Shown: one piece after another, positions 1-41,008 of the stretch
Layout of the letters: every line of letters starts with the position of its first letter
How positions within the stretch are numbered: the first letter of the stretch is position 1
Origin: a virus
Taxonomy: Duplodnaviria > Heunggongvirae > Uroviricota > Caudoviricetes
Reading direction: 5' to 3' (one strand)
IMG/VR virus record: IMGVR_UViG_2541047933_000001
Length of the DNA: 41,008 nt
The notes under the pieces: generated by a model
Told to the model about the DNA's origin: nothing
What the model saw: only the letters and a program-made list of their open reading frames with translations
The model's database searches: none
Program-made: the position numbers and the translations under genes

Positions 1-98
1 GAGTCTTGAGTCTTGAGTCTTGAGTCTTGAGTCTTGAGTCTTGAGTCTTGAGTCTTGAGTCTTGAGTCTTGAGTCTTGAGTCTTGAGTCTTGAGTCTT
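1..98 (-). repeat. Tandem heptanucleotide array, 14 copies of GAGTCTT on + strand (AAGACTC on - strand); array reaches the window edge so true copy number is unknown
   Basis: Direct reading: positions 1-98 are exactly 14 x 7 nt; on the minus strand the array sits immediately after ATG-TT, i.e. inside a coding 5' end. Confidence 0.95.
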
Positions 99-103
99 AA
101 CAT
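1..103 (-). CDS. neuO: 5' end of phase-variable polysialic acid O-acetyltransferase gene (partial, continues beyond window start)
   Basis: Minus-strand ATG at 103..101 preceded by AGGA RBS, followed at once by the AAGACTC heptad array; this is the known arrangement of neuO in K1 prophage CUS-3, next to an endosialidase tailspike. Identity is from recalled literature; no O-acetyltransferase residues are visible here. Confidence 0.6.
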   Translation of the reverse strand, partial: MLRLKTQDSRLKTQDSRLKTQDSRLKTQDSRLKT

Positions 104-119
104 ATTAGTATCCTACGTT

Positions 120-147
120 ATTTTACCACTAGTTACTTTTCTTGTCA
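120..147 (-). promoter_or_regulatory. Putative sigma70 promoter for the heptad-repeat gene (-35 TTGTCA-like at 142-147, -10 TAAAAT at 120-125, minus strand)
   Basis: Hexamer match with 16-nt spacer in the AT-rich 104-256 intergenic region; sequence inspection only. Confidence 0.2.
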
Positions 148-256
148 TTAAAAAGCATTTAAATTTTTATATTTAATTTCGTTGACGTCAATGTTTTTTG
201 CCAATGTACTTACTTCTTTATGTGATCAGTTCATATTTTTGACGCCAACGAAACAT

Positions 257-5089
<4,833 letters not shown>

Positions 5090-5161
5090 TTTAAAAGAAC
5101 GCGCCATAGTGAAGAGTTGCGAAGGCATCGATACGATCACATTGGCTGTAATGTCTGTCAT
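5090..5161 (-). pseudogene. Tailspike gene, first 24 codons (MTDITANVIVSMPSQLFTMARSFK), cut off from the rest of the gene by IS100
   Basis: Minus-strand ATG at 5161; removing the IS and one TSD copy joins this in frame to ...[10 protein letters not shown] at 3130; matches P22 gp9 N-terminus MTDITANVVVS...[14 protein letters not shown]. Confidence 0.85.
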
Positions 5162-5217
5162 TTAATTTGCTCCAGATACAAGGAATCGCCGAAGCATGGC
5201 TACGGTGAATTTTGGGC

Positions 5218-5243
5218 ATAAAAAAACCCAGCCGAAGCTGGGT
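5218..5243 (-). terminator. Rho-independent terminator between ant and the tailspike gene
   Basis: Minus-strand hairpin ACCCAGCTTCGGCTGGGT followed by a U7 run. Confidence 0.7.
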
Positions 5244-5261
5244 CGTTGCGTTGGTTATCTA

Positions 5262-6185
5262 TCAGTAGTTATGTACTGAAGGAGGTAATTCTTTATTCTT
5301 AAGTCTCATCCATGCGGAAAGATTCGTTGGTCCGTCTGGCTCATTAATATCAACATCTCGTGTATGGTTGATTAAAACATCTCTCGCCATTCCGATAACA
5401 TACGAGAATTCATGACCGTAGTCGTAGCATCTGCCGGAATAGTTCGATTGAATTTGTTTTAGCGCCTGATACAGTTCGCGGAATAATGCCTGTGAGCGGT
5501 TGGCATAATCCCATAGCCATACAAGGCTGTTTACTTCTTTTGCAGAAAGCTCGTTGGTTTTCTTCTCTTGTTTGCCAATGAACTCACCTTCAAGTGGAAC
5601 TCGAGCTGCAAGTGATAGTGCTTCGGTAAACTGCTCCTCACTGATTTCTTTGTACGAACATCCAAAATGGGATTTCAGTGACGACCACATGGTGATCATC
5701 GCCTTAGCCTGTTTTTCTTTTGGCAGAGACTGACCGCGACTCATGACGAGTTGTTTAATGGCTTCCTGCTGTTCAGTGGTGATTTTACCCTGCAACGCCT
5801 TTTTAGCTTTGCGTGGGTTAACTACATGGCCTTTAGTCCAGTACTCGTAGAGCACATCGTCACACTCTTCCTGATACTGGATTACCTTGTCGCGGATTTC
5901 AGGGCGGACTTTGTTAGGACTGATGCTGTTCAACCAAGCTGCCAATTTTCGTAAAGCCATACAAATCATGGCTTGCACCCCACCGGCAGAAGGTATGGTG
6001 ATTTCCACCATACCATTCGAGAATCGTTGAGAAATCTTCTTATGTTGAGATTTCCAGTCTAGCCCCATTCCCTCAACGATAGGTTTCATTGGGGTATACG
6101 GTTCGCCGTTGTGATTGACAACATAAAGCTCTGCGCCGTGGAATGGTACATTGATAGTAGATACTGCTGTTGCTATACTTTTCAT
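5262..6185 (-). CDS. ant: Antirepressor Ant (immI region)
   Basis: 307-aa ORF directly downstream of arc and upstream of the tailspike gene, the P22 immI arrangement; domain assignment is from position and size rather than a recalled alignment. Confidence 0.65.
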   Translation of the reverse strand: MKSIATAVSTINVPFHGAELYVVNHNGEPYTPMKPIVEGMGLDWKSQHKKISQRFSNGMVEITIPSAGGVQAMICMALRKLAAWLNSISPNKVRPEIRDKVIQYQEECDDVLYEYWTKGHVVNPRKAKKALQGKITTEQQEAIKQLVMSRGQSLPKEKQAKAMITMWSSLKSHFGCSYKEISEEQFTEALSLAARVPLEGEFIGKQEKKTNELSAKEVNSLVWLWDYANRSQALFRELYQALKQIQSNYSGRCYDYGHEFSYVIGMARDVLINHTRDVDINEPDGPTNLSAWMRLKNKELPPSVHNY

Positions 6186-6248
6186 GTCGTTAATTCCTAT
6201 GCGTGGTTTTACGATACCGAAGCCCTGACTGTTCCCGCAGTTGGGGCT

Positions 6249-6452
6249 TCAACTTTCTGCTCTATCAGTTATATCTTTCCCTTCGTATACTTCACCTATA
6301 TTGCTAATGCTGGCAGAACATCCAAGATGCTTGTATCTTATGATGTCCAACACGCAGTCACTACACAGCATCCGACCTGTTTCTTTAGAGTAAATGTATG
6401 TTTGATCAGCGTCTGATTCGCTAATGCCGCAGAAACAACATTCTTTACTCAT
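6249..6452 (-). CDS. Small Cys-rich (zinc-ribbon-like) hypothetical protein between arc and ant
   Basis: 67-aa ORF with paired CxxC-like motifs (CCFCG ... CSDC); start overlaps arc stop (ATGA). Confidence 0.45.
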   Translation of the reverse strand: MSKECCFCGISESDADQTYIYSKETGRMLCSDCVLDIIRYKHLGCSASISNIGEVYEGKDITDRAES

Positions 6453-6589
6453 ACCATCACCCCCTCTCTCTTCAAGCTGTCCAGCACCCGTTTAATTACT
6501 TCTGCGCTAAACGATCGACACTCTTCCTTTGCTTTCTCTTCAAGGATTTTTTCTAACTTCTCTGGCATACGCAGTGTTTTTACCTTCAT
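6449..6589 (-). CDS. arc: Arc-like ribbon-helix-helix repressor
   Basis: 46-aa product MKVKTLRMPEKLEKILEEKAKEECRSFSAEVIKRV... follows the P22 Arc pattern (R.P.E......A.E.GRS.N.E); GGAGG RBS upstream. Confidence 0.7.
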   Translation of the reverse strand: MKVKTLRMPEKLEKILEEKAKEECRSFSAEVIKRVLDSLKREGVMV

Positions 6590-6694
6590 TGCATCCTCCG
6601 CTGTATGTGGTACGCATACATAGTATTTAGGTACGCATTGATAGTCAATAGACACCTACATATCCTGTGGTAAAAAATTATTCAGGGTGTGCCG

Positions 6695-6952
6695 ATGTCT
6701 GATCGTAAGTACAAAAACCCTCAAGTGAATCTGAGGCTTCCTGTAGAGATAAAGGAACGTCTTATTGAACTGGCTGAGGCTAATTCTCGTTCATTAAATG
6801 CTGAGATGGTCGCTGCACTTGAAGCATGGACCGAAAAAAATAAACACATTCAAGCACTAGACCTTGCAACTATAGCATCACGATTGATAGATCTTGAACA
6901 TGATGTTGAGAAGTTGAAATGCATGTATGGCAACAATAAAGACGAAAGTTAG
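6695..6952 (+). CDS. Mnt/Arc-family ribbon-helix-helix protein, extra paralogue upstream of mnt
   Basis: 85-aa product ...NLRLPVEIKERLIELAEANSRSLNAEMVAALEAW... carries the RHH signature; divergent from arc. Confidence 0.6.
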   Translation: MSDRKYKNPQVNLRLPVEIKERLIELAEANSRSLNAEMVAALEAWTEKNKHIQALDLATIASRLIDLEHDVEKLKCMYGNNKDES

Positions 6953-6975
6953 AGATACTAACTTGGAGTGATGGC

Positions 6976-7224
6976 ATGGCTAGAGATGATCCGCACTTTA
7001 ACTTCCGTATGCCTTTGGAAGTAAGAGAAAAATTGAAATTAAGAGCCGAGGCTAACGGAAGGTCAATGAACTCTGAGTTATTACAAATCGTTCAGGATGC
7101 GCTATCAAAACCATCACCGATTGCAGGTTACCGTGACGAAGCAGAACGTATGGCTGATCAGCAAGCAGAAATTGTTAAGAAGATGGTGTTTGAAACCCTG
7201 AAAAAAATGTACGAGACCAGATAG
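6976..7224 (+). CDS. mnt: Mnt repressor (near-identical to P22 Mnt)
   Basis: 82-aa product MARDDPHFNFRMPLEVREKLKLRAEANGRSMNSELLQIVQDAL... matches recalled P22 Mnt almost residue for residue. Confidence 0.9.
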   Translation: MARDDPHFNFRMPLEVREKLKLRAEANGRSMNSELLQIVQDALSKPSPIAGYRDEAERMADQQAEIVKKMVFETLKKMYETR

Positions 7225-7266
7225 GTCAATGTTTGTTCGTTGATATAAAATAACAAGGTATACATT

Positions 7267-7866
7267 GTGATTGAGATAGGCGTTATGGCCATCCTGAATC
7301 AAGAGCCAGGAAAAATTGAAAACGTTTTTTCTGACATATCAACATCTATCGAGCGTTCAATTTCAGACTTTGATCGCAGTCATAGCGGCTCTTTGTCTAA
7401 AAAACAGGCTTCTGAAGCTCTTAGCAAGATCTACTGCGTTATGTCACCTGTAGAGGAAGTTTGCAAAAAGTACATTACATTCATTGACATATTAAGTAAT
7501 GGTACAGAAGAAGATATTTCCTCACTTAATATTCAACATGACGATGTAGATATGTTGAACGATCAGATATCTAAGCTTGATTATGGTATCGCGAAACTGT
7601 TGTATACCTTCTTCATCGCTGAGAACAGCGATGCGTGGAAGCCCCATATGTCAACTCTTACAACAATGAAAAACCACTCAATCAATACTTTTATAGAATA
7701 CAAAAGGCTAACAATGGGGCTTGTGACGCTAGCAATGCAGCACATACCACTATCATATGCTGAACCTGAAGAGTTCACTGAAGAAGAGTTGGCTTCCTTC
7801 AAGAAATCAGTTGAAGATTCACATAAAAGATTTGGCATGGAAGCACCAAAATGGAAAACCGCATAA
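7267..7866 (+). CDS. Hypothetical protein, gene 1 of AT-rich accessory module (sieA-locus position)
   Basis: 199-aa ORF (GTG at 7267, alternative ATG at 7285); no recognisable motif; AT-rich; stop overlaps start of next gene. Confidence 0.55.
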   Translation: MIEIGVMAILNQEPGKIENVFSDISTSIERSISDFDRSHSGSLSKKQASEALSKIYCVMSPVEEVCKKYITFIDILSNGTEEDISSLNIQHDDVDMLNDQISKLDYGIAKLLYTFFIAENSDAWKPHMSTLTTMKNHSINTFIEYKRLTMGLVTLAMQHIPLSYAEPEEFTEEELASFKKSVEDSHKRFGMEAPKWKTA

Positions 7867-8270
7867 GCATTGTTGTAGATGCAGCGGCTGGACCATTAGA
7901 ACAATACTTTGCGAAGGCTCTTGCAAACTACAAAAACAGAGGCACCGTTTCAGCTTATCTTGGTAAGATTGGTGGGTTTGAGAGAAACCATCACGCCGTC
8001 TTATCGGGAATTTACAAGTCGCACATCAGGATCCCTGGAGTAGATGATCCTTGGTTAAGAACAACGCCAATACATCGTAGAGTTAGCGATAACTTTTTGA
8101 TATTTGCGGTACACAACACATATCCAATTCATATCCAGATCATTGCTATCATTAAACCTGATGGTCATGAGAAGGTAAAAAAACTATTGCCAGCCATCAT
8201 TGATATAACTGAAAAAAGATTCCAATCTCTAAATGAGAGGGAGCTTAACTCGTTGATTTCATACAAATAA
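7851..8270 (+). CDS. Hypothetical protein, gene 2 of accessory module; C-terminal half faintly RelE/ParE-like
   Basis: 139-aa ORF, ATG overlaps upstream stop; segment RRVSDNFLIFAVHNTYPIHIQIIAIIKPDGHE resembles the conserved strand region of RelE/ParE toxins; weak, unverified. Confidence 0.55.
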   Translation: MENRISIVVDAAAGPLEQYFAKALANYKNRGTVSAYLGKIGGFERNHHAVLSGIYKSHIRIPGVDDPWLRTTPIHRRVSDNFLIFAVHNTYPIHIQIIAIIKPDGHEKVKKLLPAIIDITEKRFQSLNERELNSLISYK

Positions 8271-8292
8271 AATATCAACTAAGGGGGTTGGT

Positions 8293-8616
8293 GTGTATAC
8301 AACAGTTATCGCGATAGCTATCGCACTCATTGTGGTTCAGTACCAACTGGCATCTTTAAAACAAAAGATATCTGACCTCAAGACTGAGAACGAAGCACTT
8401 AAAAACTCAATAAAAGATGAGAAGAACAAACTATCATTCACTATATCTGATATTGAGCAATCCATTGAAATTATTGAGAATAATATTAACAGATTAAAAA
8501 AAGAAGATATTCATGAAATCAATGACAATATCAAGGATTTGAAATCTTGGCTTAGGAATGTAGGACAAATCGCCACATCAACACGAGATAAGCTCAATAC
8601 ATCCATGGATGATTAA
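8293..8616 (+). CDS. Small membrane-anchored coiled-coil protein, gene 3 of accessory module
   Basis: 107-aa ORF with GTG start and AAGGGGG RBS; N-terminal hydrophobic helix TTVIAIAIALIVVQY followed by heptad-like charged repeats; very AT-rich. Confidence 0.55.
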   Translation: MYTTVIAIAIALIVVQYQLASLKQKISDLKTENEALKNSIKDEKNKLSFTISDIEQSIEIIENNINRLKKEDIHEINDNIKDLKSWLRNVGQIATSTRDKLNTSMDD

Positions 8617-10776
8617 TTACTCCTGTGCCATTCCGCTTAGCGACGCTACAATGCCAGCCCTCGCTAAGCGATTGAACTCTTCGTTTCCAACTGCATCGCG
8701 TATTGCTTTTACGGCGGCTTTATTTGCCATAAATCTGCGTTCCGCCGCCGCTAATGCTTCTTTACTTCCGCCAGCTCTTACTGCTTTCGTGGCTTCCTGA
8801 ACTGCTTTCTCTATCGCATACCGACCACTACGTGTGGTGGCAATTTTAGATACAGCACCTTTTAGCCCGGCGCCAACTAAAGCACCTGCGGCAGCGCCTG
8901 CAATGCCCCCTCCTGCTCCACCAACAATGGCACCTGATGTTGAATTGGCAATTGCATTTAACACTGTTGATGTGACGTTGGATAAACCGGCATCCAGATC
9001 GCGTAGTACATTGGCAGTTCTCCCTGTTCTTTCAATATACTGCTGAGGTTTCACTGCTGCTCTTGCAAGAGTGCCATATGCATCTGCAATTCTTCCAAGC
9101 TCTGAGGAATATCGGCTAATGGCTTTTACATTTTGTGGAGTGAGTATCTCTGCGATATGGTTAATTCCTGCTGCATCAGCTTTACCACCACGTACACCAT
9201 GCGAGATAGCATCTTGCAACATTGATGATATAGCAGGAACACGCTCTGATTCTGGCAGCGCGCGGATCATAGAATGGAATCCAGCAGGACCATTAAGACC
9301 TTTAGCTGACGATGATTGAAGGGATTTTACTCCATTCGTAATCAGTGCATCTGTTGCCAAATCACGCCCGAAAACAGACTCTGCACTCTCTTGTGCTGAT
9401 AACCTCGCTTTAGACAGATCATTAGCTTTTTGCCAGTCATCAAGAAATCCGCCGTTTTCCGCCATTGTGCGCATATCATCAGTAATTGCCCGGCGTATTT
9501 CCCCTGCTCTCCTTGCCGCATTTGCCTCTCCGCTACGCTTATATTTTTGCTCCGCATCAGCAAATTTCGCTCTCCATGCTTTCATGCCGTCAAATGTTAC
9601 TCCACCTTGATTGTTTGCCTGAACAAACTGTTTCATTTCAGGAGTAAGCGGTATGCCGGCAGATCGCTCTGCCTGAATAACGGCATTACCATTTAGCATT
9701 CTTGCTTTTTGATTTGGCATTGTTGACCGCACGTCATCCCATGCCGCGCGCTCGGCATCCTTCATCTGATCAAGATTTTGAAGAATCCTTTGTTTTATAG
9801 CCGCACTTTTTTCTGATGCCGTTCCAGATGCGGCCCCAAATTCATCAAGGTTTCGACTTAACTTTGATGATATTTCGTTAAATGCTGCCTGATGGGCGTC
9901 CTGAACAATTCCTGGTGTTGATGCCAATGCGCCTTCGGCTTGTGCAATTCCACGACTTCCAGATCGCATTCCTGGTGTTAATGCGTTTATATCAATTCCA
10001 GCAGACTCAGCCGCTTTTGCTACATCTTCGGACACATTAGCGGCCTGACTGGCAATTGACTGACGCCCAGCACCTGACTTTGCCATCCTAGAAACATCAT
10101 TAGCAGAATTCAGTGCTGCACCACCAAGAGCCTGTGAAACCCTTGGCGCAATAACGCGCCCGACACCTGAAAGAACGCCTTGAGCACCAATATTGATACC
10201 ACCGTTAATGGCAGCATTTTGTGCAAAGTCGCCCTCCTGATTTGCAGCATCAGCAAGAGAACCTGCAATCATGTTTCCGGCGGAACCGATATCTCCAGCG
10301 AGCTTTGCTGTCGCTCCAGCAGCTTTTGCCGCTGTGCCAATTGGCAGGAGATACCCACCAATTGTTTCACCGGCTTGCGCGTAAGGGTCTGTCGGTCGCT
10401 CGGCAGGGCGATAAACATCATCCAAAACCTTGGGGCCGCCAAGCCCCTGGCTGATTGCATTAATCAGACTTGCGCCACCCTGCAATACGTCAAATGGTAT
10501 GTTTACCAGACCACGACCAGCCTGTTCTGCAATTTGCCCTGCACTTTGACCACCTGTGAGCCAATCACCAGCTTGTTGCATCAATGATGGTTCTTCTTTC
10601 TGCTGCTGAGGCGGAGGGTATGCTGCATAAAACTGATCTCTTGCTTCAGCCCATTTGTCACCAGCCTTAGGGGCAACAACCTCATCAAAATATTGCGCTT
10701 GAGCCTGTGCTTTCTGTTCTTCAGTTAACGCCTGATACTGTGGAGAAGCGATAACATCTTTCCATGCTTTAGCCAT
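8617..10776 (-). CDS. Ejection (DNA transfer) protein, P22 gp16 equivalent
   Basis: 719-aa Ala/Gly-rich product at the gp16 position of the conserved P22 late-gene order. Confidence 0.7.
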
Positions 10777-12125
10777 TAATCACCCCATAAAGACGAGAAA
10801 CCGGACTTATTGCTGTCGCTTCCTGATTTTCGCTCACTAACATATGTGTCATAACCTGATGAACTATATCCCATTGATTCAGCCTCCCTTGCTGCAACCT
10901 TTTGAAATACAGAATATTGCGATCGGATTTCAGATAACTGTTTTCTGACGACCTCTTCAGGCTGTGTTATATCGAGTTTCGCGATCAGGTTTTCCAGTTT
11001 TTGGCCTTCAGCATTGGAGAGGCTCCCCATACCTCGCATAATCTGCACGTTCTGGACAAACGCACCCGACTTTAATTCTTCTATCGCATTACGGTTTGCA
11101 AGCCCTTCAGCACTTGTGAAGCCATCTATATTTCTTCCTTCGAAGCGACCGATACCTTCAAGCTCCTTCTTACCAAGCAAAGAATCTATTTTCTCTATCC
11201 CTCGCTCACCAGTAATCAACGCATTGTTGTAATTATTGTTGCCATCAAGCCATCTCTTAGCCTGAGACATTCTGGCTGACGTTGCAGCTTTACCGGTTAG
11301 AGGATCAATTCCCGTCGCTGCTATCTGTGAGTTAAGAGACAAAACATCCATATCCTGAAGTTGTCCTGCTCTTTCAAGGGCCGCCTGTGACTGCTTAAAC
11401 ACATACTTGTCGTGATTCAGTCTTGCCATTTGAGCCTTATAGGAAAGATCCTGCCCCCTAATAGCCCTCGCATTCGTCATGTCATTATTGCGAATGGTTT
11501 CGTTAATTCTTTGCTGCTCCTGCTGGCGACCAACCATCTTGTCCTGAACAGCAAACGCCTTTTCTGGTCCAAGCGCACCGAGAGACATAGTAGTCAGCAT
11601 GTGTGATAGCTGCTCTGGATTCTGGATACCTGTCTGAATCATCCAATCAGCATTCGCCCCCACGCGATTTAACCTGTCCTTGTTGTCAGTAATGAATTTA
11701 CTGTAGGCTTCCGGTCCCTGAGAAAGAGCGACGTTAGCCCTCATGGCTAAATCGCCCATATCGTTGCGTTGCTGCTCATTAAGACCGGAAAATGCCTGTT
11801 GTGCCTGCGCAACAAACGCTGGATTTTCCTTGGCAAACTTAAATAGTCCCGATGGATCACCAGAAGCCCATGCATCAGCATGAACCTTATTGAACGCATT
11901 AATCGCTTTCTGTTGCTGGTCCTGCTTATAAATATCAGCAACTCCAGCCAGACCACGTAACGCGGTCAGACCAACGTTATTTGCACCTGATTGAGCCAGT
12001 TCATTGTTTTCGCGGATCAGACCAAGCGTTGCGTTAATGTCGCTTGCCTTTGGCGCATTCTCATTTTGCGCACCAATTCCAGCCAGAAAACCACCAGAAT
12101 TAATACCCTGTTGCCACGTAGCCAT
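10776..12125 (-). CDS. Ejection protein, P22 gp20 equivalent
   Basis: 449-aa product; position and size match P22 gp20. Confidence 0.7.
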
Positions 12126-12135
12126 TGATTACCCC

Positions 12136-12828
12136 TTAAAACAACGAGCCAAGCAGACCAAGACCAGCACCGATACCAGCACCCCACGGAGTTGATAGCT
12201 CGAGAGCACTGGCTATGCCACCACCCAAAAGCGCACCGGATGCAGCACCACTAACACCCTGCCGCAATGCTGACGGTCGGTTGGCGTTTGCCGCTGCAAG
12301 AGCCGCGCTTTGCTGTGAAATCTGACTCATGTTGTTGGCATATGTTTGCCCGGCGTTTGCCTGCCCCTGAAGAGCGCCAAGACCGATATTTGCCAGGTTG
12401 TTGTAATTGTTCATTTGTCCAGATAGCCATTGCTGACCAAGCGTTGGTGCGATTGTTGCTAACTGATTACTGGTTGCGGTGGAACCCAATCCACCTGTTG
12501 CTTCCGCTGCCGCCAGACTCTGATAGCGAGCCTGACCTGCAAGGTCTTTATACTGCTGAGAGTTGTAATACTGGTTAAGTGCCTGACCTTGCCCTTCCAG
12601 AGACGATAAGTTCTCAAGGCTGCCGACATACTTCCCAGCCAGAGGAGTAAACAGCTTCAGGTTGTTCATGATGGTGTTGAACTGCTGATTTTGCAGGTCT
12701 GCGGCATACTTCTGAGCTTCTGCTGCATACTTTGCGCTTTTATCAGAACTGCCACCTTTCCCGCCTTTTTCAGGGTAATAAGGTTCCTCGCCGCGCAGTT
12801 TTCTGCCCAGCGTAAATGCATATAACAT
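12136..12828 (-). CDS. Ejection protein, P22 gp7 equivalent
   Basis: 230-aa product; position and size match P22 gp7. Confidence 0.7.
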   Translation of the reverse strand: MLYAFTLGRKLRGEEPYYPEKGGKGGSSDKSAKYAAEAQKYAADLQNQQFNTIMNNLKLFTPLAGKYVGSLENLSSLEGQGQALNQYYNSQQYKDLAGQARYQSLAAAEATGGLGSTATSNQLATIAPTLGQQWLSGQMNNYNNLANIGLGALQGQANAGQTYANNMSQISQQSAALAAANANRPSALRQGVSGAASGALLGGGIASALELSTPWGAGIGAGLGLLGSLF

Positions 12829-12830
12829 GG

Positions 12831-13286
12831 CTATCTCCCGTGATTCAGGAAGTCGATTAGTTCTTCGCGTGTGGCGCTGTAAAACGTCACGTCATCCACG
12901 CCTTTGAAGTATTTCTTGATGGTTCCTACACGCTTAAGGCCAATCATTGCGCAGTACATCTGCCCGTGGCGGAATTTGCGTGCAGCAAATGATGTGACGC
13001 ACTGAACGGTGGTGTTGGTCAGAATGTATCGCCAGAACGCCAGCCCTATTTCCTTGCTGAAGCCGCGAATCTCTGGCAGGTACATGGCGTGGCAATCGAA
13101 TGTAAGCGGCTGAATCTCCTGATAGTAAACAATGCCGCCAAACTGACCGTGCACGTTCACCTCAAAGTAACGGCAATCAGGTTTGTAGTCGTATCCATCA
13201 CCGTTGTTGCTCCCGGCGATGATGTCAGGGTGATTTCCTACTGCTTCGATCAGGTCGATGTTTCGCGTTGGTTTGAATGTAATCAT
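12831..13286 (-). CDS. Head assembly protein, P22 gp14 equivalent
   Basis: 151-aa product between the gp26 and gp7 homologues. Confidence 0.6.
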   Translation of the reverse strand: MITFKPTRNIDLIEAVGNHPDIIAGSNNGDGYDYKPDCRYFEVNVHGQFGGIVYYQEIQPLTFDCHAMYLPEIRGFSKEIGLAFWRYILTNTTVQCVTSFAARKFRHGQMYCAMIGLKRVGTIKKYFKGVDDVTFYSATREELIDFLNHGR

Positions 13287-13987
13287 CAGTCAATCAGCCC
13301 ATGTAATCTAAGTGCTGTTTCAAGCGCCAGAATACGCTGCCGCGCCTGCTCCAAACCTGTAGCGATAGCTGCGACTTCGGATTGTGTGTACGTAGTGCCG
13401 ACCGTGTATGACTGGTTAGCGTTGAATGAGCCAAGAAGTGGTGTGCCTGTGGCCGCTGTCCATCCGGTCTGCCTTGCTCCAACGACCTGAATTCCATCAA
13501 CTGAATATGATGTTTTTACATCCAGCGGTGACGCAAGAGACTGCGATTCTGTTACGGTTTTCGATACGTAATCACTCTTAATGTCAGATATATCGCTTTC
13601 TACGCCATCCAGTCTTTGGTCAACAGTGACCAGATGCGCCTGAATATCGATAACCTCATCCAGCAAGTAATCAACATCGCTACGCAGTACAACTATCTTC
13701 CCTTCGGCGGTTGTTAACCTGACCTCAAGGAGATTTATCGCTTTTGTGTTTGCGGTGATTCTTGCATCGTGGTCAGCCAGTTCGACATCCTGTTCATCGT
13801 TTTTCACCTGAGCATCGTAAGCGCCCTGACCAGCCTGATTTGCTTTCCCGGCAATTGCGCCGACATCAGCCCCCTGATTAATGACATACAGCAGGTAAGA
13901 CTGGCTGAATATATTGCGTGGAAGGATTGATGTATCGAGCCGCGTCGCCTGCACAATAACAGGGGTGTTGAGATTCGAATCAGCCAT
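13286..13987 (-). CDS. Tail needle protein, P22 gp26 equivalent
   Basis: [35 protein letters not shown]...ALRLHGLID matches the recalled P22 gp26 N- and C-terminal sequences; start overlaps the gp10 stop. Confidence 0.85.
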
Positions 13988-15405
13988 TACTCGATCCTTA
14001 TCTGGCAGCCAGACAGAGTGACAGGTGACTTCGTGATAACGCGCAATTTGAAGCCGACATTTTTCCTGATGCGCCCGACTCGCTTCCACAAAACGCGTTT
14101 GTCGTAAACAAACGGTTCATTCTGCTCAATCATCTGCTCACGACCGTAATTGATGCCGTCAGTGGTTGCAGAGAGAAAAAGGCGGTCGGCGTACTGCGCA
14201 ACGCCAGTTGAAGATTCAACTTCAAGGTCGAAAACTCTGGCGTTATCCGCTTTGAACAGAGGAGTAAACAGCAGATGCTCCTGTTGCTTGTCGTACTGGC
14301 TGCTGATGTCGAATTGCAATTTCCCGGTCACGGACTCCAGCTTATCGCCGCACGTTATCTGATTGCCTTCGTAAATGAAGTCGATAGCGCGGTACACATC
14401 GTCATACAGACCTGTTTTCAGTACACACCATTGCGGAGCATTGGCGCTTGAAGATGCGTCGTATACGAGGACATGGCGCGGAAGATGGATAATCAGCAGC
14501 TCATGCGCATCAAATCGCAGAGACTCCATCACACCATCAGCCAGTTCATCAGCAGTGTAGGAGCGAAGAATTTTCTCAATGCTCGCGCTGGCGATTGGTG
14601 ACACCTGCCCGGAACCGATGATGTATACAGACGGCGCACCTGTTGCCGGATTGCTGATGAACGCATAGGAATCAGCGAATGGCGTTTTGCAATAGGTTCC
14701 GGCGATGCCTTTTTGCACCATCAGTGATGGCTGTGCGACATACAAAGCAGCACCAACGGTGGTTGCGCCAGTCAGGGAGAAATATTCAATAGTCGATGAA
14801 CCAAAGCAGACGATGAAGTCTCGCCATGTCCCGATACCGATGATGCCGTCCGGCTGCGATTCTGCGCGATATTGTGCACTGTATCGGTCAGGGTGCGATT
14901 CGTCTTCAAGGTCAGTGATAAACCATGAATCAGTTCCGTCTTTTGACCACGCATAACGCCCACGTAAGCGAGTAATGTCGCGAACTGAACCTAACTCATA
15001 CTGCGTGAATCCACTGTCTGTAGGCCAGTTTGAGACGGTTTTAACCGTGCCATCATAACGATACTCGACCAGTTGACCATTAACGCCTACAGCCTGTGAT
15101 GTTCGACCATGCGCCATTGATACGCGACCACTTCCGGCGACGTCACCGACTTCGCTTTCTCCTTTGTACAGCTTGCCGCCACACACGCGATAAACAGCAC
15201 TCTGCGCCATGTTGTACTCGACGCCGCGCGATATACCATTCACATCAGAACGTTTGGCAATGCCCGGGAATGAGCGAAGATATCCGCTGCTGTTCAGGAT
15301 TTCTTTGGGCGTAGCCAACATATTCACTGGCAGATAGTCGATATAGTCGGCGTTTCGAAAGTCTTTGCCGACACCTTTCATAAGCGGAAGTTGCTGAATC
15401 GGCAT
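13987..15405 (-). CDS. Tail hub / packaged-DNA stabilisation protein, P22 gp10 equivalent
   Basis: 472-aa product, same length as P22 gp10, at the conserved position. Confidence 0.75.
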
Positions 15406-15414
15406 TTATTCACC

Positions 15415-15876
15415 TCACGTACTCGGATCATCTTTCTCGATGTAAAACCGATTCCACGTAAACGCGCTTTTGTTACCACTACCGCGAGGCATGTCATTTC
15501 GCCGCTCAAGTGGTGGTATTTTGGTTAAAGCGATACAGATTGTCTGATATGCACTGTCAGCAGCGGTAAGGAGAGCGTCTGACGGCTGAATGACGTTATC
15601 CATGCACACTTGCACAGCGAGTTTCAAAGCGACGCCATCATTTGCCCATGCAGGGATACCTGAATCATCGTCAGGTAACGGCATGATGCCGTTTTCTGTA
15701 TCAGCAAACTGATATCCAAGCTCGATACCTTTAGCCTGCCATGCTGCCATCATGTCTTCGAGGTCATTAATGGCATCTTCAATTGCCTGAGGGTCAGCAT
15801 CTGTCAACGTGGCATTGGAATACAGCCCGGCTTTTCGTAAAGCCTTTAGAACGAGATCACCCTTCGTTTTCGCCAT
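15415..15876 (-). CDS. Tail accessory / head completion protein, P22 gp4 equivalent
   Basis: 153-aa product at the gp4 position. Confidence 0.7.
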   Translation of the reverse strand: MAKTKGDLVLKALRKAGLYSNATLTDADPQAIEDAINDLEDMMAAWQAKGIELGYQFADTENGIMPLPDDDSGIPAWANDGVALKLAVQVCMDNVIQPSDALLTAADSAYQTICIALTKIPPLERRNDMPRGSGNKSAFTWNRFYIEKDDPST

Positions 15877-16045
15877 CTTCTTCCGCCTTAGCCACTTTTT
15901 GCTTCGTTGCGGTTTCTTCAGGAGTTTTTACCCAACCTTTTTTCAGGTGAGATTTAACTTCTTCGTCATCAACAATGACGTAATCGACAGCAAACTGACC
16001 ACAGGTGATCATGTTGCCAGGCTTATAGAGCATTGTTCGTGCCAT
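15857..16045 (-). CDS. Small hypothetical protein between the coat and gp4 genes
   Basis: 62-aa ORF from internal ATG (MARTMLYKPG...) with GGGAGAAG RBS. Confidence 0.45.
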   Translation of the reverse strand: MARTMLYKPGNMITCGQFAVDYVIVDDEEVKSHLKKGWVKTPEETATKQKVAKAEEDGENEG

Positions 16046-16086
16046 TGTCTTCTCCCAATAAAAATGGGGCCGAAGCCCCACCAAAA

Positions 16087-17340
16087 TTACTGCCCGGCAA
16101 TAACGATGCCCGTATATTCAGGAACAAGTACAGAGCAACCGTACAGAGTGGTGAAACGAGCAGTGGTTACGCCTTTGATGTGGTCGAAGGCATAAGACAT
16201 GATCAGCGTAGCGCCCTGCTCGGTGGTTGCTGTCATTACCTGTGGACCCTGACCTGTCGGGAATGCCAGTTTGCCGTACATCAGCTCAACAGAACCATCA
16301 GCCCAGAAGAGGTTAGCAGGTGCTGCGTTCTTGTTGAGAATGGTGATTGCTGCTGATTCTGCCGGTTTGGCATCGACGTTTGCATATGGACGACTCGCAA
16401 CATCAGTATTTTCAACAGGGAGAATCTTTGGAGAAATTGTTACGGTAGTTCCGCTAACAGCCAGAACACGGAATACCTGCGGTTGACCGGTGGTATCTTT
16501 TGTGATCTGGTGTACGGAATTCACACCGGCAATGGTGAACGCATCACCAACCTGCAAGCCAGATGCAGATACCGTAATAGTCCCCTGTCGGTTATCAACT
16601 GGCATACCATTTGAATCTTTCGCTTCAACCTTGTGTTCAGGTTGGCCTGATACTGTCAAGGATTCAGTGCTTCCTTTCGGTAATCGACCAGAAATATCGG
16701 TCTTGTAGCTATCGAAGGACGCAACCGGAGGGATTTGCGCTTTTTCGTATGCTGTCAGGGTTGCGCCCTGAGCATAGGCACGGTGACCAAGCTCGCCAGC
16801 AAGGTCTTTGTAGTTGAAGGGGTTCCAGAAAGAGCGACGGTTGATACCCTGAGGTACACCAATCGCCGTCATGGTGGCATCAATACCTGCCGCACAGTTC
16901 CACAAATCACGGCCCTGTGTACCTGCGGTTGAGTCAGCCATCGTGATCACGTTAGTAGCACGCTGCGTGACCATGGAAATCAGGTCAGAGTCAATCTGTG
17001 CAGCAAGGCGCATACCTGCGGCGCGACCAGCTTCAGTTTTATGTTCCGGATCACGCATTTCACGCGCATCCAGAGTGTACAGAATGTTTTTCGGCTCCTT
17101 GAACACTGAAGGAACAAGGCGCTGAACCAGTGCTGTTGGCGTTTTGCTGCTGAGGTCGAGGCCTTCCTCAATATTCATGTGGTAATGCTGCGGACGATAC
17201 AGAACATCACCTGCTCGCTGCATTGCTGTATCACCGGGACGGAATTTTTTAGCGTTACGGGAAACTACGCAGGCGGCCTCAAAGCCTTCAACGTAGTTTT
17301 CGAACATGATTTCAAGGTCTTTTGCTAATTGGTTAGCCAT
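16087..17340 (-). CDS. Major coat protein, P22 gp5 family
   Basis: 417-aa product following the scaffold gene; conserved order. Confidence 0.8.
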   Translation of the reverse strand: MANQLAKDLEIMFENYVEGFEAACVVSRNAKKFRPGDTAMQRAGDVLYRPQHYHMNIEEGLDLSSKTPTALVQRLVPSVFKEPKNILYTLDAREMRDPEHKTEAGRAAGMRLAAQIDSDLISMVTQRATNVITMADSTAGTQGRDLWNCAAGIDATMTAIGVPQGINRRSFWNPFNYKDLAGELGHRAYAQGATLTAYEKAQIPPVASFDSYKTDISGRLPKGSTESLTVSGQPEHKVEAKDSNGMPVDNRQGTITVSASGLQVGDAFTIAGVNSVHQITKDTTGQPQVFRVLAVSGTTVTISPKILPVENTDVASRPYANVDAKPAESAAITILNKNAAPANLFWADGSVELMYGKLAFPTGQGPQVMTATTEQGATLIMSYAFDHIKGVTTARFTTLYGCSVLVPEYTGIVIAGQ

Positions 17341-17358
17341 GCTTAATGCTCCAATAGG

Positions 17359-18252
17359 TTATTTTTTTGCCTTTTTAGCGGCGAAATACGGCGTCCAGTC
17401 ACCAGTTTCCAGCGCCTTGGCTTTCAATTTGTCGAGGTTGTTGATTACTGCGCCGTTGCTCCCCTTAACCGTCGGGGTTGTGGCTGCCGTGGTTTTTGCT
17501 TTTGGCATGATTCTGGCCTTCGATTCGATACGTTCCAGCAGACGACCAATTGCTACGGGGTTGGTAGCTTCTGCCAGTTGCTTGCGCAGTTCAGCGTTGC
17601 GACCAAGCGCCAGAACAACGATTTCCGGCTTCTCTGACTCAAACAGGATCGCGTTTTGTGTCTCGATGGGGATTTCCTCGAGTACGGCCTGCTCAGCTTC
17701 CTGATAGCCAGGAACTTTGAGAGCCTTAACACGTTGCTGATATTTGGATAATCGCTCTTGATAGGCAGCCTGAAGCTCCTGCTCCTTCTGCTTGCGAGCC
17801 ATCTCCTGTTGCTGGTACTTGCCATTATCCTCTGCCCACTTAGCCATGCGTTGCTGGTAGATTTCTTCATCGAAACCGATGTCCTCATCATCCAGTTTTG
17901 GCATTCGCGGTGGTTGAGTGATTACCGGCTGCTGCTCGACGGGTTTCTGAGACTGACGCATCAGCTCTTTCAGCTCGCGGTCTTTCTCTTTAATCGTCTT
18001 GCGCAGGTGTTTTACCAGTCCATGCTCAGCGCCATCTTCGCTGGTTGGCGAATCCAGCTTTTCGTCACCAAAGTAGAATTCCTGTTCTGATTCGTCGTCA
18101 TCAGTTTCAGTAGCCTCCTCTGCATCATTGCCTGAGGACTCACTGCCATCTTCTGTTTCGACTTTTTCAGCCAGTTCGACATCATCAGGAATCTGCTCTG
18201 ACGCGTCGGTTTCGATTTCAACTTCTGGTGTGTTTTCTGCCATCTGGTCCAT
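17359..18252 (-). CDS. Scaffolding protein, P22 gp8 family
   Basis: 297-aa acidic N-terminus and helical Lys/Glu-rich C-terminus; positioned between portal and coat. Confidence 0.8.
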   Translation of the reverse strand: MDQMAENTPEVEIETDASEQIPDDVELAEKVETEDGSESSGNDAEEATETDDDESEQEFYFGDEKLDSPTSEDGAEHGLVKHLRKTIKEKDRELKELMRQSQKPVEQQPVITQPPRMPKLDDEDIGFDEEIYQQRMAKWAEDNGKYQQQEMARKQKEQELQAAYQERLSKYQQRVKALKVPGYQEAEQAVLEEIPIETQNAILFESEKPEIVVLALGRNAELRKQLAEATNPVAIGRLLERIESKARIMPKAKTTAATTPTVKGSNGAVINNLDKLKAKALETGDWTPYFAAKKAKK

Positions 18253-18342
18253 TTGTTACCCCTGTTTACTCGATGTTCAGCCCATCGGAAGGCAATAGGG
18301 TGCCAGGCCTCATAAAGACAGCCATTGCACGTTATGGGTTAA

Positions 18343-20541
18343 TTACTGCTGTGGTTGTTGCTGAGTTGATTTTTGCAGGATGCTGCTGATGTCCATGCGC
18401 TGCGCATGGCCCTGTGCCTGACTTTTCAGGACAAGCTCTGCATCAGCACGGGCATTGTCTCCTTGCTGTTGCTGGAACTGTCCGAGCAGTTTCAGAGCCT
18501 CGCGGATATCAGATTTCTGCTGGCTATCGGCAGATGCGAGGATTTTCACAACATTTGCCGCTGCAACCTGAGCATCAGTCTGTGCCTGGAATGCTTTAAC
18601 CTGAATGGCTGCCTGCTCGTTCTGCGCTTTCTGCAATTCAGCCTGACCAGCAAGAAGCTGACCTTGCGCAGCAACCATAGCCGGATCTGGCTGACTGGCC
18701 TGTTGTTGTTTCGCCTGCTCAACCATCTGCTGTTCTTCTGGCGTTCTCGGCTTGATAACTCCAGACAGAAGCAACTGATTGCGGTTGTATTCTTTAAGGT
18801 CGTCCATCCCTTCGCCGTCCATATTGTCGAGGATCATCGACGATACAAGGTCGTGTTTCGGCGTTCCGGGCGGGATAAGTGCCAGCATGGAAAGTAACGA
18901 CTTAACCGTTGCGTCACGGCGAGTAGCGAACGACTGACCGACATCGACAGTCACTTCATAGTTACCCTGCGAAAGGTCGTTAAGCGCGATAACCTGCCCT
19001 GTCTGACGGTCAACCACTTCACCAGTCATCAGCGCCACGTCATCGCTGCCGTCCTCATTAACGATACGCATCGGCGTATCGCTGCCATAGACTTCACGAG
19101 CCATAGAAAGCCACACAACGCCAGCGCGACGCATGGATTTAGCCATGTTGTCCATGTAGATATAGGACTGCGTATCCATCCGGTTAAAGATGCTATCAAC
19201 GGTATCGGTAGCAACGTTGCTCGGCATGTTCTCAAGCTGCGACGCACCTGTAATTTGCTGAATAGCCGTTCCGGTGTACTGCAATAGCCCGGCAAGAGCT
19301 GGAGGCATTTGTGTCGGAGGCGTATAACTGCTGACCTGAGCCTGCGCAGTAATATCTCCGTTTTTGTTTTTCAGACTGACCATCGGCAGGAACGCCGGGC
19401 GCTTTTTGTTGCGCTCCGCCCAATGAGTAGCGAGAGGACCAGGAATCATGTCAACATCAACTACAGGAATGCCATCACCGCCAGCCTGAGTAGCGTTATC
19501 TGCAATCATGGAAACCATCAGGTTCTCAAGACGCTGTGCATCCATCGCTTTTGCTGCGTGGCCTTCGATTCGTTCCTGATTATCAACAAATGAGCGACGT
19601 CCATATACCGGGATGAGAGGAATATGTTCGCCCGGAATACGCTTCGGTTCTTCCAGCCATTCAGCGCCAGACAGAAGGCCGCAATAAACGCGGCGTTTCT
19701 TCACCGTTCGCTCGCCAATCAGTTCGAATGCACCATCGGTCAGCTCGTCGACAATATCTTTGATTTGCTCTTCATCATAGATTGCCGTTTCTCCGCTAAC
19801 AGGGTTGCGCCATGCCGTGAGCTTCACCTTCTCTATGCGAACTTCGTAGTAGCGCCCAACATAGATGGCATCTGGCGTTGACCAGTCATATTGAGTGCCA
19901 GTCTCATCACGAGAAAGGCCTGCCGCGATGGAATCAGGGTATTCAGCCTCGAACGCTTTAGGCGTCATGGAGAACATTTCCATAGCCCACATAGCATCAG
20001 AACGGTCATATTGCTTGCTGTCCTGATCGAAGAAGACGCATGTCGCTGGGTCGTAAACAGGAAGAAGGCTGATGCGTCGCTGCTCGTTACTTGGGTCCAT
20101 TTCATCTTCGTAATCGGCACACATGCGGAAACAACCGAATCCGCCCGTTACAGCATCATCAAATGCGTTATCACACGCTTCGCCACCTGATGTTTCCTGA
20201 TAGTCAGCGCGGAATTTGCCGTTCATCTTTTTGGCTAACGCTTCCGATGCCTTGTCATCCTTCGGCCTGAATTTAACGCTGATGCGATTCTGTCGATACT
20301 CGCCAATGATGCGATCACATTCACGGGCAATCTTATTCAGTTCAAAGCGCGGGTAATGCTCAAACCTGCCTTCATCAAATGAGTAACCAGCGTTTGTGCT
20401 GCCTTCCCACTGTGCGCCGGATACCCGGACGAAACGTTGAGCCTCAATAATCTGCTCACGCATATCCTGCGTTGCTGACCAGGCATTATCAAAGTTGCAC
20501 AGCACCTTGCGATGCCAGTCAGTCATCTTTTTTTCTGCCAT
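18343..20541 (-). CDS. Portal protein, P22 gp1 family
   Basis: 732-aa product with Gln-rich C-terminal tail typical of P22-like portals; follows terminase large subunit. Confidence 0.85.
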   Translation of the reverse strand: MAEKKMTDWHRKVLCNFDNAWSATQDMREQIIEAQRFVRVSGAQWEGSTNAGYSFDEGRFEHYPRFELNKIARECDRIIGEYRQNRISVKFRPKDDKASEALAKKMNGKFRADYQETSGGEACDNAFDDAVTGGFGCFRMCADYEDEMDPSNEQRRISLLPVYDPATCVFFDQDSKQYDRSDAMWAMEMFSMTPKAFEAEYPDSIAAGLSRDETGTQYDWSTPDAIYVGRYYEVRIEKVKLTAWRNPVSGETAIYDEEQIKDIVDELTDGAFELIGERTVKKRRVYCGLLSGAEWLEEPKRIPGEHIPLIPVYGRRSFVDNQERIEGHAAKAMDAQRLENLMVSMIADNATQAGGDGIPVVDVDMIPGPLATHWAERNKKRPAFLPMVSLKNKNGDITAQAQVSSYTPPTQMPPALAGLLQYTGTAIQQITGASQLENMPSNVATDTVDSIFNRMDTQSYIYMDNMAKSMRRAGVVWLSMAREVYGSDTPMRIVNEDGSDDVALMTGEVVDRQTGQVIALNDLSQGNYEVTVDVGQSFATRRDATVKSLLSMLALIPPGTPKHDLVSSMILDNMDGEGMDDLKEYNRNQLLLSGVIKPRTPEEQQMVEQAKQQQASQPDPAMVAAQGQLLAGQAELQKAQNEQAAIQVKAFQAQTDAQVAAANVVKILASADSQQKSDIREALKLLGQFQQQQGDNARADAELVLKSQAQGHAQRMDISSILQKSTQQQPQQ

Positions 20542-20542
20542 A

Positions 20543-21958
20543 TCAACCTACACCACAAGGAATTGAGTAACTGGAATAGTCGGGTTGCGCAGCCGACTCC
20601 GGGCAATGCATACACATCATCAGCGCATCAGCCAGGTTAGGAGATGGGATACCGAGCTTCTGCTTCATTTCGACCTTAGTCATAAGCTCCAGTTTCCCGT
20701 TATTATTGAATTTGCGCTGAATCTGCGTCAGTTCTGCAAACAGTTTCTCCAGCATCTTCTCGCCTATCGCTTCTTTGTCGAAGCTCAGCATGTCGTCGGG
20801 GTCTGCATACTCACCGTGGACAACCGCCCGATATGTCAGATACAGCCTGTCAGCCAGCGCGTAATAGAATTGCGCTCGCTTATTGCGGAATACATCGCCA
20901 ATAGTGCGAACGTTGTCACCCTGTACGACTTCATCAGCCCATGCTCCGGCCTGATACGGAGCATCTTCATCGAATGGCGATTCGCTGCCCTTGAACATCG
21001 TGGCGGTAATTTTCTTGCCGGAGAATGCTTCCGTTGTCTGTCTGCGTAGCCCTGCACCGACACCATCGCCATCCCACAGGTAATGGTCAGCGCCGTCTTC
21101 AATCGCCAGCGAAGTAGCCCAGTCAGCACCCTCGTTGATGTCCATCAGCAGACCTTCGGCAATGCGCTTAACTACCGAACCGTGACGCGATGCATAACCT
21201 TTAGCATCTGGCCCTGTATCTGATGGGTCATGCGCAGAGACAACAGCGCCTTTCGCTTTCCATCCGAGTTTCTTGTGCGCATCGGTTGCGGCTTCAAGCC
21301 ATTCACGTTTGATGATTGCCATATCACTTGCGCTTACTGGCTCACCAAGCCAGATGTGACGATACAGTGTCGGGTTTCTGCGTTTACACTCTTCCATCTC
21401 CAGACGGAGAACTTCAGGAAAGTGCGGGTTGTCGGTGTAGTTCACCGTCAGCAGACAAATATCATCGGGAGGGTTTACTACGAATCGCTGATAGGTATCG
21501 TCGAGGATGTTTTTCGGGTTGAAGCTCACCCATATTTCGGAAAATGGCTTGCGGATGGTTGGTATCAGGATATCCCATGATTCCTTCGTTACCGCTTCCG
21601 CTTCCTCCACCCAGCAGATATCAATGCCTTCGAGCGATTTAATCTTCGTCGGGTTGTTTTTGATGCCGTAGAACATGAACTCAGCATTCGTCCCGAGATG
21701 ACGAATCATGGAACGCTGAATTTCAAACTCAGCCGTATACCCTTCACGCTCTATGGTGTCTTCAAGCAGCCGGATTACCGAATCGCTGATACTGTTTTGC
21801 AGTTCACGAGCGCAGAGAATACGCACTGGCTGCCGACGCGCCGCTTCAACAAGCAGTCTCGCAATTGCCCATGATTTACCGCTACCTCGACCGCCTTTGG
21901 CGACTTTGTAGCGATGCGCCTCAATGAACGGTTCAAAGATAGGATTAATCGAGGTCAT
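20543..21958 (-). CDS. Terminase large subunit
   Basis: 471-aa product with N-terminal Walker A KGGRGSGKS and a C-terminal nuclease region; Sf6-like size. Confidence 0.9.
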   Translation of the reverse strand: MTSINPIFEPFIEAHRYKVAKGGRGSGKSWAIARLLVEAARRQPVRILCARELQNSISDSVIRLLEDTIEREGYTAEFEIQRSMIRHLGTNAEFMFYGIKNNPTKIKSLEGIDICWVEEAEAVTKESWDILIPTIRKPFSEIWVSFNPKNILDDTYQRFVVNPPDDICLLTVNYTDNPHFPEVLRLEMEECKRRNPTLYRHIWLGEPVSASDMAIIKREWLEAATDAHKKLGWKAKGAVVSAHDPSDTGPDAKGYASRHGSVVKRIAEGLLMDINEGADWATSLAIEDGADHYLWDGDGVGAGLRRQTTEAFSGKKITATMFKGSESPFDEDAPYQAGAWADEVVQGDNVRTIGDVFRNKRAQFYYALADRLYLTYRAVVHGEYADPDDMLSFDKEAIGEKMLEKLFAELTQIQRKFNNNGKLELMTKVEMKQKLGIPSPNLADALMMCMHCPESAAQPDYSSYSIPCGVG

Positions 21959-22395
21959 TTTCCGAATAGAGTACTCATCGGTGATGTTTCAATCTGGATT
22001 GCGCCGCCGTCTTTGCCTGTTAGCTCGTGATCAACCTTGTCGCGCCATTTATCCTTCTGTCGGTTCTTAAGCCAGAAGATGGCAGCTGTTGTATCAGGCG
22101 GGTAATACTTCTCAAGAGGAGTTTCGACAATTCTGTTTTCAATAACACGAATATCGATGTCTGGAGCCACGAAGCCCATAGCGCGTTGATAAAGACGGTC
22201 ACTAACTTCTGCATCAGCGACGGCCTTACCCTTTTTTATGGACTCCGAAAACTCAGGATAATCAAGCTTCCACTTGTTAATAGTTGACTCACTGACTTCG
22301 AAGAAATCAGCAAGCTCTGCATCGGTGTAGCCCAGCAAGCACAGTTTGCGTGCCTGTTCGGCATACGCCTCTTGATACTTTGTTGGGCGCGCCAT
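21955..22395 (-). CDS. Terminase small subunit
   Basis: 146-aa product with N-terminal HTH region, immediately upstream of and overlapping the large subunit. Confidence 0.75.
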   Translation of the reverse strand: MARPTKYQEAYAEQARKLCLLGYTDAELADFFEVSESTINKWKLDYPEFSESIKKGKAVADAEVSDRLYQRAMGFVAPDIDIRVIENRIVETPLEKYYPPDTTAAIFWLKNRQKDKWRDKVDHELTGKDGGAIQIETSPMSTLFGK

Positions 22396-22397
22396 GT

Positions 22398-22640
22398 TTA
22401 TGCTCCGGTGGTGAACAGGTCTAACGCTTCCTTCGATTTACGCACCGCTTCGATAGTGCGGGTCGTGATATCTGAATTAGCGCCGCCTGACTGGAAGTGA
22501 ATTTTGAATAGCTCAAGCTTCAGTTCGTCAGTGCCAATGAACTGAAATGCTTCCTCTGCGGCTGCGTTCTGGTTCATGACCAGCTTGTAAATCTCTAACT
22601 GGAATTTCTGTTCTTCAGTCATGGGAATAATCTCTGCCAT
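22398..22640 (-). CDS. Hypothetical protein (P22 Orf80-like position)
   Basis: 80-aa ORF between rha and the terminase small subunit gene. Confidence 0.5.
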   Translation of the reverse strand: MAEIIPMTEEQKFQLEIYKLVMNQNAAAEEAFQFIGTDELKLELFKIHFQSGGANSDITTRTIEAVRKSKEALDLFTTGA

Positions 22641-22867
22641 TGTTGGCTCCGTTTATCCGTTAAAAGGGATATCAGTTAAGTTATCCCGTGTAGGGTATAA
22701 GCCATTGTCGAGACCACTCATTGAATGGTCTCTGCAATAACCGATGTCTTTCCATCAGTCCGCCACCACAAAGAATCTTTTTTGCCATAAGGCAGGAGGT
22801 TCATCTTTCAGTGGCTGCCAGTGTTATTTCCCCACTTTCTGGCTTGGGTTGTTTCGCTGTACTGCCG

Positions 22868-23410
22868 TTAATTGGTGAGTCCGGGGATTACGGTTTGCCC
22901 GTGCTGTTCAAGGCGTTCAATTCTCGCCAGTAGCTGAGGCTTCTTAATTTTTCCCCAGCGATTAAGCAGGCGGCCTGACATGCTGGCAACATCCTTCTCT
23001 TTCATGTACTCCAGCATTACGGCATTTCTCTCTTCTTCAAATTGACGATGACCAACCTGAAGCATGGCGTACATCCAGTTGAATGCGTTGATGTAAGCAA
23101 TTTTGATACGCATTGCTTCTTTTTTGGTGTAGGACATAACCAAAAGCATCAACCCATCCTTGCGGAGACGGTAGAATTTTTGCGGCTTACCATTCTGTAA
23201 CTCATTGTTTTTATAGCAAAGCTCAAAGTTGAGCTTTGTATCAAACTCAGGAGGGCAAGCTTCTATGGTTCGTTCAATGTCACGAACCACGTTCTTCGGC
23301 AGCTTTCCAAATGCTTTTGCCACCATAAAAGAATCTGTAACCGGATCGTTGTTTGCTACAAAAATTAGGTCTCTGAAATCTATATCGTTAACAACGGTTG
23401 GGTAGTTCAT
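22868..23410 (-). CDS. rha: Rha-family phage regulatory protein
   Basis: Product from internal ATG (MNYPTVVNDIDFRDLIFVANNDPVTDSFMVAKAFGK...) has a Rha/pRha-type N-terminal domain; AAAGG RBS. Confidence 0.7.
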   Translation of the reverse strand: MNYPTVVNDIDFRDLIFVANNDPVTDSFMVAKAFGKLPKNVVRDIERTIEACPPEFDTKLNFELCYKNNELQNGKPQKFYRLRKDGLMLLVMSYTKKEAMRIKIAYINAFNWMYAMLQVGHRQFEEERNAVMLEYMKEKDVASMSGRLLNRWGKIKKPQLLARIERLEQHGQTVIPGLTN

Positions 23411-23555
23411 TGCGTCTTTACCTTTTAGAAAGATGAGCCTGTTCGCACAGAAAAGCCGCCCCGAGATGGTCGCCACCATATACGGCAGTTCTCAGGCTCA
23501 GCTTTCTGAAAGACTCGGGATTGTTACGCGCTGCGATGCGCGGTTTACTGCAGAT

Positions 23556-23582
23556 ATAAAAAAGCCCCGCGAATGCGAGGCT
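23556..23582 (-). terminator. Rho-independent terminator downstream of the lysis cassette
   Basis: Minus-strand hairpin AGCCTCGCATTCGCGGGGCT followed by a U6 run. Confidence 0.65.
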
Positions 23583-23755
23583 AAATCCTGGTATTTGTAA
23601 TGACTGGCTCTTATCTCAACGCAGCCCCTTACCGCGCGCCAGATGCTCAATATCAAGCATCAGCAATGAGATGTTTAATCTGGATTCACTCCAGAAGTGA
23701 TCACCACCCTGTCTACAGAGCCAGATGTGAAGGATGATGAGTAAAATTATCGCTA

Positions 23756-24193
23756 TCATCGAAGGCATTGCGTCCTGATGTACTCCTGCAGGTAGTTAAC
23801 CTGCGCGGTTATCCTGTCGATTCCACTTCGGAGACGGTAATAATTGAGTTCAGCATCTGCTGTAAGTCTTGGGTTTTCTCCATCGCCCATGCTGCTGGCT
23901 CCGGTCGTTGACTTTGCACAGGTGGCGGCGACTTGCAGGCGCTTACGCCCAGCAGAAACATCAGCACGGAGACTTTCGATAGTCGCGTTAGCATCAGCAA
24001 GCTCCTTTGTGTATCTTGCGTCGAGTTCTGCTACATCACGTTGACGCTTCCGCATATCAGCGATGATGGATGTGGCTTTATCGCGCTGCTCTTTGTAGGC
24101 GATTGCATTATCACGGTAATGATTAACAGCCCATGACAGGCAGACGATGATGCAAATAATCAGAGCGGAGATAATCGCGGTGACTCTGCTCAT
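23756..24193 (-). CDS. rz: Spanin inner-membrane subunit Rz
   Basis: 145-aa product with N-terminal TM helix and coiled-coil; follows the endolysin gene. Confidence 0.85.
23809..24000 (-). CDS. rz1: Spanin outer-membrane lipoprotein Rz1, embedded in rz in another frame
   Basis: Signal peptide with lipobox (LLGVSAC) and Pro-rich mature region, nested in rz as in lambda. Confidence 0.75.
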
Positions 24194-24666
24194 ACCTCAA
24201 TCTCTCTGACCGTTCCGCCAGCCTCTTTGAATTTTGCAATCAGGTTGTCAGCCTTATGCTCGAACTGACCATAACCAGCGCCCGGCAGTGAAGCCCAGAT
24301 ATTGCTGCAACGGTCGATTGCCTGACGAATATCACCGCGGTCAATCATCGGTAAAGCGCCACGCTCTTTAATCTGCTGCAATGCCACAGCGTCCTGACTT
24401 TTCGGAGAGAAGTCTTTCAGACCAAGCTGCTTACGGTAGGCATCCCACCAACGGGAAAGAAGCTGGTAGCGTCCGGCGGCTGTTGATTTGAGTTTTGGGT
24501 TTAGCGTGACAAGCTTGCGAGGGTGATCGGAGTAATCAGTAAATAGCTCTCCGCCTACAATGACGTCATAACCATGATTTCTGGTTTTCTGCCGTCCGTT
24601 ATCAGTTCCCTCTGACCACGCCAGCATATCGAGGAACGCCTTACGTTGATTATTGATTTCCACCAT
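24190..24666 (-). CDS. R: Endolysin, lambda R-type lytic transglycosylase
   Basis: 158-aa product [39 protein letters not shown]... is near-identical to recalled lambda R. Confidence 0.95.
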
Positions 24667-24973
24667 CTTCTACTCCGGCTTTTTTAGCAGCGAAGCGTTT
24701 GATAAGCGAACCAATCGAGTCAGTACCGATGTAGCCGATGAACACGCTCGTTATATAAGCGAGATTGCTACTTAGTCCGGCGAAGTCGAGAAGGTCACGA
24801 ATGAACCAGGCGATAATGGCGCACATCGTTGCGTCGATTACTGTTTTTGTAAACGCACCGCCATTATATCTGCCGCGAAGGTACGCCATTGCAAACGCAA
24901 GGATTGCCCCGATGCCTTGTTCCTTTGCCGCGAGAATGGCGGCTAACAGGTCATGTTTTTCTGGCATCTTCAT
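24650..24973 (-). CDS. S: Holin, lambda S-type (dual-start Met1-Lys2-Met3)
   Basis: 107-aa product [34 protein letters not shown]... is near-identical to recalled lambda S. Confidence 0.95.
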
Positions 24974-25090
24974 GTCTTACCCCCAATAAGGGGATTTGCT
25001 CTATTTAATTAGGAATAAGGTCGATTACTGATAGAACAAATCCAGGCTACTGTGTTTAGTAATCAGATTTGTTCGTGACCGATATGCACG

Positions 25091-25127
25091 GGCAAAACGG
25101 CATGAGGTTGTTAGCGCAACCTCATGC
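25091..25127 (-). terminator. Hairpin with short U-tract in the Q-S leader; candidate tR'-like terminator
   Basis: Minus-strand 11-bp perfect stem (GCATGAGGTTG / CAACCTCATGC), 6-nt loop, followed by CGUUUUG. Confidence 0.35.
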
Positions 25128-25569
25128 CACCCGCTTTCACGAAGGTCATGTGTAGAAGGCCGCAGCATAACTATCACTGATGAATTCAGGATAGCCAGTG
25201 GCTACGGCTCAGGTTGGGTTGTGGCGGTCGGTGCTGAACTCCGACTTAATGACGATAGGCGTGTACCGACGCCTCGTTTTACTTCCTCCGCTTTCACGGC
25301 TTCACCCTAGACCAGCTTTACGAAATCCTCGTAAACCTAACCGCGGCAGATATGACCGGCACGGTGTGCCATATCACGGACCGGCGGGTGTCTCGTTCAC
25401 CTGATTAACGCATCAGCCTGCGTATTCACCACAACGATAAGAGTACTGCGCGGCACCTTTCACCAATTCCGCGAGGTCTGCGGGTTCAATGCTCTTACCT
25501 GTTGTGCAAACAAAAAAGCCACCGTTGCAACTTAAGAGTCACTAACGGCAGCTTACCTTCTAATTATGG

Positions 25570-26088
25570 CTAAATGGATAATTGCATGTCAAGGTTTTTA
25601 ACAGCAACATGCTTAACTTTCTCAACACGTTTACGCATTTTGAAAGCATTTTGCATTGGCTGGTATAAAACAAATAATGACGCTTTCAGGATGTCGTCAA
25701 TTTCGTTTCTACAGGTTGCCAGTGAAGGTTTTCTCCATCCCTCGCCACCACGTCCACACATCTTGCGTGGCTTTGCAGTCGCGTGATAGTAGGATGCAAT
25801 TGCTCGCTTAGATGAACCATGAGCGTAGTAGCTGAGGAGGATGCCAAAGGCTTTCTTGTCAATGTACATGACGGAATCAACGACCTGAGAAATCAACATT
25901 CCATCATCATCATTACACATTGGCCTTGTCATAATTCTTCCCGGCTCTACGCTCTCCATGAACTTCGCTATTACGCTGCTCATGCGCTTTTCCAGACGAC
26001 CTGAATAAACCCATGCGCCCCACAGTTCAAGCCAGCCATTCAGCCACTCGTGCTGCTCTTTGGTGAGGTTTAGTTCTCTTATGCTCAT
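25570..26088 (-). CDS. Q: Late-gene antiterminator Q (phage 82/21-type family)
   Basis: 172-aa product immediately upstream of the lysis cassette; WGAW...C.DDD motif pattern as recalled for Q82-family proteins. Confidence 0.65.
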   Translation of the reverse strand: MSIRELNLTKEQHEWLNGWLELWGAWVYSGRLEKRMSSVIAKFMESVEPGRIMTRPMCNDDDGMLISQVVDSVMYIDKKAFGILLSYYAHGSSKRAIASYYHATAKPRKMCGRGGEGWRKPSLATCRNEIDDILKASLFVLYQPMQNAFKMRKRVEKVKHVAVKNLDMQLSI

Positions 26089-26273
26089 CGTCTTCCCCTC
26101 TTGCCTTGTTTGACCATCAGGACGCCGTTAACTATTACGTGACGCTCGCCTTTGCTGTCTCGGTTGTACTTGAGCACTGTTCCTCTTGCGCAGGAAAGCA
26201 TCCTCGCCACTTCGGTCTGATTGCCTCGTGTCTGGATAAGAAGCTCTGGTATCGTTTGAATTGTGGCGTTCAT
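26085..26273 (-). CDS. ninH: NinH
   Basis: 62-aa product ...TIPELLIQTRGNQTEVARMLSCARGTVLKY... matches recalled lambda NinH. Confidence 0.8.
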   Translation of the reverse strand: MNATIQTIPELLIQTRGNQTEVARMLSCARGTVLKYNRDSKGERHVIVNGVLMVKQGKRGRR

Positions 26274-26632
26274 GCGTTCTCCAGTTCGGTGATTTTTATT
26301 CCAAGCCGTCCGCCTGGTACTTTCACACCACGAATTACGCGAATGTCATCGAATTGCTCGTCGTCTTCCGCAAATCCGGCGTGGATAAGGGAGTCGAGTA
26401 AACCTTTCAGGATGTTGTCGAGGTCGCGGCGGCGGGAGTCTGGAACGTCTGCGATGACTTTGATACGGAGTCGTGATTTGGTGAAAATGTCTAACTTGAG
26501 TTGGCGGATGATTTGCTGAACGTCTTTTCGGTATTTCTGGCCTTTATCGCTTATGTAATATTGGCTTCCCCGTCTTCGCCAGTAGGTATTCACCGACGGC
26601 GGGTATGGAAGCACAAACTGATATTCGTTCAT
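26270..26632 (-). CDS. rusA: Holliday junction resolvase RusA
   Basis: 120-aa product MNEYQFVLPYPPSVNTYW..., typical RusA size and N-terminus, in the nin region. Confidence 0.85.
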   Translation of the reverse strand: MNEYQFVLPYPPSVNTYWRRRGSQYYISDKGQKYRKDVQQIIRQLKLDIFTKSRLRIKVIADVPDSRRRDLDNILKGLLDSLIHAGFAEDDEQFDDIRVIRGVKVPGGRLGIKITELENA

Positions 26633-26919
26633 GACTTAATCTTCCCCTCCCTCAGCAGTATCGCCTGCGTTCTGATCACGCCTTCGAGGTGGTAAAGTCT
26701 GGCGTCTTTGTTGTCGAGATTATGGGTGCGTCGGTCGATTTCATCGTGACACGCACTACAAGCCCATGCACCGATCAGGTCGTCAGGCTTCATTCCCGTT
26801 CCGCAAATTCCAGCCATCCGGTAATGTGCCAGAACTGTAGTTTCAGGGTTGCCATTGCATACGCCGTAAATACGTACCTGACATTCTCTTCCGCGCGCTT
26901 CTTTGCGTAGGTTAGCCAT
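26629..26919 (-). CDS. Cys-rich nin-region protein (YbcO/DUF1364-like)
   Basis: 96-aa product with multiple Cys/His, directly upstream of rusA as in DLP12-type prophages. Confidence 0.5.
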   Translation of the reverse strand: MANLRKEARGRECQVRIYGVCNGNPETTVLAHYRMAGICGTGMKPDDLIGAWACSACHDEIDRRTHNLDNKDARLYHLEGVIRTQAILLREGKIKS

Positions 26920-27641
26920 TAAGCAGCCTCCCCTGTTACTTTCAGCATTCCGTTATCGAGCAGCTTTCTGGTCAGCCACTGTTGACCACGCCCGGTGATT
27001 TTTGTGGTGAACGATATCTGTATTCCGTGATTTGTGTTGACCGCTGTTTCTTTCACTGTGAAATAGCCGCGATCCATATATTCCTGCATTGGCACATTGC
27101 GCCGGGAACCTGAAGCAATAAGGATTTTGTGATCACGCATCCACGCAAACAGTTTGTTTTGACCAATACCAACAACCTTTGCAAAGTTTCCAATCAAAAT
27201 TCCGCTGGCCTCGCCAACGCGATCGGCAAACTCAACTTTAGGTGCGACAATTGCGAGCTGGTTTTCCAGTTGCATTTTCTGCTCAGCAAGATCGGCAGCA
27301 AGGCGCAACGCTTCCGGTAGCGTTTTGGGGATATTAACCGCAGCTTCTTCAAGCTCTCGCCAGCGGTCAACAAGGCGAGCGGTGAACTCTGGCGACAACT
27401 GGGCAACAACGACAATACTGTCTCGCTTACCTTGTTCGCCCTCGAAGACGTAATGCTCGTACTGAACATTGAACCCTAAGTTATTGATTCTTTCGGAAAC
27501 CTCAATTTGAGGAAGCCGGATAACACCATTTTTAGCCAGCGTTTCGATGGTACGTTTCACATTGTCATGACGCTTACCAACCAACTCAGCAATTTCAATG
27601 CTTGTCATTTTGATGGCATTGCCATTCATTAACTCATTCAT
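26919..27641 (-). CDS. Antirepressor-like protein with KilA-C-type C-terminal domain
   Basis: 240-aa product with Rha/Bro-like N-terminal DNA-binding region and antirepressor-like C-terminal half; common nin-region cargo. Confidence 0.55.
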   Translation of the reverse strand: MNELMNGNAIKMTSIEIAELVGKRHDNVKRTIETLAKNGVIRLPQIEVSERINNLGFNVQYEHYVFEGEQGKRDSIVVVAQLSPEFTARLVDRWRELEEAAVNIPKTLPEALRLAADLAEQKMQLENQLAIVAPKVEFADRVGEASGILIGNFAKVVGIGQNKLFAWMRDHKILIASGSRRNVPMQEYMDRGYFTVKETAVNTNHGIQISFTTKITGRGQQWLTRKLLDNGMLKVTGEAA

Positions 27642-27810
27642 CGTCTTCTTCCTCGTACATTGAGCTATTCGGATCGCTCATCAGTTCTGCGCAGCAGTGC
27701 TCACACATGTGAACTTCCAGCACATGCAGCTTCTGACCGCAGTTAGCGCACGTTAAAGCTCGCTCGACGCTTTCTTTCTGGCATTGAAGGGATTGGGATG
27801 GGCTAAGCAT
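27634..27810 (-). CDS. ninF: NinF
   Basis: 58-aa product [58 protein letters not shown], translated by hand; near-identical to recalled lambda NinF; absent from the ORF track because it is under 60 aa. Confidence 0.8.
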   Translation of the reverse strand: MLSPSQSLQCQKESVERALTCANCGQKLHVLEVHMCEHCCAELMSDPNSSMYEEEDDE

Positions 27811-28192
27811 TATTGGCGTCCTGCATCATGAGAAAGACAATCATGGCGGCGCGGAGTTGGTTTTCATCTTGAGTCATATGATATGGGGTGCTATCACTGC
27901 CAACTTTTCTATGCGCTGCCTTCCATAATCCATTTTCTGGCGCTGGAATAATGCCAATTCTGTTCTCTACGATAATCGGCTCTGCGTCTTCAGGATTATT
28001 GCAGTAGTCGTACCATCGATAATTACCATTTGATTCATTGCCGACAGACCGTCCATCTGCGTTGTGCGGATAACCTAATGGTATTGCCCCCACTATCGCT
28101 TTAAATACTCGCTTGTTAATTTCAAAATCACTTAACTGTGAATAATCCATTGTCATTTCCTCGCGCGATGTCTTAGCCACCGGATATCCCAC
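27803..28192 (-). CDS. nin-region hypothetical protein
   Basis: 129-aa ORF (true start may be an internal Met, e.g. MTMDYSQL...); position within the nin cluster. Confidence 0.5.
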
Positions 28193-28329
28193 AGGTGAGC
28201 CGTGTAGTTGAAGGTTTTTACGTCAGATTCTTTTGGGATTGGCTTGCGTTTATTTCTGGAGCGTTTCGTTGGAAGGTATTTGCAGTTTTCGCAGATGATG
28301 TCGGTGATACTTCGTCGCTGTCGTCTCAT
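28153..28329 (-). CDS. ninE: NinE
   Basis: Internal-Met product [58 protein letters not shown] matches recalled lambda NinE. Confidence 0.8.
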
Positions 28330-28766
28330 GCCGCCCTGTCTCCCCATCGCGCTTTCCATTCGAGAGCCAGTCGCGCTTCGTCTGACCACTTAACGCCACG
28401 CTCTGTACCGAATGCCTGTATAAGCTCTAATAGCTCCGCAAATTCGTTTACACGCATCCTGCTGGTTGACTGGCCTATTACCACAAAGCCATTCCCGGCA
28501 AGGTTAGGAACAACATCCTGCTGCTTTAATGCTGCGGTAAACACACACTTCCAGCTTTCTGCATCCAGCCAGCGACCATGCCATTCAACCTGACGAGAGA
28601 CGTCACCAAGGCAAGCCCAAAGCTTTCGATTCTGGTCTAAGCTGCGGTTGCGTTCCTGAATGGTTACTACGATTGGTTTGGTTGGGTCTGGAAGGATTTG
28701 CTGTACTGCGTGAATAGCGTTTTGCTGATGTGCTGGAGATCGAATTTCAAAGGTTAGTTTTTTCAT
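28326..28766 (-). CDS. ninB: NinB (recombination mediator)
   Basis: 146-aa product, same length as lambda NinB, at the conserved position upstream of ninE. Confidence 0.8.
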
Positions 28767-28971
28767 GACTTCCCTCTCTAACAGATTTCAGGTTATTCCA
28801 CTCCGTTACCGCACTGCGATAATTCGCGGCCACCACAGCAGCGTGGTTAGCGCAGTAGATTTGGCACCCGTTCTCCATGTCGAATATTGTCGGTGATTTT
28901 CCGCATTTACATTTTTTGGCACGCGGTGCGTCTGAACACATTCCGTTAACGGTGTCCATCAGGATCACCAT
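28747..28971 (-). CDS. Small Cys-rich hypothetical protein between the helicase and ninB
   Basis: 74-aa ORF containing CKCGK...C...C..H; occupies the position of ren in lambda. Confidence 0.4.
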   Translation of the reverse strand: MVILMDTVNGMCSDAPRAKKCKCGKSPTIFDMENGCQIYCANHAAVVAANYRSAVTEWNNLKSVREGSHEKTNL

Positions 28972-28984
28972 CGTTCTTAATCCA

Positions 28985-29013
28985 ATAAAAAAGGGCTACT
29001 GTGTAAATAGCCC
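28985..29013 (-). terminator. Rho-independent terminator after the replication genes (tR2-like position)
   Basis: Minus-strand hairpin GGGCTA-TTTACACAG-TAGCCC followed by a U6 run. Confidence 0.65.
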
Positions 29014-29040
29014 CTGTTATTAGCTCAGTGACGTAGATGG

Positions 29041-30417
29041 TCATACGTCCGCCCCTTGTGCATATCGTCTGCCACGCGCAGCAGGCGCATTTGATGCTGT
29101 GCAAATCTGTCTGGCTTCATCCTGGTCACATGCAACAAAGTGTCCGTTGCAGAACCGCTGGTAAACCGTACCAAGTGAGCCAAAACGGTTTTTCGTCACA
29201 ATGATTTCAGCAAATGGCGCGGCGCTACTGTTCTCGTCATATACCGCTTCCCGATAGAGCATGATGATTGAGTCTGCGTCCTGTTCAATGCTTCCTGAAT
29301 CACGCAAATCTGCGTTTGTCGGGCGTTTGTTTGGTCGCTTCTCAACATCGCGTGAAAGCTGACTTAGGGAGATAACAGGCGTTTTCAGGTCTTTCGCCAT
29401 CGCCTTAAGGCTTCCTGAGATGTGGGCAATTGCGAGGTCGTTGCGATCTGCTTTCGGCTTCTCAATCAGGCCAAGATAATCCGCCATGATGAGTGACAGG
29501 TTTGGATTTTCCTGTTTGTGTCGTTCTGCGATTGAGCGTATTTCTTCGACCGATAACCGCGAGGCATCGACTACCCATACATCCAAATCTGCAAGCTGAC
29601 TCATGCCGTTAGCAACACGCGCCCAGCCTTCGTCATCCATCGATGCAGGATTTCGCAGTACGCTAACCGACATCCTCCCGGCGTTGGCAATGCTTCGCTC
29701 TGCAATCTGCAATGCGCTCATTTCCATTGAGAAAATCAATACCCCGCGCCGGACGTCAGAACCAGGAATAACGCGGCTTGCAACGCCTTCGGCAATCTTC
29801 AGCGCCAGCTCGGTTTTCCCCATACCAGGACGAGCAGCGATTATCACCAGGTCTTCTGCGTTCATCCCTCCGGTGATGGCATCAAGTTCTTCGATTCCGG
29901 TCTTCAGGGTATCGGACTCTTCTCCGTTCCTCAGACGCCTGTCAAGCGTGTCAGTGTAGTCAGTAATGATTTCCCCTAACCGTACAGGTTTAACCTCGTC
30001 ACGGGGCTTTCTGATGGCTGAAAGACGCTTTACAAGCTCATCCATCGCCTGACTCGATGCGTCGATGGTTCCGCTCTGAATTGGTTCACGCATTTCATCC
30101 ATGATTTCCAGCACCAGACGGCGGTGATAGTTATCCGCGACCATTCCGGCATATCCCTTCAGGTTTGCGGCACTCGGGCAGTTTTTGCTGGTCATCAGGA
30201 TTGCGGTGAAATGCTCCTCTCCGCACGCCTCGGCAACCATCAGCGCGTCGATTAGGTTTCTGTTTCTCGCCTGCTTGCGAATAACCTCGAAGGCTTTCCG
30301 GTAGAGCGGAATTGAAAACGCTTCCGGCTCCAGCGTTGCAAGAACGTCACTGGCGGTTGGAGTTAATCCACCAATCAGCAGGCCACCGATAACGCTCGCT
30401 TCGATATCCTGTCTCAT
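29041..30417 (-). CDS. Replicative DNA helicase, DnaB family (P22 gene 12 equivalent)
   Basis: 458-aa product with Walker [14 protein letters not shown] and DnaB-like C-terminal motifs. Confidence 0.9.
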
Positions 30418-31361
30418 GCAATCCCCCTGTCTGCAAACTTCCCTTCCCGAACTCCCGTTAACGAGTCTTCTCTCAGCAGGTAATCAAAATCAGCCGTCCA
30501 GCCCGTGTCGTTGTCTCCGAAGTAAAACGGCTTGGCCTGATGCACAAACGCCCTGACATACGCTCTGAAACCGTCCACGTTTGGCGTTTTCAGTTGCGGG
30601 ATGATTTTCTTCAGGCGGCGTTTTCGTTTCTCGTTGACCGCAACAGCGTGTGGCAGTCTGTCACCGACTTCGGTGTTGTAGGCGTTCAGGAAGGATTCGT
30701 AGTCGATTCGTTCTGCCTTGCGACGTTCAGGTTTAACCTGCCCATCGCCTCCCCCATTGGGGGGTAGGGGGGTATTATTTATATTCTTGTTAATACCTTC
30801 TTGTTCATGATGTGCGGTTGTTTGTGCGGCTTCATGTGCGCTTTCATGTGCGGCATGTACGCTGAAAGCCGCGCTATTGCTGGCTTCATCATGTGCGGCA
30901 TCATGTGCGGTTGTTTGTGCGGCTTCATGTGCGGGTAAATTGTCCATTTTTTGAGCATATTCATGGTAATTTGTGATGGTTATCACACGGCCTTTTTGCT
31001 TCTCTCCATCAATGGAGATCATCCCCTCTTTCACAAAAACCTGAAGCATCCGCTCAACCTGATCACGGCTTGCTGGCTTGCCATGTCTGTCGCATAACTG
31101 AAGACCTAAATCAGCTGCTGTCACAACCAGTTGACCGGGTTGCAGATGCCATTCATGACCTTTGAAATTCGCTTTGTATGGCTTTCTGGCGGCATTCAGG
31201 AGAAGGTTTTCCCACAGGGTGCGAAGATAAACATCTTTCGCCCATGACTGTTTCAGAATGCTCCGGTACAACGGAATGTAACCAGTTTTCTGGTTCTCCA
31301 TCCTGTTGCTCCTGCGCTCGTGTGCGGCGCTGAAATCGTAGATTTTTGCTGTATTGCTCAT
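30414..31361 (-). CDS. Replication initiator, lambda O / P22 gp18-like, containing the origin iterons
   Basis: N-terminus [10 protein letters not shown] resembles lambda O MTNTAKILNF; internal repetitive linker ([10 protein letters not shown] repeats) is encoded by DNA iterons. Confidence 0.8.
30805..30985. promoter_or_regulatory. Origin of replication: about 8 iterons containing TGTGCGG at roughly 12-bp spacing, then an AT-rich tract
   Basis: Direct repeats TCATGTGCGG / TTTGTGCGG between 30808 and 30934, including a 34-36-nt block duplicated at 30805 and 30901, followed by an AT-rich stretch, all inside the O-like gene as in lambda. Confidence 0.7.
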
Positions 31362-31363
31362 AA

Positions 31364-31636
31364 CTACCTGCCTTGACGAAAGACCTTAAGAACATCGTTA
31401 AACTGACTTACGGATATGTCTTCTTTGAGAAGCTTTTCCAGAAATGCGTTTGGAATGAACGTATATCCCTCCTCTTTTGGTAGAGACGGGAGCAACGCCC
31501 TCGCCTCAGCCTTCAGAAGCTCAGTTCTGGCAACTTTCACAAAAGAGATTTGAGTTCTTTCATCAATGGAACGAAGGAAGCGCAAACGCTTAGCTTCTTT
31601 GTGTGTATCAGGTGGATTAAAGCCTTTGTTTCGCAT
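31364..31636 (-). CDS. Hypothetical protein inserted between cII and the O-like gene
   Basis: 90-aa ORF from ATG at 31636 (MRNKGFNPPDTHKEAKRLRFL...) with GAGGT RBS; its stop abuts the O-like start. Confidence 0.5.
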   Translation of the reverse strand: MRNKGFNPPDTHKEAKRLRFLRSIDERTQISFVKVARTELLKAEARALLPSLPKEEGYTFIPNAFLEKLLKEDISVSQFNDVLKVFRQGR

Positions 31637-31658
31637 ATAATTACCTCGTTGGATGTTG

Positions 31659-31952
31659 TTAAAATTCCATTTGTATTTGATCAGAACGCTCGGTTGCCGC
31701 CGGGCGTTTTTTATTGGTGAGAATCGAAGCAACTTGTCGTGCCAATCGAGCCATGTCGTCGTCGACAACACCCCATTCAAGAACAGCAAGCAGCATTGAG
31801 AACTTTGGAATCCAGTCCCTCTTCCACCTGCTGATCTGCGACTTATCAACGCCCACAGCTTCCGCTGTCTTCTCAGTTCCAAGCATTGCGATTTTGTTAA
31901 GCAACGCACTCTCGATTCTTAGAGCCTCGTTGCGTTTGTTTGCACGAACCAT
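31659..31952 (-). CDS. cII: CII transcriptional activator (near-identical to lambda CII)
   Basis: Internal-Met product MVRANKRNEALRIESALLNKIAMLGTEKTAEAVGVDKSQISRWKRDWIPKFSMLLAVLEWGVVDDDMARLARQVASILTNKKRPAATERSDQIQMEF matches recalled lambda CII. Confidence 0.9.
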   Translation of the reverse strand: MVRANKRNEALRIESALLNKIAMLGTEKTAEAVGVDKSQISRWKRDWIPKFSMLLAVLEWGVVDDDMARLARQVASILTNKKRPAATERSDQIQMEF

Positions 31953-32010
31953 ATGTAAGTATTTCCTTAACAAATAAGAAGTTATGCGCATCAACTTATG
32001 CGCGTTGTAT

Positions 32011-32053
32011 TCCCGCATTTCGGCGGGAATGAGGACCATGACTGTTAAAGAGC
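32011..32053 (-). promoter_or_regulatory. nutR-like site: boxA (GCTCTTTAAC) plus boxB hairpin (TCCCGCCGAAATGCGGGA)
   Basis: rrn-type boxA and a 6-bp-stem hairpin between cro and cII on the transcribed strand; an identical boxA/boxB pair recurs at nutL. Confidence 0.6.
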
Positions 32054-32060
32054 AATTTGC

Positions 32061-32246
32061 TTATGCCGCTTTGCGGTAAGCGCTTTCTTGATACTTCAGG
32101 GCGCCAGCTGTAACGACTTCCAGTCGATAGGCGTCTTTCTCTGGGATGACTTCCTTCCACTGAGAGACTGCTGCGTCGCTAATGCCTAACGCTTTAGCTA
32201 CAGCACGCTGGGTTCCGAAGTGGTCGATAACATCTTTCTTGTACAT
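32061..32246 (-). CDS. cro: Cro (P22-type)
   Basis: 61-aa product MYKKDVIDHFGTQRAVAKALGISDAAVSQWKEVIPEKDAYRLEVVTAGALKYQ... matches recalled P22 Cro. Confidence 0.9.
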   Translation of the reverse strand: MYKKDVIDHFGTQRAVAKALGISDAAVSQWKEVIPEKDAYRLEVVTAGALKYQESAYRKAA

Positions 32247-32260
32247 AGACTCGCTCCGAA

Positions 32261-32326
32261 ATTAAAGAACACTTAAATTATCCACTAAAGGAATCTTAAG
32301 TCAAGTTTATTTAAGATGTCTTAACT
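32261..32326. promoter_or_regulatory. OR operator region: three 18-bp operator-like sites at 24-bp spacing, overlapping divergent PR and PRM
   Basis: ATTAAAGAACACTTAAAT (32261-32278), ACTAAAGGAATCTTAAGT (32285-32302), ATTTAAGATGTCTTAACT (32309-32326), each with AnTaAAG...CTTAAnT half-site symmetry, between divergent cro and c2. Confidence 0.7.
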
Positions 32327-32977
32327 ATGAAAACTCAATTGATGGGAGAGCGCATTCGCGCTCGGAGAAAAGAACTCAAGATCAGGCAGGCCGCACTTGG
32401 AAAGATGGTCGGCGTGTCTAATGTTGCCATATCTCAGTGGGAACGCTCTGAGACAGAGCCAAATGGAGAGAATCTTCTCGCCCTGGCTAATGCGTTGAAG
32501 TGTTCCCCTGACTATCTGATGAAAGGAGAGGAAAGTCTTTCAAACATTGCCTATCACAGTAGGCATGATCCAAGAGGGTCATACCCTCTGATTAGCTGGG
32601 TGAGCGCAGGATGCTGGATGGAAGCTGTAGAACCATATCATAAGCGTGCAATAGATAACTGGTACGATACAACCGTAGACTGTTCAGAAGATTCGTTTTG
32701 GTTGGACGTGAAGGGAGACTCAATGACGGCTCCGGCCGGTCTCAGTATCCCTGAAGGAATGATAATACTCGTCGATCCTGAAGTAGAGCCGCGTAACGGG
32801 AAACTGGTAGTTGCAAAGCTCGAAGGAGAAAACGAGGCAACTTTCAAGAAGTTAGTTATTGATGCAGGCAGGAAGTTTCTAAAACCACTTAACCCACAAT
32901 ATCCGATGATCGAGATCAACGGAAACTGCAAAATCATCGGCGTAGTTGTCGATGCAAAACTAGCAAACCTTCCATAA
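32327..32977 (+). CDS. c2: C2 repressor (P22-type, LexA-like autocleavage fold)
   Basis: 216-aa product MKTQLMGERIRARRKELKIRQAALGKMVGVSNVAISQWERSETEPNGENLLALA... matches recalled P22 C2 over its full length. Confidence 0.9.
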   Translation: MKTQLMGERIRARRKELKIRQAALGKMVGVSNVAISQWERSETEPNGENLLALANALKCSPDYLMKGEESLSNIAYHSRHDPRGSYPLISWVSAGCWMEAVEPYHKRAIDNWYDTTVDCSEDSFWLDVKGDSMTAPAGLSIPEGMIILVDPEVEPRNGKLVVAKLEGENEATFKKLVIDAGRKFLKPLNPQYPMIEINGNCKIIGVVVDAKLANLP

Positions 32978-33002
32978 GGGGGCATTCGCCCCTTTTTTTT
33001 TA
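32978..33002 (+). terminator. Rho-independent terminator immediately after c2
   Basis: GGGGC-ATTC-GCCCC hairpin followed by a T9 run. Confidence 0.8.
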
Positions 33003-33019
33003 TTTCCTTTAAAAATCAA

Positions 33020-33100
33020 AGCTAAACTTAAGTTACGAAAGAAAATTTAAGTTTTCTTCAAAAATACTCTTGACCATTAATTAAAGAGATCTTAAATTTA
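33020..33100 (+). promoter_or_regulatory. OL/PL region: operator-like sites and candidate PL (-35 TTGACC 33070-33075, -10 TTAAAT 33093-33098)
   Basis: 18-bp sites ATTAAAGAGATCTTAAAT (33080-33097) and ATTTAAGTTTTCTTCAAA (33045-33062) share the OR half-site pattern; promoter hexamers with 17-bp spacer directed at N. Confidence 0.5.
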
Positions 33101-33145
33101 AGCCATCAGCAGGACGCTGGAAGCCAAACGGAAAAGATTGGCAGG

Positions 33146-33185
33146 CTCTTTAACATTGATGGGATTGTCCCGCCGAAATGCGGGA
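33146..33185 (+). promoter_or_regulatory. nutL-like site: boxA (GCTCTTTAAC) plus boxB hairpin (TCCCGCCGAAATGCGGGA)
   Basis: Same boxA and boxB sequences as at nutR, between PL and N. Confidence 0.6.
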
Positions 33186-33498
33186 ACCAAAGAGTAGTTG
33201 GCTTTGGGGTGACGTGAAGTGCAGCTGCACGACGGCAACCGGAAGATAAGCACCCGGCGCGTCACCGCCAAAGTCAATTCCATAGGCGTTATGCAGCCGC
33301 CACCATATTCAAGAAAGCTGCACAAGAGGTAGGAGGATTTATGTGAATACTTACATTCAATTGAGAGATTAATTAAATAGAACTGATCGAGCAGAGTCCA
33401 TAAAGGCTCATAAATGCTCTTCCATCCCCGTCTAATTGGCGGGGAAGGAAACCACTTTGTAATAAAAAAATTCCAAAGTTGTTTCATCGGAGGTCAAC

Positions 33499-33798
33499 AT
33501 GACAGTAGTCATTACATATCTGGCTGACGATAACGCCAGAAATCGCCGCAGAGCACGCAGACAGGCTCAACGTGAACAGGCAATGCAAGAACAGCGACTG
33601 GCGCGAAAGATTGCGCTAAAGCTCTCTGGTTGCGTCAGAGCAGACAAAGCAGCATCACTCGGAAGCCTTCGCTGCAAGAAGGCAGAAGAAGTCGAGAGTA
33701 AACAGAATCGTATTTACTACCGCAAGCCACGCAGTGAAATGGGGGTGACTTGTGTTGGTCGCCAGAAAATGAAATTAGGAAGCAAACCACTTATTTGA
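33499..33798 (+). CDS. N: N-type transcription antiterminator
   Basis: 99-aa product with N-terminal Arg-rich motif (NARNRRRARRQAQREQ) and C-terminus RIYYRKPRSEMGVTCVGRQKMKLGSKPLI resembling the lambda N C-terminus. Confidence 0.8.
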   Translation: MTVVITYLADDNARNRRRARRQAQREQAMQEQRLARKIALKLSGCVRADKAASLGSLRCKKAEEVESKQNRIYYRKPRSEMGVTCVGRQKMKLGSKPLI

Positions 33799-33806
33799 GG
33801 TGATAT

Positions 33807-33893
33807 ATGGAAGAAGAATTTGAAGAGTTCGAAGAGCATCCGCAGGATGTGATGGAACAATACCAGGACTATCCTTATGACTACGACTATTGA
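33807..33893 (+). CDS. 28-codon highly acidic/aromatic small ORF (MEEEFEEFEEHPQDVMEQYQDYPYDYDY) overlapping the ral start
   Basis: Strong RBS GAGGTGATAT 8 nt upstream of the ATG; overlaps ral by 17 nt in another frame; may correspond to the small ORF annotated near ral in lambda (unverified). Confidence 0.35.
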   Translation: MEEEFEEFEEHPQDVMEQYQDYPYDYDY

Positions 33894-34077
33894 TAAGAAT
33901 CAATGGTGTGGACAATTCAAGCGATGCAATGGATGCAAGCTGCAATCGGAATGTATGGTTAAGCCTGAAGAAATGTTTCCTGTAATGGAAGATGGGAAAT
34001 ATGTCGATAAATGGGCAATACGAACGACGGCAATGATTGCCAGAGAACTTAGTAAACAGAATAACAAGGCTGCCTGA
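33877..34077 (+). CDS. ral: Restriction alleviation protein Ral (near-identical to lambda Ral)
   Basis: 66-aa product MTTTIDKNQWCGQFKRCNGCKLQSECMVKPEEMFPVMEDGKYVDKWAIRTTAMIARELSKQNNKAA matches recalled lambda Ral. Confidence 0.9.
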   Translation: MTTTIDKNQWCGQFKRCNGCKLQSECMVKPEEMFPVMEDGKYVDKWAIRTTAMIARELSKQNNKAA

Positions 34078-34094
34078 TGGTGGCCTTTATTTTT
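34068..34094 (+). terminator. Rho-independent terminator overlapping the ral stop codon
   Basis: GGCTGCC-TGAT-GGTGGCC hairpin (stop codon in the loop) followed by TTTATTTTT. Confidence 0.6.
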
Positions 34095-34121
34095 GTCCGT
34101 AAATAATTTCATGCTTATTAC
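34093..34121 (+). promoter_or_regulatory. Candidate autonomous promoter for the membrane-protein moron (-35 TTGTCC, -10 TATTAC, 17-bp spacer)
   Basis: Hexamers positioned about 15 nt upstream of the AAGGTG RBS of the 34136 ORF, directly after the ral terminator. Confidence 0.35.
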
Positions 34122-34135
34122 AATCAAGGTGATAT

Positions 34136-34558
34136 ATGGAAGAACAAGCAAACAAGATTCTCGTAGAACTTCTGCAAAAAGCCAGTAATGGAATAGACGC
34201 GGCTGTTTCATTTAGCCAGGCACAGATTCCTGATGTTGTTCGTCAGTTGCTAACATGGAGTTTTGTCCATAGCGCACTTTTCCAAGTGGCTGGGTTGTTG
34301 CTTTTAATTGCAGCAATGAAACTTCCTAGTTTTGCAAGAACGGCAAGAAATAATGGCGAGAGATGGACGTCTTTAGATGGATGTCCAAACGATAGATATT
34401 TTATATCTTCGTTTTATTACGATATATGCACTGTATTTGCTCCTATATTTGGCTCAATTATTGGCGTTTTAATTATTGCCTTCAATTTCGAATGGTTGAA
34501 GATTTGGCTTGCACCTAAGTTATTCCTAATTGAATATGCAGCATCATTGGTTAAGTAA
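34136..34558 (+). CDS. Small membrane protein (two predicted TM helices), moron; candidate superinfection-exclusion function
   Basis: 140-aa ORF with hydrophobic segments ALFQVAGLLLLIAAM and FAPIFGSIIGVLIIAF; AT-rich; bracketed by terminator plus promoter upstream and a strong terminator downstream. Confidence 0.6.
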   Translation: MEEQANKILVELLQKASNGIDAAVSFSQAQIPDVVRQLLTWSFVHSALFQVAGLLLLIAAMKLPSFARTARNNGERWTSLDGCPNDRYFISSFYYDICTVFAPIFGSIIGVLIIAFNFEWLKIWLAPKLFLIEYAASLVK

Positions 34559-34562
34559 TTTC

Positions 34563-34588
34563 AGGCCGCATAGTCGGCCTTTATTTTT
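34563..34588 (+). terminator. Rho-independent terminator after the membrane-protein moron
   Basis: AGGCCG-CATAGT-CGGCCT hairpin followed by a T-rich run (TTATTTTT). Confidence 0.8.
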
Positions 34589-34747
34589 GGCATAAACAAC
34601 AGAATAAACACTGCACTGTGTATTCATTCCAACGAGTGAATACACGGAGCAATGTCGCTCGTAACTAAACAGGAGCCGACTTGTTCTGATTGTTGGAAAT
34701 CTTCTTTGCCCTCCAGTGTGAGGGCAATTTTTTTTGATGGAGGATAT

Positions 34748-35098
34748 ATGAGTGAAGTAACAGATTTAGTTGTTATTGAAAAAGCAAATGCAATGACTGT
34801 ATTTCAGTCTGCCGACCAGATTGAAGAAATTCTCCAAAAGGTTGAACGTGAAGTTATGTCATTTGTGCCTGATATCACAACGGCAAAGGGCAGAAAGGAG
34901 ATCGCTTCTCTGGCGTATAAAGTTGCGCAGACGAAAACATATCTCGATGGTCTTGGCAAAGACCTTGTTGCTGAACTGAAGGAAATTCCAAAGCTAATTG
35001 ATGCCAACCGCAAGACAGTGCGCGATCGCCTTGATGAACTGAAAGCCAAGGCGCGCCAGCCTCTTACTGATTATGAGGAAGAATCAGGCGCGGATTAA
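34748..35098 (+). CDS. Hypothetical protein, possibly the 5' part of a frameshifted gene
   Basis: 116-aa ORF from ATG at 34748 with GGAGG RBS; ends 26 nt inside the start of the next ORF in a different frame. Confidence 0.45.
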   Translation: MSEVTDLVVIEKANAMTVFQSADQIEEILQKVEREVMSFVPDITTAKGRKEIASLAYKVAQTKTYLDGLGKDLVAELKEIPKLIDANRKTVRDRLDELKAKARQPLTDYEEESGAD

Positions 35099-35717
35099 AG
35101 CCGAAGAAGAAGCTAAGGCAGCAGCTGAAGCTCTCGCAAAGCAAATTGAGTCTGACCATGAAATAGCGATTTTGATGGATCGCGAATTTGACCGCCAAAG
35201 AGAAGAGGCAAGACTCAAAGCGGAGCAGGAAAAGCGAGAGCATGAAGAACGATTAAAAAGAGAAGCTGAAGAGAAAGCCAGAGCAGAAGCCGAAGCAAAG
35301 GCAAAAGCCGAAATTGAAGCAGCAGCAAGGCGAGAAGCAGAAGCTAAGGCCGCAGCGGAACGTGCAGAGCGTGAACGCATTGAAGCCGAGCAACGAGCAC
35401 AGCGCGAAGCAAAAGAGGCAGCAGAACGAGCTGAAAGAGAAAAGCAGGCAGCAATTGAAGCAGAACGCAGAAAAGCACAGGAGGAGGCTGAACGAATCCG
35501 TCGCGAGGCTGAAGCAAAAGAGCAAGCCAGAATAGCAGAAGAAAAAAGAATCAAGGACGAAGAAGAGCGTAGAGCAAAGGATAAAGCTCACCGGAAAGAA
35601 GTAAATAACAAAATACTTGCTGACCTTATCAAGGTTGGCGCATCAGAAGATGTTGCTAAAAATATCATAACAGCCATCGTAAAAGGCGAAGTATTCGCAA
35701 CAAAAATAACCTACTAA
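35073..35717 (+). CDS. Glu/Ala/Lys/Arg-rich coiled-coil protein, possibly the 3' part of a frameshifted gene
   Basis: 214-aa ORF with long KAEAEAKAKAEIEAAARREAEAKAAAERAERERIEAEQRAQREAKEAAERAEREK repeats; overlaps the previous ORF. Confidence 0.45.
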   Translation: MRKNQARIKAEEEAKAAAEALAKQIESDHEIAILMDREFDRQREEARLKAEQEKREHEERLKREAEEKARAEAEAKAKAEIEAAARREAEAKAAAERAERERIEAEQRAQREAKEAAERAEREKQAAIEAERRKAQEEAERIRREAEAKEQARIAEEKRIKDEEERRAKDKAHRKEVNNKILADLIKVGASEDVAKNIITAIVKGEVFATKITY

Positions 35718-35741
35718 TAAAACCAACATAAGGAACCACCC

Positions 35742-35873
35742 ATGATTTACGCAATCGCGGGAGGCGCTCGCATGGGTGCCTTCCAACTAAATGAATCTTT
35801 ACTTGAACGAATCACCCGTAAATTACGTGACGGATGGAAAAGAGTTGAGGTCTTATTATGCGCAATGAAATAG
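35742..35873 (+). CDS. cIII: CIII-like protein (FtsH inhibitor family)
   Basis: 43-aa product MIYAIAGGARMGAFQLNESLLERITRKLRDGWKRVEVLLCAMK shares the core ESLLERITRKLRDGWKR with recalled lambda CIII; hand-translated, below the ORF-track cutoff. Confidence 0.75.
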   Translation: MIYAIAGGARMGAFQLNESLLERITRKLRDGWKRVEVLLCAMK

Positions 35874-36010
35874 CCATCAATCACCAGATGCTTCGTGCTG
35901 CACAGAACAAAGCAGTAATAGCCAGATTTATTGGTGATTCCAAAATGTGGCTTGAAGCAAATAAAGCGATGAAATCAGCTATCAACCTTCCGTGGTATCG
36001 CAGGAAATGA
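35858..36010 (+). CDS. kil: Kil-like small protein
   Basis: 50-aa hand-translated ORF ...IARFIGDSKMWLEANKAMKSA... resembles my recollection of lambda Kil (IATFIGDEKMFREA); overlaps the cIII stop. Confidence 0.5.
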   Translation: MRNEIAINHQMLRAAQNKAVIARFIGDSKMWLEANKAMKSAINLPWYRRK

Positions 36011-36165
36011 GTTTTACAGATAACTGGTCAGACGAAGAATTCATTCGTCAGATTAAAGAATTAATCGGTAACGAAGGAGATATTCATGTCACTTGCAACC
36101 ACAGTGAAGGAGAGCAAGTTACAGAGACGCATGTACACGCAGAAAGCTCTCTGGTATCGCCATAA
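36007..36165 (+). CDS. Small hypothetical ORF translationally coupled to kil
   Basis: 52-aa ORF with ATGA overlap to the kil stop; no recognisable motif. Confidence 0.3.
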   Translation: MSFTDNWSDEEFIRQIKELIGNEGDIHVTCNHSEGEQVTETHVHAESSLVSP

Positions 36166-36256
36166 TGGTGACCGCGAAGGAATGCGGGTATGCCTTAATT
36201 TGTCCCGAGTCGAAGTATTAAATCAGCGTTATTTCCTTGGGCCGTGTCCATTCTGA
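36086..36256 (+). CDS. Small hypothetical ORF upstream of erf (alternative to the previous one)
   Basis: 56-aa ORF with strong AAGGAG RBS 8 nt upstream; overlaps the previous ORF in another frame. Confidence 0.35.
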   Translation: MSLATTVKESKLQRRMYTQKALWYRHNGDREGMRVCLNLSRVEVLNQRYFLGPCPF

Positions 36257-36266
36257 GAGCAATCAT

Positions 36267-36872
36267 ATGAGCAAAGAATTTTACGCAAGACTGGCAGCTA
36301 TTCAGGAGAATCTGAACGCGCCAAAGAATCAGTACAACTCATTCGGCAAATATAAATACAGAAGCTGCGAAGATATTCTTGAAGGCGTTAAGCCGTTACT
36401 GAACGGTCTGTTTTTATCAATCAGCGATGAAGTTGTGTTGATTGGTGATCGGTATTACGTGAAAGCCACGGCAACTATTACCGATGGCGAAAACAGTCAT
36501 ACGGCAACCGCTCTTGCACGAGAGGAAGAAAGCAAGAAAGGAATGGATTCTGCACAAGTTACGGGAGCTACAAGCTCTTATGCACGCAAGTATTGCCTCA
36601 ATGGTTTGTTCGGCATTGATGATGCGAAAGATGCAGATACAGACGAGCATAAACATCAGCAGAACGCAGCAGCAAAGCAATCAAAACCATCACTTACACC
36701 TGAACAGGTTCTAAAAGCATTCACTGACGCAGCAATGCAGAAAAACACCGTAGAAGAGCTTAAACAGGCGTTCGCCAAAGCGTGGAAGATGCTCGAAGGG
36801 ACGCCGGAGCAGCACAAAGCGCAGGACGTTTACAACATCAGACGAGACGAATTAGAAGGGGCAACTGCTTAA
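36267..36872 (+). CDS. erf: Erf single-strand annealing recombinase (P22 Erf family)
   Basis: Product MSKEFYARLAAIQENLNAPKNQYNSFGKYKYRSCEDILEGVKPLLNGLFLSISDEVVLIGDRYYVKATATITDGENSH... matches recalled P22 Erf. Confidence 0.9.
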   Translation: MSKEFYARLAAIQENLNAPKNQYNSFGKYKYRSCEDILEGVKPLLNGLFLSISDEVVLIGDRYYVKATATITDGENSHTATALAREEESKKGMDSAQVTGATSSYARKYCLNGLFGIDDAKDADTDEHKHQQNAAAKQSKPSLTPEQVLKAFTDAAMQKNTVEELKQAFAKAWKMLEGTPEQHKAQDVYNIRRDELEGATA

Positions 36873-37255
36873 TGGCACATTCGATTACAGTAAGACTAAA
36901 CAAACCCGCAAGAGAGTTTCAGGGCGGGGAAAATATCGGATTCAACATCCGTGCTGGCGTTCAGTATTACGATCGCCAGACAAAAAAGAAAGAATGGACA
37001 AACTACAGCGCCGTTGTATTTGCCAAGCCGGGAGCGCAAGCGGATTACTATCGTAGCGTTCTGGTTGAAGGAGGCATTGTAGAAATTACCGGAGAAAACA
37101 TCAGGGTTGATGTTTATCAGGGGCAAAATGGTCAATCAATCACTCTTGAATTACTGAATGCAAAGATTGGATTTGCAACTTCAGGAAACAGCCAACAGCA
37201 GCAAAGTAGCAATCATCAAAATAATCCTGAATACGACGATTCCATCCCATTCTGA
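36872..37255 (+). CDS. SSB-like single-stranded DNA-binding protein with C-terminal acidic tip (DDSIPF)
   Basis: 127-aa product from ATG at 36872 (erf stop overlap TAATG); Gln/Ser-rich linker and terminal DDSIPF mimic the SSB C-terminal DDDIPF. Confidence 0.6.
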   Translation: MAHSITVRLNKPAREFQGGENIGFNIRAGVQYYDRQTKKKEWTNYSAVVFAKPGAQADYYRSVLVEGGIVEITGENIRVDVYQGQNGQSITLELLNAKIGFATSGNSQQQQSSNHQNNPEYDDSIPF

Positions 37256-37278
37256 TTTAGAAAAATAAGGATTTAATT

Positions 37279-37575
37279 ATGCCAGCGCCTTTGTATGGTG
37301 CGGATGACCCGCGCCGCTGTTCCGGCAATTCCGTATCGGAGGTGCTGGATAAATTCAGAAAAAACTACGATCGAATAATGTCTCTACCGCAGGAAACGAA
37401 AGAGGAAAAGGAATTTCGCCACTGTATATGGCTTGCAGAGAAAGAAGAACGCGAGCGAATTTACCAGACATCAATCCGACCATTCCGCAAAGCCACATAT
37501 ACCCACTTCCCTGAATATATCGACCCGCGCCTGCGTAATTACCGCTCACGCTATGGCGCTATCAGTAATGACTGA
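37279..37575 (+). CDS. Possible Abc2-like anti-RecBCD protein
   Basis: 98-aa ORF at the position and size of P22 abc2 downstream of erf; sequence identity not verified. Confidence 0.4.
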   Translation: MPAPLYGADDPRRCSGNSVSEVLDKFRKNYDRIMSLPQETKEEKEFRHCIWLAEKEERERIYQTSIRPFRKATYTHFPEYIDPRLRNYRSRYGAISND

Positions 37576-37651
37576 GGAATTTACCATGAGAGGACTTGCT
37601 TAAGAGAAAGAGTTTCGGTTCTGTTAATGACAACAAATATCTGAATGCGAT

Positions 37652-38188
37652 GTGGCGGAGTGGGAAGAAATGAAACAAATGTCACTAATTGAGATGGATG
37701 GTTTTCTGAAAGGTAAATGCATCCCAAGTGATTTAAAGGTTAACGAAACAAACGCTGAATACCTTGTCCGTAAGTTCGGTGAACTTGAATCAAAACTGGA
37801 AACGGCGTTGCGGGAGTGTAGTTCTGCTGGAATCACGATTGATAACCTTGAGGCTAAATGCGCGAAGATGGCTGCTGAAAATACCTCACTTAAGCAATCT
37901 GAGAAGGAATTTAATGACTTTTGTCGTGAGGAGTTTAGCGAATGGGAAGATGATGTTACTGAAACCCCAGCCACCGATGCTTTTCTGGCTGAAGTGCGGG
38001 CGCAGGGGGTGGATGCTGCTATAGAAGCTGCAAAAAATCTGGTGGCCCAAGAATATGAGTATAAGGATTTCAAAGCGGCGCAGAGTGATTGCTGTATGCA
38101 CCCTGGTTCAGACCTGGTAGGGAAGGTTGAAATGACTGAGTGGTTAGTTGACTTTGCTGCCCAGCTTCGCAAAGGAGGCAACCAGTGA
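37652..38188 (+). CDS. Ead/Ea22-like early-region protein
   Basis: 178-aa acidic coiled-coil-rich product typical of Ead/Ea22-like proteins; family assignment from memory. Confidence 0.45.
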   Translation: MAEWEEMKQMSLIEMDGFLKGKCIPSDLKVNETNAEYLVRKFGELESKLETALRECSSAGITIDNLEAKCAKMAAENTSLKQSEKEFNDFCREEFSEWEDDVTETPATDAFLAEVRAQGVDAAIEAAKNLVAQEYEYKDFKAAQSDCCMHPGSDLVGKVEMTEWLVDFAAQLRKGGNQ

Positions 38189-38484
38189 CTGTATGTCTTA
38201 TTGATAAACGTCGACGTGGGCAACAAATACCATCTGTTGAAATGCCGAATCACACATGGTTTTGCGTACTTGATATCGATGGTATGGATACGTTGGTTGA
38301 CACTCGTCATTACTGCGATACCGCAACAGCTACTCCGGCGAAAGCAAAGAAAATGGCTGCTCTGATAGAAAACTGGACTCCACCTGATGGTTGGTGCAAT
38401 GGGAATGATCGAGATTGGCACGAAAAAATGAAGGGCTATATCTGCGATTTTTTACGTAAATGCAACGGCTTCAGGGGGATGTGA
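38185..38484 (+). CDS. Hypothetical protein
   Basis: 99-aa Cys/Trp-containing ORF, start overlaps the upstream stop. Confidence 0.45.
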   Translation: MTVCLIDKRRRGQQIPSVEMPNHTWFCVLDIDGMDTLVDTRHYCDTATATPAKAKKMAALIENWTPPDGWCNGNDRDWHEKMKGYICDFLRKCNGFRGM

Positions 38485-38485
38485 T

Positions 38486-39058
38486 ATGACCAAAATTAAC
38501 TATCAGGCACTGCGTGAGGCGGCAGAACGTGCAATTCCGGCAATGGAACGCCTGTTAATGTTGCCAGTTGATGATGATTTGTTAAGTGAACAGGAACTTA
38601 AGGATTACGGTGTGGATATTGATGCGCTCAACGCCTTCAAATTTCTGACCAGACCAGAAACCGTGCTGGCGCTGCTGGATGAACGGGAAAGAAACCAGCA
38701 ATACATCAAACGCCGCGACCAGGAGAACGAGGAAATTGCGCTAACGGTAGGGAAGCTGCGCGTTGAGCTGGAAGCTGCAGAGAAGCGCATTGCAGAACTG
38801 GAAGCCGAACCTGTAAGCCAAACTTACAAGTTGAACGAGCTGTCGGGCAACTATCCGGTAACTCCGGATGGTTGGATAAGCTGTAGTGAGCGAATGCCCG
38901 CTCAAGATGATTGGATTTTAATTTATTCAAAGCACGGCGAGTATATGGCAGGACAGGTACAAGGGGAATACGTGGAGTTGAGCGACGGCACTTTATCGTG
39001 GTTAGGGAACGCCTTGTACTGGATGCCTCTACCGGAACCGCCGCAGGAGGTTAATTGA
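38486..39058 (+). CDS. DUF551-like early-region protein
   Basis: 190-aa product with C-terminal WISCSERMP...WMPLPEPP segment characteristic of DUF551 proteins. Confidence 0.55.
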   Translation: MTKINYQALREAAERAIPAMERLLMLPVDDDLLSEQELKDYGVDIDALNAFKFLTRPETVLALLDERERNQQYIKRRDQENEEIALTVGKLRVELEAAEKRIAELEAEPVSQTYKLNELSGNYPVTPDGWISCSERMPAQDDWILIYSKHGEYMAGQVQGEYVELSDGTLSWLGNALYWMPLPEPPQEVN

Positions 39059-39342
39059 TGGTCTCCTTCGCGAAATATACGATTATTGACTGGATAGCAT
39101 TCATTCAGGTTTTGCTCATCTGGTTTTATATGGCTTACAGGAGTGGACAGTGGATTGTCAGTGTAGCCTGTAGCAATGGATGGCGTTGGTGGAACCGAAA
39201 GAATAAAAAAGCGCTGGCCTTGGCTTCGTTTTACGAAGCATTCAATCTTAACAGTCTTCAGCCTGGTTCTGTCGTTGTAGTCACCACTCAAAGCGGCATG
39301 ACGATACAAATTCACAAGACAAAGGAGGAAGGTCGTGGCTAA
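39055..39342 (+). CDS. Small hydrophobic hypothetical protein
   Basis: 95-aa ORF with Trp-rich hydrophobic N-terminal half; start overlaps the upstream stop. Confidence 0.4.
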   Translation: MMVSFAKYTIIDWIAFIQVLLIWFYMAYRSGQWIVSVACSNGWRWWNRKNKKALALASFYEAFNLNSLQPGSVVVVTTQSGMTIQIHKTKEEGRG

Positions 39343-39619
39343 CCTGCAACTTGCCGTTAAAGGTGAATACTTCGATGCCATGATTCGCGGAGAGAAAACG
39401 GAAGAGTATCGCCTGTGTAATGACTACTGGAATAAGCGAATTATGTTCCGCGAGTATGACCGCCTGATTATCACAAAGGGATATCCGAAGCGCGACGATT
39501 CCAGCCGCAGAATTGACGTCCCGTATGACGGATATGAAATCAAGACAATCACACATCCGCACTTCGGCGATAAACCGGTAAAGGTGTTCGCTATAAAGGT
39601 GAATATCGACAATGAATGA
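39335..39619 (+). CDS. Hypothetical protein
   Basis: 94-aa ORF overlapping the upstream gene end; no confident domain assignment. Confidence 0.45.
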   Translation: MANLQLAVKGEYFDAMIRGEKTEEYRLCNDYWNKRIMFREYDRLIITKGYPKRDDSSRRIDVPYDGYEIKTITHPHFGDKPVKVFAIKVNIDNE

Positions 39620-39691
39620 TAATCCTCGCACTCGCGGGGATTTCTTTTATCTGAACTCGCTACGGCGGGTTTTGTTTTATGGAGATGATAA

Positions 39692-39859
39692 ATGCACTTC
39701 CGAGTCACAGGTGAATGGAATGGAGAGCCATTCAACAGAGTTATCGAAGCAGAGAACATCAACGACTGCTATGACCACTGGATGCTGTGGGCGCAGATAG
39801 CACATGCAGACGTAACTAATATTCGAATTGAAGAACTGAAAGAACACCAAGCCGCCTGA
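39692..39859 (+). CDS. Small hypothetical protein
   Basis: 55-aa hand-translated ORF (MHFRVTGEWNGEPFNRVIEAENINDCYDHWMLWAQIAHADVTNIRIEELKEHQAA) with GGAGATGATAA-ATG RBS; the overlapping 62-aa ORF-track entry 39612-39800 is less plausible. Confidence 0.35.
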   Translation: MHFRVTGEWNGEPFNRVIEAENINDCYDHWMLWAQIAHADVTNIRIEELKEHQAA

Positions 39860-39872
39860 TGGCGGTTTTTTA
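39851..39872 (+). terminator. Rho-independent terminator ending the early-left operon
   Basis: CCGCC-TGAT-GGCGG hairpin (stop codon in the loop) followed by a T6 run. Confidence 0.7.
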
Positions 39873-39881
39873 TTGCCTGAT

Positions 39882-39897
39882 TTGCAGGTTCGATTCC
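39882..39897 (+). other. 16-nt tRNA T-arm-like fragment (TTGCAGGTTCGATTCC)
   Basis: Matches the T-stem/T-loop consensus GGTTCGATTCC with flanking stem bases; no complete tRNA is present. Confidence 0.4.
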
Positions 39898-39916
39898 CTA
39901 TTCGGAGATAGCACTC

Positions 39917-40117
39917 ATGCAACACGAACTACAACCTGATTCACTGGTTGATTTGAAATTCATCATGGCCGATACTGGCTTCGGTAAAACCTTCATCTAT
40001 GACCGGATTAAGTCCGGCGACCTGCCAAAAGCCAAAGTTATCCACGGGCGAGCAAGATGGTTATATCGTGACCATTGTGAATTCAAAAATAAGCTCTTAA
40101 GCCGCGCCAATGGGTAA
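39917..40117 (+). CDS. torI: Excisionase / recombination directionality factor, TorI (AlpA-family) type
   Basis: 66-aa product MQHELQPDSLVDLKFIMADTGFGKTFIYDRIKSGDLPKAKVIHGRARWLYRDHCEFKNKLLSRANG matches recalled TorI of prophage KplE1; sits at the prophage end next to the att core and host gene. Confidence 0.8.
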   Translation: MQHELQPDSLVDLKFIMADTGFGKTFIYDRIKSGDLPKAKVIHGRARWLYRDHCEFKNKLLSRANG

Positions 40118-40190
40118 AATAGCGGGTAAAATATTTCTCACATCTAAAAAACACCATTCCAATCAATCCCCTGCCGCCTCAAGTAGATGT

Positions 40191-40204
40191 CTGCAGGGAC
40201 ACCA
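40191..40204 (+). other. Putative prophage attachment-site core resembling a tRNA-Arg 3' end (CTGCAGGGACACCA)
   Basis: Sequence resembles the acceptor/T-stem 3' end of argW as recalled; lies between torI and the host LysR-family gene where phage-type content ends. Confidence 0.5.
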
Positions 40205-40303
40205 TTCTTGTGTTTATCCCTAAAACCACGTAAAAACCGTAAATTATTAAATTCGCACTAGCAATGCCGAATAAGGCACACCAGGAACTCGTGGTCTTAT
40301 TCA

Positions 40304-41008
40304 TTATGAAGTGGTTTTTACCTGTTCTCTTAACCAAGTAATAAATGCCTCAATTTTTGGCCACTGCCTGCCCGGTAATGTAGTGATGTAATAATGCTGA
40401 TGGCATTTCACCGTCATATCGCCAAACGGCGCGACGAGCTCACCACTGGCAAGCCTTTTTTGTACCAGACGTTTCCTTCCCATCGCCACCCCAATATGAT
40501 TCATCGCGGCGATAACGGCTAAATCAGAGCGATCAAAGCCAATTCCCGAAGATGTCGGCAAATTAACCGCATAATGTTGCGCCCAACTATGCCATTCATC
40601 CGTACCGGAGTCGTTGCTCCATGCCTGTCTGTCATGGAGCAACGTACAGTGACGCAGGTTAATTACCGTGTTGGTTAAATCATGTCTATGAGCGTACTCC
40701 GGGCTGCAAACTGGCAGGATTTCTTCATCCATCAGAAAGTGATGAGCCAATTGCGCTGACGGCGCATCATCAAAGTAGATCGCCAAATCGATTCCGGCAC
40801 GTTGCAAATTGACATTGTCATTACCAGTGAGCACGGTGAGCGAAATAGACGGATATCGGCGTGTAAAGTCACCTAATGCGGGCACCAACCAGCATTGGGC
40901 GATAGAGGGCCGGGAATACAACGTTAACGTTCCCGATAACTCCTGATTTTTGATATCCAGAATTTCCTGATTCAGGGTATCCAGCGACGATTTTAGCGCC
41001 CAATAAAC
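40304..41008 (-). CDS. dsdC: LysR-family transcriptional regulator, substrate-binding domain (probably dsdC); 5' end lies beyond the window
   Basis: C-terminal LysR effector-domain-like sequence; in E. coli K-12, dsdC flanks the argW-integrated KplE1 prophage next to torI; gene symbol inferred from synteny only. Confidence 0.5.
   Translation of the reverse strand, partial: VYWALKSSLDTLNQEILDIKNQELSGTLTLYSRPSIAQCWLVPALGDFTRRYPSISLTVLTGNDNVNLQRAGIDLAIYFDDAPSAQLAHHFLMDEEILPVCSPEYAHRHDLTNTVINLRHCTLLHDRQAWSNDSGTDEWHSWAQHYAVNLPTSSGIGFDRSDLAVIAAMNHIGVAMGRKRLVQKRLASGELVAPFGDMTVKCHQHYYITTLPGRQWPKIEAFITWLREQVKTTS

Follow-up and report, generated by a model that had tools for sequence, protein, structure and literature searches.

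In Neisseria, the opa genes carry CTCTT pentamers in the region coding for the leader peptide, and in Haemophilus, the repeat unit of lic1 is CAAT. The principle common to these genes and to neuO is that a gene for surface modification carries, near its 5' end, a repeat with a unit that is not a multiple of three nucleotides long, so that slippage toggles the reading frame. Unlike opa and lic1, neuO has a unit of another length and sequence, it is carried by a prophage and hence is mobile, and its in-frame repeats encode a functional peptide extension that tunes activity. For prophage CUS-3, the poly-psi contingency locus of neuO is said to have been treated by Deszo et al. (PNAS, 2005; pmid 15809431) and King et al. 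(J Bacteriol, 2007; pmid 17601779).

The published definition of this locus comprises the AAGACTC unit, its position 2 nt past the start codon, the rule of three, the RLKTQDS heptads and a range of 2-93 copies (PMC3046976). The enzyme OatWY of Neisseria meningitidis W/Y (PDB 2WLC) is, like NeuO, a left-handed beta-helix hexapeptide acyltransferase acting on a sialic-acid capsule, and the active-site residues of the two proteins are conserved (PMC3046976). However, OatWY has neither the heptanucleotide array nor the poly-psi extension, and its match to NeuO spans the catalytic body alone.

The stretch of DNA analysed here, called the window, is 41,008 nucleotides long (IMG/VR record IMGVR_UViG_2541047933_000001). 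The repeat tract at its beginning is almost certainly the 5' end of neuO, a gene that is phase-variable by slipped repeats and is carried as cargo by CUS-3, a P22-like prophage of E. coli K1. The locus is the known neuO/CUS-3 locus itself and not a variant of it, and as such it has already been described (PMC3046976, PMC13001214).

The heptanucleotide array and the identity of the gene

The following features were located at the start of the window:

Window 1-98, minus strand: poly-psi repeat of 14 perfect AAGACTC units, the 5' part of a longer array with a scaffold gap at the edge
Window 99-103, minus strand: neuO start codon ATG (103-101) and the following TT (100-99), which sets the phase of the array
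Window 111-114, minus strand: Shine-Dalgarno-like AGGA, 7 nt 5' of the ATG, a putative ribosome-binding site
Window 104-256, minus strand: intergenic stretch that separates the stop codon of the tailspike gene from the start of neuO

On the minus strand, the order was found to be AGGATACTAAT-ATG-TT-(AAGACTC)14, reaching position 1 of the window. On the plus strand, positions 1-98 were read by Tandem Repeats Finder as 14.0 copies of GAGTCTT with a period of 7, 100% matches and a score of 196. A probe of three units matched the window 12 times, compared with no matches in 100 dinucleotide-preserving shuffles. Thus, the sequence and the repeat finder both confirmed what the earlier note had described from the letters alone, namely a minus-strand ATG with a ribosome-binding site, followed by TT and at least 14 perfect units running to the window edge. 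The array consists of AAGACTC units and starts two nucleotides past the start codon, as the published definition requires (PMC3046976), and translation from the ATG gives M-L-(RLKTQDS)n. The ATG and the TT were identical in 15 other neuO copies, and the AGGA was kept in all the copies examined. The annotation of this tract in the CUS-3 record CP000711.1 reads 'neuO: poly(psi) domain; contains 19 copies of heptanucleotide repeat AAGACTC'.

A promoter and terminator scan of window positions 1-400 yielded consensus matches only. Two candidate sigma-70-like hexamer pairs were found 5' of neuO, at 191-163 (TTGACG-17-AAAAAT) and at 148-120 (ATGACA-17-TAAAAT). The second candidate was not relied on because transcription directed by its -10 hexamer would begin within the ribosome-binding site.

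The body of neuO lies outside the window; it was read in 15 other copies and in the scaffold from which the window comes. This scaffold (GCA_000461155.1, KE702293.1; locus at about 425-437 kb) was identified through an exact match to the tailspike ORF, which is cut short by an insertion sequence, and it contained 14 units, 10 N and a further 95 nt of the array (13.6 units), followed by GTTTTCCGTTGATG... and the neuO body. The 10-N gap occupied positions 7161-7170 of the source-scaffold locus, exactly at the window edge and inside the neuO array. Extension upstream of position 1, which the earlier note had proposed, therefore revealed the expected acetyltransferase ORF, and it gave the repeat number of this strain only as a lower bound of at least 27 resolved units, with the gap lying inside the array. 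The array does run to the window edge; what lies at this edge is a break in the assembly within the repeat tract, and the on/off state cannot be read from it. In the source scaffold, the gene caller split neuO into a 34-aa ORF and a 246-aa ORF, the latter being the intact, Hexapep-containing neuO body after the gap.

The in-frame allele of strain ATCC 11775 (286 aa) matched the Pfam family PF00132 Hexapep with 40.4 bits, against a gathering cut-off of 27, and its residues 45-286 were 100% identical to PDB 3JQY, 'Polysialic acid O-acetyltransferase'. The second-best PDB match was OatWY (E = 6e-31, over NeuO residues 95-278), and galactoside, maltose and streptogramin acetyltransferases were matched as well. 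The ORF downstream of the array is thus homologous to acetyltransferases. The gene had been called neuO-like; the acetyltransferase assignment held, and judged by its sequence, the gene is neuO itself, the prophage-carried polysialic acid O-acetyltransferase gene.

Arrays of the same type were sought elsewhere by scanning one genome per species for exact (AAGACTC)x4. More than 120 loci were present among the matches listed, in unrelated phyla including Acidobacteriota, Planctomycetota and Bacteroidota and in a Methylococcales sponge symbiont. Among these matches, a single genome often had many such loci, which lay within mixed arrays of similar heptamers, for example AGGACTC, AAGGCTC and AAGACTA. 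The listed arrays were short (mostly 4-6 units) and degenerate, with unrelated flanks. They were mostly intergenic (42% inside an ORF, compared with 82% of random positions) and were over-represented in the 100 nt upstream of an ORF start (23% compared with 5%), with no enrichment in the first 60 nt of ORFs among the matches listed. Being short, degenerate, mostly intergenic and differently flanked, the listed arrays of other phyla were rejected as relatives of neuO.

Copy number and reading frame

The repeat number was compared among 15 neuO copies, i.e., the CUS-3 record and 14 complete chromosomes. The numbers found were 15, 18, 19, 20 (three times), 21, 24, 26, 27, 30, 34, 36, 39 and 53, which amounts to 13 distinct values between strains, ranging from 15 to 53. 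Over the 150 nt upstream (window 104-253) and 660 nt downstream, 810 nt in all, there were no substitutions among the 15 copies. A tract that starts 2 nt past the ATG and has 13 lengths between identical flanks is neither untranslated nor invariant. The copy number in the CUS-3 reference was 19, compared with at least 27 in the present strain, and copy number was the only difference within the locus.

The earlier note had reasoned that with a 7-nt unit any change in copy number shifts the frame, and this was borne out in all 15 copies: the ORF from the ATG exceeded 250 aa if and only if the repeat number was a multiple of three. In this sample, which leans to 'on' alleles since matches with an annotated acyltransferase were favoured, the number was divisible by three in 8 copies, with ORFs of 251-307 aa, and not divisible by three in 7 copies, with ORFs of 49-143 aa. 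The out-of-frame products ended in ...RLVFR* when one unit remained after division by three and in ...RFPLMIMGQVMFLYVEIL* when two remained. The in-frame alleles spanned 15-39 units, that is, 5-13 heptads. The variation of tract length from strain to strain and the dependence of the frame on copy number both come from the present data.

Slippage within a clone is known from the literature and not from the present data. Fragment analysis of strain MS7163 demonstrated 21 repeats in 93% of cells, 20 in 1.9% and 22 in 5.4% (PMC13001214); the count of 21 obtained here for MS7163 is the same as the published value.

Viral contigs had 8-32 units in the same context. A second neuO allele lineage was noticed among IMG/VR contigs, in which the array has 8-13 units, is preceded by ATG-TC in place of ATG-TT and is followed by GGATCA in place of GGGTCA. 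In one IMG/VR contig (L141), a 12-nt deletion (TACTAATATGTT) removes the neuO start codon, which would make this a locked-off allele.

The CUS-3 prophage and its disrupted tailspike gene

The window was colinear throughout with CUS-3 (CP000711.1; host E. coli RS218), with an identity of 99.8-99.99%. Its first 1500 positions, which cover the 14 units together with the neuO start region and the 3' portion of the tailspike gene, were 100% identical to this record. Positions 1-3153 corresponded to CP000711.1 2270-5422, and positions 5079-39897 corresponded to 5389-40207, up to the attR core. The window therefore contains the CUS-3 prophage from the middle of neuO to attR, followed by approximately 1.1 kb of host DNA with torI and the 3' part of dsdC. 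As in the CUS-3 reference, neuO is placed between the integrase gene intS and the endosialidase tailspike gene, the prophage is integrated at argW, and NeuO is identical to PDB 3JQY; the AAGACTC unit, its distance of 2 nt from the ATG and the flanks are also the same. The gene order tailspike, neuO, intS, tRNA-Arg, yfdC was found in three loci, including those of ATCC 11775 and the source scaffold. The region from neuO to the tailspike gene was present in 194 of 5,426 complete E. coli genomes and was chromosomal in every case.

The genes and elements next to neuO were as follows:

Window 257-3160, minus strand: endosialidase tailspike gene siaK1 of CUS-3, whose first ~24 codons are split off by an insertion sequence
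Window 3126-5090: IS21-family element of 1,953-1,954 bp with a target duplication of 5-6 bp, ACGGC[T]
Window 3217-4239: IstA, 340 aa
Window 4236-5018: IstB, 260 aa

The remainder of siaK1 formed a 967-aa ORF with a GTG start inside the end of the insertion sequence, and its product contained the Pfam families Head_binding, End_N_terminal, End_beta_propel, End_tail_spike and Peptidase_S74. The adjacent endosialidase tailspike had been cited in support of the neuO reading. The neighbour is indeed siaK1 of CUS-3; in this copy, in contrast to the CUS-3 reference, it is disrupted by an insertion, the insertion point corresponding to CUS-3 position 5395-5400, ~24 codons into the gene. When window positions 1-6500 were compared with the 5,426 complete E. 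coli genomes, no record covered more than 70% of these positions because none had the IS21-family element at this site. Additional IS3 and IS1 elements were seen under the matches of this region to complete E. coli genomes.

The tailspike gene was also damaged in other strains. It was disrupted by ISEc12 at CUS-3 ~5444 in ATCC 11775, by IS3-family elements at ~3941 in O18 and at ~4529 in FY26, and by an internal stop in GN05064. These disruptions were independent events at different sites in different strains, and neuO was intact and often in frame. The losses of siaK1 could reflect either ordinary prophage decay or selection against a capsule-degrading tailspike. It may tentatively be suggested, although we consider it rather doubtful, that siaK1 is recurrently inactivated in CUS-3 lysogens and that selection domesticates the prophage, with neuO and its switch being kept and the tailspike and lytic competence being lost.

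The interruption of siaK1 so close to its start might also mean that the whole locus in this strain is a decaying relic, in which the prophage is defective, neuO is perhaps permanently off and the array no longer acts as a switch; the L141 contig, which lacks the neuO ATG, indicates that locked-off alleles exist. This explanation is very improbable. The present copy shares its ATG, its ribosome-binding site and the 150 nt upstream with CUS-3 without any difference, and the neuO body past the gap is an intact ORF. Moreover, expression of neuO is independent of the tailspike gene, and neuO is in frame despite a disrupted tailspike gene in ATCC 11775 (30 units), O18 (18 units) and FY26 (27 units). 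The preferred reading is that of a neuO contingency locus in a CUS-3 prophage.

At the right end of the prophage, the following features were found:

Window 39882-39897: 16-bp 'attR core' of the CUS-3 record
Window 39917-40117: torI, identical to PDB 1Z4H
Window 40191-40204: second argW 3'-end fragment (CTGCAGGGACACCA, one G short)
Window 40304-41008, minus strand: 3' part of dsdC, encoding the D-serine regulator, running off the window end

It was observed that torI lies 20 nt beyond the attR core of the CUS-3 record and is followed by the argW 3'-end fragment. TorI is the excisionase cognate to IntS (PMC2951348). Because this excisionase belongs to the IntS module, and the module has been reported to be conserved in CUS-3, the prophage may functionally extend on its right side past the attR that has been annotated. 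In a 2022 paper, DsdC was reported to be a transcriptional regulator of neuO (PMC9659370); dsdC directly flanks the prophage that carries this reported target.

Switching of K1 capsule O-acetylation

In the mechanism published for neuO, slipped-strand mispairing during replication would lead to the gain or loss of 7-nt units. Since seven leaves a remainder of one when divided by three, each unit gained or lost moves the downstream frame by one. A copy number divisible by three would give full-length NeuO, with three units encoding one RLKTQDS heptad in the 'poly-psi' extension at the N-terminus, and with any other copy number, translation would stop shortly past the array. The outcome would be that O-acetylation of the K1 capsule is switched on and off stochastically, in a way that is both heritable and reversible. 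This is the mechanism that the earlier note had recognised, and all the features that can be checked in the sequence agree with the published locus. For the activity of the enzyme and for the phenotypes, we rely on the literature and not on the present data; O-acetylated sialic acid has been detected by mass spectrometry (PMC13001214).

According to the literature, the catalytic efficiency of NeuO rises linearly as heptads increase in number (PMC3046976), which would add a graded layer on top of the switch. It could be supposed from this, and from the span of 5-13 heptads in the in-frame alleles, that the tract is chiefly a rheostat, by which the length of the RLKTQDS extension sets how active NeuO is, and not an on/off switch. 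We regard this as highly implausible. In a 2026 study of 64 complete genomes, which had 3-53 repeats, 65.6% were off (PMC13001214), and among the 15 copies compared here, 7 were out of frame and would thus give no enzyme. In addition, the commonest slippage event is a single-unit step (PMC3046976), and each such step alters the frame. The occurrence of out-of-frame alleles together with frame-changing single steps indicates that tuning adds to the switch and does not replace it.

As the window terminates in the repeat, at a point where the source scaffold contains a gap of N, the repeat might be taken for an artefact of sequencing or assembly at the end of a contig. This is scarcely credible, since the same array with the same flanks occurs in 15 finished copies, including the CUS-3 reference, and the gap shows only that short reads failed to span the array.

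The scaffold gap reflects the failure of short reads to bridge an array of ~200 bp or more. Assemblies made from short reads are interrupted within the repeat, and draft genomes are hence no reliable basis for calling neuO on or off. When a finished genome carries an off-phase allele, the only product that PGAP annotates is a 111-aa 'acyltransferase' fragment (WP_011478229.1). Automated annotation of off-phase neuO alleles is thus misleading, and phase calls based on it are unreliable.

Since 2005, the neuO locus has been the subject of genetic, biochemical and structural characterisation, and its recognition in this window brings no new biology. The locus is biologically important: the neuO switch has been reported to bear on K1 phage resistance, neutrophil killing, serum sensitivity and immune recognition (PMC13001214, PMC9659370, PMC8653822).

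Follow-up and report, generated by a model that had tools for sequence, protein, structure and literature searches.

The immI region of phage P22 is a textbook example of a regulatory switch; its Arc and Mnt proteins serve as models of the ribbon-helix-helix (RHH) class. In P22 and epsilon34 the region is ordered mnt - Omnt/Oarc - arc - sar - ant and occupies the 'ant moron' position between the ejection-protein and tailspike genes, with Mnt acting as a repressor of ant (PMC11016777, PMC12922286). Several relatives depart from this layout. Phages L, ST64T and ST104 keep a mnt-type gene in ant morons that have no ant operon in cis (PMC2629481, PMC8022706), and Villafane et al. (2008) described phage CUS-3 as apparently lacking arc (PMC2629481). 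A further variant is that of the Salmonella phage SEN22 (SEN22_19/SEN22_18), in which ant is interrupted by a transposon.

The feature studied here lies in a 41,008-nt stretch of viral DNA (the window) and is the probably mosaic immI region that serves antirepressor control in a CUS-3-like E. coli prophage (Table 1). Across positions 5200-7300 the window is 100% identical to CUS-3 (CP000711), where two 'mnt' coding sequences are annotated already; the genes of the locus are thus not new, and the novelty of the region is modest. Like P22 and epsilon34, it occupies the moron position; its ant is homologous to theirs, sar is complete and comes with Psar and a terminator, the ant operon begins with an Arc-family gene, a Mnt-type repressor is encoded divergently, and the mnt gene is nearly identical. 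A first reading made from the letters alone (the sequence-only reading) had described the region as expanded relative to P22, and this is what we find: arc' and ant are separated by an extra ORF, and Mnt-type RHH genes occur as a tandem pair, the P22-type member of which has no operator. The full tandem arrangement occurs in 44 of 5426 E. coli genomes, and carriers of the element include K1, UPEC and APEC strains. The window and CUS-3 differ by an IS100 in the tailspike gene, which is present in the window and missing from CUS-3; the same insertion was found in none of the complete E. coli genomes searched.

Table 1. Features of the immI region, in coordinates of the whole window.
Feature	Position	Strand	Basis
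Intrinsic terminator-like hairpin with T-run, downstream of ant	5225..5244	-	epsilon34 has a terminator annotated at the equivalent position
ant, antirepressor, 307 aa	5262-6185	-	Pfam P22_AR_N and P22_AR_C; annotated ant in CUS-3
Psar-like promoter, TTGATA-17-TATACT with upstream TG, within the 5' end of ant	6151..6179	+	Consensus match
sar antisense RNA	6187-6254	+	Rfam RF00262
Cys-rich ORF, candidate cargo gene, 67 aa, C5/C6-x-C8 ... C30-x2-C33	6249-6452	-	ORF, overlap, homologs
arc', Arc-family RHH, 46 aa, first gene of the arc'-cys-ant operon	6449-6589	-	Pfam Arc
Conserved control core	6602..6666		Conservation over loci, promoter scan, repeat search
rhh85, promoter-proximal Mnt analogue, 85 aa, RHH domain and helical-looking C-terminal region	6695-6952	+	Pfam Arc
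Junction, P22-type mnt 5'-UTR (ACTAACTTGGAGTGATGGC) abutting the rhh85 stop	6953..6975	+	Alignment with P22 and L091
mnt, P22-type, 82 aa, promoter-distal, without Omnt in cis	6976-7224	+	Pfam Arc and Repressor_Mnt

The gene that leads the ant operon, arc', matches Pfam Arc (PF03869) at 33.8 bits against a cut-off of 20.4 and is only distantly related to P22 arc, combining a SEN22-like N-terminus with an E. coli-type C-terminus. A mechanical ORF call had placed its start at a GTG at 6655; we replaced this with the ATG at 6589, which has GGAGG 7 nt ahead of it. PGAP annotates arc' in RefSeq genomes, whereas CP000711 carries only the tag 'bsq2 boundary sequence' over arc' and the Cys-rich ORF, with no coding sequence there, which is why CUS-3 has been said to lack arc. 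With arc' present, the view left by the literature (PMC2629481), that ant of CUS-3 is controlled in the absence of an arc gene, needs correction.

The P22 operators Omnt (AGGTCCACCGTGGACCT) and Oarc (ATAGTAGAGTGCTTCTATCAT) were both found in P22 and epsilon34, but a search of all 41 kb of the window, allowing up to 4 mismatches, found neither. Therefore, the immI region here is of a different specificity and not of P22 specificity. In place of these operators stands a core of ~65 bp that is nearly invariant in 40 distinct control regions, while the repressor genes flanking it fall to 45-60% identity. The core contains a dyad, TGTATGTG-GTA-CGCATACA, at 6602-6620 and direct repeats of GGTACGCAT at 6609-6617 and 6630-6638. 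This repeat unit has exactly two copies in the window, where 0.23 would be expected by chance and two were reached in 3 of 100 shuffles. A promoter scan gave putative back-to-back -35 boxes, TTGATA (+) and TTGACT (-), at 6638-6648, with putative -10 boxes TACTAT (-) at 6620-6625 and TATCCT (+) at 6661-6666, so that, compared with P22 and epsilon34, the region would have promoters that are back-to-back and not fully overlapping. All promoter and operator assignments derive entirely from consensus matches and conservation. A palindrome, ATTGA-TAG-TCAAT, at 6637-6649 was considered as an operator and set aside, as the two back-to-back -35 hexamers explain it at least equally well. The earlier suggestion of altered operator specificity thus holds, with the P22 operators missing and a different core, conserved across loci, in their place. 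Its description of the intergenic region (6590-6694), as carrying direct repeats and no P22-like operator palindromes, is correct for the two repeats and for the absence of Omnt and Oarc, but dyad symmetry does occur there (6602-6620 and 6637-6649). E. coli P22-like prophages therefore carry an alternative immI specificity class with a sharply conserved core, and the locus offers specificity studies a second, naturally occurring operator/repressor pair.

We infer that the cognate maintenance repressor of this SEN22-type variant is rhh85. It matches Pfam Arc at 40.1 bits (cut-off 20.4), is annotated 'mnt' in CUS-3 and is ~85% identical to SEN22_18. It gave no match to the Repressor_Mnt C-terminal tetramerisation domain (PF11423), and we therefore treat it as an Mnt analogue by position, not as a member of the Mnt family as that domain defines it. 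Almost every locus with a promoter-proximal rhh85 relative has the core elements, even at 48% identity, and they are missing in two loci (L013 and L059) where rhh85 is distal. When covariation of the core with Arc' or rhh85 was considered, the core tracked the β-strand of rhh85 (PQVNLRLP), which is invariant wherever the core is present, whereas the Arc' β-strand varies; individual sub-sites were not cleanly separated. The 85-aa RHH gene had been read as an addition upstream of a near-canonical mnt. The roles are the reverse, since rhh85 is the promoter-proximal, core-linked gene and mnt is the one without an operator. Nor are the two duplicates of each other, with ~32% identity between them.

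The description of the distal gene as a near-canonical mnt is borne out. Its N-terminal MARDDPHFNFRMP is identical to that of P22 Mnt, it matches Pfam Arc at 96 bits (cut-off 20.4), and it alone matches Repressor_Mnt (PF11423; 56.3 bits, cut-off 20.9). A search of 6953-6975 revealed no promoter, operator or terminator between rhh85 and mnt. In the alignment, P22 homology stops at the sar terminator on the left and resumes on the right ~20 nt ahead of the mnt start codon. Among the best 80 P22-type Mnt loci, 72 have Omnt and Oarc directly upstream, and the other 8, all behind rhh85, have neither. One locus, L091, has the canonical order ant - small ORF - arc - Oarc/Omnt - mnt and carries behind it the mnt allele of the window (99% amino acid identity) and the same downstream genes.

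We consider it probable that this mosaic arose by replacement of one repressor/operator module by another. The ancestor would have been a P22-type region as in L091, in which the stretch from the sar terminator to the mnt 5'-UTR was exchanged for a SEN22-type module of Cys-rich ORF - arc' - new control core - rhh85. By homology, the donor type is the SEN22 variant, which shares the arc' N-terminus, a near-identical core and the rhh85 homolog with the window, but has a different arc' C-terminus, no ORF between arc' and ant and no second mnt. On this comparison, the near-canonical mnt is the gene left operator-less by the swap. The tandem junction is young and arose once: the block from the Cys-rich ORF through rhh85 is 98-100% identical across tandem loci, and the diversity of mnt comes from recombination breakpoints inside mnt itself. 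In the working that we propose with this origin, and hold to be similarly probable, the predicted leftward promoter of the core would serve arc'-cys-ant, and the predicted rightward promoter would serve rhh85 and then the P22-type mnt, 23 nt further on. In the prophage, rhh85 would shut the ant promoter, and Arc' would provide early negative feedback. The sar RNA, made from Psar inside ant and complementary to the cys-ant intercistronic region, would block translation of ant.

The stranded Mnt, putatively co-expressed with rhh85, would have no target in its own genome. Its role, in the reading that we favour but advance only tentatively, short of calling it probable, would be to repress the ant operons that Omnt controls in P22-immI phages, whether incoming or co-resident, protecting the resident repressor from a foreign antirepressor and so extending immI immunity to a second specificity. 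In the classical immI genetics of Susskind and Botstein, Mnt from a P22 prophage is said to repress ant of a superinfecting P22 in trans. Potential targets are at hand, as a P22-type arc-operator-mnt region is present in 181 of 5426 complete E. coli genomes. However, mnt transcripts were undetected in lysogens of the related phage Kapi1 (PMC12922286), and expression of mnt from the prophage is therefore not to be assumed.

Another possible, though not the expected, explanation is that module replacement in the recent past left the distal mnt as a neutral passenger, transcribed by read-through or not at all, with no role and too young to have decayed. The recent single origin of the junction and the rarity of the tandem arrangement (the 44 genomes above) are what such a passenger would show, but all 12 distal P22-type copies examined are intact, with ribosome-binding site and DNA-binding residues conserved, whereas the truly decayed immI of O157:H7 shows frameshift and truncation. 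The dN/dS of the mnt copies is low (0.03-0.08). We down-weighted this value as proof of a functional distal gene after an identity profile showed recombination with canonical phages: because the allele diversity stems from that recombination, low dN/dS reflects the general mnt gene pool and not selection in the distal position, and alleles that are mosaics re-seeded from canonical phages suit a passenger well. The mnt-like genes without ant in phages L and ST64T point the same way, the authors of the phage L study having suggested either a new function or remnants of a degrading immI (PMC8022706). Unlike the orphans of L, ST64T and ST104, that of the window belongs to an array and follows a heterotypic, presumably functional immI; its DNA-binding domain is all but identical to the one in P22 Mnt, whereas that of phage L is 'poorly conserved'. 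Against a passenger, too, is the repeated origin of heterotypic arrays with different partners.

At least six different types of such array were found, including a three-gene array in L013, and their distal genes have no operators in cis; about 60 of 80 rhh85-type loci have no second repressor, which, with the rarity of the tandem arrangement, weighs against the working proposed above. Nothing relevant on Mnt repressors in tandem or stacked form came out of literature searches, and heterotypic tandem Mnt arrays with operator-less distal members thus appear to be a recurrent, undescribed pattern. Extending the trans-acting reading of Mnt to all of them is a more doubtful step. In that case the proximal gene would run its own antirepressor and each distal gene would silence the antirepressor operon of another immI class in trans, giving a stackable 'anti-antirepressor' immunity against induction by foreign phages, with the arc-ant slot serving as a hot spot for early cargo, for example a ClpX-ZBD mimic that could disturb substrate recognition by host ClpXP. 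If distal Mnts do act in trans, they would constitute a simple form of cross-immunity between prophages that bears on antirepressor-mediated induction in pathogenic E. coli.

The ORF in that slot looks like a candidate treble-clef zinc finger of the kind found in the ClpX N-terminal zinc-binding domain (ZBD; PF06689, PDB 2ds5). Its ATG overlaps the arc' stop codon as ATGA, with a Shine-Dalgarno-like run, GAGGGGGTGA, upstream, in agreement with the proposed translational coupling to arc'. Homologs at 28-35% identity retain E4, C5, C6, F7, C8, G9, C30 and C33, and the family never varies at C5/C8 or C30/C33; one homolog (P0014) lies in the equivalent slot and likewise overlaps by 4 nt, and Salmonella homologs use the slot too. 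We take the extra ORFs of the region to be genuine genes. The Cys-rich ORF forms a PHROG family of its own, and a word-indexed search returned near-identical E. coli proteins only. Of 13 matches from an exhaustive phmmer search, we dismissed 12 as compositional noise, these being large proteins of TPR, Ig or other repeats, each aligned in numerous short stretches, which left P0014 as the sole real relative. Weak matches to the RNF4 RING in a PDB sequence search (E 0.005) were taken as generic treble-clef similarity, and a single-sequence AF2 model (pLDDT 56) was discarded as too poor.

A model from a five-sequence alignment reached a pLDDT of ~72 over residues 1-40 and, with moderate confidence, has a helix (31-42) beginning at the second cysteine pair. 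In this model the protein shows the ClpX-type pattern of four cysteines, CxxC...CxxC, whose second pair sits where a helix begins, and the earlier label of 'zinc ribbon' probably names the wrong fold class, since C30/C33 at the start of a helix indicate a treble clef and not two β-hairpin knuckles. The PF06689 profile did not match the window protein and gave its homologs 13.2 and 10.2 bits (cut-off 27), hhalign gave a probability of 42%, and Foldseek against PDB and BFVD found no match below E 0.08. All sequence and fold scores are thus under accepted thresholds, and we therefore call the protein ClpX-ZBD-like without assigning it to the family. It differs from the ClpX domain in being a stand-alone protein without an AAA+ module and in its C-terminal 25 residues, which are variable and predicted to be disordered. 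PADLOC assigned nothing to the ORF and only marginal coiled-coil-type matches to the downstream genes, and literature searches for phage ClpX-ZBD mimics found nothing relevant.

The ClpX ZBD binds substrates and adaptors. Resemblance to it, together with coupling to arc', co-transcription with ant and use of the same slot by Salmonella homologs, could be read as placing the Cys-rich protein in the switch, as a zinc-finger partner of Ant or Arc' that modulates them, for example by stabilisation, by inhibition or through ClpXP. We think this improbable. The ORF is present in L060 and missing from L050 and L063, whose Ant proteins are nevertheless 98-99% identical, sister phages have unrelated ORFs (of 57, 73 and 89 aa) or nothing in the slot, and the ORF is frameshifted in O157:H7. 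The idea that it modulates Ant is disfavoured because near-identical Ants occur in both contexts and the slot holds unrelated content elsewhere. More plausibly, we infer, the ORF is a swappable, early-expressed cargo in a slot that is dispensable for Ant, and not a component of the switch.

It is very unlikely that the two Mnt-type proteins share the one control region as a target in cis, with the P22-type Mnt using a degenerate site (such as AGGTACGC...ACACCT at 6629-6658) for a second layer of ant repression or for autoregulation. The outer AGGT...ACCT arms of the core do resemble the ends of Omnt, and rhh85 and mnt are apparently co-transcribed, but these arms are ~29 bp apart, as against a compact 17-bp Omnt, and no site in the window comes within 4 mismatches of Omnt. 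Moreover, the same core serves the ~60 loci without a P22-type mnt, and the DNA-contacting N-terminus of Mnt is unaltered from P22. Hardly credible at all is that the Cys-rich ORF encodes nothing and owes its conservation to sar, a terminator or other RNA elements, since, although it is unannotated in CP000711 and has few homologs, those homologs keep its key residues at 28-35% identity, P0014 its slot and overlap, it has its own PHROG family, and sar covers only its last two codons (6 nt).

At the left end of the region, ant scores 155 bits against P22_AR_N (1.1e-45; cut-off 30.7) and 100.7 bits against P22_AR_C (5e-29; cut-off 22.4). The sar RNA, an element that the sequence-only reading had not mentioned, matches its Rfam model over the full length (1-68) with 84.6 bits (gathering score 43; E 1.3e-17) and also spans the ribosome-binding region of ant. 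The position of the Psar-like promoter is that of the annotated Psar of epsilon34.

Positions 5200-7300 of the window match Enterobacteria phage CUS-3 (CP000711.1, from RS218, an E. coli K1 strain) at 100% identity, and the locus is immI, the antirepressor (ant) control region, in a variant form: a known kind of system. It lies within the segment of P22-like phages for which Villafane et al. 2008 (PMC2629481) used the name 'ant moron'. All five genes of the expanded immI described by the sequence-only reading, with a 67-aa Cys-rich ORF (Cys ORF) between arc and ant and tandem RHH and mnt genes, were found by ORF listing and Pfam. The sequence became public in 2007, and PGAP already annotates most of it; RefSeq gives the stretch in E. 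coli genomes as 'Arc family DNA-binding protein' (x3) and 'hypothetical protein'. In the CP000711 record both plus-strand genes carry the label 'mnt', and the stretch covering the Arc-family gene (arc') and the Cys ORF carries only 'bsq2; boundary sequence', with no CDS. CUS-3 apparently lacks arc according to Villafane et al. 2008 (PMC2629481), a statement that the 46-aa arc' gene contradicts and that calls for correction in the literature. The ATG listed for arc' appears to be its sensible start; its stop is overlapped by the Cys ORF ATG (GGTATGAGT), with a purine-rich run upstream.

Features of the immI locus and its neighbours in the window
Feature	Position	Strand	Details
IS100 (IS21-family)	3130-5084		istA 3217-4239, istB 4236-5018; absent from CUS-3
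ant	5262-6185	-	307 aa; Pfam P22_AR_N, P22_AR_C
Psar-like promoter	6151-6179		promoter scan
sar antisense RNA	6187-6254		Rfam, full-length, 84.6 bits, E 1.3e-17
Cys ORF	6249-6452	-	67 aa
arc' (Arc-family)	ATG 6589 to 6449	-	46 aa; GGAGG 7 nt before ATG
Predicted leftward promoter	-35 6648-6643; -10 6625-6620		TTGACT; TACTAT
Predicted rightward promoter	-35 6638-6643; -10 6661-6666		TTGATA; TATCCT
rhh85 (RHH gene)	6695-6952	+	85 aa
P22-type mnt	6976-7224	+	82 aa; Arc domain + Mnt C-terminal domain
phrog_18235 protein	7285-7866	+	193 aa, unknown function; directly downstream of mnt
YafO-toxin-domain protein	7851-8270	+	139 aa; Pfam 3e-11; overlaps phrog_18235 gene

Between arc' and rhh85, the direct repeat GGTACGCAT was confirmed in two copies (6609 and 6630), with none elsewhere in the 41 kb and a chance expectation of 0.23. 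Salmonella phage SEN22 shares the N-terminal part of arc' and the intergenic region and encodes a homolog of rhh85; its intergenic core is almost identical to that of the window, whereas the flanking coding DNA is far less conserved, and, unlike the window, it has neither a second mnt nor an ORF between arc' and ant. We classified 80 IMG/VR loci encoding rhh85 relatives by arrangement, finding the core elements (the 6602-6620 dyad and the 6628-6659 block) in nearly all loci with a promoter-proximal rhh85 relative, even where that protein was only 48-75% identical. Alignment of 40 distinct control regions gave the invariant blocks GCATACATA, GTACG(C/T)ATTGATAGTCAA and TACC(T/C)AC. The rhh85 beta-strand, PQVNLRLP, is constant while that of Arc' varies (KTLRMP, KTIRMP, SSVRFP, VSVRMP), and therefore the core travels with rhh85. 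In this immI class, we infer, maintenance repression falls to rhh85 as the Mnt analogue. The 85-aa gene had been read as the additional one, but the roles are reversed: the core tracks rhh85, and mnt is the gene without an operator. The suggestion of altered operator specificity fared better, as the P22 operators are missing and a distinct conserved core is present; rhh85 and this core would constitute a distinct immI specificity class, an assignment that is new.

The -10 of the predicted rightward promoter remains TAnnnT in diverged loci. The predicted -35 boxes of the two promoters lie back to back, which would explain, at least in part, the ATTGA-TAG-TCAAT palindrome. The 6602-6620 dyad lies where the -10/+1 of the leftward promoter is predicted; similarly, Omnt in the P22 record is placed just downstream of the annotated arc-ant promoter -10. 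Repeats had been proposed in place of the P22 Omnt and Oarc palindromes, and these operators are indeed absent, but the intergenic region does contain dyad symmetry. Any pairing of proteins with sub-sites within the core is putative. Residues 9-16 of rhh85 (window 6719-6760), PQVNLRLP, have the same Q/N/R triad as P22 Arc PQFNLRWP, in which these are the base-contact residues of the Arc-operator structure, and ATAG(T/A) motifs abound in the core; triad and motifs may together offer a lead for predicting rhh85 sub-sites.

Omnt (AGGTCCACCGTGGACCT) and Oarc (ATAGTAGAGTGCTTCTATCAT), taken from the original immI record, have no match at <=4 mismatches in the whole 41-kb window, and the two 5-mismatch Omnt matches, both within the tailspike gene, are below chance expectation. 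P22 homology on the mnt side starts at ACTAACTTGGAGTGATGGCATG, ~20 nt before the mnt start, so that neither the mnt promoter region of P22 nor either of its operators is present; towards ant, the homology runs out at the sar terminator, where the Cys ORF stops. The parental state is seen in locus L091, which has the order ant, unrelated 89-aa ORF, P22-type arc, Oarc/Omnt, mnt, with an mnt allele 99% identical to that of the window and then the same 199-aa and 139-aa downstream genes. Because L091 combines the canonical arrangement with the same mnt and downstream genes, the window arrangement probably arose when a SEN22-type segment, with a Mnt analogue of its own, took the place of arc and the operators in a P22-type immI, so that the mnt already present came to lie 23 nt beyond rhh85. 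This module-swap origin of the tandem is new. No terminator or promoter consensus was found between rhh85 and mnt, so the two are likely co-transcribed. The gene described as a near-canonical mnt is of Mnt type as claimed, but is probably not the cognate gene of the locus and has no operator of its own in the window.

In 72 of the best 80 P22-type Mnt loci, Omnt and Oarc immediately precede mnt; in the remaining 8, mnt follows rhh85 and no Omnt occurs within 2.5 kb. The tandem of rhh85 then P22-type mnt occurs in 11 of the 80 classified rhh85 loci. Elsewhere, rhh85 is followed by a 611R6-type Mnt (L020, L021), rhh85-like genes by three further Mnt types (L077, L081/L082, L085), a 'type C' Mnt precedes rhh85 (L059), and type C, rhh85 and P22-type mnt stand three in a row (L013). 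The window-type core is absent from L013 and L059, and rhh85 is therefore the operator-less gene there. Heterotypic Mnt arrays whose distal members lack a cis operator are thus a recurrent feature, and a new one; a literature search for such tandem arrays found no paper describing them. Otherwise heterotypic Mnt proteins (L013, L059, L077, L004 and others) end in a common C-terminal tail, ...FKEALLETLKTMYGKD.K, and most of the difference between rhh85 alleles falls in this tail. It is likely a recombination hot spot aiding array assembly.

All 12 distal mnt copies are intact (12/12), and their N-terminal MAR(D/N)DPHFNFR(M/I)P, the segment that carries the DNA contacts of Mnt, is almost unchanged, the window copy having the P22 sequence; dN/dS over codons 1-50 is 0.03-0.08, with dS near 1. 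The Cys-arc'-core-rhh85 block and junction are 98-100% identical across tandem loci and divergence begins at differing points inside mnt; the junction is therefore young and of single origin, with mnt alleles swapped with canonical phages. The low dN/dS is a property of mnt genes in general and is no proof that a distal copy functions. Prophage Mnt is known from classical immI genetics to act in trans on a superinfecting phage, whose ant it represses, and 181 of the 5426 complete E. coli genomes carry P22-type arc-operator-mnt regions, so that trans targets circulate in the same host. Both count for a role, and we tentatively suggest, at somewhat less than an even chance, that the distal mnt gives trans-acting immunity. 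Against a role count the rarity of the full tandem arrangement (44/5426 genomes) and one RNA-seq study of Kapi1, a different P22-like E. coli prophage, in which mnt transcripts went undetected in lysogens (PMC12922286). A neutral remnant is about as likely as trans-acting immunity. Action of the distal mnt in cis on the window core is very improbable.

The Cys ORF belongs to PHROG 7150, annotated as of unknown function. Its Salmonella homologs P0014 and P0019 (68 aa, 28-35% identical) keep E4, C5, C6, F7, C8, G9, K23, T25, C30 and C33, and the P0014 gene occupies the same slot, with a 4-nt overlap with its arc and then ant; such conservation indicates a real gene. The sole Pfam match of both homologs is zf-C4_ClpX, sub-threshold; the UniRef title of P0019 is 'ClpX-type ZB domain-containing protein', and hhalign against an approximate sequence of the E. 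coli ClpX N-terminus gave 42% probability. An AF2 model (5-sequence alignment, pLDDT ~72 for residues 1-40) has a knuckle and a beta-hairpin, plus a helix beginning at the second CxxC, and this helix points to a treble clef instead of the zinc ribbon first proposed. We call the predicted fold a ClpX-ZBD-like treble clef, and claim no family membership. Ant proteins are 98-99% identical with and without the Cys ORF, which is therefore not an obligate Ant partner. Its slot predicts expression together with Arc' and Ant upon ant promoter firing; speculatively, it could in principle be a ZBD mimic that competes with ClpX for its substrates or adaptors. In P0001, a 112-aa protein from a 2.5-kb contig of a Logan assembly, Arc' and the Cys ORF are fused in frame (...LKRGGDGMSKECC...), probably because a single nucleotide changed where they overlap at ATGA or because of an assembly error.

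The slot between arc and ant is a cargo position; the finding of this slot with a ClpX-ZBD-like protein in it is new. Unrelated ORFs fill it in phiv205-1 (57 aa), 611R6 (73 aa) and EC.P3/L091 (89 aa), and in many loci it is empty. The sequences bordering it are shared: on one side the sar terminator, on the other the end of Arc, ...DSLKREG(V/I)xV, with its ATGA. These borders resemble points at which cargo is exchanged by recombination. In the window they lie at 6449-6480 and 6229-6254 (compared with L004, L005, L006, L009, L091); the E. coli-type Arc C-terminus is present even on the P22-type Arc of L091. In O157:H7 the Cys ORF is frameshifted inside a decayed immI. The example in L008 (E. 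coli O157:H7 JEONG-1266, 2404296-2404570 region), where arc is truncated, ant is intact and the Mnt is of 611R6 type, sits among lambdoid prophage tail genes, adjoining nleL, and the module is kept at 95.6% identity in many O157:H7 genomes.

No terminator was detected between mnt and the phrog_18235 and YafO-domain genes, a pair also found 3' of the canonical mnt in L091. Together they may act as toxin and antitoxin, or in defence, within a prophage-expressed operon; PADLOC gave no convincing match for the pair. A 178-aa ClpP-like protease gene (PF00574) directly follows mnt in L004, L006, L010, L013 and L059, and in L010 shares the locus with the ClpX-ZBD-like P0014; this co-occurrence is inconsistent, the window having no protease and L013 no zinc-finger ORF. 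None of the complete E. coli genomes of the collection has the IS100 insertion of the window, which, relative to CUS-3, interrupts the endosialidase tailspike gene ~24 codons in from its 5' end; the window prophage is probably without a functional tailspike.

What the first reader, a model, noticed from the sequence alone, without database searches (positions are those of the whole stretch)
7267..8616. AT-rich three-gene module of unknown function at the sieA position
Between mnt and the gp16 ejection gene, where P22 carries sieA, there are three co-oriented, tightly packed ORFs (199, 139 and 107 aa; the first two overlap ATG-on-stop) whose base composition is clearly more AT-rich than the flanking phage genes, suggesting recently acquired cargo. 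None matches any protein family I can recall. Gene 2 has a C-terminal stretch (RRVSDNFLIFAVHNTYPIHIQIIAIIKPDGHE) faintly resembling RelE/ParE toxins, and gene 3 is a membrane-anchored coiled-coil protein. Position, operon structure and composition fit a candidate superinfection-exclusion, abortive-infection or toxin-based defence system expressed from the prophage.
Basis: partly seen in the sequence, partly recalled or inferred. Interest (0 to 1): 0.85.

Follow-up and report, generated by a model that had tools for sequence, protein, structure and literature searches.

The report
Prophage YafO toxin–antitoxin pair plus hkcB
The "three-gene module" in this CUS-3-type E. coli K1 prophage is really two units: a swappable two-gene toxin–antitoxin cassette, whose toxin belongs to the known YafO RNase family and whose partner belongs to a rare undescribed family, and a separate small membrane gene (hkcB) that always travels with one type of DNA-ejection gene.

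Summary
Three co-oriented, tightly packed ORFs lie at 7267-8616 in the most AT-rich stretch of the window (37.6% vs 47.3% GC). The window is phage CUS-3 (100% identity here).

The claim that no gene matches a known family is wrong for two of the three.
- Gene 2 passes Pfam's threshold for YafO_toxin (PF13957). RefSeq already names it a YafO-family toxin in 44 E. coli genomes.
- Gene 3 is the known hypothetical gene hkcB.
- Gene 1 has no family. It is acidic and helical, with only 18 clusters among 1.84 billion representative proteins.

It is not one three-gene system.
- Genes 1-2 occur together, with the same 16-nt overlap and without hkcB, in Pectobacterium and Xenorhabdus chromosomes, other prophage moron sites, and a Salmonella P22-like prophage.
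- hkcB occurs without genes 1-2 in 23 of 23 viral contigs, always abutting a CUS-3-type gp16.
- In SEN22, the slot between mnt and hkcB holds a HicA toxin gene with an adjacent putative antitoxin instead.

The C-terminal ~30 residues of gene 1 change with the type of downstream partner, as expected for a toxin-neutralising tail.

Best reading: a type II-like toxin–antitoxin cassette with a new antitoxin family, probably expressed from the prophage. Toxicity and a defence or addiction role are untested.

The parts
6638..6666 (+). Pmnt-like sigma-70 promoter candidate in the divergent Pant/Pmnt region. It is the likely source of lysogenic transcription through mnt1, mnt2, gene 1, gene 2 and hkcB.
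   Evidence: Consensus scan only: 9 of 12 matches, and the number of sites is not above shuffled expectation. The position matches Pmnt of P22 and epsilon34. No terminator-like site lies between 6736 and 8900. Co-transcription is inferred, not shown.
6689..6952 (+). First Arc/Mnt-family ribbon-helix-helix gene (mnt paralogue 1).
   Evidence: Pfam Arc, E 3e-10. Annotated mnt in CP000711.
6976..7224 (+). Second mnt gene, carrying Arc and Repressor_Mnt domains. It lies immediately upstream of gene 1.
   Evidence: Pfam Arc E 1e-27 and Repressor_Mnt E 2.5e-15. The Salmonella prophage L050 shares a contiguous ~70%-identical block covering mnt-gene1-gene2.
7203..7266 (.). Left edge of the genes 1-2 cassette, as defined against epsilon34.
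   Evidence: blastn homology to epsilon34 stops at 7202. Homology to Pectobacterium covers only 7284-8251.
7267..7866 (+). Gene 1: a 199-aa acidic (pI 5.0) all-helical protein, the putative antitoxin and founder of a rare undescribed family. Residues 28-39 form the motif IERSISDFDRSH. W124, P126 and H127 are near-universal. Residues ~170-199 form the partner-specific tail.
7851..7866 (+). 16-nt overlap of gene 1 and gene 2, suggesting translational coupling.
   Evidence: Read from the sequence. The same 16-nt overlap is present in Pectobacterium, Xenorhabdus and Salmonella loci.
7851..8270 (+). Gene 2: a 139-aa basic (pI 9.65) YafO-family toxin, a putative endoribonuclease of the RelE/ParE (BECR) superfamily.
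   Evidence: Pfam PF13957, E 3.2e-11, 43.6 bits against GA 25, residues 26-122. hhalign against K-12 YafO gives 88% probability, E 2.9e-6, with H58, R77, D80, P103 and H106 aligned. RefSeq names it 'type II toxin-antitoxin system YafO family toxin'. The AF2 model failed at pLDDT 42.
8271..8276 (.). Right edge of the genes 1-2 cassette.
   Evidence: Homology to epsilon34 (98.4% identity) and to SEN22 resumes at 8277.
8293..8616 (+). Gene 3, hkcB: a 107-aa protein with an N-terminal membrane anchor (residues ~2-20) followed by coiled-coil-like sequence and a conserved C-terminus, WLRNVGQIATSTRDKLNxSMDD. It is a separate unit that occupies the exact position of sieA.
   Evidence: 50% identical to HK620 HkcB and 97% to epsilon34 gp14. 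In 23 of 23 IMG/VR loci it abuts a CUS-3-type gp16 and genes 1-2 are absent. Hydropathy maximum at residues 1-15. No family hit beyond coiled-coil noise.
8617..10776 (-). gp16-type ejection (DNA transfer) protein gene, convergent with hkcB and abutting it with no intergenic base. It is the constant neighbour of hkcB.
   Evidence: Annotated in CP000711. 95-99% identical in all hkcB loci. 77% identical to HK620 gp16 and about 26-30% to P22 gp16.

Best explanation
The locus holds two independent cargo units in the hyper-variable 'ant moron' of a CUS-3-type P22-like prophage.

Unit 1 (7267-8270) is a bicistronic, translationally coupled, type II-like toxin-antitoxin cassette.
- Gene 2 is a basic YafO-family protein. 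By homology it is an mRNA endoribonuclease of the RelE/ParE superfamily that arrests translation when free.
- Gene 1 is an acidic 199-aa helical protein of a rare, undescribed family and is its cognate neutraliser.
- I infer that the C-terminal ~30 residues of gene 1 (helix 172-188 plus the G-M-E-x-P-K-W tail) bind and block the toxin. The N-terminal helical bundle, with its invariant ERSxSDFDRSH motif, would be a separate module for stability control, trigger sensing or regulation.
- The cassette has no convincing promoter of its own here. It is probably transcribed in the lysogen from Pmnt together with the two mnt genes. During lytic growth, late transcription from gene 16 towards the tailspike gene would run antisense across it.
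- Its likely biological role is abortive infection of superinfecting phages and/or stabilisation of the prophage (addiction).

Unit 2 (8293-8616) is hkcB, a single-pass membrane protein with a coiled-coil-like body. It sits exactly where P22 has sieA and is inherited together with one gp16 type. Its function is unknown.

Shown: family membership of gene 2; strict gene 1-partner synteny across unrelated contexts; independence of hkcB; cassette boundaries; purifying selection; charge complementarity.

Inferred: toxicity, neutralisation through the C-terminus, co-transcription with mnt, and any defence role.

The confidence given (0.7) is for the core claim: a two-gene toxin-antitoxin-type pair plus an independent hkcB. 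Confidence that the pair acts in anti-phage defence is lower, about 0.35.
For: Gene 2 identity:
- It exceeds Pfam's YafO_toxin gathering score and aligns to K-12 YafO with conserved H, R, D, P and H positions.
- PGAP gives the same name in 44 of 5426 complete E. coli genomes.
- YafO is an experimentally characterised endoribonuclease toxin with antitoxin-then-toxin gene order (PMC8546651, PMC11980606).

Gene 1 as partner:
- In all 12 gene 1 homologue lookups (13 loci shown) a 125-155-aa gene follows immediately downstream in at least one locus; it is cut by the contig end in one, frame-disrupted in one and uncalled in one.
- The contexts are unrelated: Pectobacterium and Xenorhabdus chromosomes, directly downstream of cI-like repressors, the nin region, tail and baseplate morons, and after mnt.
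- The 16-nt overlap is conserved.
- The gene 1 C-terminus splits exactly by partner type. It reads ..SHK+xG..PxW with YafO partners and PEWVKSGDDFVKWI with a second, unannotated 125-130-aa family. The N-terminal motif cuts across that split.
- pI is 4.99 for gene 1 against 9.65 for gene 2.
- dN is 0.19-0.32 with dS saturated.

Cassette behaviour:
- Homology to epsilon34 breaks at 7202 and resumes at 8277.
- The same slot holds a HicA toxin gene with an adjacent putative antitoxin (DUF1902 domain) in SEN22 and at least four other cargos.
- The module is AT-rich relative to its flanks in 8 of the 9 other loci tested, for example 40% against 55% in Pectobacterium; including this window, 9 of 10 contexts.

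Independence of hkcB:
- 23 of 23 viral loci have hkcB plus CUS-3-type gp16 without genes 1-2.
- The Salmonella prophage L050 has mnt-gene1-gene2 next to a P22-type gp16 without hkcB.
Against: - No experiment shows toxicity, neutralisation or phage resistance.
- Gene 2 is only about 21% identical to K-12 YafO. It scores far below NCBIfam's YafO equivalog cut-off (13.9 against 153 bits), and its fold could not be confirmed (pLDDT 42).
- Gene 1 lacks any recognisable DNA-binding or known antitoxin domain. It shows no similarity to YafN, is twice the size of usual antitoxins, and its model gives only generic helical-bundle matches.
- No PADLOC model matches.
- The promoter assignment rests on a weak consensus hit and on analogy with P22.
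- The second partner family shows no detectable similarity to YafO, so its being a toxin is itself an assumption.
Confidence: 0.7

Rival explanations
1. All three genes form one operon-encoded defence or exclusion system, with toxin-like gene 2 as effector, gene 1 as regulator and the membrane protein gene 3 as sensor or anchor.
For: The genes are co-oriented and tightly packed, with no terminator-like site between them. All three are AT-rich. The location is at the sieA position.
Against: Genes 1-2 occur without hkcB in Pectobacterium, Xenorhabdus, lambdoid prophages and a Salmonella P22-like prophage. hkcB occurs without genes 1-2 in 23 of 23 viral loci and in HK620, epsilon34 and SEN22. The homology breakpoint at 8277 falls between gene 2 and hkcB.
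Confidence: 0.05
2. Genes 1-2 are a toxin-antitoxin pair whose only role is selfish maintenance, through post-segregational killing or prophage and island stabilisation, with no anti-phage activity.
For: Stand-alone chromosomal copies lie between housekeeping operons in Pectobacterium and Xenorhabdus. The prophage in this window is probably defective because an IS21-family element sits in the tailspike gene, yet it keeps the module intact. There is no PADLOC match.
Against: The module is repeatedly placed at classic prophage-expressed defence or moron positions: directly after cI-like repressors (the position of lambda rexAB), after mnt, in the nin region, and among tail genes. Many type II toxin-antitoxin systems at such sites act in abortive infection; this rests on general knowledge and was not tested here.
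Confidence: 0.3
3. hkcB is the functional counterpart of SieA. It would be an inner-membrane protein that blocks DNA delivery by phages using the CUS-3/HK620-type gp16, and this is the real superinfection-exclusion function of the locus. Genes 1-2 would be unrelated passengers.
For: hkcB has exactly the position and orientation of P22 sieA, abutting the end of gene 16. It has an N-terminal membrane anchor. It is linked to one gp16 type in every hkcB-carrying phage and viral locus where the neighbouring gene was compared, including HK620, whose gp16 is 77% identical to that of CUS-3. SieA acts on the ejection proteins gp16 and gp20 (PMC10883804). CUS-3 lacks any SieA homologue.
Against: There is no sequence similarity to SieA. 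hkcB has one predicted transmembrane segment, whereas SieA is multi-pass. The linkage may simply reflect zero recombination distance. No phenotype is known, and no literature on hkcB exists beyond its naming.
Confidence: 0.2
4. Gene 1 is not an antitoxin. Gene 2 would be a non-toxic or differently regulated YafO-like protein, and gene 1 an unrelated helical partner such as a chaperone-like or regulatory protein of lysogeny control.
Against: The evidence includes strict upstream adjacency, a conserved overlap, an acidic/basic pairing, co-variation of the C-terminal tail with partner type, and mobility of the pair as a unit through unrelated contexts. These are the hallmarks of type II toxin-antitoxin pairs. 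The H, R, D and H positions shared with K-12 YafO are invariant in the gene 2 clade.
Confidence: 0.1

Closest known systems
YafN-YafO type II toxin-antitoxin system of E. coli K-12 (dinB-yafNOP operon)
   Same: The toxin belongs to the same Pfam family (PF13957), with conserved H, R, D, P and H positions. The gene order is antitoxin upstream of toxin, in a tightly coupled bicistron. The toxin is small and basic.
   Different: The toxin is only about 21% identical and is not an equivalog. The upstream partner is a 199-aa helical protein with no similarity to the 97-aa Phd/YefM-type YafN. The pair is carried on a prophage moron and on small AT-rich islets rather than in the SOS-regulated dinB operon.
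Other toxin-antitoxin or defence cargo in the P22-like 'ant moron' (gene 16 to gene 9 region), for example the HicA toxin with a DUF1902 partner of phage SEN22, and P22 sieA
   Same: The slot is the same, between mnt and the gene next to gene 16. It shows the same swappable-cassette behaviour with sharp homology breakpoints. The region is already described as a high-flux moron (PMC2629481).
   Different: The protein families differ. sieA is a multi-pass membrane exclusion protein and is absent here.
Modular or 'promiscuous' antitoxins of type II systems, where a neutralising segment is recombined onto different domains (as discussed for RelE/ParE-superfamily systems, PMC11980606)
   Same: The gene 1 family combines one N-terminal domain type with two different C-terminal tails. 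Each tail tracks a different downstream partner family.
   Different: The domain is not any described antitoxin domain: there are no Pfam or NCBIfam hits. The family is tiny, with 18 clusters at 50% identity. The second partner family is uncharacterised and is not demonstrably a toxin.
HkcB of coliphage HK620 and gp14 of Salmonella phage epsilon34
   Same: Gene 3 is a homologue, at 50% and 97% identity, in the same position and orientation next to gene 16.
   Different: Nothing functional is known for any member, so this is a name rather than a function.

Membership tests
YafO toxin family (Pfam PF13957; RelE/ParE BECR superfamily) | Whole-protein score above Pfam's gathering threshold, covering most of the model | tested here: met
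   43.6 bits against a cut-off of 25, E 3.2e-11, model positions 2-98 of 101. Homologues carry the precomputed PF13957 hit.
YafO toxin family (Pfam PF13957; RelE/ParE BECR superfamily) | Equivalog (ortholog-level) match to E. coli K-12 YafO (NCBIfam NF007377) | tested here: not met
   13.9 bits against a cut-off of 153. Pairwise BLASTP finds only an 11-residue match. It is a family member, not an ortholog.
YafO toxin family (Pfam PF13957; RelE/ParE BECR superfamily) | Conserved core positions shared with the validated toxin | tested here: met
   hhalign of the gene 2 clade against K-12 YafO gives probability 88%, E 2.9e-6. H58, P67, R77, D80, L83, P103 and H106 align and are invariant in the clade. 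Which of them are catalytic is not known to me.
YafO toxin family (Pfam PF13957; RelE/ParE BECR superfamily) | BECR (RelE-like) fold | tested here: inconclusive
   The AF2 model from an 8-sequence alignment had pLDDT 42. No solved relative is detectable by sequence.
YafO toxin family (Pfam PF13957; RelE/ParE BECR superfamily) | Growth inhibition through mRNA cleavage | not testable with these tools
   Needs expression and RNA end-mapping experiments.
YafN-YafO system (specific pair) | Upstream antitoxin of the YafN (Phd/YefM) type | tested here: not met
   The gene 1 profile against YafN gives hhalign probability 0.2%. Gene 1 has no Pfam or NCBIfam antitoxin hit.
Type II toxin-antitoxin module (generic) | Two small adjacent co-oriented genes, usually overlapping, inherited as a unit in unrelated contexts | tested here: met
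   The 16-nt overlap is conserved. The pair is found in at least 6 kinds of genomic context in 13 loci shown from 12 lookups; the downstream gene is cut, frame-disrupted or uncalled in three of them.
Type II toxin-antitoxin module (generic) | Acidic, labile antitoxin paired with a basic, stable toxin | tested here: inconclusive
   pI 4.99 against 9.65 fits. Lability was not tested.
Type II toxin-antitoxin module (generic) | Antitoxin with a DNA-binding domain that autoregulates the operon | tested here: not met
   No RHH, HTH, AbrB or Phd domain was found by Pfam, NCBIfam or fold search. In the phage contexts an Mnt or cI repressor gene lies upstream instead.
Type II toxin-antitoxin module (generic) | Direct protein-protein neutralisation | not testable with these tools
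   Only indirect support: the C-terminal tail covaries with partner type.
SieA superinfection exclusion proteins | Sequence homology to SieA types A-C, including the FxRYPxEAxxFNK motif | tested here: not met
   tblastn of P22 SieA against the window gives no hit better than E 9.6. It gives no hit in the 23 hkcB loci. Only the type A protein was used as query.
SieA superinfection exclusion proteins | Gene position between genes 16 and 9, abutting gene 16, in mnt orientation | tested here: met
   hkcB occupies exactly this position. Genes 1-2 lie one slot further from gene 16.
SieA superinfection exclusion proteins | Multi-pass inner-membrane protein | tested here: not met
   hkcB has a single N-terminal hydrophobic segment. 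Genes 1 and 2 have none.
Known anti-phage defence systems (PADLOC-DB v2) | Significant match of any component to a defence-system HMM | tested here: not met
   Gene 2 has no hit. Gene 1 has a marginal partial hit to PtuB (E 0.004). Gene 3 has only coiled-coil-type hits (E about 1e-3) to SMC-like proteins.

The most novel reading that the evidence does not exclude
Gene 1 founds a new family of modular sensor-antitoxins carried almost exclusively as prophage morons. A shared N-terminal helical domain (ERSxSDFDRSH motif) would sense phage infection or control stability. Exchangeable C-terminal tails would neutralise two unrelated toxin families: YafO, and a completely uncharacterised 125-130-aa family with the LPGRNK...HYHIG...TS...HPP motifs. 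Together these would give a new abortive-infection system expressed from the immunity regions of prophages in ExPEC K1 strains. In parallel, hkcB would be a gp16-type-specific analogue of SieA.
Probability: 0.2. Interest if true: 0.65.

Novelty: new variant of a known kind. Interest (0 to 1): 0.4.

Why it matters
If the pair is active, it adds a YafO-family toxin with a non-canonical antitoxin family to the toxin-antitoxin repertoire. This is a toxin family whose targets and ribosome dependence are still debated.

It would also place the system in clinically important ExPEC K1 lineages (RS218, UTI89, NU14, IHE3034, APEC O18), on the prophage that also controls capsule O-acetylation.

The modular build of the gene 1 family is a compact natural experiment on how antitoxin specificity is exchanged: one N-terminal domain with two partner-specific tails.

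The strict linkage of hkcB to one gp16 type gives a concrete, testable candidate for the missing exclusion function in P22-like phages that lack sieA. The strains and hybrid phages needed for that test already exist.

If the pair is inactive or purely selfish, the locus is ordinary prophage cargo.

Tried and rejected
- Fold of gene 2: the AF2 model on an 8-sequence alignment failed (pLDDT 42).
- Is the second partner family (A3/A6) a divergent YafO? hhalign against the gene 2 clade and against K-12 YafO was negative. An HMM search of PDB was negative. Pfam, NCBIfam and PADLOC were negative. By eye the motif order resembles YafO (helix, G..GR[ND], H-x-H, [ST]-x-x-[LV]-[VI]-x-Y/C-Q, then P..H), but this is not statistically supported and I do not claim it.
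- Epsilon34 gp15 is also 139 aa and sits in the same slot, so I suspected an inverted homologue of gene 2. It is unrelated.
The narrow alignment found only three Pectobacterium species.
- Flanking repeats or att-like sites around the cassette: none were convincing.
- Own promoter for gene 1 in 7225-7266: none at the scan threshold.
- Rfam: the only hit in 5000-9200 is the sar RNA. There is no RNA antitoxin-like element.
- Literature: no paper links YafO to P22-like prophages or to NetFlax-type networks, and nothing functional exists on hkcB. The CUS-3 genome paper (PMC1951898) is not held.
Full report
**What the window is.** Positions 6900-8900 are 100% identical to Enterobacteria phage CUS-3 (CP000711), the P22-like prophage of E. 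coli K1 strain RS218. In that record the three ORFs are ECRS218_0007, 0008 and 0009. The first two are 'hypothetical' and the third is named hkcB. The same 1068 bp (7225-8292) occur at 99% identity or more in all but one of 44 matching genomes, out of 5426 complete E. coli genomes. They are always chromosomal and single-copy, and include UTI89, NU14, IHE3034, UM146 and APEC O18.

**Check of the observation.**
- The ORFs are as described: 7267-7866 (199 aa), 7851-8270 (139 aa) and 8293-8616 (107 aa), all on the + strand. They lie between an Mnt-family gene (6976-7224) and the convergent gp16 gene (8617-10776).
- The gene 1/gene 2 overlap is 16 nt, not an ATGA-type overlap.
- GC is 37.6% against 47.3% for the window. 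It is the lowest 1350-nt stretch in the window.
- The genes are under purifying selection. For genes 1 and 2 against Pectobacterium and Xenorhabdus, dN is 0.19-0.32 while dS is saturated. For hkcB against HK620, dN/dS is 0.24.
- P22 has mnt, orf59a, a terminator, PsieA and sieA abutting gene 16 in the same orientation. 'The sieA position' is therefore correct for the locus, and hkcB is the gene in the exact sieA slot.

**Gene 2 is a YafO-family toxin.**
- Pfam YafO_toxin (PF13957) matches residues 26-122 with 43.6 bits against a gathering score of 25, E 3.2e-11.
- A profile of the gene 2 clade aligns to K-12 YafO with 88% probability (E 2.9e-6). H58, P67, R77, D80, L83, P103 and H106 are shared and are invariant in the clade.
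- NCBI already names the protein and its homologues 'type II toxin-antitoxin system YafO family toxin'.
- It is not an ortholog of K-12 YafO. It scores 13.9 bits against the equivalog cut-off of 153, and identity is about 21%.
- YafO is one of 13 Pfam families of the BECR-fold RelE/ParE superfamily, with antitoxin-then-toxin gene order. It is an mRNA endoribonuclease whose ribosome dependence is disputed (PMC11980606 and PMC8546651).
- I could not confirm the fold. The AF2 model had pLDDT 42, and no solved relative is detectable by sequence.

**Gene 1 is the conserved partner, from a rare undescribed family.**
- It has no Pfam, NCBIfam or meaningful PADLOC hit. Only phrog_18235, of unknown function, matches.
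- The word-indexed search of 5.8 billion clusters found 16 relatives: E. coli, Salmonella, Pectobacterium and one distant sequence.
- An exhaustive profile search of 1.84 billion representatives found just 18.
- One genome per species across 185,579 species gave three Pectobacterium hits.
- The AF2 model (pLDDT 80) is an all-helical bundle: H14-38, H45-78, H91-119 and H125-157, then a low-confidence linker and a C-terminal helix at 172-188.
- It shows no similarity to YafN.
- It is acidic (pI 4.99), while gene 2 is basic (pI 9.65).

**Synteny shows a two-gene unit.** I used all 12 available lookups (13 loci shown). In every lookup at least one locus has a small gene starting at or overlapping the gene 1 homologue's stop.

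A Pfam YafO_toxin partner follows in these loci:
- Pectobacterium, as an AT-rich islet between an ABC-transporter operon and gcvTHP, with the same 16-nt overlap.
- Xenorhabdus, between slt and an ABC-F gene.
- Two lambdoid prophages, directly downstream of the cI-like S24 repressor, the position of lambda rexAB.
- A lambdoid nin region.
- A chromosomal site next to a PirA-like gene.
- A Salmonella P22-like prophage, described below.

A different 125-130-aa protein with no Pfam hit follows in these loci:
- After mnt in another phage.
- In a baseplate-region moron.
- In a tail-region moron.
- On a short contig.

The remaining locus is cut by the contig end, 81 residues into the downstream gene.

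**Modularity of gene 1.** In an alignment of 16 family members, the last ~30 residues split exactly by partner.
- YafO-partnered proteins end in ...F-K-x-x-V-x-x-S-H-K-+-x-G-x-x-x-P-x-W.
- The others end in ...P-E-W-V-K-S-G-D-D-F-V-K-W-I.
- The N-terminal motif I-E-R-S-I-S-D-F-D-R-S-H occurs on both sides of that split and is absent from some YafO-partnered members.
- W124, P126 and H127 are nearly universal.

This is the pattern expected if the C-terminal segment is the partner-specific neutralising element and the N-terminal bundle is a separable module. That is an inference. No binding was tested.

**The second partner family.** It has 91 clusters. Every member that carries a source name is called 'hypothetical', and none has a Pfam domain. 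It is found in Serratia, Klebsiella, Salmonella, Rahnella, Neisseria, Aeromonas and others. It has invariant L-P-G-R-N-K, H-Y-H-x-G, T-S and H-P-P motifs. It shows no statistically detectable similarity to YafO or to any solved structure. Its nature is open.

**hkcB is a separate unit.**
- Against epsilon34, nucleotide homology stops at 7202 inside the end of mnt and resumes at 8277, seven bases after the gene 2 stop. From there it runs at 98.4% identity through hkcB into gp16.
- In epsilon34 the intervening slot holds an unrelated 139-aa gene on the other strand.
- Of 23 IMG/VR loci carrying hkcB, all have it 6 nt from a CUS-3-type gp16 (95-99% identical) and none has genes 1-2.
- The slot between mnt and hkcB holds at least five other contents. 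These include a HicA toxin with a DUF1902-domain partner in SEN22, a P63C-domain protein, and two different small-protein pairs ending in tail-anchored coiled-coil proteins.
- Conversely, the Salmonella P22-like prophage L050 has ant, arc, mnt, gene 1 (68% identity) and gene 2 (YafO). These are followed by a P22-type gp16 (Pfam Phage_P22_gp16) with no hkcB.
- In L050 the mnt-gene1-gene2 block is contiguous at about 70% nucleotide identity to CUS-3, so the arrangement is old rather than a recent CUS-3 acquisition.
- The module is AT-rich relative to its flanks in 8 of the 9 other loci tested, for example 40% against 55% in Pectobacterium.
- The region between genes 16 and 9 was already described as a high-flux 'ant moron' (PMC2629481). 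sieA is present in only 22 of 66 P22-like phages (PMC10883804).

**What hkcB may be.**
- It has one N-terminal hydrophobic segment (residues ~2-20). No basic residues precede it and K-Q-K follows it. By the positive-inside rule I infer that the coiled-coil-like body is cytoplasmic.
- The C-terminus WLRNVGQIATSTRDKLNxSMDD is nearly identical in HK620.
- Family hits are coiled-coil noise.
- It has no similarity to SieA, and the window has no SieA homologue.
- All phages carrying hkcB share one gp16 type. CUS-3 and HK620 gp16 are 77% identical, and both are about 26-30% identical to P22 gp16.
- SieA acts through gp16 and gp20 (PMC10883804). hkcB is therefore a reasonable but untested candidate for an exclusion function matched to this gp16 type. 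Simple physical linkage explains the data equally well.

**Expression.**
- The only promoter-like sites near the locus are the divergent Pant/Pmnt-type pair at 6620-6666 and a weak site at 8245-8273 before hkcB. The count does not exceed shuffled expectation.
- There is no terminator-like site between 6736 and 8900.
- The immI apparatus is P22-like. There is a strong sar RNA match at 6187-6254 (84.6 bits against a gathering score of 43) and an Arc-like gene at 6449-6655 on the minus strand.
- By analogy with P22, I infer lysogenic co-transcription of mnt, mnt, gene 1, gene 2 and hkcB, and antisense late transcription across them during lytic growth. None of this is shown.

**Verdict.**
However, the toxin is a recognised YafO-family member already named in RefSeq, and the module is two units rather than three genes acting together.
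- The new content is the partner: a rare helical family with a partner-specific tail, apparently also serving a second uncharacterised small-protein family.
- A defence, abortive-infection or addiction function is plausible from position and precedent, but untested.
- I rate it a new variant of a known kind, of moderate interest.

Noticed in passing
window 1-98: The window opens with 14 perfect copies of the heptanucleotide GAGTCTT (reverse complement AAGACTC). The matching CP000711 feature is the neuO poly(psi) heptanucleotide repeat, with 19 copies there.
   Followed up: partly
window 3130-5084: An IS21-family element is present here and absent from CP000711. It carries an istA-like transposase at 3217-4239 and an IstB ATPase at 4236-5018. 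It sits near the 5' end of the endosialidase tailspike gene (ORF 257-3160, minus strand, starting inside the head-binding domain), so this copy of the prophage is probably defective. The element is 99.5% identical to copies in other E. coli and Yersinia phage records.
   Followed up: partly
window 6187-6254 (+) and 6449-6655 (-): There is a strong Rfam sar antisense RNA match (84.6 bits) and an Arc-family ORF that PGAP calls as 46 aa. The epsilon34 genome paper (PMC2629481) states that CUS-3 apparently lacks arc. The immI region here looks more complete than that.
   Followed up: partly
window 6249-6452 (-): A 67-aa Cys-rich ORF (two CxxC-like pairs; phrog_7150, unknown function) lies between the Arc-like gene and ant. 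Its 3' end overlaps sar. It is also present in related prophages.
   Followed up: no
window 6689-7224: Two tandem Arc/Mnt-family genes are present where P22 has one. Only the second has the Mnt C-terminal tetramerisation domain. Related prophages carry one or the other. Direct repeats GGTACGCATxxATAGT at 6609-6645 lie in the divergent promoter region and may be operators.
   Followed up: no
window 8617-10776 vs L003:4123-6291: CUS-3 and HK620 gp16 are 77% identical over their full length by BLASTP. PMC10883804 states that they are only 26% identical and builds an argument about SieA escape on that figure. Either the paper's figure or its gene assignment differs from the deposited sequences.
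   Followed up: partly
L042:3005-3859 (-) (phage SEN22): A HicA toxin (Pfam E 4e-9) and a 217-aa DUF1902-domain protein, a putative HicB-type antitoxin, occupy the same mnt-hkcB slot.
   Followed up: partly
L050:6033-6164 (+): In the Salmonella prophage that has genes 1-2 but no hkcB, a 43-aa ORF with a strong AAGGAGG Shine-Dalgarno lies between gene 2 and gp16. It has an N-terminal hydrophobic segment (MITNIILWIIFAVLVTISVQLSNVTKLLRSIDAKDAESRPD). It may be a miniature counterpart of hkcB at the gp16-adjacent position.
   Followed up: no
L008:2065-2457, L010:889-1266, L011:2333-2716, L021:1034-1411 (family A5/A6): An uncharacterised 125-130-aa family has invariant LPGRNK, HYHxG, TS and HPP motifs. 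It has 91 clusters, none with a functional name from any source. It is the alternative downstream partner of gene 1-like proteins and is much more widespread than the gene 1 family, so it must also pair with other upstream genes.
   Followed up: partly
L020:3001-4030: A gene 1-like gene (P0034) has no called gene in the 418 nt downstream. The near-identical locus L021 has the 125-aa partner there. This may be a degraded toxin leaving an orphan partner.
   Followed up: no
L028:3286-3979 and L043:3224-3980: Two further alternative cargos of the mnt-hkcB slot each end in a small tail-anchored coiled-coil protein with a weak XhlA-like match. Membrane-anchored coiled-coil proteins thus recur at this locus in different forms.
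   Followed up: no
window 8293-8616 vs L045: Close hkcB variants differ mostly by amino-acid changes. Against L045 there are 13 replacements but only 4 synonymous differences in conserved codons, giving dN/dS of about 0.85. Against HK620, dN/dS is 0.24. The numbers are too small to call diversifying selection.
   Followed up: partly

Follow-up and report, generated by a model that had tools for sequence, protein, structure and literature searches.

Accessory genes of the lambda-type early-left (pL) operon (ral, ea10 and the tL1/tL2 cluster) share the orientation of pL, a position between N and cIII/kil and flanking intrinsic terminators. Morons of the HK97/HK022 type (e.g., HK97 gp15) are extra DNA with a lower G + C content and a terminator of their own, and encode small membrane proteins. 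P22 SieA and T4 Imm, the latter expressed early in infection, are small integral inner-membrane proteins from phage accessory genes, and injection-blocking proteins are usually limited to one phage type. SieA is active solely on P22-like phages (PMC10883804). SieB of lambda and P22 and RexB of lambda are phage proteins associated with the membrane, and their genes lie close to N and ral. In both lambda and P22, sieB occupies the opposite strand between these two genes, and the P22 record annotates a promoter of its own for sieB. RexB is a four-TM protein encoded downstream of cI.

The window analyzed here, i.e., the whole stretch of 41,008 nt, is phage CUS-3. N is the first gene of its pL operon, and a likely pL was located at 33070-33098 by a consensus scan and a position-weight-matrix scan. 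ORF140, which follows ral, lies between N and cIII/kil/erf in the orientation of pL and shares one strand with N, ral, cIII, kil and erf (Table 1). In orientation, position and flanking intrinsic terminators it resembles the lambda-type accessory genes; the gene is absent from lambda, however, and its product is a membrane protein, whereas Ral is not. No sieB gene is present between N and ral in the CUS-3 window. The counterpart of the third terminator of this region is annotated in the Sf6 record as homologous to lambda tL2a.

Table 1. Features of the CUS-3 pL region around ORF140 (positions refer to the 41,008-nt window).
Feature	Position	Strand	Evidence or remarks
N-type antiterminator gene	33499..33798	+	PHROG 271, E = 1e-36; N in CUS-3 record
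21-nt direct repeat AGGTGATATATGGAAGAAGAA, copy 1	33798..33818	+	Repeat search, family D2
ral, restriction-alleviation gene	33877..34077	+	Pfam PF11058 (Ral), E = 4e-48; PHROG 1055
ral intrinsic terminator	34066..34095	+	Stem-loop 34066-34087 and T tract
14-nt repeat GGCCTTTATTTTTG	copy 1, 34082-34095; copy 2, 34576-34589	+	Repeat search
Cassette, 494 bp	34096..34589	+	Alignment with lambda, Sf6 and HK633; empty site; repeat spacing of 494 nt
Spacer and Shine-Dalgarno sequence	34096..34135	+	Alignment to N alleles; promoter scans
ORF140, two-helix inner-membrane protein, 140 aa	34136..34558	+	Sf6 gp34 / PHROG 3054 family
N-terminal module, acidic, helical, conserved, residues 1-41	34136..34258	+	Predicted periplasmic; majority-residue frequency 0.61
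Hypervariable centre (TM1, basic loop, TM2)	34262..34480	+	Majority-residue frequency 0.19-0.33
C-terminal module, hydrophobic, amphipathic, conserved, residues 117-140, WLKIWLAPKL.L.EYAASLVK	34484..34555	+	Majority-residue frequency 0.76
Cassette terminator	34563..34589	+	Stem-loop 34563-34580 and T tract; holds 14-nt repeat copy 2
Third terminator	34706..34735	+	-13.2 kcal/mol

The ORF140 protein is 100% identical to CUS-3 ECRS218_0047 and shares 92% protein identity with the product of Sf6 gene 34, its counterpart at the same place after ral. Both are annotated as "hypothetical", and some UniProt entries name the family 'phage transmembrane protein'. The strong ribosome binding site and the 140-aa AT-rich ORF with two hydrophobic helices, which had been described in the initial annotation, could both be confirmed: the Shine-Dalgarno sequence AGGTGAT (34127-34133) is located 2 nt ahead of the ATG at 34136, the ORF has a G + C content of 38% vs 47% for the window, and the protein contains hydrophobic segments at residues 43-61 (TM1) and 97-115 (TM2).

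PHROG 3054 was matched over its full length (E = 8e-52; residues 1-140, all 137 profile positions) and was also hit by all of the 144 diverse family members searched. In total, 472 close homologs were found, and the family comprises 3,766 clusters at 50% identity. It occurs in temperate and virulent phages and ranges over podo-, sipho- and myoviruses with related gammaproteobacterial hosts. The ORF140 protein has no match in Pfam or NCBIfam, and no family of the PADLOC models was found at E <= 1. The Pfam scan of the 144 members resulted in scattered single noise hits only, sequence-profile searches of the PDB produced no hit under E = 1, and the Foldseek searches of BFVD and PDB with the models yielded nothing beyond uncharacterised homologs and helical matches without significance. 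A known non-defence membrane protein with homology to ORF140, which had been named in advance as a refuting outcome, was thus searched for and not found. The literature search for the Sf6 gp34 / PHROG 3054 protein yielded no paper, and the publications on P22 SieA and on the epsilon34 genome make no mention of it.

A segment of 494 bp, which consists of spacer, Shine-Dalgarno sequence, ORF and terminator, is missing both in lambda and in a prophage of E. coli ERP001, the latter representing an exact empty site. The junctions of this cassette fall at the 14-nt direct repeat, of which copy 1 is the 3' arm and the T tract of the ral terminator. The hairpin of this terminator overlaps the ral stop codon, as initially annotated, and folds with -14.8 kcal/mol (z = -3.0); the lambda version is degraded (-6.0 kcal/mol). 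Since the terminator is intact in the empty-site E. coli prophage (L169), which contains ral and lacks ORF140, it was assigned to ral and not to the insert. Downstream of the ORF, the expected hairpin and T tract are present, but the strength, which had been rated as high, is moderate (-9.7 kcal/mol, z = -1.5). A terminator right behind the family gene is kept across all lambdoid contexts examined, and its hairpin sequences differ in three loci (L025, L026 and L034).

As a discrete insert with a lower G + C content and its own terminator, the cassette has the appearance of a moron: it adds DNA between two genes that lie side by side in a related phage, has a terminator downstream and deviates in base composition (38% vs 47% G + C). 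These hallmarks (extra DNA, lower G + C content, own terminator) also speak against reading it as a member of the pL operon. The moron structure proposed initially could be retained for these features; it could not be retained for the upstream terminator, which is that of ral, and the promoter was not confirmed.

The candidate sigma-70 promoter of the initial annotation was searched for with two methods. No sigma-70 promoter was found between 34040 and 34140 by the consensus scan, and the best position-weight-matrix match (TGGCCT-17-TAATTT) scored 6.3 bits, which places it at the 83rd percentile among random windows of 100 nt from the same phage. For comparison, the likely pL and the likely pR reached 13.9 bits and 11.5 bits with the same matrix. 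The better -10-like hexamers TATTAC and TACAAT would place the transcription start inside or after the Shine-Dalgarno sequence, so that no room would be left for a 5' UTR. As judged by these scans, a convincing promoter is absent from the spacer, and a weak or non-canonical one may exist. The search against Rfam resulted in a single match to the STnc230 RNA on the opposite strand, which was below the Rfam threshold, not significant and therefore rejected.

By alignment, the 40-nt spacer goes back to an N allele, of which it retains the 3' end in decayed form (...GCTTATTACGATTGA), with the Shine-Dalgarno sequence behind it. Of its 40 positions, 29 are identical to the end of N in two related loci (L037 and L059). 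When the Shine-Dalgarno sequence is excluded, 21 of 30 positions are identical, a value equalled by 2 of 100,000 shuffles.

In many relatives, the family gene directly follows N. The identical 140-aa allele is located 8 nt past the N stop codon in five loci (L013, L015, L016, L019 and L023), where it has no terminator in front of it and no space for a promoter, and other alleles likewise abut N (L048, L054, L067, L070 and L073). The 8-nt gap after the N stop codon without a terminator was found in about 18 of about 80 related loci, those with the 140-aa allele included. In L025 and L034, a terminator leads directly into the Shine-Dalgarno sequence. Copy 1 of the 21-nt direct repeat covers the stop codon of N, a Shine-Dalgarno sequence and the beginning of an orf28-like ORF of 28 aa. 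Recombination between the copies of this repeat could convert the arrangement of CUS-3 into the N-ORF140 order of the five loci and vice versa. No conserved neighbouring gene was found across the loci compared; the downstream genes vary by locus and include a gp33-like gene, another recurrent ORF, an ATPase and an exonuclease gene. Furthermore, virulent N4-like, phi92-like and Vibrio phages carry homologs in early or DNA-metabolism regions, which favours an early role in the lytic cycle.

ORF140 has the orientation and position of a pL-operon gene, and in relatives the gene abuts the upstream gene of the operon, an arrangement in which it needs no transcription signals of its own. Because the promoter score is at background, the spacer is derived from N and the same allele abuts N elsewhere, ORF140 is read as an N-antiterminated pL gene. 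On balance, we lean towards a 494-bp accessory cassette that is not autonomous and that entered the pL operon of a P22-like prophage by recombination at the terminator of ral. The pL transcript would reach ORF140 once N permits read-through of the ral terminator, and the product would be made early after infection or induction. It speaks against this reading that a strong terminator separates pL from ORF140 in CUS-3, so that expression would be wholly reliant on antitermination. In the N-abutting relatives, the terminator of the family gene itself would serve as tL1, and the gene would be immediate-early along with N.

Two TM segments are predicted in 252 of 265 family members. The AlphaFold2 model of the ORF140 protein (pLDDT 93.8) consists of one continuous helix from residue 2 to 72 and a second helix from residue 93 to 116, and together with the hydrophobic segments it shows the product to be a 140-aa helical-hairpin inner-membrane protein. 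The protein contains the family motifs F..Q.Q.PDV..QLL.W at the N-terminus and WLKIW.APKLYL.EYA at the C-terminus, with the two TM helices in between. Among the 252 members, the 15 residues after TM1 contain on average 3.57 Lys/Arg vs 0.34 before it, and the net charge of the N-terminal tail is -3.2. With the positive-inside rule as its sole basis, the predicted topology places the acidic N-terminal helix of 41 residues and the amphipathic helix at the C-terminus in the periplasm, and the basic loop in the cytoplasm.

The near-invariant residues of the C-terminus are I123, A126, P127, K128, L131, E133 and Y134. The termini are under purifying selection; in L026, 37 of the 41 N-terminal residues are identical, yet 23 of those codons differ. 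For alleles that share 90-97% identity at their 5' ends, the nucleotide identity of the centre drops to about 45-52%. The two terminal modules form the constrained, functional part of the protein, and the TM hairpin and loop vary in the manner of exchangeable cassettes. Rapid drift of transmembrane helices could also account for a variable centre, for which an arms race is not required.

A role of the protein in exclusion or at the envelope early in infection is plausible. During the early lytic cycle, it would act at the inner membrane on the periplasmic side and alter the envelope of the infected cell, with the conserved stalk as a scaffold and the variable membrane hairpin as specificity determinant. 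Its most plausible effect would be that the cell is closed to further phage DNA entry, as by T4 Imm or P22 SieA; like Imm, ORF140 would be expressed early. Taken on its own, this mechanism is proposed with low confidence.

Homology to known exclusion proteins is absent among those compared: hhalign profile comparisons gave probabilities of 0.3% for P22 SieA, 0.8% for HK97 gp15 and 0.2% each for lambda SieB and lambda RexB, and none of the 144 members matched a PHROG annotated as exclusion. The likeness to sieB and rexB, to which the unit had initially been compared, is thus a generic one. Both sieB genes are transcribed opposite to pL, whereas ORF140 follows ral in pL direction, and RexB differs from the two-helix product in its four TM helices and in its place downstream of cI. 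SieA acts on P22-like phages alone, whereas the ORF140 family is spread over many virion types.

Since the family spans podo-, sipho- and myoviruses, a conserved host target fits better than injection blocking. Tentatively, ORF140 may be an early host-takeover or counter-defence effector, which binds a conserved inner-membrane or periplasmic component of the host and modulates it while other phages remain unblocked. Candidate targets would include proteases, factors of cell division or envelope synthesis, stress sensors and defence effectors bound to the membrane. The neighbours in the pL operon, i.e., ral, cIII, kil and the recombination genes, all act on the host, the virions and injection machineries across the family are unrelated while its gammaproteobacterial hosts are related, and the strongly conserved modules adjoining the membrane would suit one conserved host partner. 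However, no such partner has been identified, neither a conserved neighbour gene nor similarity to characterised inhibitors was found, and a single conserved target leaves the hypervariable membrane hairpin unexplained.

The initial annotation had suggested a self-contained moron with a candidate sigma-70 promoter and expression from the repressed prophage, as for sieB or rexB. In an extended form of this reading, with HK97 gp15 as a further analogue, the gene would protect the lysogen by excluding or aborting other phages. This is considered unlikely, although the discrete 494-bp insert of lower G + C content is flanked by terminators on both sides, the product is small and located in the inner membrane like many exclusion proteins, the searches revealed no homologous non-defence protein of known type, and a hypervariable centre in co-circulating alleles is compatible with an arms race. 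Unlike the HK97/HK022-type morons, ORF140 has no detectable promoter and is joined to the operon directly after N in relatives. Its upstream region scores at background level, offers better -10 hexamers only where no 5' UTR would remain, and is a relic of N coding sequence. Elsewhere, the same allele comes second in the pL operon and works there with neither terminator nor promoter, virulent phages carry family members without lysogeny, a PADLOC match is missing, and no relation to SieB, RexB, SieA or gp15 could be detected. Autonomy and expression from the repressed prophage are therefore unsupported.

A role in lysis timing, as an antiholin-like or lysis-inhibition factor on the periplasmic side of the membrane, is highly improbable. 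ORF140 encodes a small two-TM protein with a conserved part that is predicted to be periplasmic, it would be made early, as is T4 rI, and N4-like phages carry the family. Yet in all genomes examined the gene is part of the early region and is not in or near the lysis cassette, no holin or antiholin of PHROG or Pfam is matched by any of the 144 members, and the charged cytoplasmic C-terminus typical of holins is missing. That ORF140 is a chance open frame in AT-rich, non-coding spacer DNA, for which only the missing functional annotation speaks, is ruled out for practical purposes by conservation (full-length homologs in thousands, termini with more synonymous substitutions than amino-acid changes), along with a strong Shine-Dalgarno sequence and a confident structure model; on these grounds ORF140 is a real protein-coding gene.

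The element is itself an ordinary mosaic accessory cassette of a lambdoid early operon. It provides a clean worked example of how a cassette can resemble a moron without having autonomy: the empty site is exact, repeats of 14 nt and 21 nt mark the junctions, and the "promoter region" is a fossil from the end of an N gene. The family to which ORF140 belongs amounts to thousands of clusters at 50% identity, for which no Pfam model, solved structure or published function was found. Its structural model is confident, and its conservation pattern, in which constrained termini enclose an exchangeable membrane hairpin, is unusual. More speculatively, the gp34/PHROG 3054 proteins might be unrecognised, widespread early inner-membrane effectors of temperate and virulent Gammaproteobacteria phages, in which a periplasmic stalk docks to a conserved envelope component and the hairpin and loop set the specificity, resulting in general superinfection exclusion or envelope takeover. 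If the family controls DNA entry or another envelope function, it would have a bearing on phage-phage competition and on the prediction of host ranges for phage therapy.

Across 33800-34800 the window matches phage CUS-3, the P22-like prophage carried by E. coli K1 strain RS218, at 100% identity; the value for Shigella phage Sf6 over this region is 96.9%. ORF140 corresponds to CUS-3 ECRS218_0047 and is the counterpart of Sf6 gene 34, both annotated only as hypothetical. The gene row from cI to erf constitutes the early-left (pL) operon (see Table). The product of the orf28-like ORF is very acidic (MEEEFEEFEEHPQDVMEQYQDYPYDYDY) and its reading frame begins in the first copy of a 21-nt repeat. 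The homolog of Sf6 gene 33 (PHROG 1376, function unknown) is broken into 34748-35098 (116 aa) and 35073-35717 (214 aa) because of one extra T at 35084 (GAAGAATCAGG in the window, GAAGAACAGG in Sf6 and HK633), and is either a frameshifted pseudogene or a sequencing error inherited from the CUS-3 record.

Table. Features of the early-left region around ORF140 (window coordinates)
Feature	Position	Strand	Remark
cI	32327-32977	+	first in gene order
N	33499-33798	+	after cI
orf28-like ORF, 28 codons	33807-33893	+	after N; overlaps ral start
ral	33877-34077	+	after orf28-like ORF
ORF140, 140 codons	34136-34558	+	after ral
gene-33 homolog, then cIII, kil, erf	downstream of ORF140	+	
ral terminator	hairpin 34066-34087, then TATTTTTG	+	overlaps ral stop codon
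cassette terminator	hairpin 34563-34580 and T tract	+	3' of ORF140 stop codon
third terminator	34706-34727	+	counterpart annotated in Sf6 record as homologous to lambda tL2a
14-nt direct repeat GGCCTTTATTTTTG	34082-34095 and 34576-34589	+	borders of 494-bp insert
21-nt repeat AGGTGATATATGGAAGAA(G/C)AA	33798-33818 (N stop codon) and 34127-34147 (ORF140 start)	+	repeat search

The alignment of the window with lambda, Sf6 and HK633 revealed that lambda is without the cassette segment. The exact empty site, ...AACAAGGCTGCCTGATGGTGGCCTTTATTTTTG joined to GCATAAACAAC..., is found in an E. coli ERP001 prophage (L169, 700-745) whose ral terminator is preserved. Relative to this site the window has 494 extra bp, flanked by the 14-nt repeat, and the cassette is a clean insertion. 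Because the repeat is itself made up of the terminator's 3' arm and T tract, the terminator on the upstream side is ral's own and not part of the insert. Of the self-contained unit described in the initial annotation, the clean insert with a terminator after ORF140 stands, but the upstream terminator belongs to ral and the consensus scan of 34040-34140 found no promoter-like site.

The terminator overlapping the ral stop codon was confirmed, with a hairpin folding at -14.8 kcal/mol (z = -3.0). The downstream one, which had been called strong, is present but only moderate, since its hairpin folds at -9.7 kcal/mol (z = -1.5). Downstream of ral, lambda (L003, 1758-1800) has the junction of the empty site, but two substitutions destroy the hairpin there (-6.0 kcal/mol, z = +0.65); by this folding criterion lambda has no functional terminator where ral ends. 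Other E. coli prophages (genome hits H138-H142) have the same terminator and flank (query positions 504-541) under a different gene, named 'Nmad5 family putative nucleotide modification protein' in RefSeq, which suggests that the neighbouring slot is taken there by a different cargo gene. On the minus strand at 34055-34135, opposite the ral terminator and ORF140 leader, a full-length match to the enterobacterial sRNA STnc230 (Rfam) was rejected as sub-threshold (27 bits vs. a gathering score of 50) and is probably no more than the hairpin with an A/T run. Beyond the cassette, the non-coding block 34590-34705, named 'bsq4 boundary sequence' in the Sf6 record, is invariant across the window, lambda, Sf6 and HK633 and holds an imperfect 22-nt inverted repeat (34608-34629/34634-34655), a strict conservation of non-coding DNA between mosaic phages.

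The candidate sigma70 promoter proposed for ORF140 found no convincing support in the sequence scans. The best sigma-70-like site before the ORF in a position-weight-matrix scan, TGGCCT-17-TAATTT, scores 6.3 bits, the 83rd percentile among random 100-nt windows from this phage, and its -35 falls within the terminator stem. The better -10-like hexamers TATTAC and TACAAT would place the transcription start within or after the Shine-Dalgarno sequence. With the same matrix, the likely pR scores 11.5 bits and the top site of the cI-N gap, TTGACC-17-TAAATT (33070-33098), 13.9 bits. The latter is probably pL, which would give N a leader of about 400 nt. Antisense to this leader lies a 129-codon minus-strand ORF (33098-33487) without annotation in CUS-3.

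A comparison of the 130 nt preceding the family gene drew on 83 related loci, taken from viral contigs. One common arrangement is that of the window, in which the gene follows the ral terminator. Another, seen in about 18 of about 80 loci, puts it 8 nt 3' of the N stop codon (...AAACCACTTATTTGAGGTGATATATG), with neither a terminator nor space for a promoter; the 140-aa allele of the window is also found in this group (L013, L015, L016, L019 and L023; 95-97% nucleotide identity). In two further loci (L025 and L034) a terminator leads straight into the Shine-Dalgarno sequence. The 40 nt before the ORF140 ATG (34096-34135) match the 3' end of another N allele found in L037 and L059 (...CCAGCTTATTACGATTGAGGTGAGAT) at 29 of 40 positions without gaps, and at 21 of 30 when the Shine-Dalgarno sequence is left out, a value matched by only 2 of 100,000 shuffles. 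The AT-rich "promoter region" is thus fossil N coding sequence. The 21-nt repeat spans the Shine-Dalgarno sequence and start codon of both the orf28-like ORF and ORF140, and recombination between its copies would turn the arrangement with ral into the one next to N.

All lambdoid contexts retain a terminator directly 3' of the family gene, with a differing hairpin sequence in L025, L026 and L034. From these arrangements we infer that ORF140 is a pL-operon gene. Next to N, its terminator would replace tL1 and the gene would share immediate-early expression with N; in the window, behind the ral terminator, it would be delayed-early and N-dependent.

ORF140 has a strong ribosome binding site (AGGTGAT, 2 nt 5' of the ATG), a G + C content of 38% (window, 47%) and two hydrophobic segments at residues 43-61 and 97-115, all as initially annotated. 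A word-indexed search yielded 472 homologs, each named "hypothetical", "phage transmembrane protein" or "gene 34 protein", and an exhaustive profile search 3,766 clusters at 50% identity (E <= 0.001; 1,710 at E <= 1e-10), nearly all listed members being 120-180 aa long. The exact allele occurs in 60 of 5,426 complete E. coli genomes (at least 80% of query length). The protein is known in GenBank as hypothetical, and mosaic accessory cassettes in lambdoid early operons are a familiar type of element; the family itself is uncharacterised and without a Pfam model. Scans of Pfam (including 144 family members), NCBIfam and PADLOC and PDB sequence searches gave no match, hence also no known non-defence homolog in Pfam, NCBIfam or PDB sequences; all 144 members tested fall into PHROG 3054 (function unknown).

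Conservation of the protein, measured as majority-residue frequency in a 144-sequence alignment, is strikingly modular: 0.61 at residues 1-41 and 0.76 at residues 117-140, compared with 0.33 in TM1, 0.19 in the loop, where indels mainly occur, and 0.21 in TM2. The 121- and 149-aa alleles circulating among E. coli and Salmonella phages have nucleotide identities to the window of 90-97% in the first 123 nt, about 80% in the last 75 nt and 45-52% in the centre. In more distant alleles the amino acids of the termini are retained, with different codons at about half of the conserved positions, which argues for purifying selection and not just recent exchange. Among 252 members, the 15 residues after TM1 contain 3.57 Lys/Arg vs. 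0.34 before it, and the N-terminal tail is acidic (net charge -3.2). By the positive-inside rule, the termini are thus predicted to be periplasmic and the loop cytoplasmic. AlphaFold2 with a deep alignment (mean pLDDT 93.8, pTM 0.71) predicted a continuous helix (2-72), a loop with a small beta-bridge (73-92), a helix (93-116) and C-terminal helices (119-139). In our reading, the model describes a long helical hairpin with a variable membrane-embedded middle and a conserved extra-membrane stalk, in which, judging from the helix order, the N-terminal helix probably packs against the C-terminal one. A subset of distant-phage alleles shares the loop motif G-E-x-W-T...T-S-x-x-Y/F-D (window residues 74-95, 34355-34420). 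Its coincidence with the predicted beta-bridge (residues 78 and 90) suggests that the 'variable' loop comprises a few recurring structured types. The model has no significant structural match in BFVD or PDB.

Tentatively, the protein may act early on the envelope or in exclusion, on the periplasmic side of the inner membrane, as a functional analogue of T4 Imm or P22 SieA, to whose families it does not belong. Possibly its target is instead a conserved component of the host envelope, in the service of takeover or counter-defence, which is favoured by the spread of the family over unrelated virion types. Homologs also occur in virulent phages, among them N4-like Schitoviridae (FSL SP-058, Shigella phage B2), phi92-like Justusliebigvirus and many Vibrio phages, always in early or DNA-metabolism regions beside RNA polymerase, ATPase, exonuclease or methyltransferase genes. 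No conserved neighbour gene emerged from the comparison of loci. The prophage-expressed exclusion moron originally proposed is unlikely. The suggested likeness to sieB or rexB is no more than generic: lambda SieB and RexB, and also P22 SieA and HK97 gp15, each matched the ORF140 profile with a probability below 1%. In design, too, ORF140 differs from sieB, which in lambda and P22 is encoded on the other strand in the interval from N to ral and in P22 has its own annotated promoter. A role in lysis timing is very improbable, and a lysis-cassette location was never seen among the virulent phages; a spurious ORF is excluded by the conservation. ORF140 is probably an early gene that depends on its operon, rather than an autonomous unit expressed from the prophage.

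Follow-up and report, generated by a model that had tools for sequence, protein, structure and literature searches.

A phage-borne argW T-arm sequence upstream of torI at the right end of a probable CUS-3-type prophage

Near the right end of a 41,008-nucleotide stretch of viral DNA (IMG/VR record IMGVR_UViG_2541047933_000001; this whole stretch is referred to below as the window), a torI-type gene lies between two fragments that resemble parts of a tRNA gene. The question raised by this locus is whether both fragments are marks of integration, and a preliminary description had proposed that they may represent nested or decayed attachment sites. We find that the downstream fragment is the true attR core, and that the upstream fragment, here called the T-arm box, is phage DNA and not an att site of this chromosome. 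The system found at this prophage end is the already known KplE1/HK620/Sf6 recombination module, to which the conserved box adds a modest new detail. The features that are relevant to the argument are collected in Table 1.

Table 1. Features at the right end of the prophage (positions in the window)
Feature	Position	Strand	Basis
Intrinsic terminator of the early-left operon (stem-loop 39849-39868 followed by a T tract), just 5' of the T-arm box	39849..39876	+	Terminator scan
T-arm box TTGCAGGTTCGATTCC, phage-borne	39882..39897	+	Identical to argW nt 46-61
Shine-Dalgarno sequence GGAGAT of torI	39904..39909	+	Read from sequence; column conserved across leaders
torI, 66 aa; excisionase (recombination directionality factor) and inhibitor of TorR	39917..40117	+	Identity to PDB 1Z4H; RefSeq torI
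GGGTAAAA in two P-arm copies (40112-40119, 40124-40131), probable arm-type sites for IntS	40112..40131	+	Read from sequence
ACACCATTC, P-arm copy of the 9-nt repeat, resembling the right half of the core	40151..40159	+	Sequence; polymorphic among close relatives
attR core (P-O-B'), CTGCAGGGACACCAT, equivalent to pseudogene pawZ of K-12	40191..40205	+	argW match; published KplE1 core
dsdC, 3' part, host LysR-type regulator, cut by the window end	40304..41008	-	ORF list; RefSeq annotation in UTI89 and K-12

The region from 39849 to 40205 is most probably the right junction (attR) of a CUS-3-type, P22-like prophage residing in argW of an ST95-type Escherichia coli. Positions 39600 to 40330 are identical (100%) to DNA of UTI89 and other strains, in which torI and dsdC are annotated, and between the neuO repeats and the box the window is collinear with the CUS-3 record at 99.8-99.99% identity. 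The window starts inside the neuO heptamer repeats, and a tblastn search found no IntS-like sequence in it, as had been claimed for a phage integrase. A transposase of the IS21 family, carrying an rve 'integrase core' domain, is encoded at 3217-4239, and this is not a phage integrase. The integrase that was expected beyond the left edge is indeed located to the left of the neuO repeats in the CUS-3 record, and UTI89 exhibits the order argW, core with GGGG, P' arm and intS. In both UTI89 and CUS-3, argW is followed by intS at the left end and torI is followed by dsdC at the right end, although the CUS-3 record itself stops at the box. The integrase encoded in this collinear record matches HK620 Int at 380 of 385 residues (99%), which identifies it as an IntS partner of the P4 type. 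The arrangement with int and its directionality factor at opposite prophage ends, previously proposed for this locus, agrees with the gene orders of HK620, Sf6, UTI89, CUS-3 and K-12. No tRNA or tmRNA gene was detected in the window by ARAGORN, and an Rfam covariance scan of 39500-40400 yielded only sub-threshold noise, with nothing near a gathering score.

The torI product is identical to TorI of PDB 1Z4H at all 66 residues (100%), and it therefore belongs to the TorI family of winged-helix recombination directionality factors (RDFs). TorI functions both as an excisionase (RDF) and as an inhibitor of TorR (PMC3509656, PMC2951348). The next gene is dsdC, in agreement with the earlier placement of torI as the last gene before a host LysR-family gene. 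The stretch that forms the terminator upstream carries the label 'tL4 terminator' in an HK022 record, and similarity to lambda/HK022-type phages ends at approximately 39875-39880. No sigma-70-like -10 and -35 elements were found upstream of torI. Probably torI lacks its own promoter and is reached by transcriptional read-through of this terminator. Rho-dependent silencing of torI has reportedly been described by Menouni et al. in 2013.

The downstream fragment had been described as a core resembling a tRNA 3' end, and this assignment holds. It corresponds to argW nucleotides 61-75 plus one flanking T and minus one G, wherein CTGCAGGGACACCA at 40191-40204 matches argW 61-75 except that GGG replaces GGGG. 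The 16-nucleotide core of KplE1 and HK620, CTGCAGGGGACACCAT, is published (PMC2951348, PMC8787464), and 15 of its 16 positions are present in the attR copy, with the missing G falling in the G run at 40196-40198. A copy with GGGG is located at attL inside argW in UTI89 and CUS-3, and thus the core is duplicated at both prophage ends. In KplE1, IntS, TorI and IHF together recombine attL with attR within this core, and TorI binds to GTTCG-type sites in the attL arm (PMC2951348). An attR of 135 bp, beginning within the 3' end of torI, supports excision in vitro (PMC3509656), and deletion work on attB has been carried out with Kapi1 (PMC8787464). By the logic of the imperfect inverted half-sites, the overlap would comprise the 7 bp TGCAGGG between them. 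Integration leaves int adjoining argW at the left end and torI adjoining attR at the right end.

The flanking arm sequences are of the kinds that such a reaction uses. The GGGTAAAA repeat stretch is labelled as an attP repeat in the HK620 record, and TAAA is the motif common to IntS arm sites (PMC2951348); on the basis of sequence, IntS may well bind at these repeats. The P' arm of UTI89 carries GTTCG, GTCCG and GATCG repeats that appear to be of the TorI-site type. There is also a 9-nucleotide direct repeat, ACACCATTC, which had been placed at 40151 and 40200. The first position is correct, but the second copy starts at 40199. At least two copies are present in 10 of 100 shuffles of the window, and the repeat alone is therefore unremarkable. 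The second copy takes its final bases from the host DNA that flanks the prophage in this lineage, a flank that varies between hosts, and the P-arm copy was not conserved beyond the E. coli-type module.

This copy of the prophage has two probable defects. The GGG allele of attR is present in 40 of 5426 E. coli genomes, a set that does not include RS218, and GGGG is present in the same context in at least 673. The lost G is predicted to sit at the boundary between the overlap and a half-site of attR. The effect of this loss is likewise a prediction, because the position of the crossover within the core is deduced from inverted-repeat logic. In addition, an IS21-family element interrupts the tailspike gene in the window. 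Considering the loss of one G from attR together with this insertion, the prophage is probably impaired in excision and defective.

The upstream fragment is of a different nature. Its 16 nucleotides match argW nucleotides 46-61, as taken from UTI89, at every position (16/16), and they cover the end of the variable loop, the 5' side of the T stem, the T loop and the first two nucleotides of the 3' side of the T stem. In tRNA coordinates the two fragments abut, with the single C at position 61 common to both, and they therefore jointly span argW 46-75. This much of the proposed reconstitution of a tRNA 3' half stands. However, the idea that one half was split in this chromosome does not, since the box is carried by phages. 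The possibility that the upstream match is a chance or generic T-loop likeness without meaning is negligible. The portion GGTTCGATTCC alone is indeed the generic T-arm sequence of many tRNAs, but the exact match also takes in the argW-specific TTGCA, and it stops precisely where the core starts in the tRNA. Furthermore, the 16-mer is unique in the window, where 0.06 matches with up to two mismatches are expected, and the box is kept at a fixed distance in many lineages. The T-arm-like segment of the preliminary description has therefore been confirmed by alignment to argW as more than T-loop similarity, and the conservation data refute the reading by chance. The 16-mer was not found in the literature that was searched.

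The conserved core of the box is the 10-nucleotide sequence GTTCGATTCC, located 19 nucleotides before the torI start codon. This sequence is present in 49 of 88 distinct RDF leaders, among which 41 are exact and 8 carry one mismatch, and in 39 of these 49 the distance to the ATG is again 19 nucleotides. The information content of the box is about that of the Shine-Dalgarno sequence, and the flanks vary. The box is found in the same place in the genome records of HK620 and Sf6 (deposited as circular), in newly isolated phages including those of the BASEL collection, and in KplE1 of K-12. Other representatives are Midgardsormr38 (which has it twice), phiEt88, Emek/g341c and prophages of Serratia, Pantoea, Edwardsiella, Citrobacter and Enterobacter. 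Behind box-bearing leaders, the identity of the encoded RDFs to TorI spans 35-100%, and in one case the same leader sequence precedes RDFs that are only 33% identical to each other. Thus, the box follows the integrase and its target rather than the type of RDF, as is exemplified by phiEt88, whose Int is 74% identical to HK620 Int and whose RDF is only 35% identical. These observations suggest that the box is derived from a tRNA, that it is under purifying selection, and that it is part of a leader block that is exchanged horizontally before the RDF genes of argW-targeting modules. All family members with a recognizable core target an argW-type tRNA. Covariation between box and target tRNA was uninformative for the outlier loci and for an F116-like module of Pseudomonas. 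The remaining 39 of the 88 distinct leaders, including those of Chronis and EhrS_49, are without the box, and some prophages carry decayed copies; the box is therefore dispensable. Point variants also occur inside the box among E. coli-type prophages.

If the box were an att site after all, CUS-3 would end at the 16-mer, and torI and the downstream core would be leftovers of an older KplE1-like element. We consider this reading very improbable, although several observations speak for it. The 16-mer repeats argW nucleotides 46-61 at the other prophage end perfectly and in direct orientation, the CUS-3 record (CP000711) labels it as the attL/attR core, and argW is a known integration hotspot with decaying elements (PMC9659370). 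Against this, HK620, Sf6 and other sequenced phages have box, torI, core and int as contiguous DNA, and a relic confined to chromosomes is thus not what is found. The integrases of CUS-3 and HK620 are nearly identical, and the DNA that follows CTGCAGGGGACACCAT at attL is a close match to the P' arm of HK620. Two junctions that the reading predicts are likewise missing: argW fused to the torI leader occurs in 0 of 5426 E. coli genomes, and among the matches listed from 50,697 phage records there is no contiguous attP lacking torI, with all of them having the two pieces approximately 390 bp apart. Such an arrangement would also leave CUS-3 without an RDF, and in phiv205-1 attR is annotated after torI. 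Finally, the box (argW 46-61) lies 5' of the crossover in tRNA coordinates, and the remnant left at attR would differ from it, whereas a relic should span from the crossover to the tRNA 3' end. The downstream piece has this span and is the live attR.

A nested or decayed origin of the box is thus largely refuted by its presence in phages, its location 5' of the crossover and its conservation at a fixed distance. What remains of that earlier suggestion is the slight decay of the downstream site by one G. A single tRNA 3' half that was split by insertion of torI is also rejected. The core-proximal site of most lineages is already T-loop-like (TTCGATGTA|TGCAGGG), and therefore the two pieces overlap in tRNA coordinates and are not complementary; the unsplit version appears in no phage among the matches listed. 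The 'att core' label on the upstream box in the CUS-3 GenBank record is almost certainly wrong.

Several roles for the box can be considered. Our best guess, which we offer tentatively, is that the box duplicates the left (B) half-site of attB, that the core-binding domain of the integrase binds to it, and that the box acts on torI expression or on the geometry of the intasome. For a pure Int site it is odd that the box keeps the B-type sequence and not the more palindromic C-type half-site. A more elaborate version is possible but doubtful: as a tRNA-derived element with a function in cis, the box would be a free-standing duplicate of the left attB half-site and would allow the integrase or another reader of T-loop sequence to gate RDF expression or to shape the intasome, and it would reside in a mobile leader block that has been rejoined to unrelated RDF alleles.

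Ranked second after the half-site is a role in torI translation at the level of the mRNA, which we regard as unlikely. The 3' half of the box (AUUCC) could pair with the Shine-Dalgarno sequence GGAG(AU), and translation of TorI would be kept low on transcripts from leaky read-through. This pairing appears in the minimum-energy folds of most box-bearing leaders, sometimes with GGUU also pairing with AACC beside the AUG, and the proposed helix is paired in 84% of cells, compared with 35-54% when the partners are slid. A good fold is obtained for the Citrobacter-type leader (-11.1 kcal/mol, z = -2.2), and poor translation initiation would fit the reported silencing by Rho. However, compensatory changes are all but absent, and the covariation score does not exceed that of shuffles. 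The RNAalifold consensus reaches just -1.08 kcal/mol, and five of six representative leaders, including that of the window (z = 0.09), fold no better than shuffled sequences. In addition, the model leaves the invariant CG at the centre of the box without a partner, and the Edwardsiella-type leader forms its own hairpin and leaves the Shine-Dalgarno sequence free. A hairpin that sequesters this sequence is therefore not favoured, since suggestive minimum-energy folds are accompanied by no covariation, a weak consensus and z-scores that are not significant.

Two proposals for DNA-level regulation appear less probable still. In one, the RDF itself would use the box as its operator, and TorI would control its own synthesis through GGTTCG, the centre of TorI site I4. 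TorI sites have the sequences GTTCG, GATCG and GTCCG, and TorI represses PintS through them (PMC2951348); GGTTCG is present in the box 24-29 nucleotides before the torI ATG, and GTTCK repeats are also used in Emek-type arms. Nevertheless, this operator function is improbable, because phiEt88 has the exact box together with P' arm repeats of the GTNACC type and its distant RDF, and the box is found with at least four different types of RDF recognition helix. Beyond the pentamer, known TorI sites also show variation, but the ATTCC of the box does not vary. The other proposal, which we judge to be more improbable again, is that the stretch is a pI promoter activated by cII and that its likeness to a tRNA is incidental. 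The annotations of HK620 and Sf6 include the box region in a putative pI promoter, and TTGC repeats are located at 39873-39885. However, these repeats have N5 spacing, whereas the prophage's own site in the pRE position has the lambda-type N6 spacing (TTGCGTTTGTTTGC at 31930-31943), and they are not conserved in other lineages, as the box is. The missing sigma-70-like elements likewise disfavour a promoter, which moreover would have the excisionase expressed during lysogenization.

The layout is textbook for this phage group, and therefore the main value of the present analysis is corrective. The right boundary of the CUS-3 record is most likely placed about 310 bp too far to the left, such that the phage's own excisionase is omitted. 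This matters for calling prophage borders and for judging the excision of prophages that carry neuO. With one G missing from attR and an IS element inserted, the neuO prophage of UTI89-type ST95 strains would seem to be fixed in the chromosome, which bears on how stably K1 capsule O-acetylation is maintained. As for the conserved box, it provides a small lead on how RDF expression may be regulated in modules where int and xis have become uncoupled; the KplE1 papers leave this question open.

Among known systems, the layout with attP between the RDF gene and int was described earlier (PMC2951348, PMC3509656, PMC8787464). KplE1 (CPS-53) of K-12 shares with the window an identical TorI protein, the argW target, the core, the leader with its T-arm box, the P arm and the neighbouring dsdC. 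It differs in being a 10-kb remnant, arranged as intS-attL ... torI-attR (pawZ), where the prophage here is CUS-3-like and about 40 kb long; its core has GGGG instead of GGG, and the host flank differs by a few bases. The attP regions of HK620 and Sf6 are 97.5-98.5% identical to positions 39812-40206, including box, torI and core. In these phages the RDF gene (hkaC or gene 18) is followed by the attP core, the P' arm and int, whereas here the core is followed by host DNA, as is expected of attR. The record for CUS-3 of E. coli RS218 (CP000711) stops at the box, which it labels as 'attR core', while the window continues through torI and the core and has an additional IS21-family insertion in the tailspike gene.

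More distant systems share only some of these characteristics. Lambda and the KplE1-type module both use a tyrosine integrase that is heterobivalent, together with arm and core sites and IHF, and in both an RDF directs excision (PMC2951348). However, the order in lambda is xis, int, attP, and that of the KplE1-type module is xis, attP, int, with the consequence that integration separates the int and xis genes. The KplE1-type integrase also differs from that of lambda in being P4-type and autoregulated and in targeting a tRNA 3' end. Arrays of tRNA 3' fragments that are left by successive integrations of islands or prophages resemble the box in that a tRNA-derived fragment is present apart from the intact gene. 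Those fragments are relics in the chromosome that extend from the crossover as far as the CCA end, whereas the box is located 5' of the crossover, is carried by phages and is conserved.

Comparison of the window with argW from E. coli UTI89 confirms the preliminary description's observation that torI lies between two tRNA-derived pieces, which jointly cover argW nucleotides 46 to 75 and have a single C at position 61 in common. The upstream piece, here called the T-arm box, corresponds to the end of the variable loop, the 5' strand of the T-stem, the T-loop and two nucleotides of the 3' strand of the T-stem. This 16-mer occurs once in the window, where 0.06 matches would be expected even with two mismatches tolerated, and ARAGORN finds no tRNA gene in the window. 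The 9-nt direct repeat ACACCATTC that had also been described is present at 40151, and its second copy starts at 40199 rather than 40200. Taken alone this repeat is unremarkable (two or more copies arise in 10 of 100 shuffles), and its final bases are the host flank of this lineage, where other hosts differ. In most lineages the core-proximal site is TTCGATGTA followed by TGCAGGG, which is itself T-loop-like, and thus the two pieces are not simply halves of one split tRNA.

Coordinates of features in the window and of T-arm boxes in related phages
Feature	Record	Position	Strand	Description
neuO repeat tract	window	1-98		GAGTCTT, fourteen tandem copies; phase-variable heptanucleotide tract (poly-psi) of the neuO O-acetyltransferase gene, truncated by the window edge
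IstA	window	3217-4239		rve and HTH domains
IstB	window	4236-5018		
cII site	window	31930-31943		TTGCGTTTGTTTGC; lambda-type cII binding site, N6 spacing; pRE position within the cII gene, strand pointing toward cI
Upstream tRNA piece	window	39882-39897		TTGCAGGTTCGATTCC; argW nt 46-61
torI ORF	window	39917-40117	+	66 aa, identical to TorI (PDB 1Z4H)
37-codon ORF	window	40110-40223		overlaps the torI stop and crosses the attR core; no Pfam match
Downstream tRNA piece	window	40191-40204		CTGCAGGGACACCA; argW nt 61-75, with GGG in place of GGGG
attR core G run	window	40196-40198		GGG; GGGG in attL (UTI89), HK620, Sf6 and K-12
Tandem boxes	Midgardsormr38 (Erwinia phage)	2156-2168, 2172-2184		CAGGTTCGATTCC twice, 16-nt period, before the RDF gene
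Box	phiEt88			AGGTTCGATTCC
Box	Emek, g341c			GTTCGATTCC

The downstream piece is the attR core (P-O-B'), and both it and the recombination system as a whole are already known. The identification follows from the 16-nt KplE1 core, which is CTGCAGGGGACACCAT (PMC2951348), from excision achieved in vitro with a 135-bp attR that starts in the 3' end of torI (PMC3509656), and from the same att site in Kapi1 (PMC8787464). The defining motifs are GTTCG, GATCG and GTCCG for TorI sites and TAAA for IntS arm sites, and CUS-3, HK620, Sf6 and the UTI89 prophage have been named as bearers of the KplE1 module (PMC2951348). The 37-codon ORF crossing this core is the counterpart of hkaB in HK620 and of gene 17 in Sf6, both of which span the attP core, so integration alters its C-terminus.

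The genome records of HK620 and Sf6, which were deposited as circular, carry the T-arm box at this same position, as do recently isolated phages and K-12, and it is therefore phage DNA rather than a relic of the chromosome that carries this prophage. This placement, together with the absence of any fusion of argW to the torI leader from 5426 complete E. coli genomes, argues against the earlier proposal that the upstream piece marks a nested or decayed att site. The CUS-3 GenBank record (CP000711.1) likewise labels the 16-mer, at 1-16 and 40192-40207, as the attL and attR core; it stops at the box, about 310 bp short of the real attR core, and leaves the torI excisionase gene outside. It is very improbable that the box is the att core of CUS-3, because the left end of the record itself runs from TTGCAGGTTCGATTCC through TGCAGGGGACACCAT and the HK620 P' arm to int, its Int is identical to HK620 Int at 380 of 385 positions, and attR in phiv205-1 is annotated downstream of torI. 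The lack of the argW fusion counts against the record as well, and in phages the torI-less attP that it implies was matched only in two parts, separated by about 390 bp. The att sites of CUS-3 are probably mis-assigned there, and reassigning them is a useful correction.

Conservation of the T-arm box in the leaders of recombination directionality factor (RDF) genes is a modest new detail, and the 16-mer was not found in the papers searched. The 269 loci represent 88 distinct leaders: 41 have GTTCGATTCC without a mismatch and 8 with one, and in 39 of these 49 its distance from the ATG is 19 nt. The information content of box positions is about that of the Shine-Dalgarno (SD) sequence GGAGAT, with a variable spacer and variable flanks. 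Among sequenced phages with diverged TorI homologues, the box ends 16-19 nt before the RDF start codon in Midgardsormr38 (proximal copy), phiEt88, Emek and g341c, and is absent from Chronis and EhrS_49. The box or a one-mismatch variant is found in prophages of Serratia, Pantoea, Edwardsiella, Citrobacter and Enterobacter, and there is none in those of Dryocola, Tatumella and Rouxiella.

Every module with a recognisable core targets an argW-type tRNA. An identical 32-nt leader, comprising box and SD, is fused to RDFs that share only 33% identity (L020, L159 and related loci), and phiEt88 has an Int 74% identical to that of HK620 with an RDF that is only 35% identical. These comparisons place a mosaic joint right at the RDF start codon and, with argW-type targets throughout, show the leader to be a mosaic block that follows the integrase and target, not the RDF. 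Extra tRNA-identical bases extend leftward in E. coli (TTGCAGG) and rightward in Serratia and Pantoea (CCTG), which fits one longer ancestral tRNA-derived segment that may have eroded inward from its two ends, with selection retaining the centre.

The second box copy is decayed (GGTTCGGTTCC) in a contig related to Midgardsormr38, and in some Salmonella- and Edwardsiella-type prophages (L161, L158 and L181) the box has 2-4 substitutions (GTTAGATCC, GTTAGAGCC, GGTTAGACTCC) within an otherwise unaltered leader. An identical C-to-A change (GTTCG to GTTAG) occurs in two separate lineages. In Proteus hauseri (L030, 2492-2680 and downstream), a TorI-like RDF (74% identity across 58 aa) has a convergent P4-type integrase gene immediately after it; this module has neither a T-arm box nor an argW-type core between RDF and integrase, and so has a different architecture.

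Of the possible roles of the box, we tentatively rank first that it may be a copy of the left half-site of attB, a reading that is possible but far from assured. The box equals GTTCGATTCC, which adjoins the predicted 7-bp overlap TGCAGGG, all of these integrases must recognise it, and it follows Int and target; however, it keeps B-type rather than C-type sequence, which is odd for such a site. Ranked next, and rather unlikely, is an RNA hairpin arm that occludes the torI SD. Folds frequently pair AUUCC with GGAG, but there is no covariation, the consensus fold is weak, and stability does not exceed that of shuffles, with z = 0.09 for the window.

It is somewhat less likely still that the box has no present function, and the other specific readings are each improbable at best. 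A TorI operator would account for GGTTCG within the box, but it leaves the invariant ATTCC unexplained, and phiEt88 retains the box although its arm repeats and RDF are of another type. A cII-dependent pI promoter is disfavoured by TTGC repeats that are N5-spaced and not conserved, by the prophage's own lambda-type N6 site at 31930-31943, and by the lack of a sigma-70-like promoter upstream of torI. Reportedly, Menouni et al. in 2013 found torI to be silenced by Rho-dependent termination.

This prophage copy is probably defective. With GGG in the attR core and GGGG in the attL core of UTI89, the partner sites are not identical. Among 5426 complete E. coli genomes, 40 carry the GGG allele, and every one of these bears a strain name of ST95 type (UTI89, NU14, IHE3034, UM146, PMV-1 and APEC O18 among them), while GGGG occupies the same context in at least 673; in a sample of viral contigs, the window is the sole GGG among about 58 TorI-identical loci with downstream sequence. 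Because TGCAGGG is bracketed by the half-sites GATGTC and GACACC, which form an imperfect inverted repeat, the G deletion falls at the predicted boundary between overlap and half-site. Tyrosine recombinases require matching overlap regions in both partner sites, as established for lambda Int, and excision is therefore predicted to be impaired. In addition, the endosialidase tailspike gene is probably inactivated by an IS21-family element (about 3131-5084) that lies close to its 5' end and is missing from the CUS-3 record, and decay of CUS-3-like prophages has been reported (PMC9659370).

UTI89, NU14, IHE3034, PMV-1, APEC O18 and further strains, whose annotations include torI and dsdC, match the region 39600-40330 at 100% identity. 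Over its whole length the window is collinear with CUS-3 (CP000711, from RS218) at 99.8-99.99% identity, except for the roughly 1.9 kb of extra DNA at about 3154-5078 that corresponds to the IS element. Its left edge falls within the neuO heptamer repeats, of which CUS-3 has 19 annotated copies as compared with the edge-truncated tract here. The integrase of CUS-3 and UTI89 is located immediately left of these repeats, adjoining argW, and no IntS-like sequence occurs within the window, so that the original remark that it lacks an integrase holds for the phage integrase. The TorI gene, the argW target and the KplE1-type layout likewise proved to be as first proposed. HK620 and Sf6 are arranged as TorI homologue (hkaC and gene 18, respectively), attP core and int; K-12 KplE1 has torI, the core (annotated as pseudogene pawZ) and then dsdC.
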